The notes under the pieces: model-generated | Seen by the model: the letters and a program-made list of their open reading frames with translations, nothing else | Told to the model about the DNA's origin: nothing | Database searches by the model: none | Program-made: the position numbers and the translations under genes | Virus record (IMG/VR): IMGVR_UViG_2571042372_000008 | Source: a virus | Taxonomy: Duplodnaviria; Heunggongvirae; Uroviricota; Caudoviricetes | DNA length: 15,717 nucleotides | Reading direction: 5' to 3' (one strand) | Shown: positions 1 through 15,717 of the stretch, in pieces | How positions within the stretch are numbered: the stretch's first letter is position 1 | Layout: each line of letters starts with the position of its first letter

Positions 1-1143
1 CTATGCTGTTTTGATATCTACGATAATCCAGTCTTTACCACGATCATCATTGTATCGGTCGGTCATTTTTCTGGATTTATGGCCTAACAACTTTTGCGTA
101 TCCAGACCCTGTTCCCGATATAACCGTTCTGACAGAGATCGCTGCTCATGAAATGTGGGCGCAGTTCCTTGCTCCCATTTTATGCCACATTTTTCCCGGG
201 CCTTTTTAAAAGCCGTTGTCAGAGTATTCGCAGAAACCTGGTCTCCTCTGTTTGCTTGAGAGGTAGTGTGACGGTAATGGACCAGATATTTACTAACAAC
301 AGCATCCCTGCACTGAGATATAACTTCACGAAGGGTAATATTCAGAGCATCGCATTTCAGGTTAAGCGGAATAGCAAGTTTTGAACCGGTTTTTTCCTGA
401 GTAATGTGCAACATGTCGTCCCATATATCAGAGAATTTCAAATTGCAGATATCGCCTAAACGTTGTCCAGTAACAAGAGCAAGTAGCATGCCGCATTTTA
501 AATAGGGCTGCCGTCTGCTTACGCTGTCAAATATTGCCTGCCATTCGGGCAGTGACAATCTTTGGCGGTTTACTCGATTTCGCGGTTGTTTTGTTGCCTG
601 CGCTGGGTTAAATCCTGGCGGAACATGTCCTGCGTGTTGTGCTTCTTTGAAGACGTCGATCAACACCATTCTCACGACTTGCGCCATCCTGTTATGACCT
701 TCAGCCTTTACAGCATCAATTATTTCGGCAATATCAAGTGCGGTAATATCCTTGAGGTGTTGCATTCCACAATGCTCACGGAAAAGACGAATGGGTTTGC
801 CTTTTTGCCGATAGGAGTTGGGTCTTAGTTCATTATGTTGCAGCCTGTCCTCTTGGATAGAAATATATTTATCAAGCCATTCTGTCACCGTAATGTCTGA
901 GCGCCTGCCTTTCATTCTTTCCAGACGCTCATTGACGCTTAATATTTGTCTGGTACGTTGTTCAGCAATAATGGTATTTGCTTCAGTAGCAACTTGTTTT
1001 GCTTCATTCTCATCAGTTCCTAAGCTATGAAAACGACCGGATAGTGGATGTTTGTATTGCCAATATACCTTTCCGGTTCGCTTATCTAATTTGCAATATA
1101 AATTGGGTATAGAGATTTTGTGAGATCGGGGTCTAGCAGCCAT
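1..1143 (-). CDS. int: Phage tyrosine integrase (lambda Int family), complete; stop codon at 1-3
   Basis: 380-aa ORF. N-terminus (MAARPRSHKISIPNLY...) and C-terminal catalytic region (...TFHEQRSLSERLY...LLGHKS...YNDDRG...) match lambda Int from memory. 5' end overlaps xis as in lambda. Confidence 0.9.
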   Translation of the reverse strand: MAARPRSHKISIPNLYCKLDKRTGKVYWQYKHPLSGRFHSLGTDENEAKQVATEANTIIAEQRTRQILSVNERLERMKGRRSDITVTEWLDKYISIQEDRLQHNELRPNSYRQKGKPIRLFREHCGMQHLKDITALDIAEIIDAVKAEGHNRMAQVVRMVLIDVFKEAQHAGHVPPGFNPAQATKQPRNRVNRQRLSLPEWQAIFDSVSRRQPYLKCGMLLALVTGQRLGDICNLKFSDIWDDMLHITQEKTGSKLAIPLNLKCDALNITLREVISQCRDAVVSKYLVHYRHTTSQANRGDQVSANTLTTAFKKAREKCGIKWEQGTAPTFHEQRSLSERLYREQGLDTQKLLGHKSRKMTDRYNDDRGKDWIIVDIKTA

Positions 1144-1369
1144 CAGCGATTATCCTTTGGAGTTTTGGGTTTGCGTTTATTGGGAGTTGCGGTTCTGCAA
1201 GCGTTCCTACAAAACGGGAATTTCGGTCAATCATCCAGTAGCGACCAACTTTTATAGCGGGTGGGGCCATCATTTTCCCTTGCGCGTATTTTTTCAGAAC
1301 TCGCTCACTTGGTGCTAAGTCCCCAAATTCTTCTTTAGCCCAGTCCTGTAAAGTGATTAGTCGAGACAT
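1133..1369 (-). CDS. xis: Excisionase-like protein (Xis)
   Basis: 78-aa ORF immediately upstream of and overlapping int (1133-1143). LTLQDW...PPAIKVGRYW resembles lambda Xis LTLQEW...PPPVKDGREY. Confidence 0.65.
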   Translation of the reverse strand: MSRLITLQDWAKEEFGDLAPSERVLKKYAQGKMMAPPAIKVGRYWMIDRNSRFVGTLAEPQLPINANPKLQRIIADGC

Positions 1370-1508
1370 TTGTCCTCCTCTTAGCTGCTGAGGGAGTTTG
1401 TGACCGATATATCTGACATGATATTAAGCTCATGGCAGGTACATCTCTTGACTGGTCATAGAGATAAATTTAATGCTGAGAAATGCAGTATTGAATTTAT
1501 CAATTTTT

Positions 1509-1748
1509 CTATTTCCTGCGCATGTCACGTAACTTCTTAATGTGTTCTGCCGTTTCGATCTCTTCTGCTATCCGATCTGCATCAGCTTTATTCACAGGTT
1601 CAAAGTCATGATTAAAGCGGAACATGCTGGCGATACATGTTCTGCCTTTTCGGATGTAGTGAACTTTGTTGTGGGTAGAACGCAGGATTTTGCAGGGAGT
1701 GCCGTGGTGGTCGACGTACCAGGTGTTAGGGTCAATCACTCTGAACAT
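1509..1748 (-). CDS. Hypothetical small phage protein (79 aa)
   Basis: ATG-initiated ORF co-oriented with the pL operon; overlaps the upstream gene end by 17 nt. No family recognised. Confidence 0.4.
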   Translation of the reverse strand: MFRVIDPNTWYVDHHGTPCKILRSTHNKVHYIRKGRTCIASMFRFNHDFEPVNKADADRIAEEIETAEHIKKLRDMRRK

Positions 1749-2058
1749 TCTTGACCTTGTGTTGTGCGGATTGATATTCAGTGCTGATATTCACCTTTAT
1801 AGCGAACACCTTTACCGGTTTATCGCCAAAGTGCGGATGTGTGATTGTCTTCACTTCATATCCGTCATACGGAACATCAATTCTGCGACTGGAATCGTCG
1901 CGCTTCGGATATCCCTTTGTGATAATCAGGCGGTCATATTCCCGGAACATAATTCGCTTATTCCAGTAGTCATTACACAAGCGATACTCTTCCGTTTTCT
2001 CTCCGCGAATCATGGCATCGAAGTATTCACTTTTAACAGCAAGTTGCAGGTTAGCCAT
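1732..2058 (-). CDS. Hypothetical protein, possibly ASCH/PUA-like (DUF3850-like) fold
   Basis: 108 aa from the ATG at 2056-2058 (the ORF track begins one codon earlier at a GTG). N-terminal pattern YFDAMIRGEKTEEYR...REYD resembles ASCH-type domains from memory. Start overlaps the stop of the upstream TraR-like gene. Confidence 0.45.
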   Translation of the reverse strand: MANLQLAVKSEYFDAMIRGEKTEEYRLCNDYWNKRIMFREYDRLIITKGYPKRDDSSRRIDVPYDGYEVKTITHPHFGDKPVKVFAIKVNISTEYQSAQHKVKNVQSD

Positions 2059-2279
2059 CACTTAATCCCCCTTTGTTTGCGGATAAGCTCCAGATCTTGC
2101 TGGCAACTGGCGCAAGTCCGACAACCCTGAACGGCCAGGCGTCTTCGTTCATCTATCGGATCGCCACACTCACAACAATGAGTGGCAGATACAGCCAGGT
2201 AGTTCAGGCGGCGCATTTTTATTGCTGTGTTGCGCTGTAATTCTTCTATTTCTGATGCTGAATCAATGATGTCTGCCAT
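2058..2279 (-). CDS. TraR/DksA-family C4 zinc-finger protein (73 aa)
   Basis: CCECGDPIDERRRLAVQGCRTCASCQ is a C-x2-C...C-x2-C finger with the spacing and length of F-plasmid TraR. May correspond to the lambda Orf73 TraR homolog, but I cannot confirm that. Confidence 0.7.
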   Translation of the reverse strand: MADIIDSASEIEELQRNTAIKMRRLNYLAVSATHCCECGDPIDERRRLAVQGCRTCASCQQDLELIRKQRGIK

Positions 2280-2472
2280 CTTTCATTAATCCCTGAACTG
2301 TTGGTTAATACGCTTGAGGGTGAATGCGAACAATAAAAAAGGAGCCTGTAGCTCCCTGATAATTTTGCTTTTCATGTTCATCGTTCCTTAAAGACGCCGT
2401 TTAACATGCCGATTGCCAGGCTTAAATGAGTCGGTGTGAATCCCTTCAGCGTTACCGTTTCGCGGTGCTTCT

Positions 2473-2655
2473 TCAGTACGCTACGGCAAATGTCATTGAC
2501 GTTTTTGGAAACTGCTGTCTGACTTTTTTGATTTCAGAATTAGCCTGACGGGCAATGCTGCGAAGGGCGTTTTCTTGCTGAGGTGTCACTGAACAAGCCC
2601 CATGTCGGCAAGCATAAGCACACAGAATATGAAGCCCGCTGCCAGAAAAATGCAT
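2473..2655 (-). CDS. Hypothetical protein at the lambda orf61 position
   Basis: 60-aa ORF downstream of the orf63-like gene in the pL operon. Assignment by position only. Confidence 0.35.
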   Translation of the reverse strand: MHFSGSGLHILCAYACRHGACSVTPQQENALRSIARQANSEIKKVRQQFPKTSMTFAVAY

Positions 2656-2665
2656 TCAGTGGTTG

Positions 2666-2857
2666 TCATACCTGGTCTCTCTCATCTGCTTCTGCTTTCG
2701 CCACCATCATTTCCAGCTTTTGTGAAAGGGATGTGGCTAACGTATGAAATTCTTCGTCTGTTTCTGCTGGTATTGGCACAAACCTGACTCCAATTTGAGC
2801 AAGGCTATGTGCCAAATCAATACTCGTTCTTAACTCAACAGGAGATGCTTTGTGCAT
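2666..2857 (-). CDS. Hypothetical protein, lambda orf63-like
   Basis: 63-aa ORF at the position and of the size of lambda orf63, just downstream of the orf60a-like gene. Confidence 0.5.
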   Translation of the reverse strand: MHKASPVELRTSIDLAHSLAQIGVRFVPIPAETDEEFHTLATSLSQKLEMMVAKAEADERDQV

Positions 2858-3018
2858 ACCGCCCCCCGTTTATTATTTATCTCCTCAGCCAGCCGCTGGG
2901 CTTTCAGCGGATTTCGGATAACAGAAAGACCGTGAAATACCCAGCCTCGCTTTGTAACGGAGTAGACGAAAGTGATCGCGCCTACCCGGATATTATCGTG
3001 AGGATGGGTCATCGCCAT
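2830..3018 (-). CDS. Hypothetical protein, lambda orf60a-like
   Basis: 62-aa ORF whose start overlaps the exo stop, as lambda orf60a does. Confidence 0.5.
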
Positions 3019-3689
3019 TGCTCTCCAAATACAAAACCAATTTCAGCCAGTGCTTCGTCCATTTTTTCGATGAACTCCGGCACCATCTCGTCAAAACTCG
3101 CCATGTACTTTTCATCCCGCTCAACCACGACATAATGCAGGCCTTCACGCTTCATTCGTGGGTCATAGTTGGCAAAGTACCAGGCATCTTTTCGTGTCAC
3201 CCACATGCTGTACTGCACCTGGGCCATGTAAGCCGACTTTATGGCCTCGAAACCACCGAGCCGGAACTTCATGAAATCCCGGGAGGTAAACGGGCATTTC
3301 AGCTCAAGGCCATTGCCGTCACTGCATAAACCATCGGGAGAGCAGGCGGTGCGCATACTTTCGTCGCGATAGATGATCGGGGATTCAGTAACATTCACGC
3401 CGGAAGTGAATTCAAACAGGGTTCTGGCGTCGTTCTCGTACTGTTTTCCCCACGCCAGCGCCTTAGCATTAACTTCCGGAGCCACACCGGTGCAAACCTC
3501 AGCCAGCAGGGTGTGGAAGTAGGACATTTTCATGTCAGGCCACTTCTTTCCTGAGCGGGGCTTTGCTATCACGTTGTGAACTTCTGAAGCGGTGATGACG
3601 CCGAGCCGTAATTTGTGCCATGCATCATCCCCCTGTTCGACAGCTCTCACGTCGATCCCGGTACGCTGCAGGATAATGTCCGGTGTCAT
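3009..3689 (-). CDS. exo: Lambda exonuclease (Red alpha, 5'-3' dsDNA exonuclease)
   Basis: 226 aa. [50 protein letters not shown]... is near-identical to lambda Exo from memory. ATGA overlap with bet. Confidence 0.95.
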
Positions 3690-4471
3690 GCTGCCACCTT
3701 CTGCTCAGTGGCTTTCTGTTTCAGGAATCCAAGAGCTTTCACTGCTTCGGCCTGTGTCAGTTCTGACGATGCGCGAATGTCGCGGCGAAATATCTGGGAA
3801 CAGAGCGGCAATAAGTCGTCATCCCATGTTTTGTCCAGGGCAATCAGCAGAGTGTTAATCTCCTGCATGGTTTCATCGTTAACCGGAGTGATGTCGCGTT
3901 CCGGCTGACGTTCTGCAGTGTATGCGGTATTTTCGACAATGCGCTCGGCTTCATCCTTGTCATAGATACCAGCAAATCCGAAGGCCAGACGGGCACACTG
4001 AATCATGGCTTTATGCCGTAACATCCGTTTGGGATGCGACTGCCACGGCCCCGTGATTTCTCTGCCTTCGCGGGTTTTGAATGGTTCGCGGCGGCATTCA
4101 TCCATCCACTCGGTAACGCAGATCGGATGATTGCGGTCTTTGCGGTAAATCCGGCATGTACATGATTCATTGTCCTGCTCAAAGTCCATACCATCAAACT
4201 GCTGGTTTTCATTGATGATGCGGGACCAGCCATCAACGCCCACCACCGGAACAATGCCGTTCTGCTTATCAGGGAAGGCGTAAATTTCTTTCGTCCACGG
4301 ATTAAGGCCGTACTGGTTGGCGACGATCAACAATGCGATGAACTGCGCATCGCTGGCATCACCTTTAAATGCCGTCTGGCGAAGAGTGGTGATCAGTTCC
4401 TGTGGGTCGACAGAATCCATGCCGACACGTTCAGCCAGCTTCCCTGCCAGCGTTGCGAGTGCTGTACTCAT
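3686..4471 (-). CDS. bet: Red beta single-strand annealing protein
   Basis: 261 aa. [20 protein letters not shown]...[19 protein letters not shown]... matches lambda Beta from memory. Confidence 0.95.
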
Positions 4472-4476
4472 CCGTT

Positions 4477-4773
4477 TTATACCTCTGAATCAATATCAGC
4501 CTGATGGTGAGCAATGGTTTCAACTATGTACCGGATGTGTTCTGCCATGCGCTCCTGAAACTCAACATCGTCATCAAACGCACGGGTAATGGCTTTTTTG
4601 CTGGCCCCGTGGCGTTGTAAATGATCGATGCATAGCGATTCAAACAGGTGCTGGGGCAGGCCTTTTTCCATGTCGTCTGCCAGTTCTGCCTCTTTCTCTT
4701 CACGGGCGATCTGCTGGTAGTGACGCGCCCAGCTCTGAGCCTCAAGACGATCCTGAATGTAATAAGCGTTCAT
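4477..4773 (-). CDS. gam: Gam, RecBCD inhibitor (98-aa GamS form only)
   Basis: [21 protein letters not shown]...[10 protein letters not shown] matches lambda Gam residues 41-138. The upstream [10 protein letters not shown] start at 4894 is out of frame (see findings). Confidence 0.9.
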
Positions 4774-4848
4774 GGCTGAACTCCTGAAAATGGCTGTGAA
4801 AATATCGCCCGCGAAATGCCAGGCTGATTAGGAAAACAGGAAAGGGGG

Positions 4849-4992
4849 TTAGTGAATGCTTTTGCTTGATCTCAGTTTCAGTATTAATATCCATTTTTTA
4901 TAAGCGTCGACGGCCTCACGAAACATCTTTTCATCGCCAATAAAAGTGGCGATAGTGAATTTAGTCTGGATAGCCATAATTGTTTGATCCAT
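4849..4992 (-). CDS. kil: Kil (host cell-division inhibitor)
   Basis: 47-aa reading [47 protein letters not shown] starting at the ATG at 4990-4992; matches lambda Kil from memory. The 89-aa track ORF is an upstream extension in the same frame. Confidence 0.75.
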
Positions 4993-5125
4993 TTTTTGGG
5001 ACTCCTGGCTGATTAAGTATGTCGATAAGGCGTTTCCATCCGTCACGTAATTTACGGGTGATTCGTTCAAGTAAAGATTCGGAAGGGCAGCCAGCAACAG
5101 GCCACCCTGCAATGGCATATTGCAT
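4961..5125 (-). CDS. cIII: CIII (FtsH inhibitor that stabilises CII)
   Basis: Hand translation from the ATG at 5123-5125 gives [54 protein letters not shown] (54 aa), near-identical to lambda CIII. It is missing from the ORF track because the overlapping kil-frame ORF was the one listed there. Confidence 0.85.
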   Translation of the reverse strand: MQYAIAGWPVAGCPSESLLERITRKLRDGWKRLIDILNQPGVPKNGSNNYGYPD

Positions 5126-5197
5126 GGTGTGCTCCTTATTTATACATAACGAAAAACGCCTCGAGTGAAGCGTAATTGGTATGCGGTAACGCCGCGC

Positions 5198-5566
5198 TCA
5201 GGCGGCCTTGATAGTCATATCATCTGAATCAAATATTCCTGATGTATCGATATCGGTAATTCTTATTCCTTCACTACCATCCATTGGAGGCCATCCTTCC
5301 TGACCATTTCCATCATTCCAGTCGAACTCACACACAACACCATATGCATTTAAGTCGCTTGAAATTGCTATAAGCAGAGCATGTTGCGCCAGCATGATTA
5401 ATACAGCATTTAATACAGAGCCGTGTTTATTGAGTCGGTATTCAGAGTCTGACCAGAAATTATTAATCTGGTGAAGTTTTTCCTCTGTCATTACGTCATG
5501 GTCAATTTCAATTTCTATTGATGCTTTCCAGTCGTAATCAATGATGTATTTTTTGATGTTTGACAT
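5198..5566 (-). CDS. ea10: Early protein Ea10
   Basis: 122-aa ORF MSNIKKYIIDYDWKASIEIEIDHDVMTEEK... in the lambda ea10 position; matches lambda Ea10 from memory. Confidence 0.8.
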   Translation of the reverse strand: MSNIKKYIIDYDWKASIEIEIDHDVMTEEKLHQINNFWSDSEYRLNKHGSVLNAVLIMLAQHALLIAISSDLNAYGVVCEFDWNDGNGQEGWPPMDGSEGIRITDIDTSGIFDSDDMTIKAA

Positions 5567-5583
5567 CTATTCATATCCTCATA

Positions 5584-5612
5584 GATAAAAAATCGCCCTC
5601 ACACTGGAGGGC
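5584..5612 (-). terminator. Candidate intrinsic terminator in the pL operon, upstream of ea10
   Basis: GC hairpin GCCCTC-ACACTG-GAGGGC at 5595-5612; on the minus strand it is followed by a U-run (plus-strand A-run 5586-5592). Confidence 0.45.
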
Positions 5613-5748
5613 AAAGAAGATTTCCAATAATCAGAACAAGTCGGCTCCTGTTTAGTTACGAGCGACATTGCTCCGTGTATTCACTCGTTGGAATGAATAC
5701 ACAGTGCAGTGTTTATTCTGTTATTTATGCCAAAAATAAAGGCCACTA

Positions 5749-5949
5749 TCAGGCAGCTTTGTTGTTCTGTTTACCAAGTTCTCTGGCAATCATTGCCGTC
5801 GTTCGTATTGCCCATTTATCGACATATTTCCCATCTTCCATTACAGGAAACATTTCTTCAGGCTTAACCATGCATTCCGATTGCAGCTTGCATCCATTGC
5901 ATCGTTTGAATTGTCCACACCATTGATTTGTATCAATAGTCGTAGTCAT
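5749..5949 (-). CDS. ral: Ral, restriction alleviation protein
   Basis: 66 aa. MTTTIDTNQWCGQFKRCNGCKLQSECMVKPEEMFPVMEDGKYVDKW... matches lambda Ral from memory. Confidence 0.85.
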   Translation of the reverse strand: MTTTIDTNQWCGQFKRCNGCKLQSECMVKPEEMFPVMEDGKYVDKWAIRTTAMIARELGKQNNKAA

Positions 5950-6019
5950 ACGGATAGTCCTGGTATTGTTCCATCACATCTTGAGGATGCTCTTCGAACT
6001 CTTCAAATTCTTCTTCCAT
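5933..6019 (-). CDS. Small acidic ORF, lambda orf28-like
   Basis: Hand translation MEEEFEEFEEHPQDVMEQYQDYPYDYDY (28 aa); overlaps the ral start. Not in the ORF track (too short). Confidence 0.5.
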   Translation of the reverse strand: MEEEFEEFEEHPQDVMEQYQDYPYDYDY

Positions 6020-6162
6020 ATATCACCTTAAATAGTGGATTGCGGTAGTAAAGATTGTGCCTGTCTTTTAACCACATCAGGCTCGGTGGTTCTCGTGTAC
6101 CCCTACAACGAGAAATCGGATAAACTCTATTCACCCCTACAGAGAGCAAAAGAGAAACGCCG

Positions 6163-6744
6163 ATGAACAACTCATGGTGGCAGGAACTAATGCATTTTTT
6201 CCTGCAAGGAATGACACTTAAACAGTTGATTCATATGCTAATCATCCTGATCATATTGATTATTGTTATGCCGGTAAGCGTAAAAGAATGGATAAACCTG
6301 CATAATCCAGAAATCCTTCCTCATTACTGGATGTATTACATCCTGTTGTTTTGCGTTAGCTATGTGCTTAACGGCGTTGTTAATTCCGCTTATCACGCTG
6401 TGACTGAAAGAATTGAGGTATTCGCTGCTCAGAAGCGCAAATCTAAAGAAGAAAAATATGTGCAAGATTTGTTTGATTCGTTAACTCTTGGAGAAAGAGC
6501 GTATTTGGCATTCGCTGTAGCCGCTAATAACCAGCTACAAACGGAAAAGGGCGCTCATGAATCAATTTCATTGCTCAAAAAAGGACTCCTCGTTCGAAGG
6601 CCTCCTGCTGTTGGATATCCTGATACCGACCGTTTCGTTATCCCTGAAAGCTATAGACATGAGTGCTACATTAGGTTTGCCGGGAAGGCAGACAGCCTTA
6701 TGGATGAACTTATCGCTCAGGATAAGCATGGCAAAAACAAGTAA
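6163..6744 (+). CDS. sieB: Superinfection exclusion protein B (SieB)
   Basis: 193-aa ORF with a hydrophobic N-terminal segment (LIHMLIILIILIIVMPVSV). Sits on the opposite strand between ral and N, convergent with N, as lambda and Rac sieB do. Confidence 0.8.
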   Translation: MNNSWWQELMHFFLQGMTLKQLIHMLIILIILIIVMPVSVKEWINLHNPEILPHYWMYYILLFCVSYVLNGVVNSAYHAVTERIEVFAAQKRKSKEEKYVQDLFDSLTLGERAYLAFAVAANNQLQTEKGAHESISLLKKGLLVRRPPAVGYPDTDRFVIPESYRHECYIRFAGKADSLMDELIAQDKHGKNK

Positions 6745-6760
6745 TTAGCAAATGAATTTA

Positions 6761-7033
6761 TCATCTCGCCGTCAGTTGTTTTGATTTCCGGTAGCCTGCC
6801 GCGTAAAGAGCTACGTTCGGAAGACAAGTTGAACCTTCATATTTTCTGGTCAACGTTGTCAGAGTTATCACTTCTGCTCTCATTGCTGGTTTGAGCTTGC
6901 ATTGCAAGACCACTCGTGAAGGGGTTGGCCTGTGTAGCTTGTCGGAGCTGATCGCCTCCTGACTTTGCAGATTTGCGCGACGAGCTCTACGGCGAGAAGC
7001 TGCGGTGCCTTTAAATTCTGTTTTTCTGGACAT
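6761..7033 (-). CDS. N: N-type transcription antitermination protein, P22 gene-24-like rather than lambda-N-like
   Basis: 90 aa from the ATG at 7031-7033, with a GGGAGGA Shine-Dalgarno upstream. Arginine-rich motif GTAASRRRARRANL near the N-terminus. C-terminus LPNVALYAAGYRKSKQLTAR resembles P22 N (...VALYAAGHRKSKQITAR) from memory. The track ORF extends 24 codons further upstream, which I reject. Confidence 0.75.
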   Translation of the reverse strand: MSRKTEFKGTAASRRRARRANLQSQEAISSDKLHRPTPSRVVLQCKLKPAMRAEVITLTTLTRKYEGSTCLPNVALYAAGYRKSKQLTAR

Positions 7034-7131
7034 GGATTCCTCCCGAATAAACTTTGGCGATGCAATCTCGAAGCTCCTCCTGAGACGGTTGCTTCGGCAT
7101 TGCATCCCACAGCTTATGTGGTTGGGTGATC

Positions 7132-7177
7132 TGGCTTTTCAGCCACGTAGTCGAGAGTCGACGTTGTTTAAAGAGCC
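7132..7177 (-). promoter_or_regulatory. nutL: boxA plus boxB hairpin
   Basis: Minus-strand reading GCTCTTTAAACAA (boxA-like, plus 7164-7177) followed by CTGGCT-GAAA-AGCCAG (6-bp stem, GAAA loop; plus 7131-7146). Lies between the predicted pL and the N start. Confidence 0.6.
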
Positions 7178-7222
7178 TGCCAGTCTGTTCCATTTGGCTT
7201 CCAGCGTCCTGCTGACGGTTAA

Positions 7223-7270
7223 ATAGTACGATATGTACTTTACAAGATCAATACAATTTGTTGTAAGTTG
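7223..7270 (-). promoter_or_regulatory. Candidate pL promoter with overlapping OL operator dyads
   Basis: Minus-strand TTGATC (-35, plus 7246-7251), 17-nt spacer, TACTAT (-10, plus 7223-7228). Adjacent dyad TACAACAAATTGTA built from TACAA/TTGTA half-sites. Confidence 0.5.
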
Positions 7271-7440
7271 GCGTGGTTTTTTATAACGCTTTGTATTTAA
7301 TAGTGTTGTTTTTTAGCGTGGATGTATTGCCTCGGCGATGTAAGGAGAGATCAGAATTGCGTGGTTTAGTGGGTTGCATCTATTTATTTTTCAATAAATA
7401 TAATTGGTTATGTGTTTTTAGGTGGGCGAACGTGAGGCAA

Positions 7441-7466
7441 AGAAAACCCGGCGCTGAGGCCGGGTT
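7441..7466 (-). terminator. Intrinsic terminator ending the cI operon (timm-like)
   Basis: CCCGGC-GCTGAG-GCCGGG hairpin starting 3 nt after the stop of the 250-aa gene; on the minus strand it is followed by UUUUCU. Confidence 0.6.
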
Positions 7467-7469
7467 GTA

Positions 7470-8222
7470 TTATGCTGCAAGTCTCTTAACCCAAGTCTCT
7501 CTTTTGGAGAATGGTAGAACTTGGCTTGATTCATGGAAGAGTAAGGAGAGTTGTTGCATTTGATCACCAATTGCTTCGCTGTCTATAACAACAAATCTGT
7601 TGTTATACTCCTCACTTGAAGCTTTAAGATCAATTAGTTTCCCAAGCAATGAGTAAGCACTATTCCAGCTTCCTCCGTGTTTCACGCTTGATGTAAAAAC
7701 GTATTTAGGTATGTCGGTTTTTATTGTTACAGGGACGGTAATTTGATGTCCACTCAAGCCATATACGTTTTCACGAAGAGAAAGTGCGTCTCTAAGCTCT
7801 GTGTGATATAGATAATCAATAACCATACTTTCAAACTTTTCAGCTTGAACTGGCTGATACCAGTCTAACGACAAAGTTGATGCGAGTATACCAGCTCTAA
7901 TTATGTTCGATGTAATCGCACCGACATCCTTTTCTGTTGCCCAAGCAATGATTTCTCCTCGAGCATTGAGTTCTGCGCCTTCTTTAAGCAGTAATTGTCG
8001 TATCTCATCAAGTCGTTTTTTGGTAAGCGAGATCCCTCTTGCCTCCATATTCATTAAGGCATCGCATCTGTCACTAACTAAATACCTACCATTGACTTCA
8101 CGGATAAAGGCACCGACATGCTCTCCATCATCACAGTAAGTGAATGGACTGATAATTCTCAAGGTCTTGCCTATTGGATGGCATTCGAAACCTAGTTGTG
8201 AGATCACTGTTGAGCACATCAT
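7470..8222 (-). CDS. Hypothetical protein (250 aa), distal gene of a two-gene cassette in the rexAB-equivalent slot; function unknown
   Basis: ATG-initiated ORF co-oriented with cI. Its ATG overlaps the stop of the upstream 185-aa ORF (ATGA, 8219-8222) and it is followed directly by a terminator. No transmembrane segment or motif I can name. Confidence 0.6.
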   Translation of the reverse strand: MMCSTVISQLGFECHPIGKTLRIISPFTYCDDGEHVGAFIREVNGRYLVSDRCDALMNMEARGISLTKKRLDEIRQLLLKEGAELNARGEIIAWATEKDVGAITSNIIRAGILASTLSLDWYQPVQAEKFESMVIDYLYHTELRDALSLRENVYGLSGHQITVPVTIKTDIPKYVFTSSVKHGGSWNSAYSLLGKLIDLKASSEEYNNRFVVIDSEAIGDQMQQLSLLFHESSQVLPFSKRETWVKRLAA

Positions 8223-8776
8223 ATTCCAAACCCCATTTGCCCCGACTCATCTTCAAGCGGTAAAGGTATTCTCCCAGAGTAAGTTATGTTCAGATGTTTA
8301 CAGAAGTAATTCCAATACCCTACCAGGCCATCTGGGTTTATGTCATCTTCGATTGGAAACGCTATTCTATCACTATAGTATCCAGCTTCTTCATAGTATA
8401 CATGGTAGTGAGCACCGTAAATGATATCTTGGTACTTCGGATGATCGACCTTGTAACTATTCGTGTGTTTGTCAAAGTGATAGGTATCTACCGCGAAAAC
8501 CCTCTTGTTATGATAGAAAGCAATAATATTTATTTTAGGGTAAGAAATCGGGTCATCAGGTTCTGAATCCTGATCTGGTTTCCATTTCAGTTCAAACTTT
8601 AGCCCTTGTATAGGTATACAATCCTCATCCAAGGGGATGATATGGGCTTGTAGCCACATATCAGAGCGACTTGGTTTCTGTTTCCATTTAACGCCAGAAA
8701 AGTTAACTATTTTTTTACAATAAAGTACTTTATCAACTTCTACTTGGCTTGGCTGATAATCATCTATTTTTGCCAA
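8219..8776 (-). CDS. Hypothetical protein (185 aa from a TTG start; 146 aa if the first ATG is used), proximal gene of the two-gene cassette; function unknown
   Basis: ORF begins 39 nt downstream of the cI stop. The only in-frame start before Met40 is a TTG at 8774-8776, preceded by purine-rich AGGGCGG. Tyrosine- and acid-rich (HYHVYYEEAGYY), no hydrophobic segment. Confidence 0.5.
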   Translation of the reverse strand: MAKIDDYQPSQVEVDKVLYCKKIVNFSGVKWKQKPSRSDMWLQAHIIPLDEDCIPIQGLKFELKWKPDQDSEPDDPISYPKINIIAFYHNKRVFAVDTYHFDKHTNSYKVDHPKYQDIIYGAHYHVYYEEAGYYSDRIAFPIEDDINPDGLVGYWNYFCKHLNITYSGRIPLPLEDESGQMGFGI

Positions 8777-8815
8777 TGTTTACCGCCCTGTAAATTGTAG
8801 ATAAAAGTGGTTTCA

Positions 8816-9469
8816 TCACCCAAACGTCTCTTCAGGCCATTGGCTGGCGATAACTTTCCCCACAACGGAACAACTCTCATTGCATGGGATCATTGGGTAT
8901 TGTGGGTTTAGTGGCTGTAGAAACACCTGACCGCTATCCCTGATCAGTTTCTTGAAGGTAAATTCATCACCACCAAGTCTGGCTATGCAGAAATCGCCGG
9001 GCTCAACAGCTTGCTCAGGGTCAACCAGAATTAACATCCCGTCAGGAAAGCTGGGTTTGGAACCTGTTGGTGCGGTCATTGAGTTACCTTCAACCTCAAG
9101 CCAGAATGCAGAGTCACTGGCTTTTTTGGTTGTGCTTACCAATCTCTCCGCATCGCCTTTGGTAAAGGTTCTGAGTTCTGGAGAGAACATCCCAGCCTGA
9201 ACATGAGAAAAAACAGGGTACTCATATTGTTTTTTAACTGGGGCCGATGAGTATTCGCCAACAGGTGAAAATGTCCCGTCGTGGTTGAATGATATGTTAT
9301 CAATACCAAGGTATTTAAACACCACACCAATATCACTAAGAGATGGATGACGAGATCCGCGCAACCAGTGTCCAATCCCACCCTGCGTCATACCTAGCTC
9401 TTCGGCTAACTTCTCTTGAGTTATGCCGAGCTCTTTCATTCTGGATCTAGCCAGTTCATACCATTTCAT
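8816..9469 (-). CDS. cI: CI-type prophage repressor: lambda-identical C-terminal S24 autoprotease/dimerisation domain on a non-lambda N-terminal HTH domain
   Basis: From [20 protein letters not shown]... to ...QWPEETFG the sequence matches lambda cI from memory (one W-to-L change). The N-terminal ~95 aa ([35 protein letters not shown]...) differ. Start placed at the ATG at 9467-9469, 7 nt after an AAGGA Shine-Dalgarno; the track begins 16 codons upstream. Confidence 0.85.
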
Positions 9470-9587
9470 TTTCATGTCCTTATTATTACGCTCTGTACTG
9501 GAACCATCCATGCACAATGTGTATTTTTACTTGTATTCGCAAAGTACATATTGTATTTTTTTTATTCGTGTTTACTATGGAGGGCAT
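9470..9587. promoter_or_regulatory. OR region: divergent pRM/pR promoters and operators
   Basis: Intergenic region between divergent cI and cro. Candidate pR: TTGTAT (9531-9536), 17-nt spacer, TATTTT (9554-9559), then GGAGGG Shine-Dalgarno before the cro ATG. Dyads from TACA/TGTA half-sites. The 11-mer AAAGTACATAT (9541-9551) also occurs in the pL spacer. Confidence 0.5.
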
Positions 9588-9803
9588 ATGAGCAACCTAC
9601 GAAAATATCGAGAGTCACTGAATATCTCTCAAACAACACTTGCTAAGGCAGTTGGATGCACACAGGGAGCTATCGGACATTGGGAATCTGGTCGTCGCTT
9701 CCCAGACCTTAAAACATGCCGTGCTCTTGTTGCGTGCCTAAACAAGTTAGGCGCAAAAGTCAGTCTTGATGACGTGTTCCCGCCGGAACACAAAGCCGCT
9801 TAA
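9588..9803 (+). CDS. cro: Cro-like HTH repressor (71 aa)
   Basis: ATG at 9588 preceded by GGAGGG. HTH segment ISQTTLAKAVGCTQGAIGHWESG parallels the repressor's [23 protein letters not shown]. Position is immediately rightward of OR. Confidence 0.8.
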   Translation: MSNLRKYRESLNISQTTLAKAVGCTQGAIGHWESGRRFPDLKTCRALVACLNKLGAKVSLDDVFPPEHKAA

Positions 9804-9823
9804 TAAGCGGATCCGCTCTTTGT

Positions 9824-9869
9824 AACAACGGACATTCGTCCTACGTCGCTGAAAAGCGAGTTCCAAGAT
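9824..9869 (+). promoter_or_regulatory. nutR: boxA plus boxB hairpin
   Basis: CGCTCTTTGTAACAA (boxA-like, 9824-9838) followed by TCGCT-GAAA-AGCGA (9856-9869), the same GAAA loop as nutL. Lies between cro and cII. Confidence 0.6.
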
Positions 9870-9944
9870 ATCTGACCAACTAAGGCCATATGCGTTTCCA
9901 CGCATACCTTTCAACTAACTATTCACTATTGGAAATCTTAAGAA

Positions 9945-10241
9945 ATGGAAAGAACAAGTTACAGCAAACTATCACAGCGTGACGTTGATCGCGCAGAAAC
10001 AGATTTACTTATCAATCTGTCAGCTATTACCCAGCGCGGTCTGGCAAAGATGATTGGCTGTCATGAATCGAAGATAAGCAGAACGGACTGGAGATTTATT
10101 GCTTCGGTCTTGTGTGCTTTCGGAATGGCATCAGACATCAGTCCGATTAGCAGGGCTTTTAAGTATGCGCTTGATGGACTCACCAATAAAAAACGCCCGG
10201 CGGCAACCGAGCGTTCTGAACAAATCCAGATGGAATTCTGA
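9945..10241 (+). CDS. cII: CII-like transcriptional activator, chimeric (C-terminal 20 aa identical to lambda CII)
   Basis: 98-aa ORF at the cII position ending LTNKKRPAATERSEQIQMEF, which is the lambda CII C-terminus from memory. The N-terminal ~78 aa differ from lambda. Confidence 0.7.
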   Translation: MERTSYSKLSQRDVDRAETDLLINLSAITQRGLAKMIGCHESKISRTDWRFIASVLCAFGMASDISPISRAFKYALDGLTNKKRPAATERSEQIQMEF

Positions 10242-10261
10242 GGTCATTACTGGATCAATCC
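10185..10261 (-). ncRNA. oop: oop antisense RNA
   Basis: Minus-strand sequence ...GAUUGAUCCAGUAAUGACCUCAGAAUUCCAUCUGGAUUUGUUCAGAACGCUCGGUUGCCGCCGGGCGUUUUUUAUU matches lambda oop RNA from memory, including the terminator GCCGCCGGGCG plus U-run. 5' end approximate. Confidence 0.6.
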
Positions 10262-10273
10262 ACAGGAGTCATT

Positions 10274-10720
10274 ATGACAAATACAGCAAAAATACTCAAC
10301 TTCTGCAGAGGTAACTTTGCCAAACAGGAGCGTAATGTGGCAGATCTCGATGATGGTTACGCCAGACTATCAAATATGCTGCTTGAGGCTTATTCAGGCG
10401 CAGATCTGACCAAGCGACAGTTTAAAGTGCTGCTTGCCATTCTGCGTAAAACCTATGGATGGAATAAACCAATGGACAGAATCACCGATTCTCAACTTAG
10501 CGAGATTACAAAGTTACCCGTCAAACGGTGCAATGAAGCCAAGTTAGAACTCGTCAGAATGAATATTATCAAGCAGCAAGGCGGCATGTTTGGACCAAAT
10601 AAAAACATCTCAGAATGGTGTATCCCTCAAAACGAGGGAAAATCCCCTAAAACGAGGGATAAAACATCCCTCAAATTGGGGGATTGCTATCCCTCAAAAC
10701 AGGGGGACACAAAAGACTGA
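10274..10720 (+). pseudogene. O: Replication initiator O, truncated after codon 148 by IS insertion; stop codon supplied by the IS terminus
   Basis: MTNTAKILNFCRGNFAKQERNVADLDDGYARLSNMLLEAY... matches the lambda O N-terminal domain from memory. The reading frame runs into TGA at 10718-10720, the first three bases of the IS left inverted repeat. Confidence 0.85.
10623..10707 (+). repeat. ori-lambda iterons (four O-binding repeats)
   Basis: Four direct repeats: TCCCTCAAAACGAGGGA (10623-10639), TCCCCTAAAACGAGGGA (10643-10659), TCCCTCAAATTGGGGGA (10667-10683), TCCCTCAAAACAGGGGGA (10690-10707). The AT-rich ori segment that follows in lambda is replaced by the IS. Confidence 0.8.
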
Positions 10721-10771
10721 ACCGCCCCGGGAATCCTGGAGACTAAACTTCCTGAGAAAGAGGTAAACAGG

Positions 10772-11098
10772 ATGACTAAAAATACTCGTTTTTCCCCCGA
10801 AGTCCGTCAACGGGCAGTCCGTATGGTTCTGGAAAGTCAGAGCGAATATGACTCACAATGGGCGACAATTTGTTCCATTGCTCCAAAGATTGGCTGTACG
10901 CCGGAGACTCTGCGTGTCTGGGTTCGCCAGCATGAGCGGGATACCGGGGGCGGTGATGGAGGGCTCACCACCGCTGAACGTCAGCGTCTGAAAGAGCTGG
11001 AACGTGAAAATCGTGAACTGCGCCGCAGTAACGATATCCTTCGCCAGGCTTCCGCTTATTTTGCGAAGGCGGAGTTCGACCGCCTCTGGAAAAAATGA
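10772..11098 (+). CDS. IS3-family transposase OrfA (HTH/leucine-zipper part)
   Basis: 108 aa, [57 protein letters not shown]..., matches IS629 OrfA from memory. Confidence 0.9.
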
Positions 11099-11985
11099 TG
11101 CCACTGCTGGATAAGCTGCGTGAGCAGTACGGGGTCGGACCGCTATGCAGCGAACTGCATATTGCCCCGTCAACGTATTACCACTGTCAGCAACAGCGAC
11201 ATCATCCGGATAAACGCAGTGCCCGTGCGCAGCGCGATGACTGGCTGAAGAAAGAGATACAGCGCGTATACGATGAAAATCACAAGGTATACGGTGTGCG
11301 TAAAGTCTGGCGTCAGTTGTTACGGGAAGGTATCAGAGTGGCCAGATGCACTGTGGCACGTCTCATGGCGGTTATGGGACTTGCCGGTGTTCTCCGGGGT
11401 AAAAAGGTCCGTACGACCATCAGCCGGAAAGCCGTTGCCGCAGGCGACCGCGTAAACCGTCAGTTCGTGGCAGAACGACCTGACCAGCTGTGGGTGGCTG
11501 ATTTTACTTACGTCAGCACATGGCGGGGCTTCGTCTATGTGGCGTTCATCATTGATGTGTTTGCCGGATACATCGTGGGGTGGCGGGTCTCATCGTCCAT
11601 GGAAACGACATTCGTGCTGGATGCACTGGAGCAGGCGTTATGGGCCCGTCGACCGTCCGGCACGGTCCATCACAGTGATAAAGGTTCTCAGTATGTATCG
11701 CTGGCCTACACACAGCGGCTTAAGGAAGCCGGATTACTGGCATCAACAGGAAGTACAGGCGACTCGTATGACAACGCGATGGCGGAGAGCATCAATGGTC
11801 TTTACAAAGCGGAGGTAATACACCGTAAGAGCTGGAAAAACCGTGCAGAAGTGGAACTGGCCACACTCACGTGGGTGGACTGGTATAACAATCGACGATT
11901 GCTGGAAAGGCTGGGCCATACTCCTCCGGCAGAAGCAGAAAAAGCTTATTATGCTTCCATCGGAAACGATGATCTGGCAGCCTGA
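11095..11985 (+). CDS. IS3-family transposase OrfB (DDE catalytic domain)
   Basis: 296 aa in the -1 frame relative to OrfA, overlapping at ATGA (11095-11098). Integrase-core-like region (WVADFTYV...HHSDKGSQY...DNAMAES). Confidence 0.9.
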
Positions 11986-12107
11986 GTTCACAGATAAAAC
12001 ACTCTCCAGGAAACCCGGGGCGGTTCAGAGATAACAATCAACTAATACTGTTTTGTTGATTTTTGCTTGTAATTGGCGTTCTGGTCTGATTTTTGTGGAG
12101 TAAGTTG

Positions 12108-12491
12108 ATGCGTGATATTCAGATGGTTCTTGAGCGTTGGGGTGCGTGGGCGGCTAATAATCATGAAGATGTGACCTGGTCGTCCATTGCCGCCGGTTTT
12201 AAGGGATTAATTCCTTCAAAAGTAAAATCTCGCCCGCAATGTTGTGACGATGACGCGATGATCATTTGCGGGTGCATGGCCCGTCTGAAAAAGAACAACA
12301 GCGATTTACACGATTTATTAGTAGATTATTATGTATGTGGTATGACATTCATGTCACTGGCAAGTAAGCATTGCTGCTCGGATGGTTATATCGGGAAAAG
12401 GTTACAGAAGGCTGAGGGCATAATTGAAGGGATGTTAATGGCATTAGATATCCGGTTAGATATGGATATCGTTGCTAATAATTCTAATTGA
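12108..12491 (+). CDS. Q: Late-gene antiterminator Q (phage 82 / DLP12 QuuD type)
   Basis: 127 aa from the ATG at 12108, preceded by GGAG; the track ORF begins at an upstream [37 protein letters not shown]... matches DLP12 QuuD / Q82-family from memory. Cys-rich segment [12 protein letters not shown]. Confidence 0.8.
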
Positions 12492-12511
12492 TATGCAATT
12501 GTTTACTAAAA

Positions 12512-12542
12512 GTTATTAAAAATGGGGCGTGGAAACGCCCCC
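12512..12542 (-). terminator. Candidate intrinsic terminator for the porin transcript
   Basis: GGGGCG-TGGAAA-CGCCCC hairpin (12524-12541); on the minus strand it is followed by AUUUUUAAU. Confidence 0.45.
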
Positions 12543-12630
12543 AAAATAAAGGGTAATATATAACAGAAGGTTTATATAGTAAGAAGCAAGGTAGTGCTTC
12601 TAAAGGAAGTGGCTTGAGGGCTCCACTTAT

Positions 12631-12669
12631 ATGTTGCGGAGGCAAAGCCTCCCGCAACATATCTTTTTC
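12631..12669 (+). terminator. Candidate intrinsic terminator for rightward transcription from the Q region (possible tR')
   Basis: 13/14-bp stem ATGTTGCGGAGGC-AAA-GCCTCCCGCAACAT with one bulge, followed by CTTTTT at 12663-12668; ends about 10 nt before the convergent porin stop. Confidence 0.55.
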
Positions 12670-12679
12670 GTAAGTCAGA

Positions 12680-13762
12680 TTAGAACTGATAAACCAGACC
12701 TACAGCGACGATGTCGTCGGTATCAATACCAGCTGTTTTGGTAAACTTACTATCGTCAATTAAGTTGATTTTGTAATCAACAAAAGTGGACATGTTTTTA
12801 TTAAAGTAGTAAGTAGCACCGACATCGACATACTTGACTAAGTCTCGGTCACCATGAACACCAAGGTCTTTACCTTTTGACTGAAGGTAAGCAACAGATG
12901 GACGCAGACCGAAGTCAAACTGATATTGTGCTACTGCTTCAAAGTTTTGTGCTTTGTTTGCAATATGGTTATTACCAAAAACGGTCATATTCTGAGTTTC
13001 AGAATATGTGGTAGCCAGATAGATATTGTTCGCATCATATTTCAGGCCTGCAGCCCATACTTCCGCATTTTTGCCGGAGGCATTGAATTTGCTCTTACCA
13101 TAGGCGACCTGACCGTCAGTGCGATCTGATTTAGCATAGGTTGCACCCACGCCGAATCCTTCATACTCATAAGTAGTGGAGAAACCGAAACCATCACCAT
13201 TGGCTTCAGTTACGTCAGTGCGGTCATTTTTACCCTGATACTGAGCAGCAAAGTTCAGGCCATCGACCAGACCAAAGAAGTCGTTGTTACGATAAGTTGC
13301 AACACCAGTAGTGCGACCAGTCATGAACACATCTGTTTGGGTCCAGGTATCACCACCGAATTCTGGCAGAACGTCAGTCCACGCACCGATGTCGTATGCT
13401 ACACCGTAGTTACGGCCGTAATCGATTGAGCCGTAATCACCAAATTTCAGGCCTGCAAATGCAAGACGGGTTTTGTCTTTGGAAGAACCTTGAGATTCAG
13501 CACGGTTGCCTTTGAATTCATATTCCCACTGACCGAAACCAGTCAGTTGATCGTTGATTTGGGTTTCACCTTTGAAGCCAAGACGGGCATAAGTAGTATC
13601 ACCATCATCTGCATCATTAGAGGAGAAGTAGTGCTTGGCATTAACTTTCCCGTATAGATCCAGCTTGTTACTGTCTTTATTATAAATTTCAGCTGCCTGA
13701 GCAGACATCGCCATCAGTACTGATGCAGCTACAGCAGAAATTGCCACTGTTAATTTTTTCAT
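12680..13762 (-). CDS. Outer-membrane general porin, OmpC/OmpF/PhoE family (NmpC/Lc-like prophage porin)
   Basis: 360 aa from the ATG at 13760-13762. Signal peptide [23 protein letters not shown] then [16 protein letters not shown]..., and C-terminal ...VAVGLVYQF ending in F, typical of 16-strand porins. Matches DLP12 NmpC / PA-2 Lc from memory. The track ORF extends 20 codons upstream. Confidence 0.9.
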
Positions 13763-14189
13763 TGTACGCCCTTTTTTTGAACTATTATTAAAAAATGATG
13801 TCACTGCGCGATAAATATTCATCTAATCAATGTGATTATTTCAAGATGTAAGTTTTAGTTTCTCATTTAATTTGTGAAGTAGATCTCTATTTTTATCTGA
13901 ACCTTTTCTATCTAATCCTATTCATGGCTCTTGTCTGAACAAAAATAAATCTATTAGCTAATTTATATTAATGGCACTTATTTATAAGTGCTCTATAATT
14001 CTTTAGCTTAATTTAAACAAACTAAAAATAACATCGGAAATTATTAACTGGTTATTTGTTGAAGTTTTCTTATGCATTTGTGGTGGTGTTTTGAACACTC
14101 GGTGGCATTCTCACAAATATCATTTAGTAGTTTACGTACGTAAAAAATTGGTTATGCTGTTAAGAGTGGTTACTTCGTCACACAGCTTA

Positions 14190-14219
14190 AACCCGCCGTC
14201 GAGCGGGTTTTTCCATTTT
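14190..14219 (+). terminator. Candidate intrinsic terminator about 130 nt upstream of the holin gene
   Basis: AACCCGC-CGTCGA-GCGGGTT hairpin (14190-14209) followed by TTTTCCATTTTTT. Confidence 0.5.
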
Positions 14220-14350
14220 TTGAGTCTCGATATTAGCTGATAACCCAATACCTGAGTTATTCACTGACTCCGAATCTGTTACGTTTCTGCCTTTATTGCG
14301 ATACGTAGTATCCCCTTAATTTACACCCGCTTTGTCTGCGAGGTGGGGTT

Positions 14351-14566
14351 ATGAAATCCATGGATAAGTTAACAACGGGTGTCGCCTATGGTACCTCAGC
14401 AGGTAGTGCCGGGTACTGGTTTTTACAGTTGCTCGATAAAGTCACGCCCTCACAGTGGGCGGCAATAGGTGTGCTGGGTAGCCTGGTATTTGGCCTGCTG
14501 ACGTACCTGACAAACCTTTATTTCAAGATTAAAGAAGATAAGCGCAAGGCTGCGAGAGGTGAATAA
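14351..14566 (+). CDS. Class II holin, pinholin type (phage 21 S / DLP12 EssD-like) with dual-start motif
   Basis: 71 aa, [26 protein letters not shown]...[35 protein letters not shown]. Two predicted TM segments; Met1 and Met4 separated by a Lys. Stop overlaps the endolysin start (TAATG). Confidence 0.85.
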
Positions 14567-15060
14567 TGCCTCCATCATTACGAAAAGCCGTTGCTGCTAT
14601 TGGTGGCGGAGCAATTGCTATAGCATCAGTGTTAATCACTGGCCCAAGTGGTAACGATGGTCTGGAAGGTGTCAGCTACATACCATACAAAGATATTGTT
14701 GGTGTATGGACTGTATGTCACGGGCATACAGGAAAAGACATCATGCTCGGTAAAACGTATACCAAAGCAGAATGCAAAGCCCTCCTGAATAAAGACCTTG
14801 CCACGGTCGCCAGACAAATTAACCCGTACATCAAAGTCGATATACCGGAAACAATGCGCGGCGCTCTTTACTCATTCGTTTACAACGTGGGTGCTGGCAA
14901 TTTCAGAACATCGACGCTTCTTCGCAAAATAAACCAGGGCGATATCAAAGGCGCATGTGATCAGCTACGTCGCTGGACATATGCTGGCGGTAAGCAATGG
15001 AAAGGTCTCATGACTCGTCGTGAGATTGAGCGTGAAATCTGTTTGTGGGGTCAGCAATGA
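14566..15060 (+). CDS. SAR endolysin (signal-anchor-release lysozyme, phage 21 R / DLP12 RrrD type)
   Basis: 164 aa with an N-terminal Gly/Ala-rich weakly hydrophobic SAR segment ([19 protein letters not shown]) and a lysozyme core. Matches RrrD from memory. Confidence 0.9.
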
Positions 15061-15518
15061 ACAGAGTAACCGCGATTATCTCCGCTCTGGTTATCTGCAT
15101 CATCGTCTGCCTGTCATGGGCTGTTAATCATTACCGTGATAACGCCATTACCTACAAAGCCCAGCGCGACAAAAATGCCAGAGAACTGACGCTGGCGAAC
15201 GCGGTAATTACTGACATACAGATGCGTCAGCGTGATGTTGCTGCGCTCGATGCAAAATACACGAAGGAGTTAGCTGATGCGAAAGCTGAAAATGATGCTC
15301 TGCGTGATGATGTTGCCGCTGGTCGTCGTCGGTTGCACATCAAAGCAGTCTGTCAGTCAGTGCGTGAAGCCACCACCGCCTCCGGCGTGGATAATGCAGC
15401 CTCCCCCCGACTGGCAGACACCGCTGAACGGGATTATTTCACCCTCAGAGAGAGGCTGATCACTATGCAAAAACAACTGGAAGGAACCCAGAAGTATATT
15501 AATGAGCAGTGCAGATAG
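15057..15518 (+). CDS. Rz, inner-membrane spanin subunit
   Basis: 153 aa from the ATG at 15057 (ATGA overlap with the endolysin stop). N-terminal TM segment [20 protein letters not shown] then a coiled-coil-like region. Matches DLP12 RzpD from memory. Confidence 0.8.
15277..15459 (+). CDS. Rz1, outer-membrane lipoprotein spanin subunit, embedded in the +1 frame of Rz
   Basis: 60 aa. AAGGAG Shine-Dalgarno at 15264-15269. Lipobox LVVVGC followed by a proline-rich segment [15 protein letters not shown]. Confidence 0.8.
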
Positions 15519-15549
15519 AGCTGCCCATATCGATGGGCAACTCATGCAA

Positions 15550-15717
15550 TTATTGTGAGCAATACACACGCGCTTCCAGCGGAGTATAAATGCCTAAAGT
15601 AATAAAACCGAGCAATCCATTTACGAATGTTTGCTGGGTTTCTGTTTTAACAACATTTTCTGCACCACCACAAATTTTTGCTGCATCGACAGTTTTCTTC
15701 TGCCCAATTCCCGAAAC
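15550..15717 (-). CDS. bor: Bor-like outer-membrane lipoprotein (serum-resistance lysogenic conversion), 3' part only; the 5' end lies beyond the window
   Basis: Minus-strand translation ...VSGIGQKKTVDAAKICGGAENVVKTETQQTFVNGLLGFITLGIYTPLEARVYCSQ-stop matches the lambda Bor C-terminus from memory. Stop at 15550-15552. Confidence 0.8.
   Translation of the reverse strand, partial: VSGIGQKKTVDAAKICGGAENVVKTETQQTFVNGLLGFITLGIYTPLEARVYCSQ

What the first reader, a model, noticed from the sequence alone, without database searches (positions are those of the whole stretch)
7470..8776. Uncharacterised two-gene cassette in the rexAB slot of the immunity operon: candidate new anti-phage exclusion module
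Two co-oriented ORFs (185 aa, then 250 aa) sit between the cI stop and an intrinsic terminator just before pL/OL. This is where lambda carries rexA-rexB and where, as I recall, 933W carries the Stk kinase, so it is a position expressed in the lysogen with the repressor. The genes are translationally coupled (ATGA overlap at 8219-8222) and begin 39 nt after the cI stop. By hand count of four 60-nt lines the cassette is about 35-42% G+C against about 48% in one exo line, consistent with a horizontally acquired moron. Neither protein resembles RexA, RexB, Stk, SieA/B or any family I recognise. Neither has an obvious transmembrane segment, unlike RexB. The first ORF appears to start at TTG. The best hypothesis is a lysogen-expressed superinfection exclusion, abortive infection or toxin-antitoxin-like system.
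Basis: partly seen in the sequence, partly recalled or inferred. Interest (0 to 1): 0.86.

Follow-up and report, generated by a model that had tools for sequence, protein, structure and literature searches.

The report
Untested two-gene defence candidate beside cI
Two overlapping genes sit just after the repressor gene of an E. coli lambda-like prophage, where phages usually carry anti-phage weapons; they are real, conserved and already flagged by two prediction tools as probable defence genes, but nobody appears to have tested them.

Summary
Two minus-strand ORFs, A (8219-8776, 185 aa, TTG start) and B (7470-8222, 250 aa), overlap by ATGA. A starts 39 nt after the cI stop. B ends 3 nt before an intrinsic terminator that is about 98% identical to tM of phage 933W. 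The cassette is AT-rich (39.7% G+C against 45.1% for the window) and has no membrane segments.

The A-B pair, in that order, recurs in all 14 related loci examined. Eleven also have a co-oriented repressor gene upstream; two contigs were too short to show it and one had none visible. These loci run from Enterobacterales to a Pseudomonas phage.

The proteins are not family-less. B has a DUF1828 domain with a type III secretion chaperone-like fold, plus a restriction-endonuclease-fold (PD-(D/E)xK) domain. B matches the PADLOC candidate model PDC-M24B. A has no structural match in the PDB or BFVD viral libraries, carries an invariant D/H/N/HxH cluster, and only faintly resembles DUF6978/PDC-M24A.

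DefensePredictor (Science 2026) lists these exact proteins as predicted defence genes, but they were not among its 94 tested units. The canonical nuclease catalytic residues are not conserved in B.

Verdict: a genuine, unvalidated candidate defence module that has already been flagged computationally. It is also present in E. coli Nissle 1917 prophage 3.

The parts
8816..9511 (-). cI-type repressor gene (HTH_3 + Peptidase_S24), first gene of the maintenance operon
   Evidence: Pfam Peptidase_S24 1.3e-28 and HTH_3 2.1e-10. RefSeq 'LexA family protein' at the equivalent position in Nissle 1917. The longest ORF runs to 9517.
8777..8815 (-). 39-nt cI-A spacer, with no terminator found and a weak purine-rich patch (AGGGCGG) before the TTG
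   Evidence: Sequence read directly. The scan found no terminator-like site between cI and A.
8219..8776 (-). Gene A: 185-aa beta-rich protein, TTG start, with no structural match in PDB or BFVD and a conserved D97/H104/N106/G121/H123/H125 cluster; faint link to DUF6978/PDC-M24A
7470..8222 (-). Gene B: 250-aa protein with an N-terminal DUF1828 domain (YbjN/type III secretion chaperone-like fold) and a C-terminal restriction-endonuclease-fold domain (DUF1829, PD-(D/E)xK clan)
8219..8222 (-). ATGA stop/start overlap coupling A and B
   Evidence: Sequence. The A stop overlaps the B start in all 8 genome loci, as ATGA in 7, and a 4-nt overlap recurs in distant pairs.
7445..7466 (-). Intrinsic terminator ending the cI-A-B transcript (tM homologue)
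   Evidence: Terminator scan. About 98% identity to 933W's annotated tM, a sequence shared by about 190 phage records that lack the cassette.
6761..7105 (-). Context: N antiterminator gene downstream of the slot; a boxB-like hairpin at 7133-7144 marks nutL
   Evidence: Pfam N_peptide 9.7e-33. The boxB-like GGCTGAAAAGCC sequence was located.

Best explanation
The cassette is a prophage accessory operon (a moron) transcribed with the cI repressor from the maintenance promoter and ended by a tM-type terminator. Its two proteins are therefore present in every lysogen. It most likely protects the lysogen against other phages, by abortive infection or superinfection exclusion.

Proposed mechanism (inferred, not shown): A and B form a complex. 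B uses its chaperone-like DUF1828 domain to bind a protein, either A or a phage product. Its endonuclease-fold domain binds or cuts nucleic acid. A, a small beta-rich protein with an invariant Asp/His/Asn/His-x-His cluster that looks like a metal site, is the second catalytic or regulatory subunit. Infection by a heteroimmune phage would release or activate the effector and stop phage development.

What is shown: gene structure, co-orientation, coupling, terminator, conservation of the pair, its position after a repressor in most loci, folds, and family links.

What is inferred: co-transcription from the maintenance promoter, complex formation, the defence function, and which subunit is the effector.
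For: Position. The order is cI, a 39-nt spacer, A, ATGA, B, then the tM-like terminator, with no terminator found after cI. The same slot holds rexAB in lambda, bstA in BTP1 and stk in 933W, and is described as a mosaic hotspot next to a highly transcribed prophage promoter.

Modular exchange. About 190 phage records, and roughly 800 of the 1,064 matching E. coli records, share only flanking sequence such as the terminator, not the cargo. The cassette is AT-rich compared with its neighbours.

Strict pairing. A is followed by B in 8 of 8 species-representative genome loci, with the A stop overlapping the B start. The same holds for 4 of 4 distant A homologues at 22-32% identity and for Pseudomonas phage phPA-G. 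A co-oriented HTH or S24 repressor lies upstream in 11 of these 14 loci; two contigs were too short to show it and one had none visible.

Defence predictors. B and all nine relatives scanned match the PADLOC candidate model PDC-M24B (best 1.8e-15). A and its relatives hit only PDC-M24A and DUF6978, weakly. DefensePredictor gives log-odds of 5.64 for B and 4.90 for A. By my count from its Table S6, 11 of 28 tested units in the log-odds band 3.6-7.7 gave protection.

Folds. B combines a protein-binding chaperone-like fold with a nuclease fold, an architecture typical of defence effectors such as Can2/Card1.

Retention. The cassette is retained at 99.9-100% identity in defective prophages of this window and of Nissle 1917.
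Against: I found no experimental data. The pair was not among the 94 units tested by DeWeirdt et al.. PDC-M24 is itself only a candidate, and I found no paper naming it.

The canonical PD-(D/E)xK catalytic residues are not conserved. The position expected for Asp is H159, K173 is lost in distant members, and no acidic residue in strands 2-3 is invariant. Nuclease activity is therefore doubtful.

A has no recognisable enzymatic fold.

About 60% of units with similar prediction scores failed validation.

Being in the repressor operon is also compatible with addiction, lysogeny control or host-fitness roles.
Confidence: 0.58

Rival explanations
1. The pair is a toxin-antitoxin-type addiction module. 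Its main effect is to stabilise the prophage by killing cells that lose it, and any phage exclusion is incidental. The poorly initiated upstream gene A (TTG/GTG start) would be the low-abundance toxin. B would neutralise it through its chaperone-like domain.
For: The genes are two small, adjacent and overlapping. The non-ATG start of A is conserved in 9 of 12 loci checked, which suggests deliberately low A synthesis. The B N-terminal domain has a chaperone-like protein-binding fold. The DUF1829 protein DS-6B was proposed by its authors to act like an antitoxin for a HipA-like kinase. The cassette persists in defective prophages.
Against: Neither protein matches a known toxin or antitoxin family in Pfam, NCBIfam or PADLOC. 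In classical type II systems the antitoxin is usually the upstream gene. A evolves faster than B (69% against 84% identity in Salmonella; 40% against 51% in Pantoea), which is unusual for a toxin. Many toxin-antitoxin pairs are themselves defence systems, so this rival overlaps the main explanation.
Confidence: 0.17
2. The proteins serve the phage's own life cycle, for example by modulating repressor activity, induction, or processing of phage or host DNA during lysogeny or early induction, rather than acting on competing phages.
Against: The slot is exchangeable. Closely related lambdoid phages share the flanks but carry unrelated cargo (stk, rexAB, others), so the cargo is not needed for the switch. 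The same pair is attached to repressors only 34-57% identical to this cI, or not detectably similar. The cassette has the atypical composition of an acquired gene.
Confidence: 0.1
3. It is a host-fitness or virulence moron unrelated to phages, comparable to lambda bor/lom or to the virulence phenotypes once attributed to bstA.
For: It is expressed in the lysogen. It occurs in 239 of 5,426 complete E. coli genomes, including ExPEC, avian, canine and probiotic strains.
Against: Both proteins are cytoplasmic, with no signal peptide noticed on reading the sequences and no membrane segment. One has a nuclease fold. Both predictors score them as defence-like. The family tracks phage immunity regions across genera rather than any host niche.
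Confidence: 0.08
4. The ORFs are decaying remnants or chance reading frames.
For: The first ORF lacks an ATG start, and the prophage in the window is defective.
Against: Full-length homologues of 183-187 aa and 249-255 aa occur across Enterobacterales, Aeromonas and Pseudomonas phage, with conserved motifs and overlap. The structure models are confident. GTG or ATG sits at the same codon in homologues.
Confidence: 0.02

Closest known systems
PADLOC 'phage defence candidate' PDC-M24 (two genes, M24A + M24B)
   Same: It has the same two-gene layout, with the small protein first and a protein of about 250 aa second. B aligns over its full length to PDC-M24B models (4.7e-10; all 10 family members match, best 1.8e-15). 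A and its relatives hit only PDC-M24A models in the whole PADLOC library.
   Different: The A match is weak and partial (E about 1e-3, C-terminal third only). The A profile retrieved no protein carrying a precomputed DUF6978 annotation. PDC-M24 is an unvalidated candidate with no described mechanism, and I found no paper naming it.
Lambda RexA/RexB
   Same: It occupies the same slot (between cI and the maintenance-transcript terminator, upstream of pL/N). It is a two-gene operon expressed in lysogens, and the position is a hotspot for abortive-infection genes.
   Different: There is no sequence similarity. There is no membrane protein, whereas RexB is described as an ion channel. The folds differ.
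DS-6 / HipAD of DefensePredictor (DS-6B = DUF3037 + DUF1829)
   Same: It shares the DUF1829 PD-(D/E)xK-clan domain as the C-terminal half of the second gene of a validated two-gene E. coli defence system.
   Different: The partner in DS-6 is a HipA-like kinase and the N-terminal domain is DUF3037. Here the partner is a protein with no structural match in the PDB or BFVD libraries, and the N-terminal domain is DUF1828.
BstA (Salmonella BTP1) and 933W Stk cassette
   Same: Both are cargo of the same cI-downstream slot. BstA is a proven abortive-infection protein. The 933W cassette ends at the same tM terminator sequence as this one.
   Different: The proteins are unrelated: BstA is a single large protein with an anti-BstA DNA element, and Stk is a eukaryote-like kinase.
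CARF-nuclease effectors Can2/Card1 and the restriction enzymes PspGI, NgoMIV and BstEII
   Different: Sequence identity is only 8-12%. The N-terminal domain is chaperone/YbjN-like, not CARF. The catalytic D...(D/E)xK residues are not conserved in the B family.

Membership tests
PADLOC candidate PDC-M24 | Second protein matches the PDC-M24B profile | tested here: met
   PDLC04540 at 4.7e-10, covering residues 2-249 of 250. All 10 family members match PDLC04539, best 1.8e-15.
PADLOC candidate PDC-M24 | First protein matches the PDC-M24A profile (DUF6978-like) | tested here: inconclusive
   E 1.2e-3 over residues 104-154 only. Three models are hit, by 3, 3 and 1 of 15 relatives, best 2.4e-4. DUF6978 is hit by 5 of 15, all below Pfam's gathering score. 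The profile search retrieved no protein with a precomputed DUF6978 annotation.
PADLOC candidate PDC-M24 | The two genes are adjacent and co-oriented, A then B | tested here: met
   This holds in all 14 related loci examined.
Pfam DUF1828 / DUF1829 proteins | DUF1828 domain above the gathering score | tested here: met
   33.5 bits against a cutoff of 22, residues 26-110.
Pfam DUF1828 / DUF1829 proteins | C-terminal DUF1829 (PDDEXK clan) domain | tested here: inconclusive
Active PD-(D/E)xK nucleases | Conserved catalytic D ... (D/E)xK residues on core strands 2 and 3 | tested here: not met
   In the alignment of divergent members, the invariant C-terminal residues are G155, S157, G158, P164, G194 and D198. 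H159 is nearly invariant, K173 is replaced in distant members, and no strand 2/3 acid is invariant. A variant active site cannot be excluded.
Lambda RexAB | Sequence homology to RexA and RexB | tested here: not met
   There are no such hits in Pfam, PHROGs, NCBIfam or PADLOC.
Lambda RexAB | Membrane-channel subunit | tested here: not met
   No hydrophobic segment was found: maximum 19-residue hydropathy is 0.45 for A and 1.19 for B.
Lambda RexAB | Location between cI and the maintenance-transcript terminator | tested here: met
Type II toxin-antitoxin systems | Recognised toxin or antitoxin domain | tested here: not met
   There are no such hits.
Type II toxin-antitoxin systems | One product is toxic alone and neutralised by the other | not testable with these tools
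   This needs expression experiments.
Validated anti-phage defence system (any) | Reduces phage plating or causes abortive infection when expressed | not testable with these tools
   The pair is not in the tested set of DeWeirdt et al..

The most novel reading that the evidence does not exclude
A and B constitute a mechanistically new defence system. A would be a metal-dependent effector with a fold not seen in the PDB or BFVD libraries. It would be held in check by the type III secretion chaperone-like domain of B, whose degenerate nuclease-fold domain acts as the sensor of phage DNA or protein. This cassette would then be the unidentified 'other factor' of prophage 3 that makes E. coli Nissle 1917 fully resistant to lambda and Stx phages.
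Probability: 0.2. Interest if true: 0.78.

Novelty: new variant of a known kind. Interest (0 to 1): 0.55.

Why it matters
If the pair is active, it adds a defence system whose first subunit has no known fold and whose second subunit joins a chaperone-like domain to a nuclease fold lacking the usual catalytic residues. The mechanism could therefore be new.

It is carried by 239 of 5,426 complete E. coli genomes. These include the type strain, ExPEC lineages and the probiotic Nissle 1917.

The published explanation for Nissle's resistance to lambda and Stx phages rests on a gene that maps to the cII homologue, and it leaves a further prophage-3 factor unidentified. Validation would also give experimental standing to the PADLOC candidate family PDC-M24 and to DUF1828.

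The cassette is small (1.3 kb) and self-contained, so it is easy to test.

Tried and rejected
**Sequence searches against solved structures**
- They gave only spurious hits for both proteins: designed propeller and DARPin repeats.

**Fold searches for A**
- Foldseek against the viral structure library BFVD found nothing with E<=0.001.
- The AlphaFold database library was unavailable.

**Homologue searches for A**
- NCBIfam gave no hits for A or B.
- A profile search found only 20 clusters with E<=0.001 among 1.84 billion representatives.
- A second profile round retrieved no protein with a precomputed DUF6978 annotation, so homology of A to DUF6978 stays unproven.

**Literature**
- Searches for DUF1828, DUF6978, PDC-M24, DUF1829, the WP accessions, the PHROG ids and the phage name PhiR57_1 found no functional study. 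Only DefensePredictor mentions DUF1829.
- Brenes & Laub 2025 is the source of the temperate PhiR phage panel, to which the cassette-carrying PhiR57_1 and PhiR63_2 appear to belong by name and host. It could not be retrieved by DOI or PubMed id. A validation there cannot be excluded, although the GenBank records of those phages call both genes 'hypothetical protein'.

**Ideas considered and dropped**
- Internal promoters inside A. The scan found fewer promoter-like sites than expected by chance (5 against 6.8).
Full report
**1. What is in the sequence**

The window is a lambda-like prophage. The gene order is:
- integrase (1-1143, minus strand);
- exo/bet-type recombination genes;
- a sieB-like gene (6163-6744, plus strand);
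- N (6761-7105, minus strand);
- the region in question;
- cI (8816-9511, minus strand), then the divergent cro and cII;
- a truncated O replication gene;
- an IS3-family element;
- Q, a porin gene and the lysis genes.

Gene A is 8219-8776 (185 aa, TTG start). Gene B is 7470-8222 (250 aa, ATG start).

- They overlap by ATGA at 8219-8222.
- A begins 39 nt after the cI stop.
- The scan found no terminator-like site between cI and A.
- An 8-bp G+C-rich hairpin followed by a T-rich tail (TTCTTT) lies at 7466-7445, 3 nt after the stop of B.
- This hairpin is about 98% identical to the element annotated in phage 933W as 'tM; putative terminator for pM transcript'. There it closes the cI-L0084-L0083-stk-L0081 operon.

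The inferred transcription unit is therefore cI-A-B-tM. This rests on sequence and on homology to an annotated terminator. It has not been measured.

The cassette is 39.7% G+C (GC3 0.34-0.36). The window is 45.1%, cI 46.3% and exo/bet 52.4%. Neither protein has a hydrophobic segment.

**2. Are these real genes?**

Yes.

- Close homologues of A are all 183-187 aa and begin M-A-K. Homologues of B are 249-255 aa.
- At the start codon of A, eight homologous loci have GTG and three have ATG. TTG is therefore a genuine start, though a weak one. The conserved non-ATG start suggests deliberately low synthesis of A.
- The cassette DNA is 99.9-100% identical in the best-matching records. It is complete in 239 of 5,426 complete E. 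coli genomes, including Nissle 1917 and the type strain ATCC 11775.
- It is also complete in five lambdoid phages: ev017, ev207, PhiR57_1, PhiR63_2 and an Stx1a phage.
- About 190 further phage records, and roughly 800 of the 1,064 matching E. coli records, share only part of the query, such as the terminator, and not the cargo. That is the signature of an exchangeable slot.

**3. Conservation of the pair and of its position**

| Source | Loci | A then B | Repressor upstream |
|---|---|---|---|
| Species-representative genomes (Izhakiella, Yersinia, two Providencia, Xenorhabdus, Pantoea, Thorsellia; one 518-bp contig fragment labelled Actinomadura) | 8 | 8 of 8, the A stop overlapping the B start (ATGA in 7) | 7 of 7 full-length loci; the fragment is too short to show it |
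| Four distant A homologues (22-32% identity) | 5 | all; overlapping or nearly so | 2 (both loci of one homologue, Peptidase_S24); 2 contigs too short to show it; 1 with none visible |
| Pseudomonas phage phPA-G | 1 | yes, 4-nt overlap | yes, CI-like |

- The seven repressors in the genome loci are co-oriented HTH or S24 proteins. They are 34-57% identical to this cI, or not detectably similar.
- The Pseudomonas phage has the order CI-like repressor, a 216-aa ORF, an unannotated A-like ORF with an internal M-A-K start and the same His motifs, then a B homologue at 29.5% identity.
- No A-B fusion was seen.
- A diverges faster than B: 69% against 84% identity in Salmonella, 40% against 51% in Pantoea.

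**4. What the proteins are**

*Protein B.*
- It passes Pfam's threshold for DUF1828.
- Its AlphaFold2 model has pLDDT 84.7 and two domains.
- This agrees with an HHpred table in DeWeirdt et al. 2026, which gives DUF1828 99.5% and DUF1829 98.8%, clan PDDEXK.
- Across divergent members the invariant residues are P26, D32, D51, G89, E90, W121, F130, V134, G155, S157, G158, P164, G194 and D198. H159 is nearly invariant. K173 is not conserved, and no strand 2/3 acidic residue is conserved.
- The classical nuclease triad is therefore not met. The domain may bind nucleic acid or use a variant site.

*Protein A.*
- It is beta-rich, with pLDDT 82.7 and pTM 0.81.
- Its family is small: 20 clusters with E<=0.001 among 1.84 billion representatives.
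- The invariant residues are K22, W31, R92, D97, N106, G121, H123, H125, F158 and P173. H104 is nearly invariant.
- I read the Asp/His/Asn/His-x-His cluster as a likely metal or catalytic site. This is inference.

*Family links.*
- In PADLOC-DB, B and all nine relatives scanned match the candidate model PDC-M24B (4.7e-10 for B; best 1.8e-15).
- A and a few relatives hit only PDC-M24A, weakly (about 1e-3 to 2e-4).
- In Pfam, 5 of 15 A relatives hit DUF6978 below threshold.
- The pair is thus best described as a divergent branch of the unvalidated two-gene candidate PDC-M24. The B link is firm. The A link is probable but unproven.

**5. What is already known**

DeWeirdt, Mahoney and Laub (Science 2026, PMC13092281) list WP_000968518.1 (B, log-odds 5.64) and WP_001062368.1 (A, 4.90). 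Both are labelled 'Predicted novel defense gene' in an E. coli genome of their 69-strain collection and in a wider E. coli set.

- The pair is absent from their Table S6 of 94 tested units and from the validation tables.
- From Table S6 I count 11 validated of 28 tested units with log-odds between 3.6 and 7.7. That gives a base rate of about 40% against 24 phages in MG1655.
- DUF1829 is validated only in DS-6B/HipAD, with a different partner and a different N-terminal domain.
- A validated unit of that study, DS-34, consists of a CI repressor plus a hypothetical protein.
- Owen et al. 2021 describe the cI-to-N interval as a mosaic hotspot that holds rexAB and bstA.
- Brenes & Laub 2025 is the source of the PhiR phage panel and could not be read.
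- No paper in the searchable library treats DUF1828, DUF6978 or PDC-M24 functionally.

**6. Nissle 1917**

The cassette sits in Nissle prophage 3, at icd. Bury et al. 2018 attributed partial resistance to lambda and Stx phages to a cloned 'phage repressor (pr)' gene. They concluded that another prophage-3 factor must exist.

Their cloning and qPCR primers map to window 9899-10261, which is the cII homologue (9945-10241). They do not cover cI or the cassette. The cassette therefore remains an untested candidate for that missing factor.

**7. Mechanism and confidence**

I commit to a lysogen-expressed anti-phage module of abortive-infection or exclusion type, acting as an A-B complex. My confidence that defence is its function is about 0.58.

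This combines:
- the 40% validation base rate;
- the hotspot position and its conservation;
- the strict pairing of the two genes;
- the independent PADLOC candidate call;
- a sensor-plus-nuclease-fold architecture.

The division of labour between A and B is uncertain.
- The weak start codon of A, its putative metal site and the chaperone-like domain of B suggest that A is the effector and B the regulator.
- The faster divergence of A and the nuclease fold of B suggest the reverse.

The rivals are an addiction-type toxin-antitoxin pair (0.17, overlapping with defence), a role in the phage's own switch or DNA handling (0.10), a non-phage fitness factor (0.08) and non-functional ORFs (0.02).

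**8. Verdict**

The cassette is a genuine, compact, conserved candidate with one subunit that has no structural match in the libraries searched. It belongs to a family already flagged by two computational resources, and I found no functional evidence for it.

I rate it a new variant of a known kind (defence cargo of the repressor operon), with interest 0.55.

Noticed in passing
window 9899-10261 (cII homologue 9945-10241, +): The primers Bury et al. 2018 used to clone and quantify the Nissle 1917 'phage repressor (pr, EcN_1294)' map here. The gene reported to give more than 200-fold protection against lambda and Stx phages is therefore the CII-family activator, not the cI repressor. Overexpressed CII pushing infecting phages into lysogeny could explain their result.
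   Followed up: partly
window 10274-12491: The O replication gene is cut to 148 aa by an IS3-family element (orfA 10772-11098, orfB 11095-11985). The Q antiterminator gene follows directly at 12093. P, ren and the nin region, all present in the Nissle 1917 copy, are missing. The prophage is replication-defective, yet it keeps an intact cI-A-B operon.
   Followed up: partly
window 12680-13822 (-) and 13600-14200: A 380-aa Gram-negative porin gene (Porin_1, 2e-151) lies between Q and the lysis genes, as in Nissle prophage 3, where it is annotated ompC. It is followed by a very AT-rich stretch (30-32% G+C). It is possibly a receptor-altering lysogenic-conversion gene.
   Followed up: partly
window 6163-6744 (+): A SieB-family superinfection-exclusion gene (Pfam SieB 2.5e-22; phrog_1301 3e-122) with a strong membrane segment sits just beyond N. 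The immunity region therefore carries a second exclusion gene next to the candidate cassette.
   Followed up: partly
L016 2920-3504 (Pseudomonas phage VB_PaD_phPA-G, PP083311.1): An A-like ORF that overlaps the start of the B homologue by 4 nt is not annotated in the GenBank record. In most homologues gene A starts with GTG or TTG, so gene callers may miss or mis-start this family.
   Followed up: partly
L002 5044-5385, L008 5010-5354, L016 2180-2830: In some relatives an extra unrelated ORF (113, 114 or 216 aa) sits between the repressor and gene A. This suggests the slot can stack several cargo genes.
   Followed up: no
L009 (518-bp contig labelled Actinomadura rugatobispora): This tiny contig encodes the A/B junction with 82% identity to the E. 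coli B protein. In an actinomycete assembly it is most likely enterobacterial contamination rather than a true occurrence.
   Followed up: no

Follow-up and report, generated by a model that had tools for sequence, protein, structure and literature searches.

The closest described relatives of the repressor treated here are already in the literature. Smith et al. 2012 (PMC3430580) named its type cI2c, found together with cro4, and recognized in it the C-terminus of lambda cI behind a different N-terminus; the same paper noted a premature stop in the cI gene of VT2-Sakai. Among the CI proteins of Stx phages, Fagerlund et al. 2022 (PMC8951638) described a Clade I with 61% overall identity to lambda CI; this clade is probably the same type as cI2c. 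For the DNA sites, Sedhom & Solomon 2023 measured lambda CI alone on the VT2-Sakai operators, with apparent Kd values of 3.7–6.4 µM; lambda CI binds its own OL1 and OR1 at 0.21 and 0.35 µM. The weak binding of lambda CI to the VT2-Sakai operators is consistent with heteroimmunity. These micromolar values for lambda CI are the sole EMSA data that we found on operators of this type, and in the searchable literature no experiment with the repressor itself, whether on binding, immunity or cleavage, came to light. [quoted passage not shown] 2019, PMC6649833).

Here we consider a cI gene in 15,717 nucleotides of DNA from a virus of the Caudoviricetes (IMG/VR record IMGVR_UViG_2571042372_000008); by the window we mean this whole stretch. 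The mosaic relation of the gene to lambda cI, the type of its repressor and its operator sites are all known already in the literature and databases. What can be said of this copy concerns how it is built, where it sits and how it is likely to work.

The repressor gene and its joint with lambda cI

The gene and its two parts are as follows:

8816..9469, minus strand: cI repressor gene, 217 aa, 654 nt, from the ORF list, with HTH_3 and Peptidase_S24 domains
9227..9469, minus strand: N-terminal HTH_3 DNA-binding domain and proximal linker, residues 1–81, delimited by alignment at the junction and without DNA homology to lambda
8816..9226, minus strand: linker-distal and C-terminal S24 part of cI, for autocleavage and oligomerisation; the lambda-homologous patch in blastn

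Pfam places HTH_3 at residues 9–56 (E 1.9e-10) and Peptidase_S24 at residues 85–207 (E 1.1e-28), which is the order, N-terminal HTH and then Peptidase_S24, of an S24 phage repressor, and the same 654-nt gene carries the cI annotation in phage records. The start codon at 9469 is an ATG with an AAGGA motif 7 nt before it, and it is this motif that supports 9469 as the start; an alternative in-frame ATG lies two codons upstream, at 9475. The RefSeq start, 9511, falls inside OR2 and upstream of OR3 and is probably over-extended. The catalytic features are all intact: the cleavage site Ala92-Gly93 and the dyad Ser130/Lys173 align with Ala111-Gly112, Ser149 and Lys192 of lambda cI (mature numbering), and cI thus has the Ala-Gly site and Ser/Lys dyad of the LexA/cI-type S24 repressors.

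An earlier note on this DNA had taken the last ~135 residues of cI as matching lambda cI almost exactly, and they do: residues 82–217 are identical to lambda cI 102–237 at 135 of 136 positions, the sole change being a lambda Trp to Leu110. This C-terminal stretch of 136 residues, which takes in part of the linker, the cleavage site and the S24 domain, is the closest likeness between the two proteins, and the top PDB matches of cI are lambda cI structures (3bdn, E 2.8e-96; 8gmu, E 3.1e-89). In blastn against lambda, homology within cI is confined to 8815–9226, equivalent to lambda 37226–37637, at 93.4% nucleotide identity with 27 mismatches and no gaps. All but one of the 27 differences are synonymous (dS 0.37, dN 0.003, dN/dS 0.008), so the shared C-terminal domain is old and strongly constrained; a recent transfer from lambda itself, in other words a laboratory lambda loan, is ruled out by a synonymous divergence of ~0.37. 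Relative to lambda, the domain has been under very strong purifying selection; other members of the family tolerate 15–40% amino acid divergence.

Both edges of the lambda-homologous patch are sharp. In a base-by-base alignment, DNA identity to lambda collapses over a few bases just before the TAT codon of Tyr82, and this joint, at 9226/9227, lies in the inter-domain linker 10 residues before Ala92-Gly93, where the earlier note had expected a recombination junction. Lambda DNA homology is absent in blastn across 9227–10178. At its other end, the patch stops at 8815, exactly at the cI stop codon. Judged by sequence, the relation of cI to lambda cI is that of a mosaic, its recombination joint lying in the linker.

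Could the whole gene instead have diverged vertically with lambda cI, without recombination, its C-terminal domain evolving far more slowly than the rest? C-terminal domains are generally better conserved in this family (the epsilon34 repressor, for example, is 52% identical in the N-terminal and 80% in the C-terminal domain), and the extremely low dN/dS of 0.008 would suit such a history. A difference in rate, however, would give no edge at synonymous sites of the kind seen here, where in a few bases a DNA identity of 93% drops below detection, and the second joint, exactly at the stop codon with another two-gene cassette in the place of rexAB, speaks against it as well. So do the incongruent relationships of the two domains. 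Leaving aside P0161, a database cluster of the same cI type (N-terminal domain 77/81, C-terminal domain 97%), C-terminal domains attached to the same class of N-terminal domain are 62–85% identical to that of cI, the nearest distinct relatives of that class reaching ~80–85%, whereas the nearest C-terminal domain sits in a different class, that of lambda, at 99%. We regard purely vertical divergence as extremely improbable and keep to recombination in the linker.

How general is such recombination? With the C-terminal domain alone as query, 293 proteins were found at E<=1e-40, and the best full-length matches were divided at the linker and their N- and C-terminal parts compared separately. A lambda-like C-terminal domain (60–99% identity) is joined to at least four classes of N-terminal domain:

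Class 1: lambda-type, with a KKKPLT arm
Class 2: MKWYEL...T(Q/K)G..(G/S)HW, including this cI, the epsilon34-type repressors and others
Class 3: MHEIIGERIK...GNYELG
Class 4: MDKYE(K/R)RRL, without an HTH_3 match

Identity to the C-terminal domain of cI runs from 97% down to 62% within its own class and from 99% down to 60% within the lambda-type class, and each 'shell' of C-terminal identity is common to several classes. The incongruence of N- and C-terminal parts and the sharp DNA boundary argue that recombination at the linker recurs, and because the lambda-like C-terminal domain family carries at least four classes of N-terminal domain, this recombination is routine. Across the Enterobacterales, the at least four classes found with a lambda-like S24 domain are unrelated or distantly related to one another. 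A further observation is that similarity of the C-terminal domain tracks the host gene pool and not the class of the N-terminal domain.

The data polarise neither partner in the exchange, as to direction or age: on sequence grounds, lambda cI could equally be the recombinant, and the incongruence leaves lambda cI and cI2c equally placed as the derived combination. The earlier note had spoken of a lambda C-terminal domain fused to a different DNA-binding domain, which assumes a direction for which the data offer no grounds; the relatives of the N-terminal domain, epsilon34-type and others, natively carry lambda-like C-terminal domains (80–85% identical), and lambda-type N-terminal domains occur with equally diverged C-terminal domains.

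The N-terminal domain, its partner Cro and their immunity type

To call the N-terminal domain unrelated to lambda cI, as had been done in the earlier note, was too strong. The two domains are identical at 15 of 50 positions (30%; E 8e-8) and both match Pfam HTH_3, and the alignment marks the domain as a diverged homologue of lambda's. It is 20 residues shorter than the lambda domain and is without the lambda N-terminal arm. Immunity of the lambda type combines a lambda-type N-terminal domain with lambda operators; here the domain is 30% identical over 50 aa and the operator consensus is another one. The closest relatives of the domain are the N-terminal domains of other repressors, at 49–56% in tblastn against phages: epsilon34 and its relatives at 50–52%, ST64T C2 at 56% and repressors of Klebsiella, Proteus and Vibrio phages at 49–52%. 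Exhaustive HMMER and tblastn against phages were needed to find them. The HMMER search with the N-terminal domain returned 775 cluster representatives at E<=1e-3, many of them repressor-sized (210–235 aa); a word-indexed protein search with the same query returned nothing beyond fragments of the same protein.

With epsilon34 and ST64T, the likeness runs along the whole repressor (N-terminal domain 52–56%, C-terminal domain 80%) and extends to a homologous Cro (43–69%), and the epsilon34 record annotates ATACA-N3-TGTAT sites that resemble the operators here. The first position of the recognition helix, however, is Lys/Arg in epsilon34 and Gln here; going by the protein sequences, the specificity of these repressors is probably different from that of cI or only partly overlapping with it.

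Divergent from cI lies the gene of its partner:

9588..9803, plus strand: cro, 71 aa, HTH_3-type, from the ORF list (Pfam HTH_3 E 4.2e-12), with a GGAGG Shine-Dalgarno motif 5 nt upstream

Cro of lambda belongs to a fold family of its own; Cro here is an HTH_3 protein. Cro and the adjacent N-terminal domain of cI are identical at 22 of 62 positions (35%; BLASTP E 9e-13), and at 16 of 30 within the segment that the earlier note had quoted in finding the two HTHs similar. Their recognition helices, QGGIGHW in cI and QGAIGHW in Cro, are equal at 6 of 7 positions. That note's idea of kinship between the neighbours stands in so far as they share 35% over 62 aa, but the nearest relatives of the N-terminal domain are other repressors (49–56%) and not Cro.

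Is this kinship recent? Hall et al. 2019 (PMC6649833) give 434 Cro as the accepted precedent for a Cro displaced by a duplicated DNA-binding domain of the adjacent cI. A similar displacement here would account for the 35% identity and the shared recognition helix, and for the fact that Cro matches cI-type structures and HTH_3; against PDB and Pfam, no structure or family of a Cro lineage was matched. The nearest solved structure is 28tn, an 82-aa 'lambda repressor-like protein' (E 4.5e-17), followed at a distance by P22 C2 (E 0.009) and the 434 repressor (E 0.25–0.3). On the other hand, the N-terminal domain is nearer to other repressors than to its own Cro, and Cro has orthologues of its own, ~70 aa in length, in ST64T (69%), mEp213 (54%), epsilon34 (43%) and among Vibrio phage regulators (32%). 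In ST64T, epsilon34 and the Vibrio phages, these orthologues adjoin homologues of the cI N-terminal domain, so any duplication from cI to cro predates the radiation, and the repressor N-terminal domain and Cro form an old co-inherited module. Whereas a 434-type Cro groups with the N-terminal domain of its own cI, Cro here is 69% identical to ST64T Cro and 35% identical to its own N-terminal domain. The first position of the recognition helix co-varies within a phage (Gln/Gln here, Lys/Arg in epsilon34), as expected for co-evolution on shared operators, and such co-variation is equally compatible with co-evolution and with recent common descent. A recent displacement seems to us unlikely, and we favour an old, co-inherited pair. 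The likeness to 434 is otherwise one of design: an arm-less, five-helix-type HTH repressor beside a Cro that resembles the cI N-terminal domain and has nearly the same recognition helix (PMC6649833). It differs in that there is no close sequence kinship (the 434 repressor is not among the PDB matches for cI at E<=1), that the identity of N-terminal domain and Cro is lower here (35%) and that the C-terminal domain here is lambda-type.

Sequence identity places this repressor in the VT2-Sakai/Nil2 ('cI2c/cro4') immunity type, which is already catalogued and common. The cI gene is 98.6–100% identical at the nucleotide level in Nil2, VT2-Sakai and the Morioka Stx1 and Stx2-II phages, as well as in 2851, 1717, YYZ-2008, the PA-series Stx2 phages, ev017, ev207 and the PhiR recombinants, and it is 100% identical in the isolated phages ev017, ev207 and PhiR57_1. 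The N-terminal domain is 100% identical in amino acids to that of VT2-Sakai-type phages (the VT2-Sakai stop codon aside), as is Cro; in blastn against VT2-Sakai, nucleotide identity is 96% for OR, 98.6% for cro, 95% for N and 90% for OL. N-terminal domain, Cro and operators are therefore those of the type, with OL2 and OL3 one base off each. The module of N-terminal domain, OR and cro occurs in 776 of 5,426 complete E. coli genomes (~14%), including CFT073. A suggestion of novelty in the earlier note consequently falls: the N-terminal domain, OR and cro are (near-)identical to those of a long-sequenced type (VT2-Sakai, Nil2, Stx1 phage, Stx2-II, 2851, 1717), and the pairing of a lambda C-terminus with a different N-terminus was already in Smith et al. 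2012 (PMC3430580). In VT2-Sakai itself, the premature stop falls within the recognition helix (GMT*GGIG), and the annotated cI is N-terminally truncated.

Operators and candidate promoters

Operators were sought by comparing all 15-mers of OR pairwise with OL; a generic repeat finder applied to OR and OL and a strict palindrome scan did not reveal them. Six sites are predicted:

9543..9557: OR1, AGTACATATTGTATT; core as in the published VT2-Sakai OR1; overlaps the -10 of candidate PR
9511..9525: OR2, TGCACAATGTGTATT; core as in the published VT2-Sakai OR2
9485..9499: OR3, ATTACGCTCTGTACT; core as in the published VT2-Sakai OR3 17-mer
7225..7239: OL1, AGTACGATATGTACT; core as in the published VT2-Sakai OL1
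7250..7264: OL2, AATACAATTTGTTGT; one base off the published VT2-Sakai OL2
7283..7297: OL3, ATAACGCTTTGTATT; one base off the published VT2-Sakai OL3

These 15-bp pseudo-palindromes have the consensus AGTACA-N3-TGTACT, with half-sites A(G/A)TACA. In the whole window, matches to the consensus with <=2 mismatches all lie inside the two control regions; with <=3 mismatches, 16 matches stand against an expectation of 5.5, and 0 of 200 shuffles reach 16. Each site has its counterpart among the six VT2-Sakai 17-mers in Table S1 of Sedhom & Solomon 2023, and in four cases the core is identical. The layout is that of a lambdoid immunity region, with divergent cI and cro flanking three operators and three related ones upstream of N, and lambda has the same arrangement of cI, tripartite OR, cro and tripartite OL. 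The sites themselves differ, 17-mers in lambda and 15-bp AGTACA-N3-TGTACT sites here, and they are differently spaced. The immunity specificity unlike lambda's that the earlier note had deduced is borne out by these operators, and its further proposal of shared sites fits too, in that the two proteins, repressor and Cro, are nearly alike in the recognition helix and face the same tripartite OR; in essence, the mechanism put forward there is right.

From centre to centre, OR1 and OR2 are 32 bp apart, OR2 and OR3 26 bp, OL1 and OL2 25 bp and OL2 and OL3 33 bp, whereas the corresponding distances in lambda are 24, 23, 24 and 20 bp. Given this difference in spacing, lambda-like pairwise cooperativity would be an assumption for cI, made by analogy. 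Three candidate promoters accompany the operators:

-35 at 9526–9531 and -10 (TATTGT) at 9549–9554, plus strand: candidate PR, by consensus match, its -10 under OR1
-10 at 9487–9482 and -35 at 9510–9505, minus strand: candidate PRM, by consensus match, its -35 abutting OR2
-10 at 7228–7223 and -35 at 7251–7246, minus strand: candidate PL, by consensus match, under OL1 and OL2

Because all three match the consensus weakly (8/12), we infer this layout with some reserve. The candidate PRM would start at ~9475, the first base of the upstream in-frame ATG, which points to a cI mRNA without a leader, as in lambda. The centre of OR2 would then lie at ~-43 relative to the PRM start, against -42 in lambda, and in both phages OR2 is ~42–43 bp from the cI start.

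The prophage and the proposed working of its repressor

On the chromosome of E. coli FDAARGOS_1301 there is a segment 100% identical to the window, and extraintestinal strains of O18 and O2 have segments that are nearly so. Its genes run int-xis ... exo-bet-gam-kil-cIII ... sieB, N, a two-gene cassette, cI, cro, cII and a truncated O; Q, a porin gene, lysis genes and iss come directly after an IS3-family element. Three features of this context bear on the immunity region:

6761..7033, minus strand: N antiterminator, first gene of the PL operon, under the control of OL (Pfam N_peptide E 9.7e-33; 95% nucleotide identity to VT2-Sakai N)
7470–8776, minus strand: two-gene cassette, encoding 185 aa (weak DUF6978) and 250 aa (DUF1828)
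10274–12108 region: O replication gene, truncated by the IS3-family element; O ends at 10717, and the transposase, with a programmed frameshift, occupies 10772–11985

With Q directly behind the IS3-family element, the prophage has no P, ren or nin region and is thus defective. In the annotation, N is no more than a 'hypothetical protein'; it is VT2-Sakai-type N, not lambda N, and its nut specificity therefore presumably travels with the immunity region. An arginine-rich motif, AASRRRARRA, is near its N-terminus and follows Met25 of a long ORF (6761–7193). A mis-split of N in RefSeq was suspected and, on translation, set aside: the annotated 90-aa ORF from 7033 looks like the correct N.

The rexAB genes of lambda are absent here. 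Their slot, between the cI stop and a lambda-homologous stretch at 7345–7466, is filled by the two-gene cassette, whose genes are unrelated to rexA-rexB; lambda homology resumes at 7466–7345, which is the end of rexB. The cassette matches the PADLOC candidate defence system PDC-M24 (A, E 1.2e-3; B, E 4.7e-10) as well as PHROGs of unknown function, and it may be a prophage exclusion or defence cassette co-transcribed with cI. On the other side of the control region, cII (9945–10241, plus strand) is itself a mosaic: its 5' part is 90% identical to VT2-Sakai cII, and its 3' end, from 10179 and on into O to 10717, is 98% lambda-homologous. The copy here thus differs in context from VT2-Sakai/Nil2-type phages. 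It sits in a defective non-Stx prophage of extraintestinal E. coli, has a lambda-like red/gam/kil/cIII left arm and another two-gene cassette downstream of cI in the rexAB slot, and its OL is only 90% identical.

We are confident that cI is the functional lysogeny repressor of this defective lambdoid prophage, with VT2-Sakai/Nil2 ('cI2c/cro4') immunity. By homology with the lambda switch, dimers of cI would bind the six operators, three in OR and three in OL, through the arm-less HTH_3 domain, and binding would shut the candidate promoters PR (cro-cII-O) and PL (N). OR1/OR2 and OL1/OL2 would be occupied by cI dimers, and repressor bound at OR2 may activate PRM. The C-terminal domain should provide dimerisation as well as dimer-dimer and higher-order cooperativity, and its 135/136 identity to lambda suggests RecA*-stimulated self-cleavage at Ala92-Gly93 by Ser130/Lys173; with a C-terminal domain so nearly that of lambda, the prophage should, like lambda, be inducible by the SOS response. 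Cro, with nearly the same recognition helix, would compete for the operators of cI.

Might cI instead be a decaying relic of a dead prophage, no longer a repressor at all? Part of O, together with P and the nin region, has been lost to the IS3-family insertion and deletion, and the VT2-Sakai copy of the same gene has a premature stop (also noted in PMC3430580), so decay is not foreign to this prophage or to this gene. The cI reading frame here is intact, however, with cleavage site and catalytic dyad preserved, and so are OR, cro and the operators. The gene is moreover 100% nucleotide-identical to the cI of isolated phages, which, with a dN/dS of 0.008 for the C-terminal domain against lambda, is evidence that cI is selected and used. 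We consider a relic very improbable and retain the functional repressor, with the proviso that in a defective prophage its role may have shrunk to immunity, with no viable phage left under its control.

What does this copy mean for the family? Within one host gene pool, near-identical C-terminal domains are common to heteroimmune repressors with N-terminal domains of the lambda type, the VT2-Sakai type and at least two more classes. We can imagine, although we think it rather doubtful, that shared C-terminal domains let co-resident heteroimmune repressors mix, and that differently spaced operators alter cooperativity and switch logic relative to lambda. If this were true, mixed dimers or oligomers might couple or destabilise co-resident lysogenies and select for repeated linker exchange, and the same cooperativity domain, set on an OR spaced 32/26 bp instead of the 24/23 bp of lambda, might change the pairwise pattern. 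As a natural domain swap, cI is clean, with one lambda C-terminal domain serving two DNA specificities, and may be of use for teaching or engineering; as a case of phage mosaicism, it is clean but ordinary. For the bacterium, an intact cI in a defective prophage of extraintestinal E. coli would be expected to make its host immune to Stx phages of the VT2-Sakai, 2851 and 1717 type.

Follow-up and report, generated by a model that had tools for sequence, protein, structure and literature searches.

IS-anchored loss of replication genes is an ordinary and well-known way of crippling prophages, and DLP12 of Escherichia coli K-12 is a cryptic lambdoid prophage that was immobilised by loss of its replication genes with IS involvement. 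One report regards IS629, IS1203 and IS3411 as isoforms of one another and places 62% of IS629 copies in prophages (PMC3271280). IS629 accounts for many gene inactivations and genomic deletions, IS-adjacent deletions among them (PMC9943667), and two sources report that IS629-adjacent deletions occur with IEE (PMC9943667; bioRxiv 10.1101/2023.06.07.543989). Copy-out-paste-in transposition alone does not predict donor deletions (IEE review, bioRxiv 10.1101/2023.06.07.543989). In the LTEE, 14 of 83 IS events (17%), all of them due to IS150, were IS3-family adjacent deletions in which the IS was kept and no duplication was left, and an OrfAB fusion raises such IS150 adjacent deletions (PMC11708052). 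Here we analysed a 15,717-bp stretch of DNA (hereafter the window; coordinates refer to it, features lie on the plus strand unless stated otherwise, and a slash marks a junction) in which a complete IS of the IS629 group stands in place of the replication genes of a lambdoid prophage. We consider it nearly certain that this arrangement arose when an ancestral, intact prophage underwent a deletion anchored on the IS. Neither the element nor the mechanism is of a new kind, and the event is a known one; the close relatives of the locus, however, show a tidy deletion series around the same element.

The window corresponds to the left arm, from integrase to lysis genes, of the lambdoid Iss/Sit prophage of ExPEC known as "PAI-icd", an island that is integrated at icd in B2 ExPEC and carries iss and sit. 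An arrangement identical to that of the window, with 2 SNPs over 15,717 bp, was found in the independent complete genome FDAARGOS_1301. The retained genes, namely int, xis, exo, bet, gam, N, cI, cro, cII, quuD and the lysis genes essD, rrrD and rzpD, are annotated as intact in that genome, with protein accessions mostly equal to those of UTI89, which confirms an earlier statement, made from the bare sequence, that the immunity region, the red genes and the lysis cassette were kept. The gene kil is also kept, and structural genes are located downstream of the window region in the nearly identical FDAARGOS_1301 prophage. Upstream of O, the intact cII was identified at 9945–10241 (Pfam Phage_CII, 7e-34; a CII family regulator in FDAARGOS_1301), and the intact late antiterminator gene quuD (Q) lies at 12108–12491, 80 bp downstream of the IS (Pfam Phage_antitermQ, 6.7e-54; WP_001204776.1 in relatives). 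Between Q and the lysis genes, an ompC/nmpC-like porin moron is retained on the minus strand (12680–13762, mapped from the FDAARGOS_1301 annotation), followed by the retained lysis cassette at 14351–15518 (essD 14351–14566, rrrD 14566–15060, rzpD 15057–15518). The right arm of DLP12 has the same gene set (quuD, an nmpC/ompC-like porin, essD, rrrD, rzpD and a bor/iss-like gene). Compared with DLP12, the window prophage is far less decayed, as it has int/xis, red, the full immunity switch and, in FDAARGOS_1301, the structural genes.

Relatives free of the IS include UTI89, APEC O18 and the viable phage PhiR63_2, which share ~99.9–100% identity with the window outside the IS (left arm, 99.97% for UTI89 and 99.98% for PhiR63_2; right arm, ~99.9%). 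A 3-bp deletion in rrrD of the window serves as a sub-lineage marker. The same marker is present in APEC O18 and MS20655, both of which are IS-free and have O-P-ren-nin-quuD intact, and the ancestor of the window sub-lineage was therefore intact.

Comparisons of repeats, flanks and copies delimited the IS at 10718–12027 as a complete IS3-family element of the IS629/IS1203/IS3411 group, 1310 bp in length and without a target-site duplication; family and size are as the sequence-only reading had proposed. It is annotated in FDAARGOS_1301 as 'IS3 family transposase, programmed frameshift' (WP_151327001.1). The termini TGAACC...GGTTCA and the length fit the 5′-TG...CA-3′ ends and the 1.2–1.5 kb size range of the IS3 family. 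The terminal inverted repeats, found as an inverted-repeat pair with IRL at 10718–10742 and IRR at 12003–12027, are 25 nt long and match at 23 of 25 positions (TGAACCGCCCCGGGAATCCTGGAGA versus TGAACCGCCCCGGGTTTCCTGGAGA). They had been described as imperfect, which is correct, and as 24 bp long, which differs trivially from the 25 nt with two mismatches found here; the 26-nt arms reported by the repeat finder include one chance flanking base pair. According to the ORF list and Pfam, orfA (10772–11098, 108 aa, HTH_Tnp_1) is followed by orfB (11095–11985, 296 aa, HTH_21 and rve DDE integrase core), and the two overlap at an A6 slippery run (11090–11095) with orfB in the −1 phase, as in the IS3 family. 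An ALIL pseudoknot (RF01497), a stimulator of −1 frameshifting, was detected at full length at 11053–11169 (Rfam 120.2 bits, gathering score 50, E 2.6e-31).

With orfA, orfB and ALIL present and 0 differences from an annotated functional copy, the IS in the window is intact. It is identical at 1310/1310 positions to copies in CFT073 and other genomes and is therefore not a chance pattern. Its terminal segments are ~95–97% identical to copies labelled as IS1203 or IS629 family in RefSeq, and it differs from the copy in an O103:H2 STEC at 55 of 1310 positions (~96% identity). The IS matches at 12–13 places in the matching genome, which shows that it is multicopy. The copies compared across the prophage lineage were all identical or differed by no more than a single base or a length change of 1 bp, so that a chimeric IS would not be recognisable. 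The window shares the IS group, the 1310-bp length and the orfA/orfB organisation with ALIL with the IS629/IS1203/IS3411 elements of EHEC O157. It differs from that system in its ExPEC-type B2 host and in its prophage, which is the Iss/Sit PAI-icd prophage and not an Stx or O157 Sp prophage; iee is the cofactor implicated in the O157 system.

The truncated initiator gene O′ (10274–10720) comprises 148 codons and a TGA stop that is formed by the first three bases of the IS. Its product is identical to residues 1–148 of the 299-aa O protein of UTI89 and keeps only the N-terminal iteron-binding domain (Pfam Phage_rep_O, 1.4e-36, residues 22–115). Four lambda-type ori iterons (10622–10708) are found within the gene as direct repeats at 10622–10641, 10642–10661, 10666–10685 and 10689–10708, and the IS starts 9 bp past the fourth. 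The combination of the Phage_rep_O N-terminal domain with four in-gene iterons is that of the lambda ori/O/P module, and relatives of the window have P and ren directly downstream, whereas the window is devoid of the AT-rich unwinding region, the C-terminal P-recruiting half of O and P. From the breakpoint, UTI89 reads on as ACTATTACAAAAGAAAAAAGAAAAG..., and this AT-rich half of ori is absent from the window; no P gene was found in the window or in the remaining prophage of the matching genome. Several claims of the sequence-only reading are thereby borne out: O is cut at codon 148 (ORF 10274–10720) with a TGA supplied by IS bases 1–3, the IS lies right after the fourth iteron (a gap of 9 bp), and the C-terminal domain of O, the AT-rich half of ori, P, ren and the nin region are missing, all within a 3707-bp block that is present in IS-free relatives.

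Since the prophage has lost half of ori, all of P and the half of O that binds P, lambda biology implies that lambda-type replication would be impossible, as the sequence-only reading had proposed, and the ori defect would not be complementable because it acts in cis. With the cis-acting origin and the replication genes lost, the prophage could presumably no longer amplify or spread, which makes the locus a clean and fully delimited case of an IS that immobilises a prophage with virulence genes (iss, and sitABCD further along the island), in which the cargo, the switch and the lysis genes remain. SOS induction could still excise the prophage and kill the cell without a burst, because int/xis, the cI-cro-N switch, kil, Q and the lysis genes are kept.

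At the left junction, GAC/TGA (10715–10720), O is retained up to base 10717 and the IS begins at base 10718. At the right junction, TCA/GAG (12025–12030), the final TCA of the IS equals the triplet preceding GAG in IS-free relatives, which amounts to a 3-bp microhomology. The locus reads ...AAAAGAC/IS/GAGATAAC..., with GAC on the left, GAG on the right and no target-site duplication. Other copies of the same IS do have a duplication (GGT in CFT073, CTC in MS 196-1, GCT in AHB12, GCGC in FY26/BEN5202 and GAC in O103:H2 FWSEC0007), and its absence in the window therefore points to a later rearrangement and does not count against membership in IS3. The right flank consists of the 80-bp quuD leader and then quuD. 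In the IS-free UTI89, both flanks are contiguous native sequence 3707 bp apart; in PhiR63_2 their separation is 4419 bp, with an extra IS200-family insert. Relative to UTI89, the window is missing one contiguous block, locus L016 9892–13598 (3707 bp), which ends 5 bp beyond ylcG and takes in O codons 149–299, the AT-rich part of ori, P, ren and the genes from ninB to ylcG. These results agree with the earlier observations that the flanking triplets GAC and GAG do not match and that the right flank is the region upstream of Q and not the rest of O, and the alignment to related prophages that had been proposed has defined the deleted interval. A consensus scan of the IS–quuD joint revealed no outward hybrid promoter able to drive Q.

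The junctions were then surveyed as exact single-piece matches in 5426 complete genomes. The right junction IS/GAGATAAC (IS/quuD) was present in 7 of them, in combination with four kinds of left junction: O′ codon 148, gam′, exo′ and, in 4 genomes, bet′. A single genome had the O′/IS junction of the window. The shared IS/quuD junction with four left ends shows that at least some of the deletions began from a resident IS copy. Further duplication-less pairs surround the same IS, in the same orientation, in this prophage. FY26 and NCTC11151 have matches to the flanks of the window at equal spacing, and FY26, the one of the two that was examined, reads O′552/IS/′ninX; the other pairs are int′/IS/′ninB (at two positions), int′/IS/sieB and IS66′/IS/′ninX. 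The IS had been said to be inserted at the ori iterons; its location there is correct, but it may equally have landed upstream of quuD and deleted leftwards into O, given IS/quuD in 7 genomes and O′/IS in one. A search for other IS copies and for the reciprocal junction had likewise been suggested: the copies were found (12–13 places in the matching genome), whereas the junctions expected of simple-insertion parents (...AAGTCAGAG/IS-left and IS-right/GACACTATT...) occurred in none of the 5426 genomes. On its left side, a simple insertion upstream of quuD would read GTATGAAGTCAGAG/TGAACCGCCCCGGG, and a simple insertion in O would read CCGGGGCGGTTCA/GACACTATTACAAAAG on its right side. Simple insertions of the same IS in this region were found in O (9 bp off, in O103:H2), in the ren–ninB spacer and in rusA, and several further genomes have the IS inside O, inside ren/ninB or close to ren/ninB. 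The right arm shared by the seven IS/quuD genomes has essentially no informative variation, and its SNPs are too few to put these genomes in order.

The ancestor was an IS-free, intact prophage of the kind found in UTI89 or APEC O18 and in the viable phage PhiR63_2. We propose that an active copy of the IS629/IS1203/IS3411 group entered the early-right operon, and that the 3707 bp from O codon 148 to 80 bp upstream of quuD were then removed with the IS kept. The most likely route, in our view, is adjacent deletion that depends on the transposase, in one or two rounds. In this reaction an end of the IS becomes joined to a site close by on the same DNA molecule, which leaves the IS between the non-matching triplets GAC and GAG. 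We infer the transposase dependence and the order of events, which may equally run either way: the IS could have landed in O and deleted rightwards, or landed upstream of quuD and deleted leftwards. Three features of the locus are those expected of adjacent deletion, namely an IS with complete ends exactly at the deletion joint without a duplication, native flanks that lie on either side of the lost block in IS-free relatives, and nested deletions around one IS that share the IS/quuD junction and differ in their left ends. The IS150 deletions of the LTEE, which range from 14 bp to 49 kb, likewise keep the IS at the joint without a duplication (PMC11708052). They differ from the present case in that they were recorded in real time from known ancestors and involve IS150, whereas the ancestor and the order of events of the window come from comparative genomics and its IS belongs to another IS3 subgroup.

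Transposase-driven adjacent deletion, rather than recombination between IS copies, has in our estimate about an even chance of being the actual route; the sequence-only reading had already named these two mechanisms, and they are indeed the leading ones. In the second, two simple insertions in the same orientation, one in O (GAC) and one upstream of quuD (GAG), would have been followed by RecA recombination that excised 3.7 kb together with one IS. Under this model exactly such hybrid flanks, GAC...GAG, would be expected, and recombination between IS copies is a documented and frequent cause of missing duplications (PMC11708052). Insertions of a second copy are plausible, because the IS hits the region as simple insertions and matches at 12–13 places in the matching genome: in O103:H2 FWSEC0007 a duplication-flanked insertion, also with GAC, lies 9 bp upstream in O, other IS insertions are found in O, in or near ren/ninB and in rusA, and FY26 has three IS copies inside one prophage. 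The model, however, needs a fresh insertion in the same orientation for each of the four left junctions and for every other pair, neither parental junction is present in the 5426 complete genomes, and no two-copy, duplication-flanked intermediate was seen among the genomes surveyed. Inverted IS copies a few kb off in the prophages of FY26, BEN5202 and AHB12 keep their own duplications and hence have not recombined with the plus-strand copy. None of these points is decisive; the missing parental junctions are absence of evidence only, and two-copy intermediates could perhaps be too short-lived for a sample of this size. Adjacent deletion and RecA recombination between direct copies would not be separated by sequence, because each leaves one IS with non-matching flanks and the copies are near-identical. 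On balance, adjacent deletion appears favoured, and recombination between two copies is a substantial possibility that we place somewhat below even.

A one-step event, in which the IS arrived at the very moment of the deletion, without a prior resident copy or strand transfer into a staggered target cut, seems improbable. The IS would have been captured into a double-strand break, or MMEJ or template switching would have occurred during copy-out replication (IEE-type). The 3-bp microhomology at the right junction (IS ...GGTTCA versus ancestral ...AAGTCA/GAG) is in keeping with such an origin, as is microhomology of at least 2 bp at 4 of 14 deletion junctions of this IS in the prophage family against ~0.9 expected (binomial p = 0.009, uncorrected, in a small sample with a test chosen after the data were seen). 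It has been proposed that IS elements insert into breaks in the course of rearrangements (PMC11708052), and IEE acts with IS629 as an MMEJ polymerase (PMC9943667). Against this, microhomology is 0 bp at the left junction of the window and absent at 8 of the 14 junctions of this IS, and the shared IS/quuD junction with its four left ends shows that some deletions started from a resident copy. Still less credible, to the point of being nearly discounted, is an origin without any deletion, through a natural mosaic plus a simple insertion with a mutated duplication, or through assembly collapse across IS copies. GAC and GAG do differ at one position only, and misjoins classically arise at repeated IS copies, but both flanks are native and contiguous in IS-free relatives, 3707 bp apart. 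The same arrangement (2 SNPs) in the independently assembled complete genome FDAARGOS_1301 shows that it is not an assembly artefact, and the right junction recurs in 7 complete genomes. A deletion followed by a later insertion with a mutated duplication was rejected, as GAC is native to O and GAG to the quuD leader.

The PAI-icd prophage of CFT073 (NC_004431, 1.40–1.45 Mb) is similar to the window in its 99.1–99.9% identity and in its IS, which is 100% identical and has the same orientation in the same early-right operon. It differs in that its IS is flanked by a GGT duplication, as a simple insertion into a terminator-like ren–ninB hairpin, and O, P, ren and nin are intact. The CFT073 copy is not demonstrated to be the ancestor of the window IS, and the ren/IS/ninB insertion is unsupported in that role: it occurs in CFT073 assemblies only, and the window sub-lineage itself includes intact prophages without the IS. 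Two candidates for a nested 'IS/ylcG' member were also rejected, as the insertion in MS 196-1 is a simple one into rusA of another prophage, flanked by a CTC duplication, and KH_005 has an IS remnant only.

The relatives, comprising the intact ancestor, viable phages, the junction shared with four partners and the nearby simple insertions, form a natural series of modest practical use, both for weighing adjacent deletion against recombination between IS copies in prophage decay and for typing ST95-like sub-lineages. A broader and rather doubtful reading is that a single resident IS629-group copy might act as a recurrent transposase-driven 'eraser' in the PAI-icd prophage, making successive one-sided deletions from both ends, some of them using 2–3 bp of microhomology. 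The O′/IS/quuD form would then be the earliest surviving stage, later stages (gam′, bet′, exo′, int′) would have lost the immunity and kil regions, and selection against a still-lethal, non-replicating prophage would drive the stepwise fixation of the iss/sit island. If this were true, the series would document in nature the adjacent-deletion reaction of the IS3 family, which is poorly understood.

The truncated O gene (O') forms a reading frame of 148 residues at 10274-10720 with a strong Phage_rep_O match, and its TGA stop consists of bases 1-3 of the IS. The repeat finder placed the four ori iterons at 10622-10708, so that, from the end coordinate of iteron 4, the IS starts 9 bp downstream. 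These ORF and repeat maps bear out the sequence-only reading that the IS directly follows the fourth iteron and ends O at codon 148 with a stop of its own. The flanks read ...AAAAGAC, then the IS, then GAGATAAC...; since GAC on the left differs from GAG on the right, there is no target-site duplication, and re-inspection of the two triplets upheld this earlier claim. The right flank is, as had been proposed, the upstream region of a Q gene: the leader of quuD, encoding a Q-family antiterminator (12108-12491, starting 80 bases right of the IS), stands there instead of the 3' half of O.

Alignment to related prophages defined the missing interval. UTI89 carries the same prophage with no IS in the early-right operon (identity to the window 99.97% in the left arm and 99.89% in the right arm), and there the window flanks are separated by 3707 bp (L016, the UTI89 locus, 9892-13598). 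The lost block comprises O codons 149-299, the AT-rich part of ori, which begins exactly at the breakpoint, and P, ren, ninB, an adenine methyltransferase gene, ninE, ninX, a ybcO remnant, rusA and ylcG, with the right endpoint 5 bp past ylcG; the predicted loss of the O C-terminal part, the AT-rich ori half, P, ren and the nin region was thereby confirmed. Outside the IS the window is matched by the isolated phages PhiR63_2 (100.0%) and ev207 (99.7%), in which the missing block is present, showing that the intact form is a working phage. APEC O18 and MS20655 carry the same 3-bp deletion in the lysis gene rrrD as the window, yet lack the IS and are intact from O to quuD, so this sub-lineage arose from an immediate ancestor that was itself intact. 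The deletion is real, recent and exactly bounded.

The element itself (10718-12027) is 1310 bp long, as first described, and its termini are 25-nt inverted repeats with 2 mismatches (24 bp had been claimed); the arms given by the repeat finder (26 nt, 92%) are longer by a chance match between the bases on either side. It contains orfA (10772-11098; 108 aa, Pfam HTH_Tnp_1) and orfB (11095-11985; 296 aa, HTH_21 and the rve DDE core), which overlap at an A6 run (11090-11095), and a full-length Rfam ALIL frameshift pseudoknot (11053-11169; 120 bits, gathering score 50). All structural features tested fit an IS3-family element of the IS629/IS1203/IS3411 group, whose three namesakes are regarded as isoforms (PMC3271280). 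RefSeq annotates the locus as a truncated replication protein beside an IS3 transposase. The absent duplication is a trace of rearrangement and no argument against IS3-family membership.

Other copies of the IS were found by searching, and the simple insertions among them have duplications of 3-4 bp: GGT in CFT073 (ren/ninB), CTC in MS 196-1 (rusA), GCT in AHB12, GCGC near iss in FY26 and BEN5202, and GAC in O of O103:H2 FWSEC0007. The window copy has none. Junction-specific searches of 5426 complete genomes, counting exact single-piece matches, found the left O'-IS junction only in FDAARGOS_1301 and the right junction (IS, GAGATAAC..., quuD) in seven genomes, each with the rrrD marker and also a short iss allele. 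Their left partners are of four kinds: O' codon 148 in FDAARGOS_1301, as in the window, gam' in AH20K059, bet' in MS8345, FDAARGOS_1300, FDAARGOS_1302 and APEC E19019, and exo' in AHB12. Other strains with this prophage have further duplication-free junction pairs around this IS, again in that orientation: int'-IS-'ninB at two different positions (AH19K002, MS20673), int'-IS-sieB (a second copy in FY26) and IS66'-IS-'ninX (BEN5202). FY26 and NCTC11151 matched the window flanks at equal spacing; of the two, FY26 was examined and has O'552, IS, 'ninX. One fixed IS junction facing a ladder of different partners is the classic picture of IS-anchored deletion.

The FY26 prophage has three IS copies (L003, the FY26 locus, 921-2230, 6927-8236 and 13051-14362). 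Two, on the + strand, each lie at a duplication-free deletion (int' to sieB; O'552 to 'ninX), and one, on the - strand near iss, keeps its GCGC duplication intact; the immunity region survives as an island flanked by two IS copies.

Three routes yield an identical product: adjacent deletion, recombination between IS copies, and one-step capture or microhomology joining. The first two, which are those named in the sequence-only reading, lead here. We give roughly even chances to transposase-driven adjacent deletion, in which a resident copy would remove neighbouring DNA while being retained. The process is documented for the IS3 family: among 83 IS events in three LTEE populations, 14 were IS-retaining, duplication-free deletions, all 14 involving IS150, and an OrfAB fusion raises such events (PMC11708052); IS629-adjacent deletions with the IEE protein are reported for O157 (PMC9943667; bioRxiv 10.1101/2023.06.07.543989).

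RecA recombination between two direct copies, each from a simple insertion, is a somewhat less probable explanation, towards which the FWSEC0007 insertion, 9 bp upstream of the window's left junction and after the same GAC, and the IS copies in O, ren, the ren-ninB spacer and rusA of other genomes all point. However, neither parental junction, at the O site or at the quuD-leader site, turned up in the 5426 complete genomes when the reciprocal junction was sought, and the two-copy intermediate was not seen. This route would also require a separate same-orientation insertion for each of many junction pairs, and the inverted copies lying a few kb off have each retained a duplication without giving rise to inversions. 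These points do not settle the matter, since intermediates could be short-lived and the IS copies are all identical. One-step capture or microhomology-mediated joining is improbable for the window: 3 bp (TCA) are shared by the IS terminus and the ancestral sequence at the right junction (12025-12030), but the left junction has zero microhomology. Across the family, 4 of 14 deletion junctions have 2-3 bp of microhomology against about 0.9 expected (binomial p = 0.009, post hoc and uncorrected, including for base composition), a possible sign that end joining or template switching took part in some of the deletions.

For the site where the IS first landed, two histories are equally parsimonious, each needing as many events as the other. 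The IS may have inserted after the iterons and deleted rightward, the window form then being the ancestor of those ending in gam', bet' and exo', or it may have inserted upstream of quuD, with several leftward deletions following. The shared arms of the compared genomes contained no SNPs able to order them. The sequence-only observation, including the position of the IS beside iteron 4, is thus confirmed and its interpretation supported, with a single reservation: insertion at the iterons is one of the two histories.

In lambda, the N-terminal domain of O binds the iterons, its C-terminal part recruits P-DnaB, and unwinding begins at the adjoining AT-rich region. Since this module is reduced in the window to the iterons and the N-terminal domain of O, autonomous replication should be impossible, and because the origin defect acts in cis, a helper could not rescue it. 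In FDAARGOS_1301, int, xis, exo, bet, gam, N, cI and cro share protein accessions with UTI89, and the annotation gives quuD and the lysis genes as intact, with rrrD minus one codon. Induction could therefore still excise the prophage and kill the cell if N-modified transcription crosses the IS into quuD; no new promoter was evident at the IS-quuD joint. Such residual lethality is a plausible, if speculative, selective reason for the larger deletions in sister strains. What happened here is one more case of prophage decay linked to an IS, a process well described from IS629 in EHEC and from IS150 in experimental evolution; our analysis adds an exact 3707-bp interval, an intact ancestor, viable phage relatives and a nested deletion series.

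The replication region is hit in other ways as well. S88 has lost 67 bp (L017, its locus, about 9920-9940; window 10620-10686), evidently by iteron-iteron recombination, which removed three of the four iterons and frameshifted O; this is a second, IS-independent knock-out route for the replication module in the same lineage. The FWSEC0007 copy (L013, its locus, 6088-7397; window 10708/10709) is IS629-type, with 55 differences over 1310 positions, and sits at the very end of iteron 4. Several other genomes have the IS elsewhere in O, and the iteron/AT-rich boundary and O generally look like recurrent IS targets. Mobile elements also repeatedly land in the short ren-ninB spacer, which has a terminator-like hairpin (AGGCCTGCAGGTAATCGCAGGCCTTTTT): the CFT073 copy (L001, its locus, 14297-15606) lies inside the hairpin, and the viable phage PhiR63_2 has an IS200-family element in the spacer (L019, its locus, 12489-12947). 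IS629-type copies lie within or close to ren in O145:H28, among others.

E. coli FDAARGOS_1301 matches the full window with two mismatches, at 3698 and at 10136 within cII, whose accession in FDAARGOS_1301 differs from that of UTI89; the window's strain is thus a very close, non-identical sibling. The window begins at the integrase adjoining icd and belongs to the lambdoid prophage that is listed under the name 'PAI-icd' (Iss, Sit system) for 536, CFT073, UTI89, RS218, IHE3034, S88, APEC O1 and LF82 (PMC7545054). Shifting the FDAARGOS_1301 annotation by the alignment offset gave the contents of the window as int, xis, exo, bet, gam, kil, cIII, ral, sieB, N, a two-gene insert at the rex position, cI, cro, cII, O', the IS, quuD, an ompC/nmpC-like porin gene, essD, rrrD and rzpD. 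Lambda carries rexA/rexB between cI and N; the window has there two co-oriented genes (7470-8776, - strand), whose products are a 250-aa DUF1828 protein and a 185-aa hypothetical protein; the pair may form an exclusion or defence module, and sieB (6163-6744, + strand) is nearby. The porin gene (12680-13822, - strand), a moron kept in every relative examined, lies between quuD and the lysis cassette, as in DLP12. The cIII leader contains a full-length Rfam Lambda_thermo element, the cIII thermoregulator RNA (5080-5138, - strand; 88.5 bits), and a small zapA-like gene (about 2378-2589, - strand) is annotated as frameshifted in FDAARGOS_1301, UTI89, S88 and the other close relatives examined.

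Follow-up and report, generated by a model that had tools for sequence, protein, structure and literature searches.

The window analyzed here (the whole 15,717-nt stretch of the Caudoviricetes virus record IMGVR_UViG_2571042372_000008) carries a porin gene of the Lc/NmpC type on its minus strand (12680..13762), which encodes 360 amino acids and a stop, with the signal peptide at 13694-13762 and the stop codon at 12680-12682. The listing of open reading frames (ORFs) gives a longer minus-strand frame of 380 amino acids (12680..13822); its first 20 residues are a non-signal extension that precedes the porin start, so that the real coding sequence is 12680-13762. PGAP calls the same 1083 nt on a copy with 100% identity in Escherichia coli ATCC 11775. 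We also observed that the coding sequence is over-extended by 20 codons in some RefSeq phage records.

On the plus strand, the porin gene is preceded by a Q antiterminator gene of the quuD type (12108..12491; 127 aa, Pfam Phage_antitermQ E 7.7e-54), on whose identical DNA RefSeq annotates quuD and whose product distantly matches the structure of Q21 (6p18, E 4e-8). A lysis cassette (14351..15518, plus strand) follows, with an S21-type holin (14351-14566), an endolysin (14566-15060), and an Rz spanin (15045-15518); these correspond to Pfam Phage_holin_2_1, Phage_lysozyme, and Phage_lysis and match essD, rrrD, and rzpD of DLP12. The window closes with the 3' part of a bor/iss gene on the minus strand (15553..15717, ending ...LGIYTPLEARVYCSQ), a position annotated as Bor-like in phage ev017 and as iss in ATCC 11775. 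The bor gene, alongside which the porin had been named as a second conversion function, is present, but only its 3' 55 codons lie within the window, the rest being cut off by the window end. It should be noted that the prophage is defective, having lost the genes from P to ylcG through an IS629-like insertion and a deletion next to it.

Identity and Distribution of the Porin Module

Neither a frameshift nor an internal stop is found in the translation of the window copy of the porin, and the Pfam Porin_1 match spans profile positions 1-337 of 337 (E 1.9e-151). The NCBIfam subfamily "porin OmpC" matches with 521 bits against a cut-off of 484, and the protein falls below the NCBIfam equivalog cut-offs for PhoE and OmpF. 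Residues 24-360 align end-to-end with all 343 residues of the solved OmpC structure 2xe2 (E 6e-137), and the translation directly shows a Sec signal peptide that has an AxA cleavage site, PEFGG as the L3 constriction motif, and Phe as the C-terminal residue (...GLVYQF). By profile, structure alignment, and motifs, the predicted protein is a general bacterial porin of the OmpC/OmpF/PhoE class. It shares the Porin_1 fold family with OmpC, OmpF, PhoE, and Salmonella OmpD (E 1e-120 to 1e-137 against solved structures), and differs from these chromosomal porins in being prophage-borne and in having a CRP-associated promoter region. The original prediction of a complete OmpC-family porin with a signal peptide on the minus strand thus holds for this intact 360-aa gene between quuD and the lysis genes; the inactivating changes that might have spoken against it were looked for, and the ORF is uninterrupted and full length relative to both Pfam and the solved OmpC.

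The lc gene of phage PA-2 was reportedly sequenced by Blasband, Marcotte and Schnaitman in 1986. Comparison with the deposited PA-2 sequence (GenBank J02580) shows that lc is placed and oriented as in the window with respect to Q, R, and Rz, with 91% amino acid identity of the porins; the 3' untranslated region (UTR) and the upstream region, including the annotated CRP site, are 93-96% identical. The proteins differ at 34 of 365 aligned positions, two indels included, and the differences are concentrated in a small number of segments of the mature protein, which we take to be surface loops. The window porin is an allele of PA-2 lc, not a new gene. A close relationship is also seen with the DLP12 (qsr') cryptic prophage of K-12, which has the identical gene order (quuD-nmpC-essD-rrrD-rzpD-borD), the same 3' UTR, and the same element resembling the late promoter pR'. 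The two prophages have been damaged in different places: K-12 nmpC is a pseudogene with an IS5 near its 3' end (leaving a 58-nt fragment after the IS), whereas the window gene is intact and the IS629-like element damages the window prophage upstream of Q instead.

Based on the integrity of the gene, its homology, its anatomy, and its conservation, all observed here, the porin region is very probably the Lc/NmpC module for lysogenic conversion, carried by a lambdoid prophage resembling DLP12 and PA-2 and forming an independent minus-strand transcription unit between Q and pR'. It is flanked by the lambdoid Q and S/R/Rz lysis genes and encoded on the strand opposite to them, and its close identity to PA-2 Lc and DLP12 NmpC extends to the noncoding flanks. 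The porin unit also has the features of a moron: its own terminator, a promoter mapped in K-12, a slot that is empty or otherwise filled in relatives, and an atypical base composition, with GC dropping to 25% at 13750-14049. In its autonomous promoter-gene-terminator arrangement, its slot empty in relatives, and its expression from the prophage, as reported for the nmpC promoter in K-12, it resembles other lambdoid morons such as bor, lom, and the stx of 933W. The latter lies downstream of pR', however, whereas the window porin precedes pR' and is encoded on the other strand, and is therefore not under Q control as stx is. In 933W-type phages (VT2-Sakai) Q abuts pR' and the slot is empty; in phage Lambda_2E9 it is filled by a minus-strand Blc gene.

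The module is widespread within E. coli, with 2503 of 5426 complete genomes carrying it, nearly half of those sequenced. It occurs with 100% identity in the temperate phages ev017, PhiR57_1, and others. A search of IMG/VR with the porin returned 80 loci, which add no diversity because all are 100% identical. An exact 22-mer of the IpeX region (the porin 3' UTR, described below) was found among the GTDB species representatives only in E. coli and in one 442-bp contig of a Streptomyces assembly, the latter presumably contamination; this search registers exact matches only and is silent on diverged homologues. The Lc/NmpC porin with its IpeX tail is already known from lambda-like prophages of E. 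coli, and because both the porin gene and the regulatory RNA were known earlier, the observation is real but ordinary. The module exemplifies lysogenic conversion of the cell surface in textbook form, a prophage supplying a porin together with an RNA that removes the host porins; such a swap alters which phages and colicins can adsorb, and the permeability of the cell to antibiotics.

Promoters and Hairpins around the Porin Gene

The 5' leader and promoter region of the porin (13763..13900, minus strand) includes the spurious ORF extension (13763-13822) and a CRP-like site, TGTGA-N6-TCTCT, at 13873-13888, aligned with the position at which the PA-2 depositors annotated a CRP site; -10 and -35 hexamers could not be placed here by eye. 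For the activity of this promoter and the expression of the protein we draw on the literature: the start of the K-12 promoter PnmpC was mapped by 5' RACE, the promoter being active and having two Crp sites (PMC11677980), and NmpC protein was detected in 89% of outer-membrane proteomes of uropathogenic E. coli (UPEC). These reports bear on the possibility that the gene is a silent relic contributing nothing to the lysogen, as might be suspected from the split of K-12 nmpC by IS5 and from the loss of P to ylcG in the window prophage itself. Given the uninterrupted ORF, the conservation of promoter, leader, and 3' UTR, the active K-12 promoter, and the frequency of NmpC in UPEC outer membranes, we regard a silent relic as very improbable. 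A lack of expression in lysogens, which would have spoken against the proposed function, is likewise answered for the Lc/NmpC family by PnmpC activity in K-12 and by the UPEC proteomes.

A late promoter-like element, pR' (TTTACG, 16 nt, TATGCT), is found at 14131..14158 on the plus strand, adjoined by a motif, TAAGAGTGGTTAC, that occurs once and always between porin and holin. The element is 100% conserved in the window, PA-2, and K-12, and aligns with the "putative late promoter" annotated by the depositors of VT2-Sakai, where it overlaps the end of Q; it agrees with 8 of 12 consensus positions and is unlisted by the promoter scan, and its homologue is itself a depositor's "putative" annotation. 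Just past it, a tR'-like terminator (14189..14219, plus strand; -12 kcal/mol, z -3.1) was matched by the terminator scan and aligns with an annotated rho-independent terminator of VT2-Sakai; it is the presumed target of Q antitermination. Together they form the only copy in the window of the pR'/qut/terminator element homologous to 933W/VT2-Sakai (14131-14219), situated between the porin start and the holin. As this is the sole homologue, the porin lies between Q and pR' and outside the late operon; the original prediction had described it as antisense to that operon, which does not agree with a pR'-like element that follows the porin in the plus-strand direction.

In lambda and 933W, pR' immediately follows Q, and the window has a strong plus-strand hairpin with a T-run about 140-180 nt past the Q stop, a distance similar to the length of the lambda 6S RNA. 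It could thus be argued that pR' lies directly after Q, that this hairpin (12629-12669) is tR', and that polymerase modified by Q crosses the porin gene in antisense on its way to the lysis genes. However, the promoter scan found no promoter-like site in 12492-12630, and the single conserved pR'/qut/terminator homologue lies beyond the porin. Furthermore, the Q gene shares 75-77% nucleotide identity with 933W-type Q over nucleotides 14-348, and its 3' end diverges from 933W Q exactly at the position of the 933W pR'. Inclusion of the porin in the late unit is therefore very improbable. With the porin placed between Q and pR', only early-right transcription (from pR to Q) could converge on it, and in this window such Q-side transcription is doubtful because the IS629-like element and the adjacent deletion cut Q off from pR. 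The proposed convergent overlap of Q-side and porin transcripts is reflected in the arrangement of the hairpins, but is doubtful for this prophage.

The first of these hairpins is the predicted intrinsic terminator of the porin transcript on the minus strand (12513..12541; stem 12541-12524, U-tract 12523-12513), a match of the terminator scan with a 7-bp stem, 6 GC (-13.8 kcal/mol, z -3.2), followed by ATTTTTAATAA (as RNA, AUUUUUAAUAA). It lies 139 nt past the porin stop, in agreement with the roughly 140 nt expected; this distance is not a spacer, though, but the published ipeX region. The second is a candidate terminator of Q-side (early-right) transcripts on the plus strand (12629..12669), with a 15-bp stem interrupted by one bulge (12629-12662; -21.9 kcal/mol, z -6.9, none of 200 shuffles matching its stability) and followed by C-TTTTT-C at 12663-12669, the porin stop codon beginning at 12680. 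Its stem was missed by a simple terminator scan because of the bulge. On the minus strand the same sequence folds with -22.5 kcal/mol and forms stem-loop 1 of IpeX. The GC-rich hairpin and U-tract of an intrinsic terminator are seen on both strands, the plus-strand tract being CUUUUUC, with U4 in four of six variants. Both predicted terminators are found where the original prediction placed them, and because each has its T-run on one strand only, they are unidirectional and convergent; they do not bracket the porin as had been stated, since both lie on its 3' side.

Some observations speak against a role for the 12629-12662 hairpin in plus-strand termination. Its stem is conserved while the plus-strand T-run is shortened from T5 to T4 in four of the six variants, so that selection for terminator activity is not clear-cut. 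Published work describes processing of IpeX from a longer precursor (PMC12197685), and placing a strong terminator between nmpC and quuD in K-12 was without phenotype (PMC11677980), which fits little incoming plus-strand transcription. The hairpin might therefore serve only in the structure or processing of the porin mRNA or IpeX, for example as a 3'-end stabilizer or as the 5' stem-loop of processed IpeX. We consider this possible but the less likely explanation: a hairpin followed by T5 is a textbook intrinsic terminator, and in phage Lambda_2E9, where another antisense moron, the Blc gene, occupies the slot, Q is also followed by an independent plus-strand terminator. The two roles are, moreover, not mutually exclusive. 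We infer that the plus-strand hairpin with its T-run would halt Q-side transcripts that are not antiterminated before they enter the porin gene in antisense.

The Porin 3' UTR and IpeX

IpeX was reportedly described by Castillo-Keller, Vuong and Misra in 2006 (J Bacteriol 188:576). The porin 3' UTR of the window (12513..12679, minus strand; ~167 nt) is equivalent to this small RNA region: it lies between the porin stop codon and the rho-independent terminator, is homologous to DLP12, belongs to the same length class as K-12 IpeX (167 nt), and has 94% identity to it, the window copy being substituted at a few loop positions and at one position of stem-loop 1. Identity to the downstream regions of K-12 DLP12 and PA-2 lc is 94-96%. 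Five stem-loops are predicted, the last being the terminator, and the fold (-53.6 kcal/mol, z -5.9) is far more stable than that of shuffled sequences. Across six variants the mean column identity is 96%, above that of the porin coding sequence, and the variants differ too little for a covariation test of any stem. A search of the whole window against Rfam 15 (E up to 1) gave no match in 12492-14350, its only matches being an ALIL pseudoknot, the lambda cIII thermoregulator, and one chance snoRNA; IpeX is therefore not flagged by Rfam-dependent pipelines or automated annotation. The prophage small RNA svsR (PMC12247714), located at the 3' end of cI, is a different RNA and irrelevant to the porin region.

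The function of IpeX is taken from published work, according to which the 167-nt RNA of DLP12 is made as part of the porin transcript and represses OmpC and OmpF (PMC12197685; PMC5069750). Reduced host OmpC and OmpF are reported alongside prophage porins of the Lc/NmpC kind (reviews; PMC12197685, PMC5069750), and IpeX is the reported agent of this replacement. For the window, this suggests that a CRP-associated sigma-70 promoter of its own would transcribe the intact general porin from the minus strand, that transcription would run past the porin stop and then past the 12629-12662 hairpin, where a U-run is lacking on the minus strand, and that the transcript would end at the intrinsic terminator, ~21 nt away from the stop of Q. 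The resulting ~167-nt 3' UTR would be IpeX, acting as a posttranscriptional repressor of host OmpC and OmpF; with these repressed while the phage porin is made, the lysogen would trade its own major porins for that of the phage. The earlier proposal of a self-contained porin that is expressed in the lysogen and replaces the host general porin is thus right in essence, on the literature for the Lc/NmpC type.

Candidate Pairing of IpeX with ompC and ompF

A candidate seed in IpeX (nt 107-136; 12544..12573, minus strand) is complementary to the ompC leader at -31..-7, including the Shine-Dalgarno sequence, and to the ompF ribosome-binding site; by this complementarity we propose a candidate pairing with the ribosome-binding region of ompC. 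The ompC duplex would consist of 15 bp (one G-U), a 5-nt bulge, and 9 bp. Its gapped alignment score of 39.5 compares with 23.3 +/- 3.9 in dinucleotide shuffles and was reached by 13 of 3000, whereas the scores for ompF and the leader of the porin itself were reached by 45 and 2228 of 3000, respectively; the cofold ddG values are -18.3, -12.4, and -8.5 kcal/mol for ompC, ompF, and the porin leader. Only these two measures single out ompC and ompF: the longest exact complementary run is 10 nt and borderline (39 of 1000), a windowed duplex-energy test of the ompC pairing was not significant (7 of 40 shuffles), and global RNAduplex on the full sequences gave long, uninformative alignments. Against the pairing, Castillo-Keller et al. 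2006 reportedly found no simple complementarity, and Hfq-independence for ompC. The later literature on IpeX that was consulted describes neither a pairing site nor an antisense relation between Q and IpeX.

The candidate seed overlaps the ompC site paired by the 5' end of MicC, which the IpeX segment GUUAUAU...CCUUUAUU resembles, both being complementary to the same stretch of the ompC leader. The two RNAs have no overall homology; in contrast to MicC, IpeX has a 5-nt interruption, reaches over the Shine-Dalgarno sequence, derives from a 3' UTR, and is phage-borne, its pairing being predicted. We infer that pairing of nt 107-136 with the ribosome-binding regions of ompC and ompF accounts for at least part of the action of IpeX. 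In a more specific and tentative version, which we hold to be possible but rather doubtful, IpeX would be a phage-borne mimic of MicC: with stem-loop 4 opened, it would form 24 bp in two blocks across the ompC Shine-Dalgarno region, pair likewise with that of ompF, and spare the leader of its own porin; in intact phages, a Q mRNA ending at the plus-strand hairpin would have a 3' UTR fully antisense to IpeX, so that induction could neutralize or cleave IpeX. The candidate pairing, if true, would give a simple mechanism for IpeX. Both partners are conserved: the seed is invariant in the six variants save for one substitution and one difference in T-run length, and the ompC leader shows 99% identity or more in 4682 of 5371 genomes.

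The Lc/NmpC porin module

The minus-strand open reading frame at 12680-13822 is real, although its first 20 codons, when translated, are no signal peptide; the signal sequence begins at the ATG at 13762, which is also the start assigned by PGAP on identical DNA. The 360-residue porin (12680-13762) spans the entire Pfam Porin_1 model (E = 1.9e-151), passes the cut-off of the NCBIfam "porin OmpC" subfamily, and aligns with solved structures of OmpC from end to end, retaining both PEFGG and the C-terminal Phe; the gene is intact. It should be noted that the annotation of this CDS differs between records: RefSeq phage ev017 (NC_049948) uses the upstream in-frame ATG (1143 nt), which places 20 extra residues (13763-13822) before the signal peptide, and PGAP on ATCC 11775 uses the ATG of the signal peptide (1083 nt).

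The Lc protein of the lambdoid phage PA-2 (GenBank J02580) is 91% identical to this porin, with the differences clustered in a few gapped stretches, presumably surface loops. The PA-2 record also shows the same neighbours and noncoding flanks, and its depositor-annotated CRP site aligns with TGTGA-N6-TCTCT at 13873-13888. The cryptic DLP12 prophage of Escherichia coli K-12 has the same arrangement (quuD, nmpC, essD, rrrD, rzpD, and borD), with nmpC split by IS5. The feature is a copy of the Lc/NmpC module, which has been known since the 1970s-80s and is very common: Of 5426 complete E. coli genomes, 2503 contain the porin together with its 3′ UTR (coverage of at least 80%), and 2501 contain the Q-porin junction. 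Identity is 100% to the temperate Escherichia phages ev017 and PhiR57_1 over 12093-14566, and to E. coli ATCC 11775 across the porin-UTR stretch (12505-13900). In many complete E. coli genomes, the match is confined to 13722-13900 (the porin 5′ end and promoter; approximately 92-93% identity) and carries no gene annotation; such matches may be relics of porin modules since deleted. The sequence upstream of the porin (13750-14050) is very AT-rich (25% GC) and contains a consensus-like plus-strand promoter match, ATGGCA-17-TATAAT (13971-13999).

The family is expressed, the present copy being known here from its sequence. In K-12, nmpC has an active sigma-70 promoter with two Crp sites and a start site that was mapped by 5′ RACE, and most of the IS5 transposase expression there comes from this promoter (PMC11677980). 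Among UPEC isolates, 89% of outer-membrane proteomes contained NmpC protein (PMC9609314).

The ipeX region and its hairpins

The apparent gap that runs from the porin stop to the minus-strand terminator (12513-12679, minus strand; 167 nt) is the published ipeX region. IpeX is described in reviews as a 167-nt RNA of DLP12 that is made within the porin transcript under the phage porin promoter, is then processed out of it, and represses OmpC and OmpF (PMC12197685; PMC5069750; PMC7177473; PMC8065619). The stretch is 94% identical to the corresponding sequences of K-12 and PA-2, which are identical to each other, and 96% identical across six variants, compared with 87-91% for the porin coding sequence. 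It is predicted to fold into five stem-loops (-53.6 kcal/mol, z = -5.9). An Rfam 15 scan gave no match within 12513-12679, and annotation pipelines therefore leave the stretch blank.

The positions given for both hairpins in the original prediction hold. The hairpin at 12629-12662 has a 15-bp stem interrupted by one bulge (-21.9 kcal/mol; 0 of 200 shuffles as stable); CTTTTTC comes after it on the plus strand alone, the sequence that follows it on the minus strand being UAAGUGGAG. The minus-strand hairpin at 12541-12524 has a 7-bp stem with 6 GC pairs and runs into AUUUUUAAUAA on that strand only. As each has a T-run tail on one strand only, the two are unidirectional and convergent, and a Q-side transcript ending near 12670 would overlap a porin transcript ending near 12515 by approximately 155 nt. 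Both hairpins lie 3′ of the porin, so the gene is not bracketed by terminators as had been proposed, and the supposed plus-strand terminator is, on the opposite strand, stem-loop 1 of the IpeX RNA.

Candidate pairing of IpeX with ompC and ompF

IpeX nucleotides 107-136 (12573-12544) can pair with the ompC leader from -31 to -7, including the Shine-Dalgarno sequence, in a predicted duplex of 15 bp (one G-U), a 5-nt bulge, and 9 bp. Against dinucleotide shuffles (n = 3000), the gapped complementarity score of 39.5 for ompC (shuffles 23.3 ± 3.9) was reached by 13 and that of 33.0 for the ompF ribosome-binding site, complementary to the same segment, by 45, with cofolding ddG values of -18.3 and -12.4 kcal/mol; the phage porin's own leader scored 20.5 (2228 of 3000; -8.5 kcal/mol). 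Only stem-loop 4 is opened by the pairing in cofolding. The segment resembles the MicC seed, and the predicted ompC site overlaps that paired by the MicC 5′ end. The candidate seed is nearly invariant across the six variants; of 5371 genomes, 4682 have an ompC leader with an identity of 99% or more. The duplex-energy test for IpeX-ompC was not significant (7 of 40 shuffles), and the longest exact complementary run is only 10 nt; Castillo-Keller et al. in 2006 reportedly found no simple complementarity for IpeX. We regard this pairing as a candidate mechanism.

Position relative to the late promoter

Within the 528 bp that separate the porin start from the holin, an 85-bp stretch (14128-14212) is 78% identical to the region at the end of Q in Stx phages of the 933W type; the homologous stretch of VT2-Sakai is annotated with a putative late promoter, a Q-utilisation site, and a rho-independent terminator. 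Alignment to VT2-Sakai identifies a putative pR′-like element, TTTACG-16-TATGCT (14131-14158), the invariant block TAAGAGTGGTTAC directly downstream, and a tR′-like terminator (14189-14219), the last also detected by folding and terminator scan. The block (14131-14219) is 100% conserved among the window, PA-2, and DLP12. The window has a single copy, and all porin loci in which the block was detected carry it between porin and holin. Shigella phage SfII has a homologous site upstream of its holin.

The Q gene (12108-12491) is 75-77% identical to 933W Q over nucleotides 14-348, and its 3′ end diverges where 933W has pR′. Because of this divergence and the position of the pR′ block downstream of the porin on the plus strand, the alignments place the porin-IpeX unit as an insertion between Q and pR′, outside the late operon, where Q-modified polymerase could not transcribe the porin antisense. 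The original prediction holds as an observation and is right in outline as an interpretation, but overlooked a known sRNA and misplaced the gene as antisense to the late operon. At 2893-3574 of Escherichia phage Lambda_2E9, the slot that follows a related Q gene is filled by a minus-strand lipocalin (Blc) gene, and a plus-strand terminator (2992-3015) separates Q from it, which suggests recurrent insertion with a shared layout; the slot behaves as a moron site.

A strong terminator placed between K-12 nmpC and quuD had no effect (PMC11677980), suggesting that uninduced K-12 cells have little plus-strand transcription coming in from Q. The right arm of a lambda-like prophage makes up the window (left to right: exo/bet/gam, cIII, N, immunity region, cII, truncated replication gene, insertion sequence, Q, porin, lysis genes, and bor start). 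An IS629-like element of the IS3 family (10717-12028; 26-nt inverted repeats; orfA, 10772-11098; orfB, 11095-11985; ALIL frameshift pseudoknot, 11053-11169) lies between the truncated O gene (10274-10720) and Q, and the P-to-ylcG genes of intact relatives are absent; the prophage is therefore defective, with Q cut off from pR. The proposed convergent Q-side transcription is doubtful here and plausible in intact relatives. The IS629-like/truncated-gene/Q arrangement was found as a single 100% aligned piece only in strain FDAARGOS_1301; query coverage is also 100% in FY26 and NCTC11151, but as three joined pieces. A full-length match (88.5 bits) to Rfam RF01804, the cIII thermoregulator RNA element of lambda, lies on the minus strand at 5080-5138.
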